In this document: positions 1 to 55,352 of the stretch, piece by piece | How the letters are laid out: every line of letters starts with the position of its first letter | Position numbering within the stretch: position 1 is the stretch's first letter | Virus record (IMG/VR): IMGVR_UViG_3300015360_002570 | Coordinates: 1-55,352 of that record | Strand: one strand, 5' to 3' | Source: a virus | Lineage: Duplodnaviria; Caudoviricetes | Length of the DNA: 55,352 bases | Program-made: the position numbers and the translations under genes | Notes under the pieces: generated by a model | The model's database searches: none | The model's input: only the letters and a program-made list of their open reading frames with translations | What the model was told of the DNA's origin: nothing

Positions 1-1157
1 AAGGAGACCCCGCCTTGGGCGGCGATGAAGGCGACGTGGGGGCCAGTCGTGATGATTGAGCGGTGGGCGAAATGATGGCCGAACATGATCTGGCCGGTGG
101 GGAGAACGGTGGAAACGGCACTACTACGAATGGGTTGGAGGTGAAGCGTGTTGTTTTGACGGGGGCCGGTTGGGTAGGTGCGGGTTGCGCGGGCCATGCC
201 GCTAGCGATGCCAGCAGGTACGGGGACGACGGTGGCTTCGCCTTCGTCGGGGATAACCCTAGTGTTTGGGACTGCGTTGGTGAGAGCGCCGGGGCGGAAG
301 GTGCCGCCAAGGGGAGAGGCGTTCGCGTACCAGATGTCGTGGAGCCATGCGTCATGGCCTTGGACGTAGAGAGGGGTGCCGCTGTTGTTGGAGGAGATCG
401 AGATTCCGGCCTGGCAGTTGCCTTGGGTGGATGCGGTGGTGTTGCGGATGGCAGTGCCGGTGGTGCCTGCGACGGTTATGGCGACGGCGACAGTAAAGGT
501 TGTAGAAGAAGGAACGGTGACGACGGTTTGAGCGCCGTTGAGGGTGTCGGTGCTGTTTGTACCGGCGAGCAGGAGGACGTTGCCGACCTCGAAGCCGTGG
601 GCTACGGAGGTTGTGACGAGAGCGGTGGAGGCGCCACCGTCGGCGATAGAAGTGATGGTGCGAGAGGTGTTCTCGGTTTGAGTGTCGTTGGTCCAGCATA
701 GGGCACGCCACTGTGTGTTGAAGAGGGAGGTGTCGAACTGCCCGAACTCGTACATATTTGTGACGGCGGCTGGGTAGGTGAGACGAAATTGGGCGCGGGT
801 TGAGGATTGTACCTTGCCGGAGAGGCCGGTGGCGGAGAAGGGGCGAAGGATGCCGGGGTTGCCTGTGGAGGTGCTGATGCGACCGCAGCCGAGAGGGAAG
901 TTGATGCCCATTACGGGGGCGATGGAGCCGCTGTCAATGTGTTCGCCCGTGGTCGCGTCTGTTTCACATAAAGAACTTGGACCCATGCCCCACTCGGAGA
1001 AGCCGCTGTCCATTGCACAGCGGGCCATAGCGCGGGCGAAGCCGGAGAGGGAGCGGTTGGTGTTGGAGTTGCCAATGCCAGTGATGAGGACTCGCTGGGC
1101 CTTCATAAGGCCCACGAAGGCGGCGGCAGCGGTTGGGTTTACGATAGAGCTTGGCAA
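1..1157 (-). CDS. SGNH/GDSL-like protein with inserted beta-rich (FCCH-like) domain, 5' part, runs off the window edge
   Basis: Not in the ORF track because it has no stop before base 1. Manual translation from TTG at 1157 (GGAG SD upstream) is open to base 1: block I-like RVLITGIGNSNT, TTSVAHGFEVGNVLLLAGTNSTDTLNG, block II-like AQGGVS. Confidence 0.65.
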   Translation of the reverse strand, partial: MPSSIVNPTAAAAFVGLMKAQRVLITGIGNSNTNRSLSGFARAMARCAMDSGFSEWGMGPSSLCETDATTGEHIDSGSIAPVMGINFPLGCGRISTSTGNPGILRPFSATGLSGKVQSSTRAQFRLTYPAAVTNMYEFGQFDTSLFNTQWRALCWTNDTQTENTSRTITSIADGGASTALVTTSVAHGFEVGNVLLLAGTNSTDTLNGAQTVVTVPSSTTFTVAVAITVAGTTGTAIRNTTASTQGNCQAGISISSNNSGTPLYVQGHDAWLHDIWYANASPLGGTFRPGALTNAVPNTRVIPDEGEATVVPVPAGIASGMARATRTYPTGPRQNNTLHLQPIRSSAVSTVLPTGQIMFGHHFAHRSIITTGPHVAFIAAQGGVS

Positions 1158-1699
1158 GAGGGAACTCCAGGGGGGGGAAGGCTGGAGTGTAGGGTGGCGG
1201 TGATGAGGAAGGAGGCGGCCCAGGAGGCGGCGGTTTGGCGGTCGCGAAGGCTGTGGGCACGGAAGGTGAGGAGGGGGATGCGGCGCGAGATGACGAGGGC
1301 CAGGAGCATGTCGCGGACGGCGGCGGGCGGGTGGGCGGGTCGGTTGTCGCCGGGGGGTCGGCGGATGGCCGCGAAGCAGGAGTCTTCGAGGAGGAGAAGG
1401 GGGGCGGAGAAGGTGGAGAGGCGGTCGAGTTCCGCGAGGAAGTTGAAGCGGCCCGTGGGTGTGCAGAGGTTGCCCATGAGTTCGGTGAGATGGGCCTTGC
1501 GCTCGATACAGCCGAAGGTCTCGAAGCCTTCGAGGACGTAGTCGCCGGTCAGGAGGTGGGACTTCTTGACGGTGAGCTTTAGGGACTGGAGGCGGGGGGA
1601 GTCCGCGGACGCGCTGGGCACGAAGTAGGGAAGGTAGTCCGGGAAGGGAAGCGGGCGCTTCTCCCGCAGGTCCTGAAGGATGGTGTACTCACGAAGCAA
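1139..1699 (-). CDS. ERCC4-domain (XPF/Mus81-like) endonuclease, possible resolvase
   Basis: ILQDLREKRP ... LLTGDY ... CIERK ... ELDRL ... LLLED matches the ERCC4 DxRE/GDY/ERK pattern; likely TTG start at 1699. Confidence 0.85.
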   Translation of the reverse strand: MLREYTILQDLREKRPLPFPDYLPYFVPSASADSPRLQSLKLTVKKSHLLTGDYVLEGFETFGCIERKAHLTELMGNLCTPTGRFNFLAELDRLSTFSAPLLLLEDSCFAAIRRPPGDNRPAHPPAAVRDMLLALVISRRIPLLTFRAHSLRDRQTAASWAASFLITATLHSSLPPPGVPSCQALS

Positions 1700-2020
1700 G
1701 AGGGGTCCTGGGACGGCAGAGGTGAAAGGTGACGGGGCCGTAGCGGGCCGTGCCGTCAAGGAAGGAGAGAGCGGCTTCGAGCGGAGTCATCGAATAGAGC
1801 GGGACGGAGGGGTCGGTGCCGGAGCGGACGAGGACCCCCCTCTCCCAGTCTTTGGTGAGAAACGAGGAATAGGCGCAGGAGGGGGGACAGAAATCGTTGG
1901 GGTAGGGTTCGGCGCGGAGCTGCGTGGGAGACGTTTCGAGGACGCGGAAGAATCCGGGGAGGGAGCGGCCCACGATATGGCAGTCCTTGAAGGAGCGGAC
2001 TTCACCGGGGAAGATGGGGG
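1689..2020 (-). CDS. Hypothetical protein (start not resolved)
   Basis: Only the 3' third of ORF 1689..2456 (IFPGEVRSFKDCHIVG...) looks like real protein; upstream is Ser/Pro off-frame sequence. Confidence 0.45.
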
Positions 2021-2325
2021 TTGGGGGTGACGACGGGAGGGGGGGTGATTTCGTGGTTGCAGGCGGTGCAGAAGAGGGGGCAGGAGGCGATCCAGAGGTC
2101 GCGCTGGGACTGGAGTTTGGCGAGGATTTGGTCCTGGGTTTTCGGGTTGCCAAAGGCGTCTCGATTCTGGGGATGGAGGGTCTGGGAGAAGAGACGGCAC
2201 CGGGTGGTTCGACGTTTGCAAAGGGTGCAACGGCCCTTTCGGCGGCCACGAACAACGATCTCGGGGATGACGGGGTGGGGGTGGTGCATAGGTGGATGGG
2301 AACAAAAACCCCAGCCCTCTGACAA
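2002..2325 (-). CDS. Small CxxC...CxxC zinc-binding hypothetical protein
   Basis: CTLC and CTAC pairs; lies in the minus-strand operon. Confidence 0.55.
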   Translation of the reverse strand: MSEGWGFCSHPPMHHPHPVIPEIVVRGRRKGRCTLCKRRTTRCRLFSQTLHPQNRDAFGNPKTQDQILAKLQSQRDLWIASCPLFCTACNHEITPPPVVTPNPHLPR

Positions 2326-2346
2326 GGAGGGACGGGGCGTGAAGGG

Positions 2347-2670
2347 TCAGGGGGTGGATGTCTTGATGCGCTGGATGAGGCGGCGGATGTTGACGGGGGA
2401 CTGGCCGTAGAGCCGGGCCACGTTCTCGATTCGGAGGCCGCAAATGACGAGGGCACGGATGATCTGGCCTTCGAGTTTGGAGTTAGGCAGAATGGAGGGG
2501 TTGGTGGGAAGCTTGTACTTGGCGACCAGCTCGTAGAGGTAGCGGTTGGAGACGTTGTGTTTGCGGGCGGCCTCCGCGATGGAGAGTCCGTTGGCGCTGA
2601 TGTCGATGCGGAGGGCGCGGGTGCGGGCGGCGCCGCAAAGGGTCTTGGTCTTGGTCTTGGGGGAGGGCAT
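2347..2670 (-). CDS. Helix-turn-helix DNA-binding protein
   Basis: LSIAEAARKHNVSNRYLYELV and a second HTH-like IENVARLYGQSPVNIRRLI; AAGGA SD. Confidence 0.7.
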   Translation of the reverse strand: MPSPKTKTKTLCGAARTRALRIDISANGLSIAEAARKHNVSNRYLYELVAKYKLPTNPSILPNSKLEGQIIRALVICGLRIENVARLYGQSPVNIRRLIQRIKTSTP

Positions 2671-2723
2671 GGGGTTCCTTAGAGAGGGTCAGAAAGGAAC
2701 GATAGGTGTGTCCCCCTCTCCCG

Positions 2724-2906
2724 TCAAATGGAGGTTGGGTCGAAGAGCCCGTGGAGGACGGACCAGCGGATCAGTTCGGCGAGGATGGCGGGATTGAGGT
2801 ATACGACGGGCTCGGAGGTGTGGGAGCCCAGACGCAGTTCGATGGTGCCGTAGCCGGGAGAGGTGGCATAGACGCCGTCGCCCAGGTACGTGGGGGGTGT
2901 GGTCAT
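2724..2906 (-). CDS. Small phage protein (YLGDGVYA type), paralog of 48182..48370
   Basis: MTTPPTYLGDGVYATSPGYGTIELRLGS..EPVVYLNP; ATG overlaps the polA stop (ATGA). Confidence 0.7.
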   Translation of the reverse strand: MTTPPTYLGDGVYATSPGYGTIELRLGSHTSEPVVYLNPAILAELIRWSVLHGLFDPTSI

Positions 2907-5194
2907 GGGAAGGGTCCGAGGGTCTTGAAGTCGAGGACGAGGGGGACGAAGTGGCCGTAGTGGGCGGAGAGGAGGTGCCAGTAGCCAATGTCCTGGACGT
3001 AGGTGACGGCGTCGCGGAGGAGGCGGGAGGCCAGGAGGGCGTAGGCGGGGGAGCGGCAGTCGATGCGGAGGGCGTCGTAAACGTCGAGGACGGGGAGGAT
3101 GGAGGACTGGACGCGGGGAGAGCGGAGCAGGAGGGTGTGCATGAAGCGGGCGTGGATAGAGATGAGAGTGTTGCCCGCGATGGTCTGGATGGGGAAGTTG
3201 CAGATTTCGTTGATGTCGTAGAGGGTGCCGCCGAACTGACGGGACTGGCCGGTAATGGGAAGGACGAGGGAGCCGGTCGAGTGGGCGGTAGCGATGAGGG
3301 ATTCCTGCCACTGCCAGAGGAGGGGCGTGTCGGTGGACATGTTGCGCGTGAACTTCTGGAAGACAGGGAGGGGGATCAGCTCGCCGATGTCTTCATAGAC
3401 GGAAGACTGAATCTTGTCGGGTCCGGCGCGGTATCCGCGGGCGAAGTTGCCACGCTTGCCGACTTGGCGCTCGCGGGCGTCGAAGGCAGGACAGGTTCGT
3501 TTCCAACGGGAGAGGGGGACACCGGATAGAGAGGGGTATCGCGCAAGGAGGGTGGGGAGGTCCCAGAAGAGGAGGGCGGTGGCGGTGTGCATGTCGTCGC
3601 CGCGGATAAAGGCGTTGACGTAGGAGGGCTCACCGCTTGTGATGGCGGGGACTCGGAGTTCGATCTGGGAGGCGTCGGCGGAGAGGATGCAGCCCGAGTG
3701 CCAGCGGGAGCGGACGCAGGCTTGGATGGGCGGGGGGTCGGTCTGGTGGGCACCGTCCTTGGGAGTGCGGCGGCCCTGCTTCGTACCGCCCTCGCCTCCC
3801 TGACCATCCTTGAAAGCGGATGGCGTGATGAACCAGGAGGTGTGGGAGAGCCAGACATCATGGTTTGTCCTCGTAGTCAGATTTGAGGACCTCGGTGCGA
3901 ATGTATTGGAAGATGAAAAGGAGGAGCCCGGAGGAGAGGAAGAGCCACCAGCCGCGGAAGAGGGGGTTGGTGGCGTCAAAGAAGTTTCGGAGGGCGATGA
4001 GAGTGCAGATGATGATGAAGGATTCGAGGATGCGCAGTCCGAAGGAACGTAGGAGAGAAGGCATGGGGGAGGCTCCGGGAGGGGGGGAAAGGGCAGGCCG
4101 GACTGGGGAGTGAGGATGGACTTGCGGGAGCGGACGCCGGAGGAAAGGCGGCGGGAGCCCCAGAGGAGGGGGAAGCAGTAGGTGCCCAGGAGTTTGTCGG
4201 CGCGAGAGAAGGAGTCCCAGTGGCGGGCCACACGGGAGAGGGGGGAGGTGGAGGGGAGGTAGGTGGAGATGAAGGTGCGGTTGGCCTCGGTCACTTGGAG
4301 GCGGTTCTTGATGGCGGAGTAGCCGACGAGGGGGTGAGAGCGGAGGTCGATGGAGGAGGCGTCCAGCATGGACTCCATGAAGGCGAGCTTGGAGGACTCG
4401 GAGCCAACGCCGGAGAGTTGGAGGCCCGCGGCGAGACAGCGGGCGGAGTGATAGGAGGCCGCCCGGTGCAGGCGGGACGCAAAGGAGAGGAGAGAGGGAC
4501 GGTGGAAGGGGACGCCGTTCTCGGACATCTGGACGCAGGACCAGAGATTGTCGGAAAAGAGCTGGAGGGTGAAGGCGCCCAGGTGGGGAGAGAGGAGGGG
4601 GTTGCCGAGAATGCGGCGCGCCATTGTGGAGGTGAGGATCAGGGAGCCGTGGGTGTCCTGGGCGCAGTAGGAGAGGACGGCGGCGGGGTCCTTGAATCGG
4701 TGGCCGGAGGCCGAGGTCTCGGAGTAGGCGGCGATCCCCAGGGCCAGGAGAATGGATTTGAGGGATTTCTCGGGGCGGGAGGGGTTCTCCAGGAAGCAGA
4801 GGTGGGAGGCATCGACGAGGAACTGGCGGGCGGGAGAGAGGGCGGAGCGGAAGAGGGGGGAAGCTGCGCGGAGGAAGGTGAGGTCGAACTGAAGGTTGAA
4901 GCCGGTAAGGGTGCGCAGGTGGCGAAGCCAGAAGAGCAGGTGGCGCTGGTCGGAGGCAGAGGACCAGTCGAAGACCAGGGTGGGTCCGGGCACCATCGAG
5001 GCAAGGTCAGACAGGGACGGGAGAGGGGGCAGGGGGGAGGCGGGGAGGGTGAGAGAGACGCAGTTGATGAGGGAGGAGAAGGGGGGCCGGTCCACGAAGA
5101 GACAGCGGCGGGGCGAGAAACAGGTCTGGGGCACGCTGCCTTCGAGGATGCCGTACGTCTCGATGTCGAGGGATGCGAAGGTCGGATCAGGCAT
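2903..5194 (-). CDS. polA: DNA polymerase family A with 3'-5' exonuclease domain
   Basis: ExoI SLDIET, ExoII GFNLQFD, ExoIII YCAQD; motif A SADASQIELR, motif B RQVGKRGNFARGY, CNFPIQ, motif C VYDAL. Confidence 0.95.
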   Translation of the reverse strand: MPDPTFASLDIETYGILEGSVPQTCFSPRRCLFVDRPPFSSLINCVSLTLPASPLPPLPSLSDLASMVPGPTLVFDWSSASDQRHLLFWLRHLRTLTGFNLQFDLTFLRAASPLFRSALSPARQFLVDASHLCFLENPSRPEKSLKSILLALGIAAYSETSASGHRFKDPAAVLSYCAQDTHGSLILTSTMARRILGNPLLSPHLGAFTLQLFSDNLWSCVQMSENGVPFHRPSLLSFASRLHRAASYHSARCLAAGLQLSGVGSESSKLAFMESMLDASSIDLRSHPLVGYSAIKNRLQVTEANRTFISTYLPSTSPLSRVARHWDSFSRADKLLGTYCFPLLWGSRRLSSGVRSRKSILTPQSGLPFPPLPEPPPCLLSYVPSDCASSNPSSSSALSSPSETSLTPPTPSSAAGGSSSPPGSSFSSSNTFAPRSSNLTTRTNHDVWLSHTSWFITPSAFKDGQGGEGGTKQGRRTPKDGAHQTDPPPIQACVRSRWHSGCILSADASQIELRVPAITSGEPSYVNAFIRGDDMHTATALLFWDLPTLLARYPSLSGVPLSRWKRTCPAFDARERQVGKRGNFARGYRAGPDKIQSSVYEDIGELIPLPVFQKFTRNMSTDTPLLWQWQESLIATAHSTGSLVLPITGQSRQFGGTLYDINEICNFPIQTIAGNTLISIHARFMHTLLLRSPRVQSSILPVLDVYDALRIDCRSPAYALLASRLLRDAVTYVQDIGYWHLLSAHYGHFVPLVLDFKTLGPFP
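3858..4064 (-). CDS. 68-aa two-TM membrane protein nested out of frame within polA
   Basis: GGAG SD 7 nt before ATG; two hydrophobic segments and a charged tail; C-ending codons in this frame while the PolA frame is Ser-rich low complexity over the same span. Confidence 0.65.
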   Translation of the reverse strand: MPSLLRSFGLRILESFIIICTLIALRNFFDATNPLFRGWWLFLSSGLLLFIFQYIRTEVLKSDYEDKP

Positions 5195-5241
5195 GGGTGG
5201 AGTCCCCCCCTCTCCCGTCAGGGGGTTTGGTGGGAGAGTGG

Positions 5242-5565
5242 TTAGGGGAGGGTGTAGGGGAAGAGGGCCTGGGCTTCGCCGCGGACGATGGGGCGGACGG
5301 GAGCGAACTCGCGGAAGGGTGGGGCGCAGGTGCCCAGGAAGAAGGAGGCGGAGGGGCCGGTGCCGTACTGGTGGAGTTGGTGGCGACCGATGCAGTGGAA
5401 GAGGAGGAGGGTGGAGGGGGGCCTGGGGAGAAAGACTTGGGAGAAGAGGACGGGAGGGGGGGGAGGAGGCATAAAAGACCGCACGGACGGGTAGCCCGTG
5501 CGGCCCGAAAGGCTCGCCATCCGACTGCGGTTGGGTGGCGGGGCATGGTTAGGAGGCTCACTCAT
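5242..5565 (-). CDS. Hypothetical protein (true start possibly 5472)
   Basis: Fills the gap in the minus-strand operon; C-terminal half has normal codon usage. Confidence 0.4.
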   Translation of the reverse strand: MSEPPNHAPPPNRSRMASLSGRTGYPSVRSFMPPPPPPVLFSQVFLPRPPSTLLLFHCIGRHQLHQYGTGPSASFFLGTCAPPFREFAPVRPIVRGEAQALFPYTLP

Positions 5566-5590
5566 GCCTGGAGCAGAGAAGGGGGGAGAA

Positions 5591-6340
5591 TCAGTCGGGC
5601 GAGGGAGTGTCGGAGGCGACGGTGCCCTTGATGGCGCTCAGGATACGCCCACCCGCTTCGGTGGAGGAGAGGAGGGCGGTGGCGAGAGAAGCCCGGACCT
5701 GGCGACCCAGGGCGGGCAGGTTGGCAAGGGCGCGGCGACGAGTTTTGATGTCGTTCTCGACGGAGGCGATGGAGGACGCGATGTGGTCACGTTTCTTGAG
5801 AAGGTCGGTGATGGAGGGGGGGAGGGGCTGGTTGACGGACTTCTCGTGGGAGCCGACGCCGTTGATGCGGGCCACGGGATGGACAGAGGCGGTGACACGG
5901 ATGGTGCCGTCGGATTCGCACAGGACGTTTTCGGCGGTGACGGGGAACTTGACGCCGTAGAAGTCGAAGAGGGAGGCGGCGAGGGAGTTGCTGATGGAGG
6001 AGAGTTCGGGGGGGAAGGGGAAGGCGGTTACGGCCTCGGTGATGGAGACGTGGACCTCGTTCGAGGAGGTGCCGAGGGCGGCGCGGGAGGTTTGGAGGGC
6101 ACGGATTTCCGAGTTGAGGCGGGCCTCTTCGGAAGCCGTCTTGATGGCGATCAGGTCCTCATTCGTGACTTTGATATCCATGCCCGCGTCCTGCATGGTC
6201 TGGGCCAGCTCGTTGCGGAGGGGGGCGGGCGCCGGGAGGTTAGCGAGAGGGGTGGGCTGGGGGGATACCTGCAAGTAGAGAGACGTCGGAGAAGGCGTCG
6301 GGGAGGTGGTGGGAGAGGGGGTACTGGGTGCTGAGGTCAT
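5591..6340 (-). CDS. Hypothetical coiled-coil protein
   Basis: 249 aa, AAGGA SD, helical heptad-like segments. Confidence 0.75.
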   Translation of the reverse strand: MTSAPSTPSPTTSPTPSPTSLYLQVSPQPTPLANLPAPAPLRNELAQTMQDAGMDIKVTNEDLIAIKTASEEARLNSEIRALQTSRAALGTSSNEVHVSITEAVTAFPFPPELSSISNSLAASLFDFYGVKFPVTAENVLCESDGTIRVTASVHPVARINGVGSHEKSVNQPLPPSITDLLKKRDHIASSIASVENDIKTRRRALANLPALGRQVRASLATALLSSTEAGGRILSAIKGTVASDTPSPD

Positions 6341-7430
6341 GGATTTCCTTAGGAGAGGGGCGAAGTGCCCGGATGAAACGAGAAACGGAGAAACACAATG
6401 AGAGACAGTTGGGACGGAAGGTGCTGGTTTCGTAGGCGGCGACGGGGAAGACGGCTTCTCCCATGATATACCTTATTGTAGGAAGGTAACGGGAGAAGGC
6501 AAAGAGGGAGGTGAGGATTTCGAGGCGGTGTTTGGGGGCGAGGCGTTCGGGGCGGGGGTCGGAGGGGCGGGGGGTGGAGGTGAGGTATTGGAGGAAGGGG
6601 CGGCAGGCGAGGAGGTCGGAGAGAGCTTCGGCGGCGTTGGAAAGGGAGTAGTTGAAGGTGGAGAAGGGGAAGTTCTGGGTGGAGAGCCAGCGGGGTTCGG
6701 GGAGAAGGAGGGAGGTGATGGAGACTTCGGAGATGGCGGAGTGGGTGCGGGGGGGTTGGGTGTGGTTGGCGAGGAGGAAGAGGCGGGTGCGGCGGAAGGA
6801 GGCGACGGCGTTGGTGACGGATTGCTGGAGAACGGGAGAGGGGGGAATGGAGAAGCTGAGGGGGCGGGGCCTGCGGGCGAGGGCGCGGGTGTGCCGGAGG
6901 GCGTGGCGACCGAGGGGGTCGAGGGAGGCAATGGGGAAGGGGCCGGGGTAGAGAGGCTTGACCTGGAGGTACACGTCGGAGGGAAAGGAGGGATGGGGGT
7001 TGTAGGGGCGGAAGCCGGACTTGTTGAAGCTGCCTTGGATGAAGGGGCAGGCGAGGTTGCCGAAGCGGCGGCACAGGTCGGAGAGGTCAATGGGGTCAGA
7101 GCCGACGAAGAGAGGGCTGTGGTAGACGAGGACGCCGTCACTCCAGGAGCCGCCCGAGACGGAGGTGACGGGGATTTTCTCGTTGGTGCCCGCGGGAAGG
7201 CGGACGACCAGGAGGTGGGAGAGGAGGTAGTGGGGAGAGGGGTGGCGCTCGGCGAGGAGGGCGAGGCAGGCGGAGCAGGAGTCGGCGATGATGGCGTCGT
7301 CCGGGGGATCGGTGAGGAGTTGGGGAGTTTCGGAAAGCCACCGCCAGATCGAGTGGGTGGATTCGGAGCGGACGGGTACGAGGAAGAGGAGAGGGAGATC
7401 GTCCTCGAAAACGGGAGAGGGGGGAGGCAT
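6240..7430 (-). CDS. Hypothetical protein
   Basis: Long frame with the arm's C-ending codon bias; likely ATG at 7430; no recognisable motif. Confidence 0.65.
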   Translation of the reverse strand: MPPPSPVFEDDLPLLFLVPVRSESTHSIWRWLSETPQLLTDPPDDAIIADSCSACLALLAERHPSPHYLLSHLLVVRLPAGTNEKIPVTSVSGGSWSDGVLVYHSPLFVGSDPIDLSDLCRRFGNLACPFIQGSFNKSGFRPYNPHPSFPSDVYLQVKPLYPGPFPIASLDPLGRHALRHTRALARRPRPLSFSIPPSPVLQQSVTNAVASFRRTRLFLLANHTQPPRTHSAISEVSITSLLLPEPRWLSTQNFPFSTFNYSLSNAAEALSDLLACRPFLQYLTSTPRPSDPRPERLAPKHRLEILTSLFAFSRYLPTIRYIMGEAVFPVAAYETSTFRPNCLSLCFSVSRFIRALRPSPKEIHDLSTQYPLSHHLPDAFSDVSLLAGIPPAHPSR

Positions 7431-7494
7431 GGATCGGTCTCTCGGGGTGAGGAGGTCGTTGCGGATTTGGCGACAGACAGCCTTGTCGAAGGGC

Positions 7495-7746
7495 TCATTG
7501 GTCGGGGATGAGGGTGGCGCGGCAGCAGGCGGTGATGAGGTCGGTGGCGGGGATGGTGAGTTCGAGGTCGGCGCCGGAGATGAGGCTCTTGAGAAGGGCC
7601 GCGGAGATTTCAAGCCGGATCATGGTGGGGTCGGCGGTGGAGCGGACCCACAGCCAGGAGTAATCGGCGGCGGAGAGGACGGGCTTGGAGGCGGAGATGG
7701 CGTCGGAGGCGCAAATGCGGAGGGCGGTGACTGTGTGGTCAATCAT
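7495..7746 (-). CDS. Hypothetical protein
   Basis: GGAG SD; ATG overlaps the UDG stop; MIDHTVTALRIC... Confidence 0.6.
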   Translation of the reverse strand: MIDHTVTALRICASDAISASKPVLSAADYSWLWVRSTADPTMIRLEISAALLKSLISGADLELTIPATDLITACCRATLIPDQ

Positions 7747-8438
7747 GGGTTGGGGCTCCGGGGGGGGATGATGGAGGGGCGGGAGGGGACGGGGGTATGG
7801 CCGCGGAGAGCGGAGGCCAGAAGGGAGAGGTGGTCGGACATCGAGTGGATGTGGCGATTCTCGCGGGCCAGGAAAGCGGGGTGGTAGGTGGAGTAGACGC
7901 GGGCGCAAACAGAGTTGGAGAAGGTGAGGAGGGTGCCCTGGGTCGCCAGGCACTTGGTGAGGGAGGGAGAGCCGAGGCCCGCGAGAGCGTAGACGTGGGA
8001 AGCGGCTTCGGCGCCAAGGGTAAGAATGAAGATCGGAGAAGACCCCCTCTCCCGTAGGTTCAAGAGGTCGGAGAGGAGGTGGGGGCGGCAGGCCACGAAG
8101 GAGCGGCGCGGGGGGGCGTCGCCGTCGCGGTGGTAGCAGCGGCAGATGTTGGTGAGGTAAATGGAGGAGAGGATGTGGAGGCGGGCGCCGGGGATGAGGG
8201 CGTGGAAGAGGACGGAGGAGGTGGGGCCGGTGAAGGGGATGCCGGAGGCGTCCTCGGAGTAGCCGGGGTTGCGCCCGACGATGAGAAGGCTTGGAAGGCC
8301 CGGAAGGGGCGATGTCAGGCTGTATGTGGGGGCGCAGACGGTGCGCGCGACGGTGTGCAGGGGGCAGAGGGTGCAGACACCCACGGAGGGATGCGGAAGA
8401 GGGCAGGAGAGGGGAGAAGGGAAGAGGGGGAGCTGCAT
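7743..8438 (-). CDS. udg: Uracil-DNA glycosylase, family 4-like (4Fe-4S type)
   Basis: CTLCPL, LLIVGRNPGYSED..GIPFTG, IYLTNICRC, ACRPHL, ILTLG, STYHPAFLAR; TGATG coupling to the upstream gene. Confidence 0.9.
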   Translation of the reverse strand: MQLPLFPSPLSCPLPHPSVGVCTLCPLHTVARTVCAPTYSLTSPLPGLPSLLIVGRNPGYSEDASGIPFTGPTSSVLFHALIPGARLHILSSIYLTNICRCYHRDGDAPPRRSFVACRPHLLSDLLNLRERGSSPIFILTLGAEAASHVYALAGLGSPSLTKCLATQGTLLTFSNSVCARVYSTYHPAFLARENRHIHSMSDHLSLLASALRGHTPVPSRPSIIPPRSPNP

Positions 8439-8938
8439 CAGTTGCCCTTGTTGAGTTCGTCGATACGGGTCGCTCCCTTCGTACAATCCAACGTCTCCCA
8501 GTCGGGGCCGGTCGTGTCGATCCTGGGGAGTTTCTCCTTCGCTGCGAGGGCGGCGGTGAGGTCCGCGGCGATGTTCACTGCGTTGTATTCGGCGATGATG
8601 GCTGCGAGTTTGGCTCCGATTTCCGCGGAGGTGCCCGTAACGATGATCTCGGTGATTTTGGCTCCGATCTCCGCGGCGATGCTCGATGTGATCGCTGCGA
8701 GGGCGGCGGTGATCGCGGCGGATTCGTTCGCCCGGACCATCGGCTCAAAGTCGGGACACGGACTCCACCACTCGCACTCATTTGGGAGGCAACATATTCC
8801 GTCCGCGCCGATGTCGTTTGGCGTGCCGATGTAGGGCGGTTCGTGGGAATCGCACACGCCGGAATCCCACCAGCAGACCACGCCGTAGTCTTCGTGGTAC
8901 TCGGAACGGGGGCGGAGCTTTGTTTCGGTGGGGTTCAT
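8438..8938 (-). CDS. Hypothetical protein with Ala/Ile-rich internal repeat
   Basis: GGAG SD; EDYGVVCWW..EPPYIGTP N-terminus; AEIGAKI/AEIGAKL repeat. Confidence 0.7.
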   Translation of the reverse strand: MNPTETKLRPRSEYHEDYGVVCWWDSGVCDSHEPPYIGTPNDIGADGICCLPNECEWWSPCPDFEPMVRANESAAITAALAAITSSIAAEIGAKITEIIVTGTSAEIGAKLAAIIAEYNAVNIAADLTAALAAKEKLPRIDTTGPDWETLDCTKGATRIDELNKGN

Positions 8939-9240
8939 GGGAGGGGCTCCAGGGAGAAGGGGCAGATGGAGGAGACAAGGGGGCAGGGAGGGGGTGGGGG
9001 GAAGCCCGCGGCCAGGGCGATGGAGGGGGGGATCAGGGAGAAGGGGTAGAGGGTGATGTTGATGATGGAACAGGTGGGAGGGAAGGGGGGCGGGAGAGAG
9101 GTGGAGAGGCAGAGCCAGGGAAGCTCAATAGCCTCGATGCGCCAAAGGTGGGCGTGGAACGGAGGGGTGTAGAGGGAGAGGTAGTCCCCGACGCGGAGAG
9201 AATCGAGGGGGGGACGGGGTGGGAAGGGTGTGGGAGCCAA
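8935..9240 (-). CDS. Hypothetical protein
   Basis: ATG start; stop overlaps the next ATG. Confidence 0.5.
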   Translation of the reverse strand: MAPTPFPPRPPLDSLRVGDYLSLYTPPFHAHLWRIEAIELPWLCLSTSLPPPFPPTCSIINITLYPFSLIPPSIALAAGFPPPPPCPLVSSICPFSLEPLP

Positions 9241-9425
9241 GGCAGCCTTTTGACGTGGGGGTGGCCCGCTTCAGCGATGAGGAGGGCGAGGGATTCAAGG
9301 TTGGCCACAAGTGTAGGTGGAGTAGAGGAGGAGCCTTCGAGGTAGAGGGGGGTCAAGAGGGCGGAGATGGCGGTGAGGAGGAGCTGGCAGTCGCAAGGGG
9401 GAAGGGTGAAGGAGATGGACGGCAT
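9033..9425 (-). CDS. Hypothetical protein
   Basis: GGAG SD and ATG at 9425 (MPSISFTLPPCD...); 3' tail overlaps the next gene. Confidence 0.5.
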   Translation of the reverse strand: MPSISFTLPPCDCQLLLTAISALLTPLYLEGSSSTPPTLVANLESLALLIAEAGHPHVKRLPWLPHPSHPVPPSILSASGTTSPSTPLRSTPTFGASRLLSFPGSASPPLSRPPSLPPVPSSTSPSTPSP

Positions 9426-9459
9426 GGTTGCTCCGTGATGGGAGAGGGGGGGGGGAGGG

Positions 9460-9855
9460 TCAAATTTCAATCCCGGCACGGGCTGCGAGAACCCGCGCCG
9501 TTTCTTCAAACCCGAACCAGGCTAACAGGTTTTGGTTGACAACATCAAGCGCGAATGGATCGTCGGTGTCCCAACGCTCGGCCCCGAAGAGTTGGGCCGG
9601 GCTGTCTGCGCTGGTCGATTTCATTTGCTCCGAGACCAGTGCGCAGATTTCGCGTCGGTGGCGTTTGTAGAACGGCACACTATCTTGTGTGTAGATGAGG
9701 TGGGAGACGATCCCGGATTCCCACCCGTGCTGCAAATCTTTCAGGAGGCCGGGTAACCCTGTGGTTTTGTAGTATTTGGCTTTTCTGTTCAGCGAGCGCG
9801 CTACGGCGCGTTCAAGGGGGGTCTGTGGGGTGAGTTTTTGGGCGGGTGCGTTCAT
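9460..9855 (-). CDS. Phage protein, DUF7222-like
   Basis: LKDLQHGWESGIVSHLIY..FY..H..EI and NLLAWFGFEETAR resemble this family as recalled; AAGGA SD. Confidence 0.65.
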   Translation of the reverse strand: MNAPAQKLTPQTPLERAVARSLNRKAKYYKTTGLPGLLKDLQHGWESGIVSHLIYTQDSVPFYKRHRREICALVSEQMKSTSADSPAQLFGAERWDTDDPFALDVVNQNLLAWFGFEETARVLAARAGIEI

Positions 9856-9926
9856 CGTTTATCCTTTTCTGCGTTGCGAACAATCCGACAAGCCCACCCG
9901 CCTGCGCAGGTCAGTCGCACAGCCGT

Positions 9927-10157
9927 CTACCAACCAACTTCTTTGCTGAGTTGTGAGTTCCACCCGCCGTATTTTTTCCAGGCCTCCTCGAACTGTGCGT
10001 GCAGTGCGGACCCTCGGATGAACACAGGATGTCCCGGCGGTGCGAAGCGGTACAACCGGGCGAGATCAGTGTGGGAAGCCTTTGACAGCCGCGCAGACCA
10101 CATCGTATCTTGCTCCACTGTGGCCTTGGCATCAGTGTCATCGGCATTGTGTGTCAT
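9927..10157 (-). CDS. Hypothetical protein
   Basis: GAAGGA SD; RFAPPGHPVF..GGWNSQLSKEVGW. Confidence 0.75.
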   Translation of the reverse strand: MTHNADDTDAKATVEQDTMWSARLSKASHTDLARLYRFAPPGHPVFIRGSALHAQFEEAWKKYGGWNSQLSKEVGW

Positions 10158-10204
10158 TGTTGATCCTTCTCCCGGCGTTGCCGGGTATTTTTTCGACCGT
10201 TGAC

Positions 10205-10537
10205 CTACAGACCAACCTGTTTCGCGATGGCCGCGACCGCGTGGCCGTCCCAGTCATCCAATAAGTGCCGTCCCTCTACCGCACAACCCTTGAGCAGGGC
10301 GTCGAACACGCTCATGTCGTGGTTGTAACTGGTCTGTCGCAGTGAAGAGAGGGTGTCATCTGGCATGAGCGTGCAGGCGACGCCATGCCTCCACCGCACG
10401 GCTCCTCCGCAGAGCGACTCCTGGCCCGCGAATGCGTCACAAATGAGGTGCCGTTTGCCTTGGTACTCAATAATCGCGTTGCACCCCACGAAGTCGTAGT
10501 CGCGGGTGACGGTTTCTTTTTCGATCAGTGTTGCCAT
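10205..10537 (-). CDS. Hypothetical protein
   Basis: ATG at 10537 behind a conserved leader with GGAGA. Confidence 0.7.
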   Translation of the reverse strand: MATLIEKETVTRDYDFVGCNAIIEYQGKRHLICDAFAGQESLCGGAVRWRHGVACTLMPDDTLSSLRQTSYNHDMSVFDALLKGCAVEGRHLLDDWDGHAVAAIAKQVGL

Positions 10538-10636
10538 TTGCGGGACTTCTCCCGGCGTTGCCGGGTCTGTCAAACTACCCCTGTGTACGCTGGGGGCTTG
10601 CGTTGCGAACATTTCGAGAAGCCCCCCCCCCTGCTT

Positions 10637-11239
10637 TCATGGGGTCGGGTCTTTGGGGTCTTTGGGGGCCTTGGGAGCGTTGAAGGTGAACCCAGCGGTA
10701 GTGATGTCAGGCACTTTGGCGGCTTCGGTGGCTTCGGCGTCGGTTTCGCCCAGAAAATAATATGAGTAGCGGTCGGACACCCGCTTCTTGTTAAGTTCGT
10801 CGGCGTACTCCATCGCTTCATCTTCATAGCCATACCCATAATGGGAGACCGCGTCTTTCGCTTCAATGGCCCACCAACCACCGTGGTCTGGATGAGAGGG
10901 GGAAGTGAGAGAGGGGTAGAGGGCCTCTCGGGCGGCGTCGATATCCGCGATGATGCTTGCGGCGATACTCGCAGCAAGCATCGTTTCCCAGCGGGCATTC
11001 GCAGGCTTGTTTGCGGCGATGGCGGCGAGGGCGGTCGCCGCGCTAAACACCGTTTCCCAGCGGGCTTTCACCGACTTGTACACGGCGATGGCGGCGATGG
11101 CGGCGTCGATCTCGGCTGTCACCGTAGCGGCCTCGGGCATGATGCTCTCGGCGACGATACTACAGGGCCTGGCTTTGACGAGCAGGGCGGTAAGCTGTAC
11201 GTATGTCGGCGAGGTGGAGGGGTCTGGCTGTGCGTTCAT
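10637..11239 (-). CDS. Ala-rich hypothetical protein with ARWET repeat
   Basis: 200 aa; leader and first codons shared with 9460..9855. Confidence 0.75.
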   Translation of the reverse strand: MNAQPDPSTSPTYVQLTALLVKARPCSIVAESIMPEAATVTAEIDAAIAAIAVYKSVKARWETVFSAATALAAIAANKPANARWETMLAASIAASIIADIDAAREALYPSLTSPSHPDHGGWWAIEAKDAVSHYGYGYEDEAMEYADELNKKRVSDRYSYYFLGETDAEATEAAKVPDITTAGFTFNAPKAPKDPKDPTP

Positions 11240-11311
11240 CGTTTATCCCTTAAGGTGTTGTGAACATTCCGAGAAGCTCTGCCCACGCTGGTAAGCGGGG
11301 AGCGGGGTGAG

Positions 11312-12568
11312 TCATTTTTCTACCAACTGTCCGGCAACACATCGGTACCATGTATCTGCTTTAACCCCGTTCTCCCCGATGTATCCGACCACGCCGCGGT
11401 ATCGTTTTTCCGCCGCGACCCACTCTGTGACGAAAATACATCCCAGCGGCCCGGCCTTGACCCAAGTTTCACATCCACAAGCGGCGGCAATACCAGAGGT
11501 GCCGCTGCTCGACGCTGAGCTGTAGTCGCCGCTGCTCGACGCCGAGCTGCAAGCGCCGCTACTCGACGCCGAGCTTGAGTCTCCGACACTCGACGCTTTG
11601 CTGGAGATGCCGATACTCGATGCCGAGCTTGAGTCTCCGATGCTCGCGGCTTTGCCGAAGGCGCCGCCGCTCGCCGCCGTGCTGAATTTGCCGATACTCG
11701 CCGCCGAGCTGAATGTGCCGATACTCGCCGTTTTGGTGTAGTCGCCGCTGCTCCCGGCTTTGCTGGAGTCGCCGCTGCTTGAACTTTTGCTGAAGTCTCC
11801 GCTGCTCGTGGCTCTGCTGGAGGTCCCGCTGCTCGCCGCTAAGCTGGAGGCCCCACTGCTTGTTGCTTTGCTGGAGTCGCCGCTACTCACGGCTGAGCTG
11901 TATGTGCCGCTACTTGTCGCTTTGCTGGAGGCTCCGGTATTTGTTGCTGAGCTGTAGTCGCCCGATGCGATCTTTTTGTCGTTTGGCTGCGGATATCCCG
12001 AATCAAACACGATTCTCGTGATCGCCTCGGCCATGTTGTCGTAGACGGCTACTACGTTGCATCTTGGAAATTTCACCTTGCCGTCAAGGTCAATGCAGGT
12101 GGCAGGGTCAACTTCACAAACGAGCCACTTTGCGTCCCTCTCTTTAGAGAGATGTGCGCTACTGCCGTTGGCCCACAGCAGGCCGTGCAATCCGTTTCCG
12201 CAGATTGGCTTTGAGCCCCAGACGGGCGCGGAAACCTCACCGCTTGTGGGCCATTGAAAGCCCCCGTAGCTTTGCATGTTTTTATCGCACGTGCGAAGCA
12301 CGAGAGCAACCGCTGCTTTCGCCGGGGGTGGGGGTGCGGCGGCGATGTCCGCGGCGGTGGCGGCGGCGACAAGGGCATCGCTGGCCGCAGCCTCCGCGGC
12401 ATATGCCGCTTTCAATGTGGCGGCGGCGGCGTAAGTGGCTCTGGAATCGGCATTGGCCGCAGCGACAAGAGCAGCCGCCGCGGCATAGGCCGCTGCCTCG
12501 GCACGGGCTGCGACATTGGCCGCGTCATTGGCGGCGGCGACAAGGGCGGCGGCGTTGTTGTGTGTCAT
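11312..12568 (-). CDS. DUF7666-like domain plus 11-aa Ser/Gly/Ala repeat protein
   Basis: VLRTCDKNMQSYGGFQW..ICGNGLHGLLW..GKVKFPRCNV, then SGDxSxAxSxG repeats and a GENGVKADTWY C-terminus. Confidence 0.8.
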   Translation of the reverse strand: MTHNNAAALVAAANDAANVAARAEAAAYAAAAALVAAANADSRATYAAAATLKAAYAAEAAASDALVAAATAADIAAAPPPPAKAAVALVLRTCDKNMQSYGGFQWPTSGEVSAPVWGSKPICGNGLHGLLWANGSSAHLSKERDAKWLVCEVDPATCIDLDGKVKFPRCNVVAVYDNMAEAITRIVFDSGYPQPNDKKIASGDYSSATNTGASSKATSSGTYSSAVSSGDSSKATSSGASSLAASSGTSSRATSSGDFSKSSSSGDSSKAGSSGDYTKTASIGTFSSAASIGKFSTAASGGAFGKAASIGDSSSASSIGISSKASSVGDSSSASSSGACSSASSSGDYSSASSSGTSGIAAACGCETWVKAGPLGCIFVTEWVAAEKRYRGVVGYIGENGVKADTWYRCVAGQLVEK

Positions 12569-12687
12569 GTGATGTCCTTCTCCCGATTGTCGGGTCTTTG
12601 TGAAACACCCCCTGTGTACGCTGGGGGTTTGCGTTGTCTGCGATTTCGAGAAGCCCGGCCCACGCTGGTAAGCGAGGGCAGGGTGAT

Positions 12688-13419
12688 TCATTTCTCTACC
12701 AACTGTCCGGCAACACATCGGTACCATGTATCTTCTTTCACGCCGTTTTCGCCGACGTGCCCAACCACGCCGCGGTATCGGTTTTCTGCGGCGATCCACT
12801 CGGTGGCGAAAATGCAGCCCAGCGGCCCGGCCTTGACCCACGAGTCACTCCCACAAGCCGCAGCAATACCAGAGGCACCGCTACTTGAAGCAGTGCAGGA
12901 GGCGCCGATGCTTGTTGCTGAGCTTGAGTCTCCGACACTTGCCGCTAAGCTTGAGTCTCCAACACTTGAAGCTTTGCTGGAGATGCCGATACTCGATGCC
13001 GAGCTGGATTCGCCGATGCTCGACGCCGAGCTGGAGAGGCCGTTGCTTGACGCTGTGCTGGATTCGCCACTACTTGAAGACTTGCTGGAGGTGCCGCTGC
13101 TCGATGCCGAGCTGAAGTCTCCGATACTCGAAGATGAGCTGGAGAGGCCGATACTTGAAGATGTGCTGGAGAGGCCGACACTTGAAGCTGAGCTGGAGGT
13201 GCCGCTGCTCGATGCCGAGCTTGAGATGCCGCTACTTGCGGCTTTGCCGAAGAGGCCGATACTCGACGCCTTGCTGGAGGCCCCGGTACTCGACGCCGTG
13301 CTGAAGTCTCCGACACTCGAAGATGTGCTGAAGTCTCCGATACTCGTGGCGGCGATGCTCTTTTCCCACTTGGCCTTGGCATTAGTGGCGTTGGCAGCGG
13401 CGGCGTTGTTGAGTGTCAT
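12688..13419 (-). CDS. Paralog of 11312..12568 with only the 11-aa repeats and C-terminal cap
   Basis: AAGGAG SD; 33-nt repeat units; C-terminus near identical to the neighbour (GENGVKEDTWYRCVAGQLVEK). Confidence 0.8.
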   Translation of the reverse strand: MTLNNAAAANATNAKAKWEKSIAATSIGDFSTSSSVGDFSTASSTGASSKASSIGLFGKAASSGISSSASSSGTSSSASSVGLSSTSSSIGLSSSSSSIGDFSSASSSGTSSKSSSSGESSTASSNGLSSSASSIGESSSASSIGISSKASSVGDSSLAASVGDSSSATSIGASCTASSSGASGIAAACGSDSWVKAGPLGCIFATEWIAAENRYRGVVGHVGENGVKEDTWYRCVAGQLVEK

Positions 13420-13474
13420 GTGTACTCCTTCTTTCGGCGGGGCCGGTGGGGGGGCGGCGTGGGAGGGTGTTGGT

Positions 13475-13843
13475 CTAGACCACTTTGCTTTCGGCGATGG
13501 CCTCGGCGGCTGCGGCGTCCTCGTACGTGACCCTGGCATTGTCCTTGTCGGCAGCCTTGGTCTTGGTGTAGGCCGCGTCCAAGACCAAGGCCGCAGCCAA
13601 TGCCTCGGCGGCGGCGGCGGCGCGGGGGGAGTCGGGGTTCTGGAGGAGGAGGTCGAGCTGGGAGGAGAGAGTGAAGTGGGCGTGGTGAGCGCGGTCGAGT
13701 TCGGCGTGGAGGACGGCGTTGGTGTCGAGGACGAAGTTGGCCAGGCGCGTGGTGATCCGAGACGATTCGAGGAGGGTCTGGAGGAAGGCGTGGAGTTCGT
13801 TGAAGCGGTCTTCCCAGGTGGGGGCGGGCGGAGAGTCGGGCAT
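13475..13843 (-). CDS. Hypothetical helical protein
   Basis: GAGG SD, ATG at 13843 (MPDSPPAPTWEDRF...). Confidence 0.65.
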   Translation of the reverse strand: MPDSPPAPTWEDRFNELHAFLQTLLESSRITTRLANFVLDTNAVLHAELDRAHHAHFTLSSQLDLLLQNPDSPRAAAAAEALAAALVLDAAYTKTKAADKDNARVTYEDAAAAEAIAESKVV

Positions 13844-13977
13844 GTGGGGCCTCGGGGGTGGAAGGGGGGTGGAAAGAGGAGGAGGAAGCGGCCCAAAAGG
13901 GAGGGAGGTAGGGGCAGGAAGGGGCGGGAAACAGGTAGGAAAGGGGGACAGGGGAGAAAGCGAGTAACTGGGACGGG

Positions 13978-14013
13978 AAAAAAGGACCGACATCCGGTTA
14001 GGGATGGCGGTCC
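13978..14013 (-). terminator. Rho-independent terminator
   Basis: GGACCG..CATCC/GGATG..CGGTCC stem followed by T6 on the minus strand, after 14035..14844. Confidence 0.7.
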
Positions 14014-14034
14014 AAGAGTCAAATGGTAGAGGGA

Positions 14035-14844
14035 TTAGGTGGAGGGGGCGGGGATGGTGCCGAGGGCGATGTCCTCGGTGGTGGGGGCGCGGTCGGTGAT
14101 GCGGAAGGGGATGTCGGAGGCGGCCAAGGCACGGTAGCCGTTCATTACGGCTACGGCACCTGGAGTGACGGCGTCGGCTTCAGCGGGCGTGGTGGAGGGG
14201 TGGGCGGTGATGGTGCGGCGGAGGAACTCTCCGCGGCGGTCGATTCGGTCCTGGATGGAGGTGGGGTCGGCGAGATCGCCTGTGGTCAGGTCCATCGCTG
14301 CGTTGATGAAGCACATGCCCGAGAGGGAGATCAGCCGCTTTTCGCCCGTGACGGGGTTGGTGACCCAATGCTCGGCATACGAGTTGTTCACGAATGTCCG
14401 TCCCACGACGAGGTTGGCGATGGGCTTGCCCTCCCTCGTGGTGATGGCCTGAAAAGGCCGTGCCTTGTCGGGAACGACCATTGGAAAGAGAACGACTGGA
14501 ATGAAAGCCACTGGCCCGTCGAAGGCCGTGGCGCCGTCCATCGAAGCCTTCAATTGCGAGGCGAGCGACTCGATGGAGCGGGCGACGATGATGTCCATGC
14601 CGCCGTCTCCGGGGAGACATGTGGCGTTGTTGCCCAGTCCAATGGTGGTCTGGATACATCCATCGGCGAGATCTCGGGCCCGAAGGGCGGCTGTGGCGCC
14701 GGATGCTTCGCGGCGGGCCGCGAGAACCTCGGCTTCGAGACTCTCGAAGCGGCGAAGGCGGGCCATCATTTCTGTGGAGACGCCGGAGCCCAAGAGGGCG
14801 GCGAACTCATCGGTGGTGGTGGTGGAGGGGGAGACGGTTGACAT
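14035..14844 (-). CDS. Hypothetical protein
   Basis: 269 aa, AGGAG SD, followed by a terminator. Confidence 0.8.
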   Translation of the reverse strand: MSTVSPSTTTTDEFAALLGSGVSTEMMARLRRFESLEAEVLAARREASGATAALRARDLADGCIQTTIGLGNNATCLPGDGGMDIIVARSIESLASQLKASMDGATAFDGPVAFIPVVLFPMVVPDKARPFQAITTREGKPIANLVVGRTFVNNSYAEHWVTNPVTGEKRLISLSGMCFINAAMDLTTGDLADPTSIQDRIDRRGEFLRRTITAHPSTTPAEADAVTPGAVAVMNGYRALAASDIPFRITDRAPTTEDIALGTIPAPST

Positions 14845-15086
14845 GGAGGAAACTCCTGAAAAGAAGGAAAGGAGGAAGAAATAAAGATGATGAGGGGTGG
14901 GGTGCCCGGACGCCCTGCGGCGGGCACCCCACCACGGAAGATCAGTGGGAAGAGGAGGGAGAAGGAGGGGAAGTGGCAGGTGTCATGGGGGCCTTTCTGA
15001 AAAAGTAAATGAACAGGTGAGAAAGCGAAGAGAAGAAAGCGAAGAGAAGAAAGCGAAGAGAGGGAGGGGTGGGTAACTGGGACGGG

Positions 15087-15125
15087 AAAAAAAGGTGGCC
15101 GCCCGCATGAAGCGGGGCGGCCACC
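15087..15125 (-). terminator. Rho-independent terminator
   Basis: GGTGGCCGCCC/GGGCGGCCACC 11-bp stem plus T7 on the minus strand. Confidence 0.8.
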
Positions 15126-15140
15126 GACACAGGGAAGGGG

Positions 15141-15707
15141 TTAGAGGGGGCGGGGACGGACGAGACGGGAGACGGGGTCGGCGGTGAAGTCAGTTTCTGA
15201 GTAGATGGTGGGAGGAGTAGAGGGGGCTTCCATCTCGGCGGCGTAGGTGCCGTTGATGACGGCGGGAGGGATGACAACGGAGTGTCCGGGGACTGCTGTG
15301 CGTGTGGAGAGGACGGCGGCGGCTACCACCTCGGTGGGGACGGGGACGGGAGAGGTGATGCCGGTGTTGGCTTCGCGGCGGGCTTGGGCGAGGAGGGCGT
15401 TCTCGGCGGAGGCGGGGCCGATCTGCCGGAGGTTGCAAGAGGCTAAGAGGGCGGAGATCGCCACTGCGACCACATCGCGGGGTTTTCCGTCTAAAATCAT
15501 CCCGATGATGGCACGGGCCCGGCGATGGGCTTCGGGCCGGAAGGCCGTGGGGACGTAGTAGGAGACTCGGTCCGAGGGTGAGACCCCGTGGTCGATGATG
15601 GCCATGTTGGCGTCCCCCTGAACGAAGAGAGCGAACTGGGCCGCGTGGCGGGTGGGTTGGAGAGGGGCCGAGCGAAGAATTGAAGAGGGGATGGGTGAGG
15701 TTGACAT
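15141..15707 (-). CDS. Hypothetical protein (alternative in-frame start 15809)
   Basis: ATG at 15707 after an AAAGG leader; followed by a terminator. Confidence 0.7.
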   Translation of the reverse strand: MSTSPIPSSILRSAPLQPTRHAAQFALFVQGDANMAIIDHGVSPSDRVSYYVPTAFRPEAHRRARAIIGMILDGKPRDVVAVAISALLASCNLRQIGPASAENALLAQARREANTGITSPVPVPTEVVAAAVLSTRTAVPGHSVVIPPAVINGTYAAEMEAPSTPPTIYSETDFTADPVSRLVRPRPL

Positions 15708-15846
15708 GGAGCAAGCCTTTCGGGAAAGAGGAAAGAGGGTGGTCTTCAAGTAACTGAACAGGAGACCGGAACGAAGGACACCAGAGCGGAGAAGTGAAGA
15801 GGGAGACATGGAGCAAGCCTTTCGGTAAGAGGGAAGAGAGAGAGGG

Positions 15847-16029
15847 TTAGAGGTTCTTGCGGGCGGGGGGGACTGGGGGAAGGGCATCGGCACTGATAAT
15901 GAGGACAAGGGCAGCCGCCGCTGCGGCAAAGGCATCGACCGCCGCACAGCGGACCTCCAACGCGGCTGCTGCTTTGGCGGCAGTGGCAAGGTAGTTGGCT
16001 TTAGCGGCGTCGATTTGTGTCTGTGTCAT
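15847..16029 (-). CDS. Small Ala-rich hypothetical protein
   Basis: 60 aa; preceded by the conserved GTTCATTTAC leader. Confidence 0.6.
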   Translation of the reverse strand: MTQTQIDAAKANYLATAAKAAAALEVRCAAVDAFAAAAAALVLIISADALPPVPPARKNL

Positions 16030-16121
16030 GGTGAGTCTTTCTTAAGAAGTAAATGAACGGAAGGAAGGACGCGAAGACGGTGCATCCGGTGTCCCGAGAT
16101 GCACGGCAGAGGGAGGGTGGG

Positions 16122-16463
16122 TTAGGCGTGTTGGTGGTCGGGGACAACGGCGGCCTGGATGTGGTTGTTTATCCACCGGGCAATGTGGTCACAGTGGCAG
16201 TTGGCGGGCTTGCACCAACAGCCCAAGCGGAGGGGAGCGTCGAAGGCCCGGTTGTAGAGCAGACGGAGTGCCAGGGCTTGCATGTCGAGTGCGGCTGGTG
16301 TGGTGCCCGTGAACCACAGTCCGAACATCTCAGCGCACTCACCGGCGGGGGCGTCACGACCGACAACGAATGGGTTTCCCAGTCCGAGGCCGATGTGCTG
16401 GCCCGATGATCGTCCGCCGTATACGTCGTATGGGGAAACGCGAAGATTGACAACGATTACCAT
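16122..16463 (-). CDS. DUF4326 domain protein
   Basis: VVNLR..YDVYGGR..LGNPF..LGCWCKP..CHCDHIA; AAGGA SD. Confidence 0.85.
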   Translation of the reverse strand: MVIVVNLRVSPYDVYGGRSSGQHIGLGLGNPFVVGRDAPAGECAEMFGLWFTGTTPAALDMQALALRLLYNRAFDAPLRLGCWCKPANCHCDHIARWINNHIQAAVVPDHQHA

Positions 16464-16975
16464 ATAACACGATCCTTTCTTAAAAGTAAATGAACCTGAG
16501 AGCGATACAAAGCAGGCACGACACGGGTGGGGGCGGGCGAGCGGGTTAGAGGGGGTTGCGGAGAGAGTGGACTCTTCTGAGGTATGCGAATGCGGACATG
16601 CGGAGTTTCTGTTTTCTTTCTTAAAAATAAATGAACCAAAGTCTACACGCAAATCTTATCGGACCAGTACCCTTTCCGATCCAGGACCGTACGGGGGTAA
16701 CATTATGGGACGGGGCTCGGCACCTGGCTCATCTGGCACAGGCTGGCACAGGCCCGTTATCGGGCTTTGGCGTCATGCTTTCGTTCAGTGTGTTTCCGGC
16801 TTCTGTACGAGTCACGCTCAACGGCTGATTTTGGGTCAGTCTTTGGGGTTCGTAGGAGGCTTGGCCCCCACTTGGGTTTCGTCTGTTATTGTATAAACAC
16901 CGTCCGCTTACAAAAATCGGTGCCATTCCGACGTTCGTGCCCCGTACGGTACCCAGCACCCTTCTGTGCCACTTC

Positions 16976-17190
16976 TGAGCCCGATACCCTGGCTCAACTT
17001 GGGCCGTCATTTACCGCTTTTTCTGCTCACTGAGCCATATGAGCCAAGACCCTTCTCTAAATAAAGTAAAGTTGTTATTGTATATATAGATAGGAAGTCA
17101 ACCTAGGCTCACTCGTCTCACTCTTCCCGCTCCCTCCTTTTTCCGCCTCCTCCCCCTAACCCGAACACCCCTCCCCGATGGGAGAGGGGG
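16976..17190. other. Putative replication origin (TGAGCC/GGCTCA hexamers flanking an AT-rich core)
   Basis: Non-coding; directly downstream of the helicase; TATATATA core; strand skew flips here. Confidence 0.55.
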
Positions 17191-17197
17191 GGTCCCA

Positions 17198-18634
17198 TTA
17201 GTCCTCTCCCTGCTTCAGGAGGCCCAGACCCACCAGCCCTCGCACCTGGCCGCCCTCCACCCGGACCCGGTTCTTCTTCAGGCTCCAGCTTGTCTCTGTC
17301 ACGAGCGTCACCGGCAGCATGTTCCTTGGAACATCATCCTTGATCTTGTTCACCCTCCTGTACTCCTGCCACGTATCCCACAGCGTCTCGTTCGTGACAA
17401 ACCCATCATCCTTCTTCTCGAACCGGGCCTGCAAGAACTGGTCGTACGGATTGTTCAGCGCCCTGTAAGTGTCCGCGATCTCCTTCGCGCTCTTCAGCTC
17501 AGGCCACCCCAGCCCCTTTTGAAGGTCGCAGGCTCCCCGTACCGCCCAGGCCGCGATTCCCGCCGCCTCCTTCTTCAACTTGTCCTCCAGGTCCAGCTCG
17601 GGCTTCTCCCTGAAGCTCTTCACGAAGGGCAGAATCACCATCTTGCTGCCCATGCTGTCCCCATCATTCGCCATTGTGGGAATCCGGTTGCTGCTCAGCA
17701 CCACCATCGCCCCGCACGTCACGTTCTTCACCTGTCTCTGGTACTTGATGTTTACCGGAAAACTATCCCTGCCCACAATATTCTTCACGATCCCCGTAAA
17801 CTTCTGGTTGCTCACCCAGTCCTGGCCCACCAGCTCGCTGATGCTCAGCACCCTTGCAAACTCGCACCCGTCCAGCCCGAACGTGTCCGTCAGGCTGCTC
17901 ATCGTGCTGCTCATAAAGCACACGTCCCCCAACAGCATCTGGATCATCCTGACATTCACGCCTTTGCCGCCCCTCGTGGCCCCGAACAGCAGCGGAATCT
18001 TCGCGTGCCTCCTGTTTCCCGTAATGGCTGCCCCGAAAATCCTCTGATCCAGCACCTTCCACTCGGGCTCCGTGGCCCACTCATTCAGGCACTTCATCCA
18101 CCGGGGACACTGCGCCCCCTCCTCATACGCGCAGGGCATGACTCCCGGATCAAACCACGTCTCATCCCTCACCACCGTCCTCACTTCCCCCGTCTCGACG
18201 CTCAGCACTACGTCCTCGAACCCCACACAGTGCTCAGGATTGAACCTTTGCTCCGCCTCTTCCGTCCACGCGGGCGCGTTCACCCAGTTCCCGGTTCTCA
18301 GCGCCGCGATGGCCGCCACCACGTCCTCACACTTGTTCTTCGTGGGGCTCCACCTCTTCGCGCTCATGCCGCCCCCCACCGGCACCCAGCAATGCACGTT
18401 CTCGCCCCACCTGAACACATGATCCGTCAGGGCCTGGCGCCCCCTCTTAACCCACCTTCCCTTATACCACACCCAGAACTCGTCCCTCCAGCACCATAGG
18501 CCCACCCTCCCGTTCTCCGTGGCCATCTCGCTCCTCAGAAACGCCCGCGCCAGCCCCATGCTCTCCATCAGCATGATCGGCCTTGCCAGCGTCCCGTCCC
18601 CGTCCTGTATCACATCACTCTTCACTTCACTCAC
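17198..18634 (-). CDS. D5/P4-family SF3 helicase (primase-helicase C-terminal part, no primase domain)
   Basis: D5_N-like CPRWMKCLNEW, Walker A LLFGATRGGKG, Walker B LSISE, KNIVGRD..VNIKY, LSSN, ILPF; AAGGAG SD with GTG start. Confidence 0.88.
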   Translation of the reverse strand: MSEVKSDVIQDGDGTLARPIMLMESMGLARAFLRSEMATENGRVGLWCWRDEFWVWYKGRWVKRGRQALTDHVFRWGENVHCWVPVGGGMSAKRWSPTKNKCEDVVAAIAALRTGNWVNAPAWTEEAEQRFNPEHCVGFEDVVLSVETGEVRTVVRDETWFDPGVMPCAYEEGAQCPRWMKCLNEWATEPEWKVLDQRIFGAAITGNRRHAKIPLLFGATRGGKGVNVRMIQMLLGDVCFMSSTMSSLTDTFGLDGCEFARVLSISELVGQDWVSNQKFTGIVKNIVGRDSFPVNIKYQRQVKNVTCGAMVVLSSNRIPTMANDGDSMGSKMVILPFVKSFREKPELDLEDKLKKEAAGIAAWAVRGACDLQKGLGWPELKSAKEIADTYRALNNPYDQFLQARFEKKDDGFVTNETLWDTWQEYRRVNKIKDDVPRNMLPVTLVTETSWSLKKNRVRVEGGQVRGLVGLGLLKQGED

Positions 18635-18648
18635 GCTATACTCCTTTC

Positions 18649-19107
18649 ATGCTCGGTCCTTCAATCGACGACAACCCCTACCCCGCCCGCACCTCTCCCG
18701 ACGCCCAGGACATCCTGACCCGTCCCGGCCTCCACCCCAATATGCGCGCCCTCCGGGCCAACGTTTCTCGCCGCGGCGAATCCGCAGTCCGCTCCACCCT
18801 CACCAAACGCTACGGCGCCTCGGACGCCTCCGCCTACCTCGCCCGCCTTCTCAACGTGCCCGAACACTCCTCCCTTGAGTCCGACGTCGATGCCGTTTCT
18901 TACCGTACCCGCACGCCCACGCACCCCCCCTTCAATGCCCCCCGCCGCCCCAAGCCCCGGTACCGCTACCAAGGCCCCCCCTTCAACGATCCTTCCGACT
19001 TCGGCCAGGACGGGAACCAGAACGACTTCCAGAAGTTCATGGAGGGCAATCCCCCCCCGCGCCGGAAGAACGTCGATATAATCGACCCTGGCTACCGCTT
19101 TTCCTGA
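18649..19107 (+). CDS. Hypothetical protein
   Basis: ATG at 18649 with TATACT 6 nt upstream; divergent from the helicase. Confidence 0.6.
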   Translation: MLGPSIDDNPYPARTSPDAQDILTRPGLHPNMRALRANVSRRGESAVRSTLTKRYGASDASAYLARLLNVPEHSSLESDVDAVSYRTRTPTHPPFNAPRRPKPRYRYQGPPFNDPSDFGQDGNQNDFQKFMEGNPPPRRKNVDIIDPGYRFS

Positions 19108-19151
19108 AAGCATAGGCTCATCAGGCTCACACTTCTCATCCGACCCTCTTT

Positions 19152-19718
19152 ATGGAAGAAAATCTACGAAGTATTTCGTTTCCCTTTACGGTCAACCGGC
19201 TCTACGAGGAAACCCACATGCTCGCCGCCCTCGCGCCCTTGGGCTTCACCAAACGCACTTTTCGGGCCTTCCTCGCCTCCCTCTGCGTTCCCTACCTCGA
19301 AGTGGGAACGCACCGCTTCATCGACGCCCTCTCCCTCTCCATCGGTCTCCGTGCCATCATGCGGGTGGGCCGCAAGCCCTTCATCACATCCACAGCACCG
19401 GCCCGCCGCAAGCACGGCTCCCGCGCCCTCTCCTCCTCCTTCGAGACCCAGCTCGATCCCGCCTACGTCGAGCGCAACCTCAACTCCCTCCTGCTCGAAG
19501 TGATCGGGGCCGCCGAACTCAAGACCCACACCAAGATCGACTCGGCCATCAAAAAAGCCTGCCTGCTCGCGGCCCGCCGCATGGCCATGTCCTCCGTCGA
19601 TCACCTGAACCGCTCCGACCAGCACGCTTCCGCCCGGCTCCGCGCCCGCCTCATCGAAAAATATTCCGTCTTTGCCGACCAGCTCGAACCTCCTACCCCC
19701 CGAAAGAAACGTGACTGA
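19152..19718 (+). CDS. Hypothetical basic protein, possibly DNA-binding
   Basis: 188 aa with C-ending codon bias; first gene of the packaging block. Confidence 0.7.
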   Translation: MEENLRSISFPFTVNRLYEETHMLAALAPLGFTKRTFRAFLASLCVPYLEVGTHRFIDALSLSIGLRAIMRVGRKPFITSTAPARRKHGSRALSSSFETQLDPAYVERNLNSLLLEVIGAAELKTHTKIDSAIKKACLLAARRMAMSSVDHLNRSDQHASARLRARLIEKYSVFADQLEPPTPRKKRD

Positions 19719-20226
19719 CCATGTAGCCTTCGATCCCGTTGATCCCGCCGACCTCGTCCTCGCCCGCCGCGGCGAGAGAGCCGCCATCAGCATGTTCTCC
19801 TTCGACGGTATCGGTCAGGCCGTCGAAGCCAACGCCTTCACCCAGGAGGAACTCGTCTCTGGCATGATCGACCGCATCAGAAGCCCCAAGGCCGAGATCG
19901 CCCACGCCGCAGCCGCCCTCTTCACCAAGTACACCAGGGAAGTCCTTGAGCTCAGCGGTCGCATCGGAAAAGCGACCATCACCAGGAAAGAAAATGACAA
20001 TCAACAAACCATCAGCACTCAAAGCATCATCCCTTCCTTCGACGCCGATTCGCTCGCCGTCGCCGGTAAAACCTTTATTCCCCCCCTCTCCCATCCACCT
20101 CTCTCTGGAGGACCACCTGAAGGACTCCCGGCGTCGCCTGGAGCACCTCTCTCTCCAGGACATTGCCCGCCTGGTCTCTCCCCTCTTCCAGGACCTGGGA
20201 ATCCCGGACCCCTTCCGGTGGTTTGA
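19711..20226 (+). CDS. Hypothetical protein, candidate terminase small subunit
   Basis: Position before TerL; helical; GTG at 19711; coding character switches frame at a C7 run near 20080. Confidence 0.45.
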   Translation: MTDHVAFDPVDPADLVLARRGERAAISMFSFDGIGQAVEANAFTQEELVSGMIDRIRSPKAEIAHAAAALFTKYTREVLELSGRIGKATITRKENDNQQTISTQSIIPSFDADSLAVAGKTFIPPLSHPPLSGGPPEGLPASPGAPLSPGHCPPGLSPLPGPGNPGPLPVV

Positions 20227-20388
20227 GGCCCACCTCGGCTTCGTCGCGCTCATCCCGGCCTCAATCGACTGGCGGGGCGGCTGCGCCAACGAGTGCCTCA
20301 ACTACACCCACGTCGGCCCCGGCGATCCCCTCATCATCCTGCTCCGGGCAGCGGCCCTCTCCCTCTACCTCCGGTGCGTGAACCCCCC

Positions 20389-22341
20389 ATGCGAAGTCCC
20401 ATCCCCATCCCCCGCACCGGAAACCCCAACTATCCCCTCCCCGCTGACTACTACGAACTCACCCCCGAAGGAGCCCGACAGGCCCGAGTCAACGCCTGCC
20501 GACAATGGCTTATTCCAGGAAACCCCATTGAAACCGGAGACCGTCGCGTCGCCTCCACCTGGTTCTTCGACCGATACTACCTCCACCCCGACCCACAAGG
20601 GGACTTCGACCCAGGCTTCTACGACGACCCCCCGCTAGAAACCCCTTCTCTCCACTGGGATATGTCCCGCCAGTGGGCTCTCTACCGGATGTCCGTGACC
20701 AAAGCCCCCCGCGGCTGCGCCAAGTCCACGCACTGCCGCAAGGACATGCTTATGTGCATGGTCTCGGCTCCCAGATACTCCTTCGCGTACGCCACCTCCA
20801 CGCACGACAACGCCAAGTTCACCGGCCAAGTCCTCCGCGACCAGGGCTTCAACAACCGCCGCATCAATGACGACTTCTGCCCCGACTACGACCTCGCCTC
20901 CCTCAAACCCGTACGCGGTTCCAAGCCCACGGGCGTCGAGTTCTTCTTCCTCAACAACGGCTCCTGGGTCCGCTCCGTCAGCGCCCAGTCCCGTCTACGC
21001 GGCCTGCGCCCCAAGAAGTTCCGCCTCGACGACCCCGAGTACGACGAGCACAAAACCACGTCCATGCAGGACATCCGCGACTACATGGACCGCCTTCTTT
21101 TCAAGATTGCTCTTCAGATGGTCCTCCGCGCCGGGGCCGGTATCGACTGGGTCGGCACCTTTGTCTCCAAGCGACACTATCTGTGGCACGCCCTCTCCAC
21201 CATCAAGATGCCCGACGGCACCGTTCGCGCCGAGGACTCCCGCTTCGACCACTGGGCACGCCTCTCCCTCAACGCCGCCTACGAAGGACCCGACGGCTCC
21301 CTGATCTCCGTGTGGCCCGATATGTGGCCCTCCACCATCGCCGAGAAAGTCCGTCTCAACAAACTCAACCGCGTCTCCATCGAAGAGATGCCCTCCATCA
21401 TGGGCGTAGCGGCCTTCAACGCCGAGATGATGGACCGCCCCGGCTCCGCCGATGACGAAGCCTTCTTCAAGTTCGACCCCTCCTCCCACGGCCCCCACGC
21501 CTACTGGTACGAGGACATCGACACCTTCTTCCCCAACAGCCCCTGGCGCACCACCACCTTAATCTGCTACCTCGATCCCAAAACCAAAGCCACCGTCCGC
21601 ACCCCCCTGCCCGAGTTCCTCGCCTCCTGCCGCCTCTTCATCACCATCGACACCGCCTACACCGAAAAAGCATCCTCCGACCGCCGCTGCTGCACCCAGC
21701 TCGCCCAGGCACCCGGCAACATTCTCTTCGTCCTCGACATGTGGAGCGACCGCAGGCCCGACTCCGTTCTCGAACACCAAGCCTTCGAGATGGCCCACCG
21801 CTGGCGATCCCCTGTCATCTACATCGAAGTCGTCAAGGAATCCTTCAAGGTCTACGCCCGCTTCGTGTCCTCCGTGCAGACCCGCATGGCCGACAACCTC
21901 GTCGCCTCCTCCTCCCACATCCCCTCCATCAAGCCCCTGCGTCCGGGCCTCATCTCCAAGCTCGACAAGATCGCGGGCCTCGACACCCGCTTCGAGCACT
22001 CCCTCATCAAGATTCCCATCGACCGCCGCATGGGCGCCGGTTCCTGGTCCCGCCTTATCGAGCAGATCGAAGGCTTCACGCCCGAGTCCCAGACCCTCCC
22101 CAAGGACGACGAGATCGACACCGTCTCCATGTCCATGTTCGTCCTGAAGGGCCGTCGCGCCCTCCCCCTCTCTCAGGGCTCCGCCTACGAACCCGTTGAC
22201 CCCGTCGCCCTCCTTGAATCCGGCCAGACCCACTGGCTGGGTATGCCCATCGTCGGCGGCCTCGACATCAACACCGTTCCCCACCACCTCATCCAGGCCG
22301 CCATGTCCGCCGCCTCCTCCTCCGGAGAATCCAAGATATGA
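20389..22341 (+). CDS. terL: Terminase large subunit
   Basis: Walker A APRGCAKST, RGLRP, Walker B FRLDDPE, coupling VGT, nuclease ITIDTA and DDEIDTVSM. Confidence 0.92.
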   Translation: MRSPIPIPRTGNPNYPLPADYYELTPEGARQARVNACRQWLIPGNPIETGDRRVASTWFFDRYYLHPDPQGDFDPGFYDDPPLETPSLHWDMSRQWALYRMSVTKAPRGCAKSTHCRKDMLMCMVSAPRYSFAYATSTHDNAKFTGQVLRDQGFNNRRINDDFCPDYDLASLKPVRGSKPTGVEFFFLNNGSWVRSVSAQSRLRGLRPKKFRLDDPEYDEHKTTSMQDIRDYMDRLLFKIALQMVLRAGAGIDWVGTFVSKRHYLWHALSTIKMPDGTVRAEDSRFDHWARLSLNAAYEGPDGSLISVWPDMWPSTIAEKVRLNKLNRVSIEEMPSIMGVAAFNAEMMDRPGSADDEAFFKFDPSSHGPHAYWYEDIDTFFPNSPWRTTTLICYLDPKTKATVRTPLPEFLASCRLFITIDTAYTEKASSDRRCCTQLAQAPGNILFVLDMWSDRRPDSVLEHQAFEMAHRWRSPVIYIEVVKESFKVYARFVSSVQTRMADNLVASSSHIPSIKPLRPGLISKLDKIAGLDTRFEHSLIKIPIDRRMGAGSWSRLIEQIEGFTPESQTLPKDDEIDTVSMSMFVLKGRRALPLSQGSAYEPVDPVALLESGQTHWLGMPIVGGLDINTVPHHLIQAAMSAASSSGESKI

Positions 22342-22669
22342 ACCTAAGCGACATCGTCTCCCTCGAAGGAAAACTACCATGAACGCCACCCCCTCGGGCG
22401 TCACCGTGCCCGTCTCCCTCTTCACCGCGATGGCCTCCTGCTACTACGGCACCGGCCCCCGCCTGCACGAAGCCCGAGAGTCGCCCCCTCTCCCGCCGTC
22501 GTCCCCGGACCAACGGGAGAGGGGGTCCGAACCCTTATTGAATCAGGAGATCGCCGACCCCGAGACCCTCGAAGCAATCTCTTCTCACTCCCGGTGGACG
22601 CCTCTCGGCTGCGCCGCCAAAGCCCGTCATCCCGCTGCATATCCTACAGTCGTACCCAAGGAGCAGTAG
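22338..22669 (+). CDS. Hypothetical protein (likely start 22379)
   Basis: AAGGA SD before MNATPSGVTVPVSLF; sits between terL and portal. Confidence 0.5.
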
Positions 22670-22672
22670 TTC

Positions 22673-24667
22673 ATGCCGGTAGACACCTTCAACCTGACCA
22701 CCGACAAGGACGTGCTGCCCCAAATCCTCCATGCGCACTGCGTGAGGTCCGAATCCCAACTGATGATCCGCCGGGTGAACTGGCTCCTGGCCTGGTACTA
22801 CATGAACGGCTATCGCCGCTTCAACGTCTACGACCCCGTCTCCGGGATGATTTCACCCCAATACCTCACGACCGATCAGAAGATGGAGTACCAGTCCACC
22901 AAGCTCCTCTACGTCATCAACCAGATGGCGGGCCGCTTCCAGTCGATGGACTACCGACCCAGCGCCACACGCCAGGGCGGCTCCCTCGCCTCCATGCAGA
23001 ACAGGGCCGTTTCCCAGATCACAGCGGACGCCATCACGTCCACCAACCACATCGAAGAAGTGAAAGAGCACGCCTCCTACCTCCTCACCTGCCTTGGCTC
23101 GGTCGGTCTGTGCGGCCATCTCGTCGATCACCCGACCATCGGACTCACCTCTGACATCGAGGTCGTGCATCCCCGCGAACTCCTCCCCTTCCCCGTCCAG
23201 GGTCAGGACCACACGAAGGTGCGGGGCATCATCCGCCAGCGCATGGTCCCCCTCTCCTATCTGAAGGAGGTGTACGGGGCCAGACGCATCGAGGCCCGCC
23301 TCGACAACATGGAACGCTACCAAAGGGCGATAGGCGACGCCATGCTCGACGCCGACAACAACAACGACTCCAGCGCGTCGGGTGTCACCTGGTTCGACGG
23401 CAGCAAGGGCACCTCCACCCGCAAGTCCGGGGACACAACCCTCGAAGTGGCCCGCATCCGCGAACTCTGGCTCTACGGACCCAACGGCACAACCCGCCGC
23501 TACATCGCAACCTGCGGCATGGCCCTCCTCGACGACCAGGACCTTTCCGACGTGGAAGCCTACTGCCCCATCGGCTTTGCCCGCTTCCTCAACAACGGCA
23601 CCTTCCACGGCACCGGCATGTTCGACCTCCTCTTCTCCATCCACCGAGAACTCGAAACCCTCCAGAAGACCCTCTTCGACAACGTCCGCAACCTGGACCG
23701 CTACGGGATGCTCGTCATTCCCGCGGGCCAGATGAACCAGAACACCGTCCTGAAGGACGTGGGCCGCGGCCTCAAAGCCGTCTTCTATGAGCCCGACCCC
23801 ATCGCTGAAGGCTTCAACCCCTTCGCCATCCAACCCGTCACCACCGGCGACATGCCCGGTCGGGTGGCCGCCCACGCCTCCGAACTTATCGACGGCATCA
23901 ATCCCATCCGCGACCTGATCCAGGAGAAGGGCCGCGTCGATAGCGCGCCCGGCCTCGCCTTCCTCGACGAGCAGATCAACAGGGCCATCACGACGCCCTC
24001 CCTCAACATCCAACGGATGTGGGGCACCATGTACAAGTCGCTGGTCCAGAAAGCGGCTCAGAACCTGGCCGTCTCCAAGCGGTCCCTGCCCGTCGGCGAG
24101 CTGACCCTCGACCTCGCGGGCGCCATCATCGACCCGGCCACCGACTCTGTCTCCTTCGCCGACAACCCCCTGCCCGACGTATCCCGCATCAACTTCACGA
24201 TCCGGTCGGCCAGTCCCAAATCCGAAGTAGCCCTGAAGCAGGAGGCCATTGACCTCTGGGTCAAGGGCGTCGAGCAGGACCCCCTCAACTTCCGCCTCTA
24301 CTGCCTGAAGGCGGGTCTCGACATCCCCCTCTACATCGAAGACGACCGTGGCGCCTACCAGTCCACCATCCGCCTGATTCTCACCCTCTACAACGACGGT
24401 CAGGAACCCGGCTTCATCGCGCCCGCGCCCCACACCAGCAAGCCCGACCTGGCCCTTCGCATCCTCGCCGGTTTTATGACCAGCCCCGCGATGCAGGTCG
24501 CCTCGGTCGAAGTCGTCGATGCCTTCCTCGTCTTCCGCGAAACCCTGATGATGTTCGCCGGAATCTCACTGCCCCAGGCCGTGCCGAACCCCGACGACGC
24601 TGCTATGCTTAACGGCGCTCCCCCTCCCGGACTTCCCGGTGGAAGTCCCCAGTTGGCCCTCGCCTAG
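22673..24667 (+). CDS. Portal protein
   Basis: 664 aa following TerL; AAGGAG SD; FHGTGMFDLL..LQ and RVDSAPGLAFL segments typical of P22-like portals; assignment mainly positional. Confidence 0.78.
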   Translation: MPVDTFNLTTDKDVLPQILHAHCVRSESQLMIRRVNWLLAWYYMNGYRRFNVYDPVSGMISPQYLTTDQKMEYQSTKLLYVINQMAGRFQSMDYRPSATRQGGSLASMQNRAVSQITADAITSTNHIEEVKEHASYLLTCLGSVGLCGHLVDHPTIGLTSDIEVVHPRELLPFPVQGQDHTKVRGIIRQRMVPLSYLKEVYGARRIEARLDNMERYQRAIGDAMLDADNNNDSSASGVTWFDGSKGTSTRKSGDTTLEVARIRELWLYGPNGTTRRYIATCGMALLDDQDLSDVEAYCPIGFARFLNNGTFHGTGMFDLLFSIHRELETLQKTLFDNVRNLDRYGMLVIPAGQMNQNTVLKDVGRGLKAVFYEPDPIAEGFNPFAIQPVTTGDMPGRVAAHASELIDGINPIRDLIQEKGRVDSAPGLAFLDEQINRAITTPSLNIQRMWGTMYKSLVQKAAQNLAVSKRSLPVGELTLDLAGAIIDPATDSVSFADNPLPDVSRINFTIRSASPKSEVALKQEAIDLWVKGVEQDPLNFRLYCLKAGLDIPLYIEDDRGAYQSTIRLILTLYNDGQEPGFIAPAPHTSKPDLALRILAGFMTSPAMQVASVEVVDAFLVFRETLMMFAGISLPQAVPNPDDAAMLNGAPPPGLPGGSPQLALA

Positions 24668-24676
24668 GAACCCCAC

Positions 24677-25639
24677 ATGCCCCCTCGTTTCGGACAGCCC
24701 CTCTTCCAACTCACCGCTCCCTCCCTCGACGCCTCCTCCGCCGCTATCCCCAAGACGGGAGAGGGGGACACCAAGCCCTCTATCACGCCCGAGGAACTCA
24801 AGTCCCTGCGCGACCAAGCCTCGGAACTTACCGCCCTCCGCGCCAAGGCCGCCACCCTCGAAAACAACTGGAACGATGCCCAGGTCCTGATGAAGGGGGA
24901 CCAGTCCCCCGATGTCGTCGAGAGGTCATTCCGACGCGCCATGTCGGCAGCCGGTGTTCCCGCCGACCAGATTCAGGCCCAGCTTGACGCCATGAAGGAG
25001 GGCGACGAAGCCCCACCCACCGGCAAGAAAGCATCTCGCCAGGACGCCGACCCCGACCCCAACGACGAGGGGACCGAGTCCGAGCGCCGTCTGGAGGAAC
25101 TGGAGCGCCAGCAGGGCGAGACTGCGGCCAAGCAGGCCCAGGCCCGCAAGACCCAGCTCGAAACAATCGTGCGCGAAAGCGTGACGGCTTCTGTTGATCT
25201 CAACAAAGACCTGACTACTATGGTGAACCGTCTGGCATCCTTGACCGAGACGGGAGAGGGGGCCTCCGCCGACGAGGCGGCCAAAATCCGCAAGGCCATC
25301 ATCAAGGAAGAAGTCAGGGAGAAGACCCTGGACAACTTGCGGATCAGAAGGGCGAACCAAGGCCCCAATGCGTGGGAAGATAGTTGGATTGCCGAGGAAG
25401 CGACGAAAGCCGCTACCCAGGTCTTCAAGAAGTACCGTGCGGTAATCGGGGACCCCGCCAAGATCGGCAGGGCCACGGAAACAGACACGGGCGACATGCT
25501 GAGAGGACGGCCCGCCATCAAGCCACCGGAACATAAATCCGGGATGGACATGGGGACGACCTCCACCGAAGTCCGGAAATGGGCCACCGACTCCCTCCTT
25601 CGAGGCAGTACGTCTGGCGAAAACAAACTCAACTCATAG
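24677..25639 (+). CDS. Capsid scaffolding protein
   Basis: Charged coiled-coil protein between portal and capsid genes. Confidence 0.65.
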   Translation: MPPRFGQPLFQLTAPSLDASSAAIPKTGEGDTKPSITPEELKSLRDQASELTALRAKAATLENNWNDAQVLMKGDQSPDVVERSFRRAMSAAGVPADQIQAQLDAMKEGDEAPPTGKKASRQDADPDPNDEGTESERRLEELERQQGETAAKQAQARKTQLETIVRESVTASVDLNKDLTTMVNRLASLTETGEGASADEAAKIRKAIIKEEVREKTLDNLRIRRANQGPNAWEDSWIAEEATKAATQVFKKYRAVIGDPAKIGRATETDTGDMLRGRPAIKPPEHKSGMDMGTTSTEVRKWATDSLLRGSTSGENKLNS

Positions 25640-25646
25640 GCCCCCG

Positions 25647-25684
25647 TTCTGCCCCCCTCTTCGGGACGGGAGAGGGGGGCAGAA
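25647..25684 (+). promoter_or_regulatory. GC hairpin containing the dispersed 13-mer, upstream of the capsid gene
   Basis: TTCTGCCCCCCTCT...AGAGGGGGGCAGAA inverted repeat ending 12 nt before the ATG. Confidence 0.6.
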
Positions 25685-25696
25685 AGCAAGGGACTT

Positions 25697-27340
25697 ATGC
25701 CTGGTGGCAACACTGGACTTCTCCTCGACGCGAACACCGTCAAGGTCGAAGAAATCATCAACAAGAGCGTCGGAGTCTTTCTTCCCGCGATGGACCCCTT
25801 CTGGAAGGACCACATTGTGTCCAACCAGAGCATGTCGTCCAACGGCGAAATCGGCAAAGACTACAAGATTCTCAAAACGTTCCAGGGCGGCCTGACCGGC
25901 GTTATTGAACCGGGCGGCCCCAAGGCCGACTTCGGGCTTTACGGCGACGCCGCAACCGACTGGGGCTCCAAGATGTTCTCCCAAGGACTCACCCGGACCT
26001 TCCCGGACCCCCGCGGCGGCATGAACCAGAAGCCCTTCCGACTGGGCATCCCCCTGCGCACGATGAACGCCAACATCATGTTCACGCTGGGCGAACTCCA
26101 GATGGAGGCCACCGAGGCCGTCATCGGCGAGATCATCGCGCCCAAGCTGGAGGGCTTCTCCCGCAACATGGCTCTCTTCCTGGTCAACAGCTTCTGGACC
26201 TCCCAGAACAACAGTTACCAGTTGGCGACGGCCCGGACGGGCGGCTGGTCCTTCACCCTGGACACCAGCTCGACCCTGATGCTGGACCTCACCTACGACA
26301 ACTACGCCGTTGATCGGTTCCAGGTGGGCCAGCGCGTCGAGATCGGCACCCTCACAGGGACACCCATCACATTCACCCACGTGGTTACGGACGCGATGCA
26401 GACTGCGTTCGACCTGGGTTGGGTCGTCACCGCCGTCGATGAACTTTCCTGCAAGGTCTACTTCAAGGCGTTCAAGAAGTCAACGGGCGCCCTCCAGACC
26501 AGTCTGACGGGTCTCGACATCGCCGCGGGCGACATCGTGGTTCCCTTCGGAATCGTGGGTAACTCCTCGACTCCCTTCGCCAGCAACGCCGCCAACGTCA
26601 GCGCAACCGAATACTTCACAGGGATCGCGGGTATCCGGTCCTGGCTCAAGTTCGGAGACTCCAACGGAAGCACCACTTATGACGGGAACACGTTGCTTGG
26701 GGCCGAGTCGGATTCGGCCAACCGGATCAACGTGAATACGCATCCCGAGTTCCGTTCCATGCGGATCAACATGGCTAACCAGGCTCTTACCGAGCACAAG
26801 ATGCGGTCCATCCTGAGGCGGTGGCACATGGCCAAGCTCAAGTACGGCAAGACCATCGACTGCCTGGTGGCCTCCGACGGCGTCTGGCTCGCCTATGAGG
26901 CGACCAAGATCGGTCGTGAAATCCTCAACCGGACGGGCCGCCTTTCCGACGTGAGGAACGAGGGGTCCGGCGAGGGCTTCCGCTTCGAGATGGACGGGCG
27001 TAGCTATACCGGCTACACCAGCTCCTTCATCGAGAGCGGCACCGTCTACGGCTTCAAGAAGGGCTCCAACTGGAAGCGCTATGTGCCCAACGACCAGAAG
27101 GGCACGACTTCTTTCGGCAACAACGATGCCTGGATTCCCTTCCGGTTCGTGGCCCAGGCCCTTGGTATGCCCGGCACGAAGATTCCCATTTTCATGGGCG
27201 TCGGCTCCACTCCCAACATCTTCGGCGCCGTCACCGAGGGTGCCCAGATGCCCGGCTGGCTCCGTATGCAGCTGGTGCCCGAGCAGCCCGACGGCCTCCT
27301 GATCGAGAACGTCGCCGAGGATCGCACCTACAGCCTGTAG
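25697..27340 (+). CDS. Major capsid protein
   Basis: 547 aa after the scaffold, strongly biased codons, FTGIAGI and C-terminal GLLIENV patterns, followed by a strong terminator. Confidence 0.75.
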   Translation: MPGGNTGLLLDANTVKVEEIINKSVGVFLPAMDPFWKDHIVSNQSMSSNGEIGKDYKILKTFQGGLTGVIEPGGPKADFGLYGDAATDWGSKMFSQGLTRTFPDPRGGMNQKPFRLGIPLRTMNANIMFTLGELQMEATEAVIGEIIAPKLEGFSRNMALFLVNSFWTSQNNSYQLATARTGGWSFTLDTSSTLMLDLTYDNYAVDRFQVGQRVEIGTLTGTPITFTHVVTDAMQTAFDLGWVVTAVDELSCKVYFKAFKKSTGALQTSLTGLDIAAGDIVVPFGIVGNSSTPFASNAANVSATEYFTGIAGIRSWLKFGDSNGSTTYDGNTLLGAESDSANRINVNTHPEFRSMRINMANQALTEHKMRSILRRWHMAKLKYGKTIDCLVASDGVWLAYEATKIGREILNRTGRLSDVRNEGSGEGFRFEMDGRSYTGYTSSFIESGTVYGFKKGSNWKRYVPNDQKGTTSFGNNDAWIPFRFVAQALGMPGTKIPIFMGVGSTPNIFGAVTEGAQMPGWLRMQLVPEQPDGLLIENVAEDRTYSL

Positions 27341-27367
27341 ACTCCGGCCTTCACATCTGCTACTCTC

Positions 27368-27398
27368 AAGGGAACCCCACCAGCGGGTTCCCTTTTTT
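27368..27398 (+). terminator. Rho-independent terminator
   Basis: AAGGGAACCC/GGGTTCCCTT stem plus T-run. Confidence 0.85.
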
Positions 27399-27420
27399 CA
27401 TTCCCCGGAGCCTCACCCCT

Positions 27421-27966
27421 ATGCCAACCCTTGAGATCGGATACGAACCTGTCGAGGCCGCGGCCCTCGCCCACCTCACTATTGGCGAGAACCACGAGAT
27501 TCTGGGCGACTTCGTGTGGCTGACGTGGCTCCGCAACACCATCAAGAACCCCCGCCTTGTCGTGGTCCACCACCGGCTCTTCGCCCGCTTCATTCTGGGA
27601 GTCTGGATTTACAGCCCCTCCGAACGGGAGCCCCCCATCCTCTGCGAACTGGAGAGCTTCGCGGGCAACCCGGCCTCCATCTGGCCCGCCGGTCTCTCCG
27701 AACCCGCCGACCTCCTCAACCGTCTCCGTCCCTACGACGAGGTGGCCACCGAACGCGAATCCCTCAAACGGGAAGCCGTCTACGCCAAGCGCAGCCAGAT
27801 CGAAGATAACTGGGCGGGCCGACAGGACGCCGCCACCATCCTGAAGCGCAAGGGTCTGGAGCAAGAAGCCCACAACATGCGGATCGGGGCCAGCCCCTAC
27901 CATCGCAGCAGCGAGAGCACAAAGCAGATCGCACGCGACCTCATCAAGGCGGCACGGAGACAGTAA
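27421..27966 (+). CDS. Hypothetical protein
   Basis: GGAG SD; TAATG coupling to the next gene. Confidence 0.75.
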   Translation: MPTLEIGYEPVEAAALAHLTIGENHEILGDFVWLTWLRNTIKNPRLVVVHHRLFARFILGVWIYSPSEREPPILCELESFAGNPASIWPAGLSEPADLLNRLRPYDEVATERESLKREAVYAKRSQIEDNWAGRQDAATILKRKGLEQEAHNMRIGASPYHRSSESTKQIARDLIKAARRQ

Positions 27967-29162
27967 TGGCGGCAACCGAATCAGCAATCGTTACAATCCT
28001 TGAGCGTCTCCGCACCTACCTCGACAGCAGCGACGTGGACGCCAAATACAGCAACACCTACATCCTGCGCAACGTGGTGCAGCCCACCCTCGTAGACATT
28101 CTCTCCCGTCTCAACAACGGGACCGCGGCTCCCATCTTCAACACGATCACGATCCCCCTCCGAGAGGGCCAGACCCTCTATAAACTGCCCCCCTGTGTCC
28201 AGGAGGTGTGGCAGGTGGTGGGCGTAGACAATGAGGGTCGCACCCTTTCTTCTTTCCTGCCCCGCAACCTTGGCTCTATGGAGGCCCTCTCCTGGAGCCT
28301 TGAGGGGTCCGGCGGCAACCTCGAACTCTACGTGCCCGTCACCGCGTGGGGACCCCGTTGCGCCGGGTCCCTCCAGGTCTGGTACGTCTCCAACGGCTCT
28401 TCCATGCTTCACTGGTGCGACGGCGCCACGGTGGGCGCCAACCTCGACAACTTCAGTTTCACGAGCGGCACCTGGAACAACACCACTCGTGCCCTCTCCA
28501 TCTCGGTTCCCACCAACTACGTGTGGGAACCCGGCGACCGCGTCACCATCACGGCGGGAAGTGGCGACATCATCCTGGGCGAATACGAAATCGAGGGGGC
28601 CACCTCCTTCATTCTTACGCTGGCCACCTCCCTCAAATCCGGTCTCACGAATCCCACCGGCATCGCGGGCCGCATCTGGCTCCGAAAGGCCGGTCTTTCC
28701 ACCGGCACGCCCACCATCGGAACCCGCGACCGCCGCCCTTCCTCCTACGTCGGTCAGACCCTCCGCATCATCCCCGAAAGCGACAGCGCGGTTATCTCCG
28801 AAGTCCTCATCGCCTCCCACTACCTTTCCGGCTCCCAGTGGTTCGTAACCACCCGCTCCCCCTTTGATCCCGGCCCCGCCCTTCCTCCCGGAGAAGCCCC
28901 CCGCGTCCCCTACGAGATCGTCTGCTCGGGCATGGAAGCCCTCATGGAAGCCGTGTCCGCAGGGTCCGCTATGCGCCTGGGGGCCGCCACCAAAATCACG
29001 AAGGGGAATCAGGACGCCATCCGCCTCCAATACCTCAGCGCCCTCAAAAGCGTCCTCGACAACCTCAACACCCTCCAGACCGCCGGGCTCAAGACATTTG
29101 GCGGCAACACAACGCCATACCAATCCAGCATGGGTCCCTCCTCCCAAGGAGAAATCCGGTGA
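27966..29162 (+). CDS. Head-tail adaptor (tail tubular protein A-like) with beta insertion
   Basis: Helical N-terminus, GQTLYKLP motif, helical C-terminus; position after the capsid gene. Confidence 0.55.
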   Translation: MAATESAIVTILERLRTYLDSSDVDAKYSNTYILRNVVQPTLVDILSRLNNGTAAPIFNTITIPLREGQTLYKLPPCVQEVWQVVGVDNEGRTLSSFLPRNLGSMEALSWSLEGSGGNLELYVPVTAWGPRCAGSLQVWYVSNGSSMLHWCDGATVGANLDNFSFTSGTWNNTTRALSISVPTNYVWEPGDRVTITAGSGDIILGEYEIEGATSFILTLATSLKSGLTNPTGIAGRIWLRKAGLSTGTPTIGTRDRRPSSYVGQTLRIIPESDSAVISEVLIASHYLSGSQWFVTTRSPFDPGPALPPGEAPRVPYEIVCSGMEALMEAVSAGSAMRLGAATKITKGNQDAIRLQYLSALKSVLDNLNTLQTAGLKTFGGNTTPYQSSMGPSSQGEIR

Positions 29163-29389
29163 ACAACGTCGATACCATCGAACAAAGCCGTCTCCTCAAA
29201 GCCCAGTGGGTCTCCTCCTTCTCCCCGCGCCTCGGCCCCTCCACCTTCGCCACCTACCAAAGGAACTTCAACCAGGTGCGTATGCGGGGCGGCCCCTACT
29301 TCGACGTGCCCCTCGAACAACACCGCCGCCCCTCCGTGATCGACAAGGTGCCTGGTCCCTCCCGCGCCCTCAGCAACAGAACCAGATGA
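29159..29389 (+). CDS. Hypothetical protein
   Basis: AAGGAG SD; GTGA and ATGA overlaps at both ends. Confidence 0.65.
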   Translation: MNNVDTIEQSRLLKAQWVSSFSPRLGPSTFATYQRNFNQVRMRGGPYFDVPLEQHRRPSVIDKVPGPSRALSNRTR

Positions 29390-30150
29390 GCATCAACGAT
29401 CCCTCCAAATACACCCGAACCCAGTTCACACGACGGTTCCAGCCCACCAAAGTTTTCGACCCCCGTCTCGAAAAAGGCTTCGGCCAAATCCCCATCCGCG
29501 TTCCCCCTGCCTTCGGTCTTCCCCTCTCCGACAACGGCGCCGACCGCCGCTTTGACCTCTACGCCCTCCTGCCCGACCATGAAGACGGCGGCGACGGCGG
29601 CGGCGGCAGCGGCGGCGACACCGACACCGACACCGGCCCTACATCCAGCGACACCACATCCGGCGGCGGCACATCCGCCGCCTCCTCCGTCGCCAGCTCC
29701 GACAGCGACACTACCGAAACCCCCACCTCCGCCACCGGCACAGCCATGACCACCACCACCGAAGACGGCAGCGACACCACCGGCGGTACCGACACCTTTT
29801 CCTGCGAAATACCGACACTGTGCGACAACCCCATCTTCTGCACACCGTCTGGGTGCAGCGACGCCTGCCTCTCGGTATTGGTTGCCTACACAAATGGCGT
29901 TGCTGCTTTTGACCTCGCCGTACTTTGCGCGTGTGCCAAGGACACGAGGTGTTATGACGACGGCAATTCTCTGGACTTGTGCCCCGTCTGTACCGACTGC
30001 ACAAACCCACCTCCCGACTTCCCCGGCTCTGTCTGCTGTCAGAACAATAGCGAGCCCCTACACTGCTGCCCCATTGTTAGCTATTGTTGTTACGACAACG
30101 GCGATGTCCGCACCGGCACTTCTTATTGTTGCTCTTGCGCAACGGCCTGA
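29386..30150 (+). CDS. Virion-module protein with Thr/Ser/Asp/Gly linker and 20-Cys C-terminal domain
   Basis: ATG at 29386 overlapping the previous stop; 20 Cys counted in the last ~117 aa. Confidence 0.75.
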   Translation: MSINDPSKYTRTQFTRRFQPTKVFDPRLEKGFGQIPIRVPPAFGLPLSDNGADRRFDLYALLPDHEDGGDGGGGSGGDTDTDTGPTSSDTTSGGGTSAASSVASSDSDTTETPTSATGTAMTTTTEDGSDTTGGTDTFSCEIPTLCDNPIFCTPSGCSDACLSVLVAYTNGVAAFDLAVLCACAKDTRCYDDGNSLDLCPVCTDCTNPPPDFPGSVCCQNNSEPLHCCPIVSYCCYDNGDVRTGTSYCCSCATA

Positions 30151-30156
30151 CCCCTC

Positions 30157-30831
30157 ATGGAACGAAAACCCCCCTCTCCCGAGACCGTAGCTTATCTTGA
30201 CCGCGAGAAGGAAATCGAGGCCAAGTGTCACCTGCGCCACAAGATGCAGTGCTCGGACCTCGACATCAACGTGGGCTGGTCCTGCGGCGTCACCCAGAAA
30301 ACCTGCCACGAGTGCCTCAGCCGCGGCGGCCCCGACAGCCCCGAGTCCATCGCCTTCCGCGACCAGATGGCCGCCTCCGTCATCGAAAAGATGTCCGATC
30401 CCGACCGTCTCTTCAAGGCGTCCGCCCACATCATCGAAGTGATGCTGACGGTCCACCTGACCCCCGTGGCCGCCCAAGCAATCCGCAACGACCCCGAGTA
30501 TCCCCTCGCCCTCACCAAGAAAGAAAGGTGGGACAAATCCAAGCCGTCCTGGGAGATGGCCGAGTCCTTCGTGCGGAGCATGGTCAGCCGGGGCCTCACC
30601 AACAAGTCCGTTTCTCTGCCCATCCTCCAGCAGCGCGTAGCCTCCTGCGCCGCCTGCCCCTCCCGCACCCCTAGTAAGGATGGGGTGCATCACTTTTGCG
30701 ACGACTGCGGGTGCGGCGACCGCAAGCTCGCTCTCCTCGACACCAAACCCTACAACAAACTGATGTATCCTTACCTGGAGTGCCCCCGTGCGAAAGAAGG
30801 CTTCAGCAACCACGTCCCCGCCCCCCAATAA
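30157..30831 (+). CDS. Cys-cluster (metal-binding) hypothetical protein
   Basis: N-terminal Cys cluster ending CHEC and C-terminal CAAC..CDDCGC..ECP. Confidence 0.75.
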   Translation: MERKPPSPETVAYLDREKEIEAKCHLRHKMQCSDLDINVGWSCGVTQKTCHECLSRGGPDSPESIAFRDQMAASVIEKMSDPDRLFKASAHIIEVMLTVHLTPVAAQAIRNDPEYPLALTKKERWDKSKPSWEMAESFVRSMVSRGLTNKSVSLPILQQRVASCAACPSRTPSKDGVHHFCDDCGCGDRKLALLDTKPYNKLMYPYLECPRAKEGFSNHVPAPQ

Positions 30832-30844
30832 GTGGGACTCCAAG

Positions 30845-32365
30845 ATGCTGGAGGCCGCCCTGAGTGGTCGCCGCATCCCCCCTCTCCCGTCGGTGCTGCG
30901 GACATCGAACCTGTCCCCCGCGGACCTTCGCGGCATGTACCGGGGGGCCGCCGCCTTCCTTGTGTGCGGCGGCCCTTCCCTGAACCAGCTCGATCTCTCG
31001 AAGATGGGGGCGCGTGGCCTTCTCTCGATGGGCGTCAACAACAGCTGGTCGATCCACCGCCCGACCCTGTGGACCTGCGCCGACAACCCCCGCAAGTTCC
31101 TCCACGCCCGCTGGATGGACCCCTCCATCACAAAGTTCGTGCCCGTCGGCTACTGGCGCACCCGCCTCCGCGACCGAACGGGAGAGGGGGCCTTCTTCGA
31201 GTCTTCTCGCCGCGTCTTCGAGGCCCCCGCCACCTTCTTCTTCACGAGAGGTTGCCGCTTCAACCACACCACCTTCCTCGACGAACCCCTCATCAACTGG
31301 GGCCAGGGCGACAAAGATATAGACTCGGTGGGGGTCCGCGGCAAACGCTCCGTGATGCTCATCGCCGTCCATCTCCTGCACCTTCTGGGCGTCCGCACCA
31401 TCTACCTCCTGGGCTGTGACTTCAAGATGGGAGAGGGGGCGCACTACGCCTTCGAGGAAGACCGCACGCTCTCCAGCATCCGGGGCAACAACACCCTCTA
31501 CGACGCCTTGGGCGCCCGCTTCAAGGCGCTGCGCCCCCACTTCGAGGAGCGGGGTCTCACCGTTCTCAACTGCTCGCCGGGCAGCGCCCTCGAAGCCTTC
31601 GACCACATCCCCTTCGATCAGGCGGTAGCCGCCGCTTCCATGCCCGTCTCCGGCCCCACAAAGGGCTGGTATTCGGCCACCGTGGTGGCATCTCCCCCCC
31701 TCCCCCTGTCTGGGGCACGCGACCGCGAACGCCAGAAGTACGAGAAACTGGCCACTCAAAGGCCCGAATATGGAGGATGGTTGTTGGGTGCCCTTGTTCT
31801 TGACCACATCGTGACTTTGTGGAAGGCCAAAATGGTGGTTGACTTTGGCTGCTCTCGAAACCGTTTTATCAAAACACTTCGAGAAAGAGGGGTCGTCGGG
31901 ATGGGAGTGGACTTCGCGTTCCCCGAGGCCGACATCAAGGCCCCCATGCACGCCACCGGACTGGAGGGGGGGTGCGCCGACGTTGTGACTTCCTTCGACG
32001 CACTGGAGCATCTGCTGCCCGAAGAGGTGGACGAGGTTCTGGCCGAGATGCACCGGGTCGCCGCGAAAGGGGCTCGGTTCGCCTTCTCGATTTCGTACGA
32101 AAAAAGCCACCCCAGGTGGGGAGAAGAACTGCATATGACGGTGAGGCCGGAGCAGTGGTGGCTCGACAGGATCGGGAGGTGGGGAACCGTAACGGAAAAG
32201 GTGGGGAAGTGTCTCGTCGGGACTTTTGTGGAGACCCCTACAGTGGGGCCATGCCAGCATATATACAGCCCATCGAAACCAACTGGATCATCCCGACCGT
32301 CGAAACCACCTCGGACAAACATACATCTCGCCTCGGCATCAAGAACCCCGCCTCCCACGAACTGA
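30845..32365 (+). CDS. DUF115/MptE-like (Maf-type) domain fused to class I SAM-dependent methyltransferase
   Basis: FLVCGGPSL, MGVNN, PTLWTCAD, IYLLGCDF; then VVDFGCS, GVDFA, DVVTSFDALEHL, LAEMHRV. Confidence 0.8.
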   Translation: MLEAALSGRRIPPLPSVLRTSNLSPADLRGMYRGAAAFLVCGGPSLNQLDLSKMGARGLLSMGVNNSWSIHRPTLWTCADNPRKFLHARWMDPSITKFVPVGYWRTRLRDRTGEGAFFESSRRVFEAPATFFFTRGCRFNHTTFLDEPLINWGQGDKDIDSVGVRGKRSVMLIAVHLLHLLGVRTIYLLGCDFKMGEGAHYAFEEDRTLSSIRGNNTLYDALGARFKALRPHFEERGLTVLNCSPGSALEAFDHIPFDQAVAAASMPVSGPTKGWYSATVVASPPLPLSGARDRERQKYEKLATQRPEYGGWLLGALVLDHIVTLWKAKMVVDFGCSRNRFIKTLRERGVVGMGVDFAFPEADIKAPMHATGLEGGCADVVTSFDALEHLLPEEVDEVLAEMHRVAAKGARFAFSISYEKSHPRWGEELHMTVRPEQWWLDRIGRWGTVTEKVGKCLVGTFVETPTVGPCQHIYSPSKPTGSSRPSKPPRTNIHLASASRTPPPTN

Positions 32366-34974
32366 TGGGCGTCGATGGCCTGGTGGAGGGCGGGCTGAGG
32401 CCGCACCCCGGCTTCATGTGCATCTATCGGTTTGATCTGGAGTCGTGGGGGGCCCACCACAACCAGACCAGTCGGATCATCGACTGCTTTCCCATCGTCT
32501 TCGTGATTGGGGAAGACGGTTACGGCTACGGCTTCGTGTACCGGGTGCGCCGGAAGGCCGTGGTCGATTTCCCGTTCCACGCCGACAACGCCGACATCTT
32601 CGTGGACTACTTTAATACGCAGACGGGCGCGTGGGTGAAGGGCGAGGTGATTTTGGAGGATGTCCCCCTCTCCCGTCGTGAGGTGGCGACCAACGCCGGG
32701 AAGCAGATGAGCGTGAGCGTCTTCGGGCGCTTCGTGTACATCTACCTGGAGGATAACGATGTCGCGGCCTTCTACACACTCTACGAGGACCCGTGGACCT
32801 ACACGCTGTTGACGAGTCCGGGGCCGGGCGCCAAGCCCGTGCTGAAGTCGCCCAAGGACTACACGCTGGTAACGCTGGGTGCGGTTGTGACGAGGGACGG
32901 AAAAGCCGGATACGGAAGGCTTGTCCTGATCGACATGCTGCCGTGGGAAACAGGTTTGTTCACGGGCCAGTTCGATCTGGACGGCACGCACCACACGGTA
33001 GGCAGCGCCGACGATTTTCCCTACCCCGACGACACCAGCCAGCAGACCAGGATCGCGCCCGGCGACTATGCGTTTTCCTACGTGCTGTTCAACAGCGAGA
33101 ACGGACGGCGCAGTGCCCTCAGCGACGTAGCGCCCCTACGTGCCCAGGACTTCGACGATCCGGCGACCCCGGTGACCCGCGAGAGCACCCCGCTGTTCGC
33201 AGCCATCGAGATCGCTTATGACGAGGCCCGGTACGATCAGGCGTACATCTATCGGAGCGTACGGGTGCAGAGTGCGGGCGGCACTTATATTGCTAGCATC
33301 CTCCAGTTGGACCGCATCATCACGCTGGCCGACTACAAGACCGTCAACAACCCGTTGGCTCCCGGTGAGGGCACCCATATTATCTATTGGTATAAGCTTG
33401 AAGATAAACAGTTGGTGTTCCAGGATGTGTTTTTGGACCGCAACGTCTTCGATGAAGAGCTGCCCAAGGGCGGATGCAGCCTCATCTACAACAACGTGAT
33501 GTTGGTGAGCAACATCAGCAACGCCAACACCAGCAGTTCGAGCGAGAACAGTCCGGGCGACGCCCTAAGAGGTCTGGGCGAGCTGAGGTGGAGCAGCCTG
33601 ACGGACGTGAGCCCCGAGCTGTTCCCTCCCCAGAACAGGTACGTGCCCAGCCTTCTCAACAACACCATCATTGCGATGGCCGAAGTCGGCCCCAACGCCA
33701 TCGGGTTCAGCCGGGACCGCCAGTACCATATCCGCATCGAGGCCAACTACATCAAGGTGCAGATGATGCACGAGGGTTACGGCATCGTGAACGAGAGGGC
33801 GATGGACACCGTGGGCTCCATGCTCTACTTCGTGAGCAGCAAGGGCATCAAGAGCGTGGACAGCATGGGCAGCCTGGACGACGTTCGCAACTTCAACACG
33901 ACCGTGATGGGCCGCTGGAAAGACACCCTGGGCAGCGTAAGCTGCGCCTACGACGGGCTGACCAGCAGCTGGACCGCCATGAACGGGGACCTGGGCGAGG
34001 CCGTCATCTTCTGGTTCACGACCGCGAAGATGACCGAGCTGTCGGACCTGCCCTTCACCCTCGTGCGCAGGGGGGCGTGGCCCGAGGGCGTCAACATAGA
34101 GACGCTTCCTGCATCGGAGAACTTCTTCAACCCCCTGGTGGAGCGGGCCATCTACGTGATGAACGCCCAGCGCGAGAACAACAACCGTGAGCCCATCACC
34201 GGCACCTACTTCGGCCTCTACGTCACCGACTCCAAACGGGAGAGGGGGGAATACGGTCTTGTGCAGGGGGGCGGCTGGATCGCAACAGTCGCCGCAGACT
34301 CCCTCTATTATTCTAACCTGACCGTTGACGCCACGGGGGTTGGGGGTGACGGCCTCGAACTTTATATCTTGAGGGCCGCGGACCCAACGATTGTGGGAAA
34401 GCACGTTACGATTGCCAAGATTCCGAACGCGGTTACGATCCAGCTCATCTATGATGACCTGCTACTCCCCGACAACGGGTTCGACCGGCTGGTGACGGGC
34501 GACATTGTGGGCGTGAGCCCTGTTATCTTCAGGTGGGTGGGCGCTCCGGTCGGAAGTGTGGAAGAGAGCCAGCAAATCTTTGGAGGGGGGACCACCGCCG
34601 AGAACTTCTTCAGGGTGAAGCAGATCAACAGCGTGACGGCCCACTTCACCGATGTCGGAGGCTTCGTCCCCGACGACTACCCGACCCTGTGCCGGTTCTC
34701 CGGGCTGGTGTACAGGGGGGACGCGACCGAACCCCATGCACGGGCCGAAACTCTCGATACGAACGGGGCGCCCGTCAAAAGTATTCTGGAGGACGAGGCC
34801 AAGTGGGCCGCCGCCTTCGGATCGGGAGAGGGGGCCGCGAAGTGGGGCGTTACGGGCGCGACCCTGGCGCCCGGCATCGAGATCGTGTGTCCGGGCCTGG
34901 ACTTCAAGATGTGCGGCGTCCTGGTCAGCGGGAAGTTGCTGTCCACCTTTTCACAGCAGAGGCGACCGCTATAG
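32251..34974 (+). CDS. Tail nozzle / tubular protein B-like virion protein
   Basis: ~907 aa beta-rich; LRWS..PELFP, GYGIVN, LYFVSSKGI segments; position in the virion block. Confidence 0.6.
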   Translation: MPAYIQPIETNWIIPTVETTSDKHTSRLGIKNPASHELMGVDGLVEGGLRPHPGFMCIYRFDLESWGAHHNQTSRIIDCFPIVFVIGEDGYGYGFVYRVRRKAVVDFPFHADNADIFVDYFNTQTGAWVKGEVILEDVPLSRREVATNAGKQMSVSVFGRFVYIYLEDNDVAAFYTLYEDPWTYTLLTSPGPGAKPVLKSPKDYTLVTLGAVVTRDGKAGYGRLVLIDMLPWETGLFTGQFDLDGTHHTVGSADDFPYPDDTSQQTRIAPGDYAFSYVLFNSENGRRSALSDVAPLRAQDFDDPATPVTRESTPLFAAIEIAYDEARYDQAYIYRSVRVQSAGGTYIASILQLDRIITLADYKTVNNPLAPGEGTHIIYWYKLEDKQLVFQDVFLDRNVFDEELPKGGCSLIYNNVMLVSNISNANTSSSSENSPGDALRGLGELRWSSLTDVSPELFPPQNRYVPSLLNNTIIAMAEVGPNAIGFSRDRQYHIRIEANYIKVQMMHEGYGIVNERAMDTVGSMLYFVSSKGIKSVDSMGSLDDVRNFNTTVMGRWKDTLGSVSCAYDGLTSSWTAMNGDLGEAVIFWFTTAKMTELSDLPFTLVRRGAWPEGVNIETLPASENFFNPLVERAIYVMNAQRENNNREPITGTYFGLYVTDSKRERGEYGLVQGGGWIATVAADSLYYSNLTVDATGVGGDGLELYILRAADPTIVGKHVTIAKIPNAVTIQLIYDDLLLPDNGFDRLVTGDIVGVSPVIFRWVGAPVGSVEESQQIFGGGTTAENFFRVKQINSVTAHFTDVGGFVPDDYPTLCRFSGLVYRGDATEPHARAETLDTNGAPVKSILEDEAKWAAAFGSGEGAAKWGVTGATLAPGIEIVCPGLDFKMCGVLVSGKLLSTFSQQRRPL

Positions 34975-34980
34975 TTGGGG

Positions 34981-35382
34981 ATGGTAACGTCCAGCGGTTT
35001 CAAGCCCAAGACCCCCTCTCCCGACCGGGGAGAGCTGGACGACTTTTTGGGTCTGGGCTCCCTTGACGGTATGAACCCGAGGGACAGGGCCGAGTATTAC
35101 TGGGACCCCATGAGCAAGATGTTCAAGAAAAACCCTACTCCTAGAATCAAAGGAGGATCGGGGTGGTTGGCGCCGGGCGCGACTACCACCACCCCTTTTG
35201 CGCCCCCGCCCGATCCGCTGGGAAACCCCAACAGTTCAAGGTGGCAGGGACAGGGCAATATGTTCGATCCGTTGGCGTATTCGGTGCAGGGCCAGATGAC
35301 AGGTCACGCGGCCCTGAACCGCAGCCGTATTAGAAGACCCGCGAGCAGCCGTCTTAGAAGAACCGCGAGAGGAGGATACTAG
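34981..35382 (+). CDS. Hypothetical virion-associated protein
   Basis: In operon; TATAGT 5 nt before the ATG. Confidence 0.6.
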   Translation: MVTSSGFKPKTPSPDRGELDDFLGLGSLDGMNPRDRAEYYWDPMSKMFKKNPTPRIKGGSGWLAPGATTTTPFAPPPDPLGNPNSSRWQGQGNMFDPLAYSVQGQMTGHAALNRSRIRRPASSRLRRTARGGY

Positions 35383-35383
35383 C

Positions 35384-36646
35384 ATGAGTGAGTTCGACGA
35401 CTTCATGGGAGGGGGGGTCAAGGCTCCCTTCAAGAGGAATCAGTGGGGCAACTGGGACCTGAAGGACGCCAACGGGCGCGACCCCTTTGACGACTACAAC
35501 AGGTCGCTCAGCGCCGGTTCTACGTACTCTCTCAATGAGGACGGGAGCGTGGGCGTCCAGAAGCATGATACTGCGGGCGGCGTGTGGGACGGGTGGCGCA
35601 ACAACCTTGCGCAGCGGATGTTCAGCTCGATGCTGGACGCCACGGGCGGTTATAAACCCCAACTGAACAACGACGGCTCTTTCTCGGCGGCGGGAGGCGG
35701 GGCCGGTGGTCCAATGGGCGGGATGCTGGGGGGCGCCCTGCGCCGGGATACCAATGCGATGCAGGGGGCCGCGGATCGTCAGTGGGGCCGCAACAACCAG
35801 CAGATTTGGGGGATGGCGGATTTCCTGGGGCACGGGCCAAGTGACATTATGGGGGTGGCGGGTCAGACCGCGGGGGTGATGGGCCAGCAGGCCAACGCGA
35901 TTGATCGGCACTCCGAGCGCGTGGGCGAGGGCGTCAACAGAGAGACGGATCGGATGGTGCAGGATGCGAGGGGCGGCGTGGGCGGAGTCAACAAGGACGT
36001 TGACGAGGCGTACCGGCTGGGAAACGAGGCCGTCGCCAAGTACGACCAGAGCATCAAAGAGCGGGAGGACATGAGCAACGAGCAGGCGTCTGTGACGGCA
36101 GCCGCGATTGCCCAGAGGGGCAGAGCGTTGCAGCAGCAGATGGGCGGCAAAACGAACCCGGACGGCACCCCCAAGACATCGGCTCAGGTTGCACAGGAGC
36201 AATATGAGGTATCTCAACAGGTTGGGCAGGAGACGCAGACCGCTATTACGCAAATCCACAGCCAGTTCCAGAACACAATGGCGGAGATGCAGCAGGGTCT
36301 GGCGCAGTTGAGGATGGGCAACGCGGGCATGAGGTTGCAGGGAGGCGCCCTGCGGCTAGACGCCACCAAGACTCTGGCGGGCGTGCAGCAGCAGAGCGTT
36401 GAGGACAAGCTGGCCGGTGAGCACAGCAGGCAGCAGTGGTCGCAGATCAGCCAGCGCTACCGGGAAATGGATACTCAGATCAGGAACGCGGGAGTGCTGG
36501 CCGCGACCCAACTGGAGTTCCAGGGCCGCACTGCGCTGGCGGACATGATAAGGCAGAATCCCGAGAGCGTCGTGAGTTGGTTCCAGGGTCTTCTCGCCAT
36601 GTACAGCGCTCAGAGCGCGGCAACCGGAGTGGCACGGGCTGCATAA
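35384..36646 (+). CDS. Gln/Gly/Ala-rich putative ejection (pilot) protein
   Basis: GGAGG SD; Cys-free helical Q-rich composition; follows the nozzle gene. Confidence 0.55.
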   Translation: MSEFDDFMGGGVKAPFKRNQWGNWDLKDANGRDPFDDYNRSLSAGSTYSLNEDGSVGVQKHDTAGGVWDGWRNNLAQRMFSSMLDATGGYKPQLNNDGSFSAAGGGAGGPMGGMLGGALRRDTNAMQGAADRQWGRNNQQIWGMADFLGHGPSDIMGVAGQTAGVMGQQANAIDRHSERVGEGVNRETDRMVQDARGGVGGVNKDVDEAYRLGNEAVAKYDQSIKEREDMSNEQASVTAAAIAQRGRALQQQMGGKTNPDGTPKTSAQVAQEQYEVSQQVGQETQTAITQIHSQFQNTMAEMQQGLAQLRMGNAGMRLQGGALRLDATKTLAGVQQQSVEDKLAGEHSRQQWSQISQRYREMDTQIRNAGVLAATQLEFQGRTALADMIRQNPESVVSWFQGLLAMYSAQSAATGVARAA

Positions 36647-36655
36647 ACTGGTGGT

Positions 36656-38584
36656 ATGAGCCAGTTCAGCCAGCCGCTCCAACCCACGAACACCCCCTTC
36701 ATCGGCATCAATGTCAGTGGTGTTGATCCGTCACAGGCTATCAACACGATTGCGGGCGTGAAGCAGGGCGAACTCAACCGCGCCCACGAAGCAGGCGAGA
36801 ACGCCAAGAACCGTTCGGCGCAGGGCCGCGAGGGGGCAGCGAACCGGGCCGCGGGCGCCAAGGAAGCCACAGCCGACCGTGGCTTCCGGGCGGGAGAGGG
36901 GGAAAAGGATCGCGCCGCGGCGACCCAGCTCGCGGGGCAGGGCCAGGCGTTCCAGCAGCAGCAGGCGGACAAGCAGATCGCGGCCAACCAGGAAACCCAG
37001 ACGATAAATATGAAGGTGCAGTTGGCGATCTCGCAGTATCAAGCTGAACAGACGGCGCTGGACGCGGAGATCGAGCTGGCTGTTGCGCAGGGCAGGGTAG
37101 AGGACGCCGCCCAGAAGCAGGAGGAGATTCAAGAGTTTGAGAGAAAGATCGCGGACCTGAACGGGAAAGTGGCCACTTTTGGGGCACTGTCTGCGGGCTA
37201 TACGACAGATTTCAGTCCTACCAACCAGTCGGCCTTCATCGCGCACCTGACAGGCGCGGCGAGGGCGACCCTACAGACGAGGGCCAACGCCGTCAACACA
37301 AGTGCGGAGAACCTCAAGAAGTGGCTCATCGAGAGCAACGTCCTCGGTGGCAAGTCGGGAGATCACATTGTTGATCCGAAAGACCCGACGATAGTTTGGG
37401 TAAGAGAACCAGGCACGAAGGAGGGGGGGACTCAGGTGATTGTCGAGGATGGCCGTCTGATGTTAATCAAACCGGACGGGTCGCGGAGGCCGACCGGGAG
37501 TTCGAGTTACCAAGGACAGATGCGGTATTTGGGGTATCGTGCCGAAAAAATTACGGGAGGGTCTACGGCTTCGGGGAGGCAACTCCCTGTCGATGGGGGG
37601 TACGGGACGCTGATTCAGAGTCATTTTATGAACAGCGGGATTCAGATCAAGGACAGCGAGGCGAGCGCCATCGTCGCCGTGATGAACGCTGTGAGGATGG
37701 CGCCGCCGGACGGCAAGAAGCTGGCGGCGGCGGCGTTGGGGGACGTCGTGAACGGGATTGTGGCCTCGAACAAAGACCTCGTGAAGAGTGAAGTTAGCGC
37801 CAAGGTAGTGAGGCAGACGCTGGGTCAGCTCTTCGAGCTGACCGATCGTTTGACCAGTGGAGACTCCCAGGTGAAGGCCCAGGCGCTGACGGACATCAAC
37901 CTTACGGCGCTGCAAAATGGGCAGCCGCTGACAACGCTGAGCCCGATGGGAGAAGGCAGTGGGATTACGGGGGCCCAGAGTAAGGGTGAGGGGATGCTCT
38001 ACACCAAGGAGGCGGCAAGAAAGGAGATGTCCGAGCTCACCCGCTTTTTGGGAACTCTGCCTGACAACGAGGGTAAAGGGCGGTTGTTTCCGGGATATGG
38101 GACGCTGGGAAACCTCAGCGATCTTGTACACGGCGCCCCCGAGATGGAGGTGTTGGTGAAGGTCTTGCAGGACGTGCTGCGGACTCCCGACCTGGCGGGA
38201 GCGCTGGCCGACTTCACGGACCCCCAGGGCAACCCCCTGAATCCGGGAGGGAATGTCATCGCGCAGCGGCTGCTGCTGACCATGAAGCCCGAGCAGGTCG
38301 AGTGGCTGAAAGACGCCATGAGCAAGATCGTGAACCAGAGGCTGGCCGAACACAATGTCACCAGGAAAGAGATGGGAGAAGGGGAAGAGACTGATCCGGA
38401 GCTTCTTCAGAAGGCGGTCGAGGGCCTGATTGGGGAGAGGGATACGGTGTCCAAGAAGCACGAGCTGAAGAGCGCAGCCAGCGAAGCCGCCAAAAGACGG
38501 AAGGGTTTGGATGAGAAGAGGAAGGCGAGGAAAGGGTCGGACGACGAAATCGGAAGGCTTCTGGAAAAAGGTAGATATAAATGA
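36656..38584 (+). CDS. Putative internal virion/ejection protein
   Basis: 642 aa, Cys-free, coiled-coil; N-terminal 11-aa-type NRA/DRA repeats. Confidence 0.55.
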   Translation: MSQFSQPLQPTNTPFIGINVSGVDPSQAINTIAGVKQGELNRAHEAGENAKNRSAQGREGAANRAAGAKEATADRGFRAGEGEKDRAAATQLAGQGQAFQQQQADKQIAANQETQTINMKVQLAISQYQAEQTALDAEIELAVAQGRVEDAAQKQEEIQEFERKIADLNGKVATFGALSAGYTTDFSPTNQSAFIAHLTGAARATLQTRANAVNTSAENLKKWLIESNVLGGKSGDHIVDPKDPTIVWVREPGTKEGGTQVIVEDGRLMLIKPDGSRRPTGSSSYQGQMRYLGYRAEKITGGSTASGRQLPVDGGYGTLIQSHFMNSGIQIKDSEASAIVAVMNAVRMAPPDGKKLAAAALGDVVNGIVASNKDLVKSEVSAKVVRQTLGQLFELTDRLTSGDSQVKAQALTDINLTALQNGQPLTTLSPMGEGSGITGAQSKGEGMLYTKEAARKEMSELTRFLGTLPDNEGKGRLFPGYGTLGNLSDLVHGAPEMEVLVKVLQDVLRTPDLAGALADFTDPQGNPLNPGGNVIAQRLLLTMKPEQVEWLKDAMSKIVNQRLAEHNVTRKEMGEGEETDPELLQKAVEGLIGERDTVSKKHELKSAASEAAKRRKGLDEKRKARKGSDDEIGRLLEKGRYK

Positions 38585-39135
38585 CAGATGTGAAAACCAA
38601 GACAGCCGAGACAGTCGCGGCAGCCGCGAAAACCGCGGCAGCCACGACAACCGAGGCAGAGGCGAGAAGCGCGGCAGCAGCGGCTATGGGGAGGGCCATG
38701 GGGAAAACGGGGTTCATGGCGAAGGCCATGAAGTTCGGAAAAATGGGTCTGAAGATCGGGGGCGGGGCGCTGGGAGTAGCACTTCTGATCCCGACGATCC
38801 TGGACATTGCGGACAGGTTCGGCGCCGATATTTGGGGCGTCGAGAGGCGACGGAAGGGTCTGGTGGCCGACGACATCAGCGCGATGCTGGACAGCGACCT
38901 CGAAAGGAGGGCGGACAAATACCGGGAGCAGGAGGTGACACCGGCGGCCTTGGGGGCCGTGGGCCGGATGCACGACGGGCTGGCCCAAAGCACGGGGTTC
39001 GCGGAGGCCAACGCGGACCTCTCGTTTGAGAATCTGCTCAACAGCAGGGCGCAGAGGCTGGCCGCGGCCAGCGTGCCCCAGAGCCAACAGCCGACTCTCA
39101 CGGAGCTGGCGGCAAGGTTGGGTCTGCCCGTATGA
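38581..39135 (+). CDS. Hypothetical protein with one hydrophobic segment
   Basis: IGGGALGVALLIPTIL; overlapping start and stop. Confidence 0.7.
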   Translation: MTDVKTKTAETVAAAAKTAAATTTEAEARSAAAAAMGRAMGKTGFMAKAMKFGKMGLKIGGGALGVALLIPTILDIADRFGADIWGVERRRKGLVADDISAMLDSDLERRADKYREQEVTPAALGAVGRMHDGLAQSTGFAEANADLSFENLLNSRAQRLAAASVPQSQQPTLTELAARLGLPV

Positions 39136-39449
39136 AAATCAACTGGAAAGAAGTGACCCGACAGATCATGGCGGGCCTCGACAACTCCTACCGCTTCAAA
39201 ATCGTCTTCTCCCAGGCGGAAGAGGGGGTCTGGGTACCGCGGGGCATCTTCGTGGCCCAGAAGGGTCTCACCCTGAAGGAGTTGAGAAGGTGGTTGTGGG
39301 AGCAGAGAAAGTGCCGGTTCCTGGAAGAAAAGGGCGTGAGCCTGTGGGCCGTGAAGGACGATGACGGAACGGTCTATGTGGGATTCGCCCAGCAGGTGAG
39401 CGGGCGCGTGGCGGAGCGGTGGATCAGGATGGGCGGGCCGACCTTATGA
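39132..39449 (+). CDS. Hypothetical protein
   Basis: ATGA overlaps at both ends. Confidence 0.7.
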   Translation: MKINWKEVTRQIMAGLDNSYRFKIVFSQAEEGVWVPRGIFVAQKGLTLKELRRWLWEQRKCRFLEEKGVSLWAVKDDDGTVYVGFAQQVSGRVAERWIRMGGPTL

Positions 39450-40093
39450 GTATTATTCCAAAGAGAGTCCTCGCCTACCTAGAGGGAGCCTGGGCCAGCG
39501 CCCAGGCTGCGGCGAAGACGGGCGCCCGGTCTGCGGGGGCGGCGGGCGCCCAGGCTGTGGAAGCGACGGCGGGCGTCCGGTCTGCGGCGTCGGCGGGCGC
39601 CCAGGCTGCGGCGGCGGGAGCGAAGAAGGCTGCGGTGACGGTGGGCGGAGCCACGATGGCGGGCTTGGGCGTTCTCAAGAGGAACAAAGGGAAGATTGCG
39701 CTGGGGGCGGCGGCGGGCGTGGGTCTGACGTTCGCCGACGAGATCGCGGGAGGGGTAGCTGACGCGGGCGAGGGCGTGCATGAGGCGATAACGAACGCGA
39801 GATACGACGAACGACGGGGTGTGTTGAGGCAGGCCCGTCAGAACCAGATGCTCAGGGAGATCGAGGCCCGGAAGCAGGAACGGGCCGTCGCCATGAACAC
39901 GATGCGGTTGCAGCAGCTCGATCCCCACCTGTACGCCGAGATCAGCGCGGGACGCCAACTGGCGCGAGACTCCGTGCCGATTGGGGGCCGCAAGCGCGAA
40001 GACCTTCTGCGACAGGTCGCCCTCCAGATGAGCCAGGGCCGCTTCGGAGGTCCGCCCCCCGATACGGGAGAGGGGGCCTTCCTTGGACAGTAA
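39446..40093 (+). CDS. Ala-rich hypothetical protein with tandem repeats
   Basis: GCCCAGGCTG units about 50 nt apart; ATG at 39446. Confidence 0.7.
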   Translation: MSIIPKRVLAYLEGAWASAQAAAKTGARSAGAAGAQAVEATAGVRSAASAGAQAAAAGAKKAAVTVGGATMAGLGVLKRNKGKIALGAAAGVGLTFADEIAGGVADAGEGVHEAITNARYDERRGVLRQARQNQMLREIEARKQERAVAMNTMRLQQLDPHLYAEISAGRQLARDSVPIGGRKREDLLRQVALQMSQGRFGGPPPDTGEGAFLGQ

Positions 40094-40103
40094 CGTAAAT
40101 AAG

Positions 40104-41735
40104 ATGCCCCCCGAACTGCGGATGGTGTCGCTGACAAAACACCTGAATCGTGTGCCTACGGAGGACCTCATTCGGGAGATCAGGGGGGAGCCCAACGCTC
40201 TCTTGAAGGAGCTGGCCGGACCCAAGCTGCTGAGGGAAGCGATGCAGGCGGAGCTGGCTGGAAGGATGCCGGAGAAGTGGAAGTTCGAGAGCCAGAAGCC
40301 GAACCCCCCCAGAAAAGGTCCGGGGGGCGCCAACACGAACAGGCTGATAGCGACTCCCAACGACAAGATTAATCTGGATGTCCCCCTCTCCCGTCCGGTG
40401 ATGGAGAAGATGTATGCGAGGTATCTAGAGGGGTCAACAAAGAGGACGGTGGATAAGGAGGATTTTCCGCGGCTGCACGCGGCTCTGGAAAAGACGGTCA
40501 GGACGGCCAAGGCACGGTCGATGCGGGGTCCAGAGAAGGAGCCCGAGAAGACGCTGAACGAACTGAAGCAGGAGAAGGAGGCCGCCTTCAGGGAAGACGA
40601 GCAGATGATGGAGGAGGAGCGCAAAGACAGGCGGGAGAGGAAGGCTGATGCCGAAAACAGGAAGGGGTTCGAGCATAAAAGGAGGGAGCCCGATCAGACG
40701 AGGTCGGGGTTCAGGCCCGGTGTGGATGCGTCCGTGCCCAAAGAGGTCGTGGATTTCAAGAAGAGCGCCAGGGAGATCAGCAATCCGTTGAAGCAAGGGA
40801 GCCTGAAGGAACGCATGAAGATGCTGGAGAGGGAACTGAACCACGCGATGCAGGACGTGAACCAGAAGTTCCCCCCCGACAATAAAGAGTCGTGGGACAG
40901 TCCGAAGAACAAGAAGATGTTCAAGGAACGGGTGTCCCGCCAGACGGACATTGTGCGGGCGACGGTTGAGGAGGGCAGCCGGTTCGCGGACGCCTCCGAG
41001 ATCAACAAGCTCGTAGCGCCACACCACAAACTGTTGGCGAACAGGCCCGAGTACTTTGCAAAGCAGGCATTAAACGACTTTAACGAAGCGAAGAAGGGGG
41101 GCGCCGACCCAGGCCTGGTTAAGAGGTTGGAGGAGTTGGCGGCGGGGCAGGCCGACGTGGTTGTTCATGTGAAGAGGGGGGAGTACACGCAGGCCCACCT
41201 GAAGGGGCTGGAGATGTTCAACCTGGAGCAAATGATGAAGAACCCCCGCAACCAAGAGGCGAGGGGACTCAGAGATTCCTACCAGCGGCAGTACTACAGC
41301 GTGGTGGATGGTGGGGGCCAGCGGTACACGAAGAGCCCCGAGTACGATGATGACGGGAGGCCCGTAACCACGGAAGGGCAGGACCGGTCCCGCAAGAAGC
41401 AGGAGAGGAGGGAGGACTGGAAAGCGAACACGGATCAGAACAGGGCGATTGCGCAGGACGCTGAGTGGACGACGGACCAGAAGGCGGCGGCAGGAAATCT
41501 TGGCAAGGCTGAGAAGGGTGGGGCAAGGGGGGGCAGCCCCATGCCGAGGGTGGGGCCGGGAGGCGCGAACGTGAACAGGCTGAGCGGCGAGGGGAGGCCG
41601 CCTGTGTTCAGCTGGAATCCGCCCATTAAGCCGTATGTGAAGCAGGTGGGCAGGCTGATGACCCCGATGGAGAAGAAAGCGGGGCTGATCTGGAAGATTT
41701 TGAGGCAGTTGGCGAGGCGGAAGTTGAGGCTATAG
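40104..41735 (+). CDS. Highly charged hypothetical protein
   Basis: K/E/R-rich, Cys-free; GPGGANxNRL occurs twice. Confidence 0.75.
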   Translation: MPPELRMVSLTKHLNRVPTEDLIREIRGEPNALLKELAGPKLLREAMQAELAGRMPEKWKFESQKPNPPRKGPGGANTNRLIATPNDKINLDVPLSRPVMEKMYARYLEGSTKRTVDKEDFPRLHAALEKTVRTAKARSMRGPEKEPEKTLNELKQEKEAAFREDEQMMEEERKDRRERKADAENRKGFEHKRREPDQTRSGFRPGVDASVPKEVVDFKKSAREISNPLKQGSLKERMKMLERELNHAMQDVNQKFPPDNKESWDSPKNKKMFKERVSRQTDIVRATVEEGSRFADASEINKLVAPHHKLLANRPEYFAKQALNDFNEAKKGGADPGLVKRLEELAAGQADVVVHVKRGEYTQAHLKGLEMFNLEQMMKNPRNQEARGLRDSYQRQYYSVVDGGGQRYTKSPEYDDDGRPVTTEGQDRSRKKQERREDWKANTDQNRAIAQDAEWTTDQKAAAGNLGKAEKGGARGGSPMPRVGPGGANVNRLSGEGRPPVFSWNPPIKPYVKQVGRLMTPMEKKAGLIWKILRQLARRKLRL

Positions 41736-41760
41736 TTGGAGACACCCTGGAGACACGAAG

Positions 41761-42330
41761 ATGAGTGGTCAGTTCCCGATGCCCGTTAAAGAGTTCAGCG
41801 ATTTCGAGGTGAAGACGAGGACGTTCGGGCCGTACGCGGCTGCGAACTTCGCCAGCACCGACAACGTGGTGCGCCTGCCCATCATGTTCGAGAGGGATGC
41901 AGTCGTGCATAAAATGAGCGTGCAGGCGGGCACGAGGAGCAGCGTGGACGATGTCGGCCTGACCCTGATGAAGGGGGCGATCAACGCGACCACGAAAGTG
42001 GTAACGGCGCACAGTGGTACGGTGGCCGCGAGTCCGAACAATCGGGTGAGCAGCACCCGGAATATCGGGGATGGGACCACAACCAACCAGGTGGGGATCA
42101 CGAACAATCGCAAGGAACAGGTCGAGCTTATCAAGGGGTTCGGGACGGGAGCCGCCATCGTGGTGCCGGGCGTCGAGCCGGGCGATCAGGTGTTCACAGG
42201 CGGCGTGGTCCAGGGGCCGTACGAAAACATTATTGAGGCGGGCAACGAACTGTACCTGCACACGGACCTGGCGGCGACGGACCTGGCGGGGCTCTACGTG
42301 CATCTGGTTATTGGGTACAGGAAGGCATAA
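41761..42330 (+). CDS. Beta-rich hypothetical virion protein
   Basis: GGAG SD; followed by a terminator. Confidence 0.7.
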   Translation: MSGQFPMPVKEFSDFEVKTRTFGPYAAANFASTDNVVRLPIMFERDAVVHKMSVQAGTRSSVDDVGLTLMKGAINATTKVVTAHSGTVAASPNNRVSSTRNIGDGTTTNQVGITNNRKEQVELIKGFGTGAAIVVPGVEPGDQVFTGGVVQGPYENIIEAGNELYLHTDLAATDLAGLYVHLVIGYRKA

Positions 42331-42363
42331 CAAGGCGGATCGGGTGCGAGGACCCGGTAGGTG

Positions 42364-42400
42364 AAAAACCCCCTGGCGTGAGGCCGGGGGGGTTTTATTT
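42364..42400. terminator. Bidirectional terminator
   Basis: AAAAACCCCCTGGC..GCCGGGGGGGTTTT between convergent genes. Confidence 0.7.
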
Positions 42401-42488
42401 CATCTGTGGATAGGCGCGCCAAAGAGCTTCCAACCGATGATGATCCAGTAGAGAAATGAGATTGTCATGCGGGAGGGTAGAGCGTAAC

Positions 42489-43034
42489 TCAGCCCTTTGG
42501 AGACTCCGGGGGGTTGCCGTTGGCGCCTTCCCACTCGCGGGCGAACTGTTCGAGTACGAGGTACATCATGCGACCGATTTCGATCTGAGTGGTGGGCGTG
42601 CGCTGCGCGAGAAGGTGGAGGATGTCGAAGATGAGAGACACACAGATAGATGCGTTTGTGGTGTCCACTTCGTCCATGTCGTCGGGGGAAGAGGCACCCC
42701 CGTAGCCGCCAAGAGACTCGCCGATGGCGCGAAGTGCGCAGAGGGCGCGGGCCGCTCGCTCTTCCCCTTGTTTGGTTGCGACGTAGGCCCTTTCGAGGGG
42801 CGGCAGGGTGTCAAGCAAGGACGGGAGAGGGGGCAAAGGCTCGGCGTCGGTGAGGGGAACCGCGGTGAACGTGATGTCGGTGCAGCCTTCAACAGGAAGT
42901 GCGGATAAGGGCCAGATGCCCAGCTCTTTGCAGAGGAAGTTCCACGCTTTGTTACGATTCTCTTCGCCGAGGGAGGCGGCGGATGTGAGGTCGTAGGCTT
43001 GGAGGTTCGTGAGGGTGTACTGGGTGCGGGCCAT
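42489..43034 (-). CDS. Hypothetical acidic protein, inverted within the virion block
   Basis: AGGA SD, ATG at 43034 (MARTQYTL...). Confidence 0.7.
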   Translation of the reverse strand: MARTQYTLTNLQAYDLTSAASLGEENRNKAWNFLCKELGIWPLSALPVEGCTDITFTAVPLTDAEPLPPLPSLLDTLPPLERAYVATKQGEERAARALCALRAIGESLGGYGGASSPDDMDEVDTTNASICVSLIFDILHLLAQRTPTTQIEIGRMMYLVLEQFAREWEGANGNPPESPKG

Positions 43035-43053
43035 GTGGTTCCTACAGTGGGGT

Positions 43054-46000
43054 ATGAGCAGGTACAGCGAGTTCAATATTTATGATGCGCCCAGCGCGAT
43101 TGCAGGTCAGGCCCTGAAGGGGCAGTTGAGCCTGAAGAACGCGAGGGACGCGGTCCTGAATCCTGAGAATCTGAGTCCCAGTGAGCGCCAGAACCTGTAC
43201 CAGACGCTGACGGGAGGGGGGTCGGGCAACCGGATCGTAGACACGCTGGGCAACATCGCCACAAGTCCGTGGCTCTACATCGCACTTCTTACGGGGCCGC
43301 TGGGTGTGGAGGCCCTGAAGGGCGGGAAGAGTTTGTTCATGCTGGCCGCGGCGAAGAACCCGATGGCCCGCAAAACCCTCACCATGTTGGAGAGCGCGGG
43401 TGTGATGGGGCTCAGCACCATGATGCCCAGTCACGCGGTACAGGCCGGACAGGACATGCAGGGCGTGATCGAGGAGGGGCTGGAGTTGGCGGCACGGATG
43501 GGGGCAAAGACGGAGGCGGCGCTGCGGGTGGCCATTGAAACGAGGTTGGCGGGAAAAGGCGTAATCGCCAAGATCACGACGCTTAATCCCGAAGACTACA
43601 AAGGGGTGGTTGGGGAAGAGGTAAACCGGGTGATGTGGGGAATCCGGGTCAGGGGGACCGGGCTGGATGACGTGGCGGAGACCTCGTACCAGAGGGGGAA
43701 GCTGAGCGGGTTTACGGTGACGGATCGGAACGGAAACGTGCTGACGCCCTCGGCCCTGCCCAAAGATTTGACGGAGGAGCTGGAGGCGCTGGAGAACGTG
43801 AAGGGCGCTCCGATGAAGACCTATACGAGCGCGGTTGAGGGCTTAAACAACAGGTTGGAGCAGAGGGCGGTCGCCGCGCAGCAGGCCGGGAACGCGGCGG
43901 GTTCGGTTCCCTTCCGTGTGACGATCAAAATGGAGGAAGAGACGCTGTTGAGGGAGAAGCGGGCCGCCTACTTCAATAAGGGGGATACGGACAGGTTGTT
44001 CGCGGAGTACCCCGAAGCGCTGGCACATGTGGAGATGATGGAGGACGTGGGGCGGATCGGGTACGTGAAGCTGGTGGGCGACGAGACCCGGATGCTCACG
44101 CCCCAGGGCGACCTGGTGCGGGGCGGAGCGTTTCATACGGACCAAGATAAGCTGGAGCGGTTGGCGGAGGTTCTCCGCCACCAGAAGTTGGGAGAGGGGG
44201 ACAATGAGGCAACGGGCGCCAAGCTGTTGGGCTGGATCGTGGGCCAGGATAACACCAGCGAGATGTGGAGACTGGTGAAGAAGGGGGATGCGGGAGCGAT
44301 TGCGCAGGCGAAGGCCATGCTCGACGCGAAGTTGAGTACGGAGTGGGGCCAGAAGTACGCGCCGAGGAATCTGATGAAGCCCGCGGAAGTGGTGGGCGTG
44401 GAGCTGCCGAAGGGGATGAGGGAACTAGAGGAAGACTATCACACGATGGCGGTGGGCGCGGGCCGCGTGATCCCGCGGACGGATGCGGTGCCCCTGTATC
44501 ACAATAAGGATATGGTAGATGCGGGCAAGCATTTTGGTCTGACGAAAGAGGGAATGGACCACATCAGTCTGGTGGACGAGGAGGCCGCCAAGGCTCTGAG
44601 AAGGGGGCGGGAGAAAGACGGGTTTAAGGAGACGCTGTCCACCCACTCGTTGAGACTGGAGGACAGTCATGCGAGGTATGTGGTCGAAGTCCATAGGGCG
44701 CACGCTCTCAACACGGCGGCGGTCAGCGACGCCGCGTACCGGCATGAGGCCCACAACGCGAGACAGGTGCCGACGGAAACCAGGCAGCGCCAGACTCAGC
44801 ATGGGTTCGGGGGCCCCAACCAGGGCTATACAAATCCGAACACGGGGGCGTCGCATCCGGGGATCAGCGTGCCCCTGGGAGAGCCATTGCGCGACGGGTT
44901 GAAATCGAGGGGGATCAAGGATACGAGTAACTACATGCTGCTTCAGAGGGCGCATGACGGGATGGTCGATCCCGCGAGGCAGGCGATGCTGCGCAACGTG
45001 CTGATTCCCAGCCTGGTGGGATCGTCGAATCATTCCCAGATGGCATACGCCGCGAGCATCGAGTTCCAGAAGTCGATGGCCGGTAAGTTCGCAAAGAGCA
45101 AGATCGGGAACATGGTGAGGGCGTGGGGCGGGAAGCACGGCGCCGCCTTCGTCGATGACATGGAGGAGTTCTCGAAGAAGGAGCTGAATCCCACGGGCAC
45201 ACAGACGATGAGCAGGCACCTGGCCAACTACCTGTTCGTGACACATATGGGGTTCAATGTATCAAGCGTGCTGGTGAACATGATGCAGCCGTTGACGCTG
45301 GCGGCAGGGGCTACGGGGCTGGGTGGGATTGCGAAGGGGTATGGGAAGGCCATCAAGGAGGTGTTTGGATATGTGGCGGAGCGGGTGGGCAGCGGCAAGG
45401 CGTTCGCAACGGACGTGGAGAGGGCCGCCCTCATCAAGAAGCACTTTAAGTGGGCCGACCAGGCCGGGATCACGCCCGACTGGATGCGTCTGGTTGAAGG
45501 AAGAAGCGGCGTGGACGGCTGGATGGGCAGGGCCAGCAAGCTGGCGATGAATCTGTTTGAGAAAAGCGAGTGGTTCAACAAGAGCGCGGCGGGGCACATG
45601 CTGGAACACGCCTACGTGAAGGCGGGCCGCAACGTGATGACCGACCCTCTCTTCAAGAGCGATATGAGAGGGTGGATCGCCAGCACGCAGTTCGCGCCCG
45701 ACAAGCTGTTCACGCCTCTGGTCTTTCTGGAGCCCGACAGCCAGATCAGGGGTGTTAAGATGCACGGATTGCTGTCGAACCCCCTCGTGAAGATGTTCAT
45801 GCAGTTCCCGGTGCGGACGGCCACGAACTTCTGGGCCATCCATCCCGATCTGGGAGGGGCGGAGGGCGTGGCCAGCAAACTGAAGTATTGGGGCCGGGCC
45901 TTCGCCATCAGCGCGGTCGTGAATGAGGTGGGAAAGGGGATACTGGGCGTGCATTTGAGCAGGGGCCTGGCGGCGAGCAGCGTGACCGACGTGATGGGCG

Positions 46001-46818
46001 GCAACAAAGTGCTGTACAACGATCAGTGGTATCCGATGCCGCCCGTGGTGAGGATGGCCACCAATCTGGTGAGGGGATTAGGTGGGGACACCACGGCGAT
46101 GGCCGACTTCCTGGCCACCAGCGTGCCGGGGGGCATCGCGTTGGGAAGGGCCGTTGGAGTTATGCCCCAACTGAGCCCGTTGATGGGCGCCGGGTTGCTC
46201 CAGAAGACATATGCGGATTATGGGAACATCCAGCCCGACGGCACGGTGCCCGTCTATAAGTGGGACGGCACGCTCATTGAGAACAAGACCCCGGCGGAGA
46301 TTGTGATGAGAGGTCTGGGCGTTGATCTGGGAAGCTGGGGCGAGCAGGGGGCCATTGATGGATACCTGATTAAGCAGAGGGCACGGATTCTCAAGTACAG
46401 GCACGAGTTTCTAAGGAGGCTCGCGGGCAACGACACGGCGGGCGCCGAAGCGATCAGGAGGGAGTTTGGCACAAAGTTCAAGGACCCCGTCAACGGCCAG
46501 CCCATGCCCCTTACGGTGACACAGCAGCAGGTCAAGAGCTACATGAGGGCCAGGGCGATGATGGGGCGTACGGAACGCATCCTGGACAGCCTGCCCGCCG
46601 ACGCCAGAAGCCAGTACGCCGCCTTCGCGGAAGGTGCGGGCGCCAGCAGGGGCATCGACCTCACGAGCGGCGCCACGGCCTCCACACGGGAGAGGGGGGA
46701 CACCACGATTCAGGATGATCGGATCAGGGAGTTGCAGAGGAGGGTGGAGGCGGTGGGACCGGCAGCCGCCCAGAAGACAGGGTTCGATAAGTTCGCAAGT
46801 TACTCGGGAGCCGGATGA
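43054..46818 (+). CDS. Large internal virion / DNA ejection protein
   Basis: ~1254 aa, Cys-free; GFNVSSVLVNMMQP and MFMQFP segments typical of large podovirus ejection proteins. Confidence 0.6.
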   Translation: MSRYSEFNIYDAPSAIAGQALKGQLSLKNARDAVLNPENLSPSERQNLYQTLTGGGSGNRIVDTLGNIATSPWLYIALLTGPLGVEALKGGKSLFMLAAAKNPMARKTLTMLESAGVMGLSTMMPSHAVQAGQDMQGVIEEGLELAARMGAKTEAALRVAIETRLAGKGVIAKITTLNPEDYKGVVGEEVNRVMWGIRVRGTGLDDVAETSYQRGKLSGFTVTDRNGNVLTPSALPKDLTEELEALENVKGAPMKTYTSAVEGLNNRLEQRAVAAQQAGNAAGSVPFRVTIKMEEETLLREKRAAYFNKGDTDRLFAEYPEALAHVEMMEDVGRIGYVKLVGDETRMLTPQGDLVRGGAFHTDQDKLERLAEVLRHQKLGEGDNEATGAKLLGWIVGQDNTSEMWRLVKKGDAGAIAQAKAMLDAKLSTEWGQKYAPRNLMKPAEVVGVELPKGMRELEEDYHTMAVGAGRVIPRTDAVPLYHNKDMVDAGKHFGLTKEGMDHISLVDEEAAKALRRGREKDGFKETLSTHSLRLEDSHARYVVEVHRAHALNTAAVSDAAYRHEAHNARQVPTETRQRQTQHGFGGPNQGYTNPNTGASHPGISVPLGEPLRDGLKSRGIKDTSNYMLLQRAHDGMVDPARQAMLRNVLIPSLVGSSNHSQMAYAASIEFQKSMAGKFAKSKIGNMVRAWGGKHGAAFVDDMEEFSKKELNPTGTQTMSRHLANYLFVTHMGFNVSSVLVNMMQPLTLAAGATGLGGIAKGYGKAIKEVFGYVAERVGSGKAFATDVERAALIKKHFKWADQAGITPDWMRLVEGRSGVDGWMGRASKLAMNLFEKSEWFNKSAAGHMLEHAYVKAGRNVMTDPLFKSDMRGWIASTQFAPDKLFTPLVFLEPDSQIRGVKMHGLLSNPLVKMFMQFPVRTATNFWAIHPDLGGAEGVASKLKYWGRAFAISAVVNEVGKGILGVHLSRGLAASSVTDVMGGNKVLYNDQWYPMPPVVRMATNLVRGLGGDTTAMADFLATSVPGGIALGRAVGVMPQLSPLMGAGLLQKTYADYGNIQPDGTVPVYKWDGTLIENKTPAEIVMRGLGVDLGSWGEQGAIDGYLIKQRARILKYRHEFLRRLAGNDTAGAEAIRREFGTKFKDPVNGQPMPLTVTQQQVKSYMRARAMMGRTERILDSLPADARSQYAAFAEGAGASRGIDLTSGATASTRERGDTTIQDDRIRELQRRVEAVGPAAAQKTGFDKFASYSGAG

Positions 46819-46913
46819 GCCAGGCCCAAACCCCAAGATATATATACATTCTTTTCTCTAAATGTTTAGAAGGAGGGCTTGGCTCATCAGGCTCAGAGTC
46901 CCCCCTCTCCCAT
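46816..46913. other. Second iteron/AT-rich locus related to 16976..17190
   Basis: TGAGCC, TATATATA, TTCTCTAAAT, GGCTCATCAGGCTCA, then the dispersed motif. Confidence 0.5.
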
Positions 46914-46981
46914 CTGGGCGAGGTAGTCGAGGCCGTCCTTGAAGTCACGGAAGAGGACTCGCTTCAGGGCGGGGGGGCTTC

Positions 46982-55352: not shown

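Follow-up and report, generated by a model that had tools for sequence, protein, structure and literature searches.

Two open reading frames on one stretch of DNA

The window analysed here is the whole 55,352-nt stretch, which belongs to an uncultivated Caudoviricetes phage. On its minus strand, the open reading frame (ORF) of a DNA polymerase (PolA) contains a shorter ORF, read in another frame. Related loci and proteins are designated by L and P numbers, respectively, and the features of the locus are the following.

2903..5194, minus strand: PolA, family A DNA polymerase ORF of 763 codons (763 aa, P0001), with an N-terminal 3'-5' exonuclease
4064..5194, minus strand: PolA N half, residues 1-377, exonuclease and thumb side; ends after KLLGTYCFPLL...SILTPQSGLPFPPLPEPPP
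5159..5167, minus strand: exonuclease motif D10-I-E12, D10 and E12 invariant in 18 of 18 aligned relatives
4073..4076, minus strand: GGAG, Shine-Dalgarno-like, 8 nt before the nested ATG; read in the PolA frame, it belongs to a conserved PEPP
3858..4064, minus strand: nested gene for a putative 68-aa two-helix membrane protein (P0002), ATG at 4062-4064 and TGA at 3858-3860, in frame +2 relative to PolA
3860..4063, minus strand: PolA linker, residues 378-445, rich in Ser, Pro, Thr and Ala; the DNA of the nested gene in another frame
2903..3859, minus strand: PolA C half, residues 446-763, carrying palm, fingers and motifs A, B and C; starts D446-VWLSHTSWF
3653..3676, minus strand: polymerase motif A, D507-ASQIELR514, with D507, Q510, E512 and L513 invariant; aligned with DYSQIELR of Taq

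The PolA ORF is continuous, with zero stops in its frame, and the nested ORF lies wholly within it. A first-pass annotation, made from the sequence alone, had reported a 68-aa ORF out of frame on the same strand inside PolA; it exists, with exactly the translation given there. The presence of two complete ORFs in different frames of the same DNA, that is, a nested gene pair, was thus confirmed. Logan contigs from three other sequencing runs, all from microbial-mat metagenomes of 2018 and possibly from a single campaign, showed 0 differences and no indels over the parts of the nested ORF that they covered (X2, 3822-4081; X3, 3917-4066; X4, 3768-3918 and 3907-4057). A further run, X1, may be the one from which the stretch itself derives. 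Since these contigs are identical and free of indels, the misassembly that the first-pass annotation had considered is ruled out; for the same reason, they offer no variants from which frame-specific substitutions could be counted. No RNA runs were found among the sequencing runs holding the stretch.

The nested ATG is the earliest start codon of its frame past the preceding stop. Its context, CCCGGAGCCTCCCCCATG at 4062-4079, resembles those at 8936-8953 (3 mismatches, at the start of the ORF 8438..8938) and at 7744-7759 (GGAGCCCCAACCCATG), as had been proposed for neighbouring genes, with 7746 as the example. Matches to this context with at most three mismatches numbered 3, against 0.18 expected. 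Moreover, CCGGAGCC followed by 5-6 nt and ATG is common to the window, L001, L082 and L011. The inner gene carries translation start signals of its own, namely GGAG, an 8-nt spacer and ATG. GC content drops to 0.555 over the nested ORF. Searching the rest of PolA for more nested genes returned 13 candidates, nearly all of them upstream genes caught by an over-long definition of the N part, and these were discarded.

The outer frame: a family A polymerase with a disordered linker

PolA has no close relative among phages in GenBank, where a tblastn search gave 4 weak matches at identities of at most 32%, and a first metagenome scan retrieved no relatives. Its score against the Pfam profile DNA_pol_A (PF00476) was 32.4 bits over residues 500-543, narrowly missing the cut-off of 34.3. 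However, a profile of 18 relatives, searched against the PDB, matched Taq/Klenow with an E-value of 1.3e-19 over positions 475-730, and the residues D507, Q510, E512, K580, N583, F584 and D707 are invariant across the 18 aligned sequences. The AF2 model has a mean pLDDT of 84.3 and a pTM of 0.83. Motifs A, B and C and the predicted PolA fold identify the protein as a family A DNA polymerase, and its DxE motif is that of a 3'-5' exonuclease. KLLGTYCFPL, near the end of the N half, aligns with KLKSTYIDPL of Taq, and the C half aligns with residues 277-515 of the Taq chain.

Between the two halves, the PolA frame stays open through the Ser/Pro stretch, as the first-pass annotation had observed. 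Residues 378-445 contain 45 Ser, Pro, Thr or Ala out of 68, versus 234 out of 695 in the remainder of the protein, and motif A (D507..R514) follows about 60 residues downstream. In this linker, the frequency of C at the second codon position is 0.66. AF2 gives a pLDDT of 25-42 over residues 384-440, that is, the linker is predicted to be disordered.

Codon bias and conservation favour the inner frame

Outside the overlap, C occupies the third position of PolA codons at a frequency of 0.71; inside it, the value is 0.65 in the nested frame versus 0.32 in the PolA frame. Sliding-window analysis showed the codon bias moving from frame 0 to frame +2 and back to frame 0 across the nested ORF, in both the window and L001. 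By GC3 excess, the nested ORF ranks first among the 22 alternative-frame ORFs of the genome (ATG-initiated, at least 50 aa), on a gene map that is itself a crude GC3-based call. Inside the overlap, GC3 was higher in the nested frame than in the PolA frame in 7 of 8 loci, clearly so in 5; L082 and L092 show a marginal switch, and in L007 it runs the other way.

The C-rich coding strand of this genome often leaves its same-strand alternative frames open, and when codons were shuffled in the window alone, the PolA frame remained open in 39% of the trials. An open nested ORF is, by itself, not above chance; the switch of the biased frame and the recurrence of such an ORF in relatives exceed chance. 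The PolA frame is open and in frame at all 8 nested loci, with a per-locus shuffle probability of 0.04-0.65 and a joint probability of 2.4e-5, calculated as the product over 7 distinct sequences.

Conservation follows the same pattern. Between the window and L001, the nested frames aligned in register with an E-value of 9e-4, whereas the PolA linkers reached only 0.14, out of register. In a second lineage (L003 versus L075), the E-values were 8e-9 for the nested frame and 9.5 for the PolA frame. Between P0004 and P0005, identity in the PolA frame was 64 of 77 residues inside the overlap and 638 of 687 outside it. The contigs behind P0005-P0008 and P0034 belong to close relatives, with mutual PolA identities of 77-82%. 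Together with the codon bias and the open outer frame, these comparisons indicate that selection acts on the inner frame while the outer one is kept open. The frame that carries the codon bias of the genome is usually taken as the older one, a criterion quoted in PMC9093120. Both codon bias and conservation point to the nested frame as primary and to the PolA linker as superimposed on it. The Ser/Pro-rich character of the linker is a by-product of the codon bias in the nested frame.

The insert lies at a joint that is split in relatives

Delimiting the insertion by alignment with homologues, as the first-pass annotation had suggested, placed it at the thumb/palm joint of PolA. Most of the 127 related sequences lack it. 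Among the 20 that carry an insert, 8 have a nested ORF in frame +2, 3 are truly split, 1 has a stop in the PolA frame and 8 have an ordinary in-frame insert. In L011/L162, a single stop interrupts an otherwise in-frame insert.

The truly split forms are L010, L013 and L022, in which other genes, here called cargo genes, stand between the parts of PolA. In many relatives, each half has its own gene and the number of cargo genes between them is one to four or more. The cargo of L022 includes a GroES-like protein (Cpn10, 39.4 bits) and that of L010 a member of phrog_1273. The counterpart of the window's N half is a separate protein in these relatives, and its C half corresponds to free-standing C-half proteins, found in at least 14 database clusters (P0036-P0049). 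Five N-half-only proteins were also found, with tails rich in Ser, Pro and Thr. The split point falls within the polymerase domain; the KLxxTYxxPL helix lies on one side of it and the strand preceding TGR on the other. In L022, the TGA that ends the N half overlaps the ATG of the cargo gene (ATGA), whereas fused forms have TGC, TGT or TGG at that place. Nonsense mutations would make the reverse change, from fused to split, easy.

In the window, PolA is not split: no stop ends the N half and the C half has no separate start. The sole start-like codon in the linker is a TTG located 40 codons upstream of the C half, with no Shine-Dalgarno sequence. A third-frame ORF (3376..3861), which starts with an ATG overlapping the nested stop (ATGA), was tried as a restart for the C half and rejected: it would not read the C half in frame, and its GC3 falls 0.16 short of the PolA-frame value. 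The proposal that a complete small gene occupies a tolerant PolA loop while the PolA frame is kept holds in substance, with the loop refined to a joint that is split in relatives.

In the phylogeny, the window's subclade (support 100) lies within a clade of 20 rows, 13 of which are split forms. A single clade for all split rows was rejected by the AU test (p 0.0042), with the group named after the tree had been seen and the backbone of the 20-row clade lacking resolution. As split forms are the neighbours of its lineage in the phylogeny, the window's PolA was probably re-fused from a split form, with a cargo gene read out of frame as the linker.

A predicted membrane hairpin with no close homologues

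P0002 has two hydrophobic segments, at residues 9-25 and 39-55, in agreement with the two transmembrane (TM) segments noted previously. AF2 predicts two helices (residues 3-31 and 34-64, pLDDT 73.5). The N-terminus has a net charge of +2, and the protein ends in an acidic tail whose last 15 residues have a net charge of -1. L001, whose PolA is 57% identical to that of the window, and L082 have a +2 ORF in the same place (P0003 and P0033); both products begin with a basic stretch, contain two hydrophobic 17-mers and end in an acidic tail, as P0002 does. A further protein, P0034, comes from an independent gene call by a source and has 66 of 73 residues identical to those of the L001 ORF. The three two-TM proteins are only 26-28% alike in alignment, and P0003 and P0033 gave no BLAST alignment with each other. 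Because the sequences are barely alike, their putative homology rests on position, frame and architecture.

A standalone copy of the 68-aa protein, which the first-pass annotation had proposed to look for, did not turn up: phmmer gave 0 matches among 1.84 billion representatives. A profile of the three two-TM proteins retrieved only P0034 from a 5.8-billion collection. Neither Pfam nor PHROGs assigned a family, a Presenilin hit with an E-value of 0.21 being taken as noise. The best score in the ESM Atlas was 0.86, to unnamed clusters, and is treated as a lead only.

The first-pass annotation had further proposed that two TM segments and a charged tail fit a holin or a superinfection-exclusion protein. 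Class II holins are proteins of about 65-95 aa in which two TM helices are followed by a charged C-terminal tail, and the 68-aa protein matches this layout. However, the holin assignment itself found no support, as no holin family matched in Pfam or PHROGs and no lysis enzyme was recognised among the 47 proteins of the window; since most proteins of this phage match nothing, a lysis cassette may lie elsewhere. The nested gene is instead located inside a polymerase gene, among nuclease, UDG and primase genes, without an adjoining endolysin.

T4 Imm is another small protein with a two-TM layout, and p1 and p16.7 of phi29 are replication anchors. Like these and the class II holins, the 68-aa protein is short (below about 100 aa), with one or two TM helices and a cytoplasmic end that is charged, although it resembles none of them in sequence or profile. 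Imm and p1/p16.7 are expressed early together with replication genes, a gene setting that the nested gene shares. Imm blocks DNA injection (PMC11436027). The nested protein may serve an Imm-like exclusion function, its size, membrane layout and co-location with early genes being compatible with such a role.

Proposed expression and origin

We propose that ribosomes starting at 5194 read through the overlap without a break. The C-rich third positions of the cargo gene would then become second positions of PolA codons, giving Ser, Pro, Thr and Ala codons. The product would be a polymerase with a 68-residue disordered tether joining the exonuclease/thumb half to the palm/fingers half. Other ribosomes would initiate at 4064 and produce a small inner-membrane hairpin protein, its basic N-terminus and acidic C-terminal tail both probably cytoplasmic. 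The joint would tolerate such an insert because, in relatives, it tolerates a complete break of the chain. Most likely, re-fusion took place when the N half ran through a stop-free cargo gene and re-entered the C half in frame. The weakest step of this scheme is the last one, in which the membrane protein would be an accessory factor made together with the replication genes. It would most likely act at the cell membrane, for instance in the exclusion of superinfecting phages, while holin-like or replication-anchoring roles are possible. Taken as a whole, namely a real nested pair with a read-through tether, an internal start, an origin by re-fusion of a split gene and a membrane accessory protein, we regard this reading as likely.

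Several alternatives were weighed against it. De novo overprinting inside a pre-existing loop insertion of PolA, instead of cargo acquired at a fission point, seems unlikely. In its favour, a sister group (L005, L006, L012, L014, L015, L017, L018 and L019) carries an ordinary PolA-frame insertion at this joint, about 45-55 aa long, whose alternative frames are closed; L007/L008, a nested form, falls within this group, and the codon bias of L007 is still on the side of the PolA frame. The nested proteins are, in addition, orphans, as young genes are. In the window's clade, however, the neighbours are split forms with cargo of known families (Cpn10 and phrog_1273), and both the window and L001 show the genomic codon bias in the nested frame and not in that of PolA, which by the usual criterion (PMC9093120) makes the nested frame the older. 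It is even less probable that PolA is not a single chain, the insert being removed as an intron, an intein or by ribosomal bypass, or the linker being cut, with an open frame that is incidental. No match to Rfam, introns included, was found at E-values up to 1 in 3300-4700 or at the gathering score in 9 related loci, nor was a Pfam intein domain at E-values up to 1, a bypass take-off codon with a following stop or a shorter form among the DNA contigs. The relatives that function as two chains, the stop in the L011/L162 insert and the 39% chance of an open frame in the window speak for this alternative, yet the window has neither a stop nor a C-half restart codon with a Shine-Dalgarno sequence, and the frame is maintained at all eight nested loci.

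Chance could also be invoked for the 68-codon ORF, in which case the insert would be a low-complexity linker and the hydrophobicity of the shifted frame a consequence of a pyrimidine-rich strand. Alternative frames are, as the 22 ORFs attest, often open, frames rich in Ser and Pro yield shifted frames rich in Leu and Phe, and the protein has no homologues in the representatives searched. Nevertheless, we consider this very improbable given the codon-bias switch, the conserved GGAG-ATG context, the dip in GC over the ORF, the conservation that is seen in the nested frame and not in the PolA frame, and an architecture shared by L001, L082 and P0034 despite saturated divergence. Least credible of all is -1 frameshifting from PolA, which would fuse the exonuclease/thumb half to a membrane anchor and yield no free 68-aa protein. 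Well before the nested ATG, the +2 (equivalent to -1) frame is already open, and a C7 run lies 15 nt upstream of this ATG, but there is no canonical in-frame slippery heptamer, the nested ORF has its own Shine-Dalgarno sequence and ATG, conserved in four loci, and the cargo genes of split relatives are plainly separate.

Returning to the re-fusion scheme, a broader version is conceivable but rather doubtful: the joint would be a recurrent site of cargo docking and fission, with at least four origins at this one site, and the halves would be repeatedly re-joined through out-of-frame cargo, so that overprinting on a foreign gene would create the tether of an essential enzyme, as a bacterial-virus counterpart of the hepadnavirus spacer/preS arrangement. 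A bolder extension would make the cargo proteins, many of which have an acidic end opposite a basic stretch in the PolA frame, replication-coupled factors, their dose set by translation of the polymerase mRNA.

Comparison with known overlapping and split genes

Small membrane-directed proteins embedded out of frame on the same strand, with an internal start, are exemplified by Rz1 within Rz and E within D of phiX174. The larger genes that contain them serve lysis and scaffolding, respectively, and the sequence encoded is folded or functional in both frames. In the window, by contrast, the host is a replicative polymerase and the overlapped part only a tether.

A closer parallel is the hepatitis B virus (HBV) polymerase, whose spacer overlaps the preS/S envelope gene. 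In both cases, the polymerase ORF contains a complete membrane-protein gene in another frame, the overlapped part is a disordered and poorly conserved tether between functional domains, and the frame of the tether is presumed to be superimposed on the other gene (PMC9093120 for HBV). HBV is, however, a reverse-transcribing animal virus with a +1 overlap over much of its genome (same source), whereas the window belongs to a bacterial dsDNA phage with a family A polymerase and a nested frame of +2, and there is no sequence relation. Among the window's relatives, unlike HBV, the cargo differs by lineage, and fused and truly split genes alternate.

In phages, partial overlaps and splits of this gene have been described. 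In the T7-like cyanophages of clade B, nblA of S-TIP37 overlaps the exonuclease ORF by 94 nt (PMC12695635). In MEP401-type OM43 phages, PolA is likewise divided, with a small gene at the break (PMC10580990), and an exonuclease/polymerase split of phage PolA is also on record (PMC10201439). As in these phages, L010, L013, L022 and the relatives behind P0036-P0049 have a family A polymerase in two ORFs and an accessory gene at or over the break. Outside the MEP401 type, the published split lies between the exonuclease and polymerase domains, whereas here it falls inside the polymerase domain. The window differs from all of them in having no split, its cargo being nested in a continuous ORF. In open-access full text, no printed account was found of an uninterrupted phage PolA with an out-of-frame gene inside it.

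The locus would offer a concrete route of fission and fusion, in which cargo splits an essential gene, and this gene is joined again, with the cargo as an out-of-frame tether, once one stop is lost and the frames agree. It also points to a natural permissive or split point inside the family A polymerase domain, of practical interest for split or insert-bearing polymerases, and may provide a tractable bacterial-virus model of the overlap between the hepadnavirus polymerase spacer and envelope gene. Variants of PolA length, used as phage markers, may conceal other genes. Because gene callers report only the polymerase, small phage genes inside essential genes stay unannotated; P0034 is the sole nested protein ever called by a source.

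A second ORF inside the polymerase gene

The window, a complete virus record of 55,352 bases, carries a family-A DNA polymerase ORF (PolA) that encloses a shorter one:

2903-5194, minus strand: PolA ORF, 763 codons, no stop within
3858-4064, minus strand: nested ORF, ATG start, 68 codons, frame +2 inside PolA
D10 and E12, PolA N-terminus: exonuclease DxE motif, invariant among 18 relatives
D507-R514, PolA C-terminal third: polymerase motif A, invariant among the 18
K580, N583 and F584, PolA C-terminal third: polymerase motif B, invariant among the 18
D707, PolA C-terminal third: polymerase motif C, invariant among the 18

PolA scored 32.4 bits against Pfam DNA_pol_A, slightly under the curated cut-off of 34.3, and a profile of its relatives matched the Taq and Klenow polymerases at E 1.3e-19. 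Its AlphaFold2 model was confident (mean pLDDT 84.3, pTM 0.83), with disorder predicted for stretch 384-440 (pLDDT 25-42). The first-pass annotation had placed a membrane-protein gene out of frame in PolA, and its coordinates and translation match ours to the base. The nested ATG is preceded by GGAG at a distance of 8 nt, and CCGGAGCC followed by 5-6 nt and ATG is common to the window and the related loci L001, L082 and L011. Comparable sequences stand ahead of other window genes (7744-7759 and 8936-8953), in agreement with the likeness to neighbouring genes noted in that annotation.

L001 (PolA 57% identical) and L082 (about 50%) have a +2 ORF at the matching place. Their nested proteins, that of the window and P0034, which was predicted independently by a source's gene caller and is identical to the L001 protein at 66/73 positions, have three features in common: an N-terminus of net positive charge, a pair of hydrophobic 17-mers (mean Kyte-Doolittle 1.64-2.29) and a tail that is acidic. 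AlphaFold2 gave the 68-aa protein two helices, 3-31 and 34-64 (pLDDT 73.5; pTM only 0.36). Family, homologue and structure-atlas searches assigned it to no family and gave no homologue from beyond its clade.

The nested stop belongs to an ATGATG (window 3858-3861, minus strand), whose ATG opens a third-frame ORF of 161 codons (3376..3861). This ORF, whose GC3 is 0.16 under that of the PolA frame, appears to have arisen by chance, or may be left over from an ATGA-coupled restart.

Coding signal in the overlap

The coding strand is strongly C-rich (GC skew 0.4-0.5) and stops are rare in every frame, so that an open frame alone is no more than chance would give. The window's gene calls, which are rough and home-made, contain 22 ORFs that begin with ATG, run for at least 50 codons and lie in an alternative frame of the same strand; of these, the nested ORF exceeds its host frame in GC3 by the most (+0.26, against a mean of -0.19, sd 0.18, and values above zero in 3/22). 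C occupies 71% of third positions in PolA outside the overlap; inside it, the figure is 65% for the nested frame versus 32% for the PolA frame. Sliding-window codon bias shifts to frame +2 precisely where the nested ORF lies and is in frame 0 on either side of it, in both the window and L001. Because the nested third position is the PolA second position, C there makes PolA rich in Ser, Pro, Thr and Ala (45/68 residues in the overlap versus 234/695 elsewhere); the Ser/Pro low complexity described earlier is thus borne out and accounted for by nested-frame codon bias. Against misassembly, which that annotation had raised as a way to be wrong, contigs from three further runs (possibly of one sampling campaign) span the nested ORF with 0 differences and 0 indels. 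Four features therefore go beyond chance: codon bias, start signals, relatives and reproducibility. The structural reading in the first-pass annotation was essentially right, and we consider the nested gene real, with comparative support.

An intron, intein or frameshift would offer other ways of reconciling the two frames. Rfam, introns included, gave no match in the region or in nine related loci, Pfam found no intein domain in PolA, no canonical frameshift site is present near the nested ORF, and no shorter DNA form lacking the insert occurs in the other runs' contigs. As for internal initiation of the palm/fingers half, the sole start-like codon in the window's linker (the PolA-frame residues over the nested ORF) is a TTG 40 codons upstream, with no Shine-Dalgarno sequence. 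In the absence of a restart bearing such a signal, this half can, judging from the sequence, only come from read-through.

Which frame is under selection was assessed by comparing both translations. The nested proteins of the window and L001 aligned in register (E 9e-4), whereas the PolA-frame translations could be aligned only with a register shift (E 0.14). L003 versus L075, a separate lineage, gave E 8e-9 for the nested proteins and 9.5 for the PolA frame. A close pair, P0004 and P0005, showed PolA identity of 638/687 outside the overlap and 64/77 inside, with radical changes. Together with the linker disorder, these alignments indicate that the information lies in the nested frame, the PolA frame over the overlap being only kept open. 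All eight nested-ORF loci (seven distinct sequences, L007 and L008 being the same across the overlap) are in frame and stop-free in PolA; codon shuffles gave probabilities of openness of 0.39, 0.65, 0.28, 0.04, 0.15, 0.38 and 0.15 (product 2.4e-5), so that openness itself appears selected.

States of the joint among relatives

The insert is bounded by KLLGTYCFPLL and DVWLSHTSWF, which align with Taq KLKSTYIDPL and with the strand before TATGRLSS, a site that we take to be the thumb/palm junction of the Taq structure. Of 161 sequences (the window and 160 loci), 127 had matches to two flank profiles on both sides of the joint; the flanks lie 9-87 nt apart in 107/127 and at least 150 nt apart in 20/127. 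The 20 comprise:

8/20, +2 nested ORF in continuous PolA: window, L001, L082, L003, L075, L007, L008, L092
1/20, in frame with one stop: L011 (MAG contig L162 identical)
3/20, truly split, halves in different frames: L010, L013, L022
8/20, ordinary PolA-frame insert, alternative frames closed: L005, L006, L012, L014, L015, L017, L018, L019

The ordinary inserts are 45-55 aa long. The nested pair L007/L008 falls within their group, and codon bias there still favours the PolA frame. In L011, a GTG with GGAG lies six codons ahead of the C half. The ORF nested in L011 (4245-4667) and L162 ends in a long run of Asp and Glu and has the PolA-frame stop inside; the stop is identical in the viral and MAG contigs, and this form groups with split forms in the tree.

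L022 (732-3228) is a clean split. The N-half TGA shares bases with the ATG of a Cpn10/GroES-like gene (1922-2254; Cpn10 39.4 bits, cut-off 21.1), and the C half restarts as MLGLSHPTWY 5 nt past it. L013 has two cargo ORFs at the joint and L010 at least four, one matching phrog_1273. C-half-only proteins of 315-346 aa, beginning with Met 8-30 residues ahead of an SHP(S/T)W motif, form at least 14 clusters (P0036-P0049; 16 of 21 matches examined). N-half-only proteins (5 of 29 matches: P0021, P0022, P0024, P0028, P0029) end in S/P/T/K-rich tails, because the N half continues through the cargo in another frame as far as a stop. Splitting of PolA within the polymerase domain, at the thumb/palm joint, is widespread. 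Cargo varies by lineage (two-TM proteins, soluble acidic-tailed proteins, a GroES-like protein), indicating that the site is conserved and the function is not. Nested-ORF proteins of independent lineages (window, L001, L082, L003, L075, L011, L092) end acidic, and the PolA frame over those tails is Arg/Lys/Ser/Thr-rich right before the palm strand.

Nested phage genes are classical, as in Rz/Rz1 and phiX174 D/E. In the open-access literature we found no account of a continuous phage PolA that contains a cargo gene in a different frame, an arrangement of interest for work on polymerase architecture, overlapping genes and the annotation of phage genomes. Published family-A polymerases include split ones that have an accessory gene at the break (PMC10201439, PMC12695635, PMC10580990); the split described in them lies at the exonuclease/polymerase boundary rather than at the thumb/palm joint. 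The closest analogue in logic to the window's linker is the hepadnavirus polymerase spacer, a tether that is disordered and shares its DNA, in a different frame, with the preS envelope region (PMC9093120).

Frame relation and history

The nested ORF is +2 in all cases. An N-half stop overlapping the cargo start ATGA-style, as in L022, would yield exactly this frame; the L022 TGA position is TGC, TGT or TGG (Cys or Trp) in fused forms. The nested TGA (window, L001, L082) and that of the last L010 cargo ORF fall on the same conserved PolA codons, N-x-D.

A FastTree phylogeny of 120 C halves grouped the window, L001, L010, L011, L013 and L022 in one starred clade, with insert-free L118 as the sister of that clade, and required four changes of the nested state. 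In a quick IQ-TREE run on 39 C halves, the window subclade (P0001, P0004-P0008; support 100) sits inside a starred 20-row clade with 12 split forms and L011. An AU test rejected monophyly of the 17 split rows (p 0.0042), a group chosen after the tree was seen. On these placements parsimony favours a split ancestor with secondary re-fusion in the window's lineage, which we regard as probable and put no higher because the backbone lacks resolution and nonsense mutations arise easily.

Genome setting and possible function

The nested gene is surrounded by replication genes:

1142-1759: ERCC4-type nuclease
7746-8486, minus strand: uracil-DNA-glycosylase (UDG) superfamily gene (66.4 bits), separate and upstream of PolA
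17201-18634: primase-helicase

In more distant PolA relatives (P0023, P0025-P0027, P0030-P0032), UDG is fused to the polymerase. Among 47 proteins of this phage, which is very divergent, none was recognised as a lysis enzyme. For a predicted inner-membrane hairpin made with early genes, superinfection exclusion would be the best fit, if a tentative one; T4 Imm is the textbook protein of this kind (PMC11436027). A holin-like role is less likely, and anchoring of replication equally so.

Strand composition is extreme and modular across the window (1-55352). Over 1-16 kb, with minus-strand genes, GC skew runs at +0.3 to +0.5; it turns negative over 18-32 kb, where the genes are on the plus strand, and from 32 kb it is positive once more, despite plus-strand genes there, indicating a C-rich coding strand in early and packaging genes and a G-rich one in late large genes. 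A second S/P/T-rich low-complexity insert occurs in the exonuclease part of the relatives P0009, P0011, P0012 and P0015 (alignment columns about 60-130), where another out-of-frame gene could be hidden.
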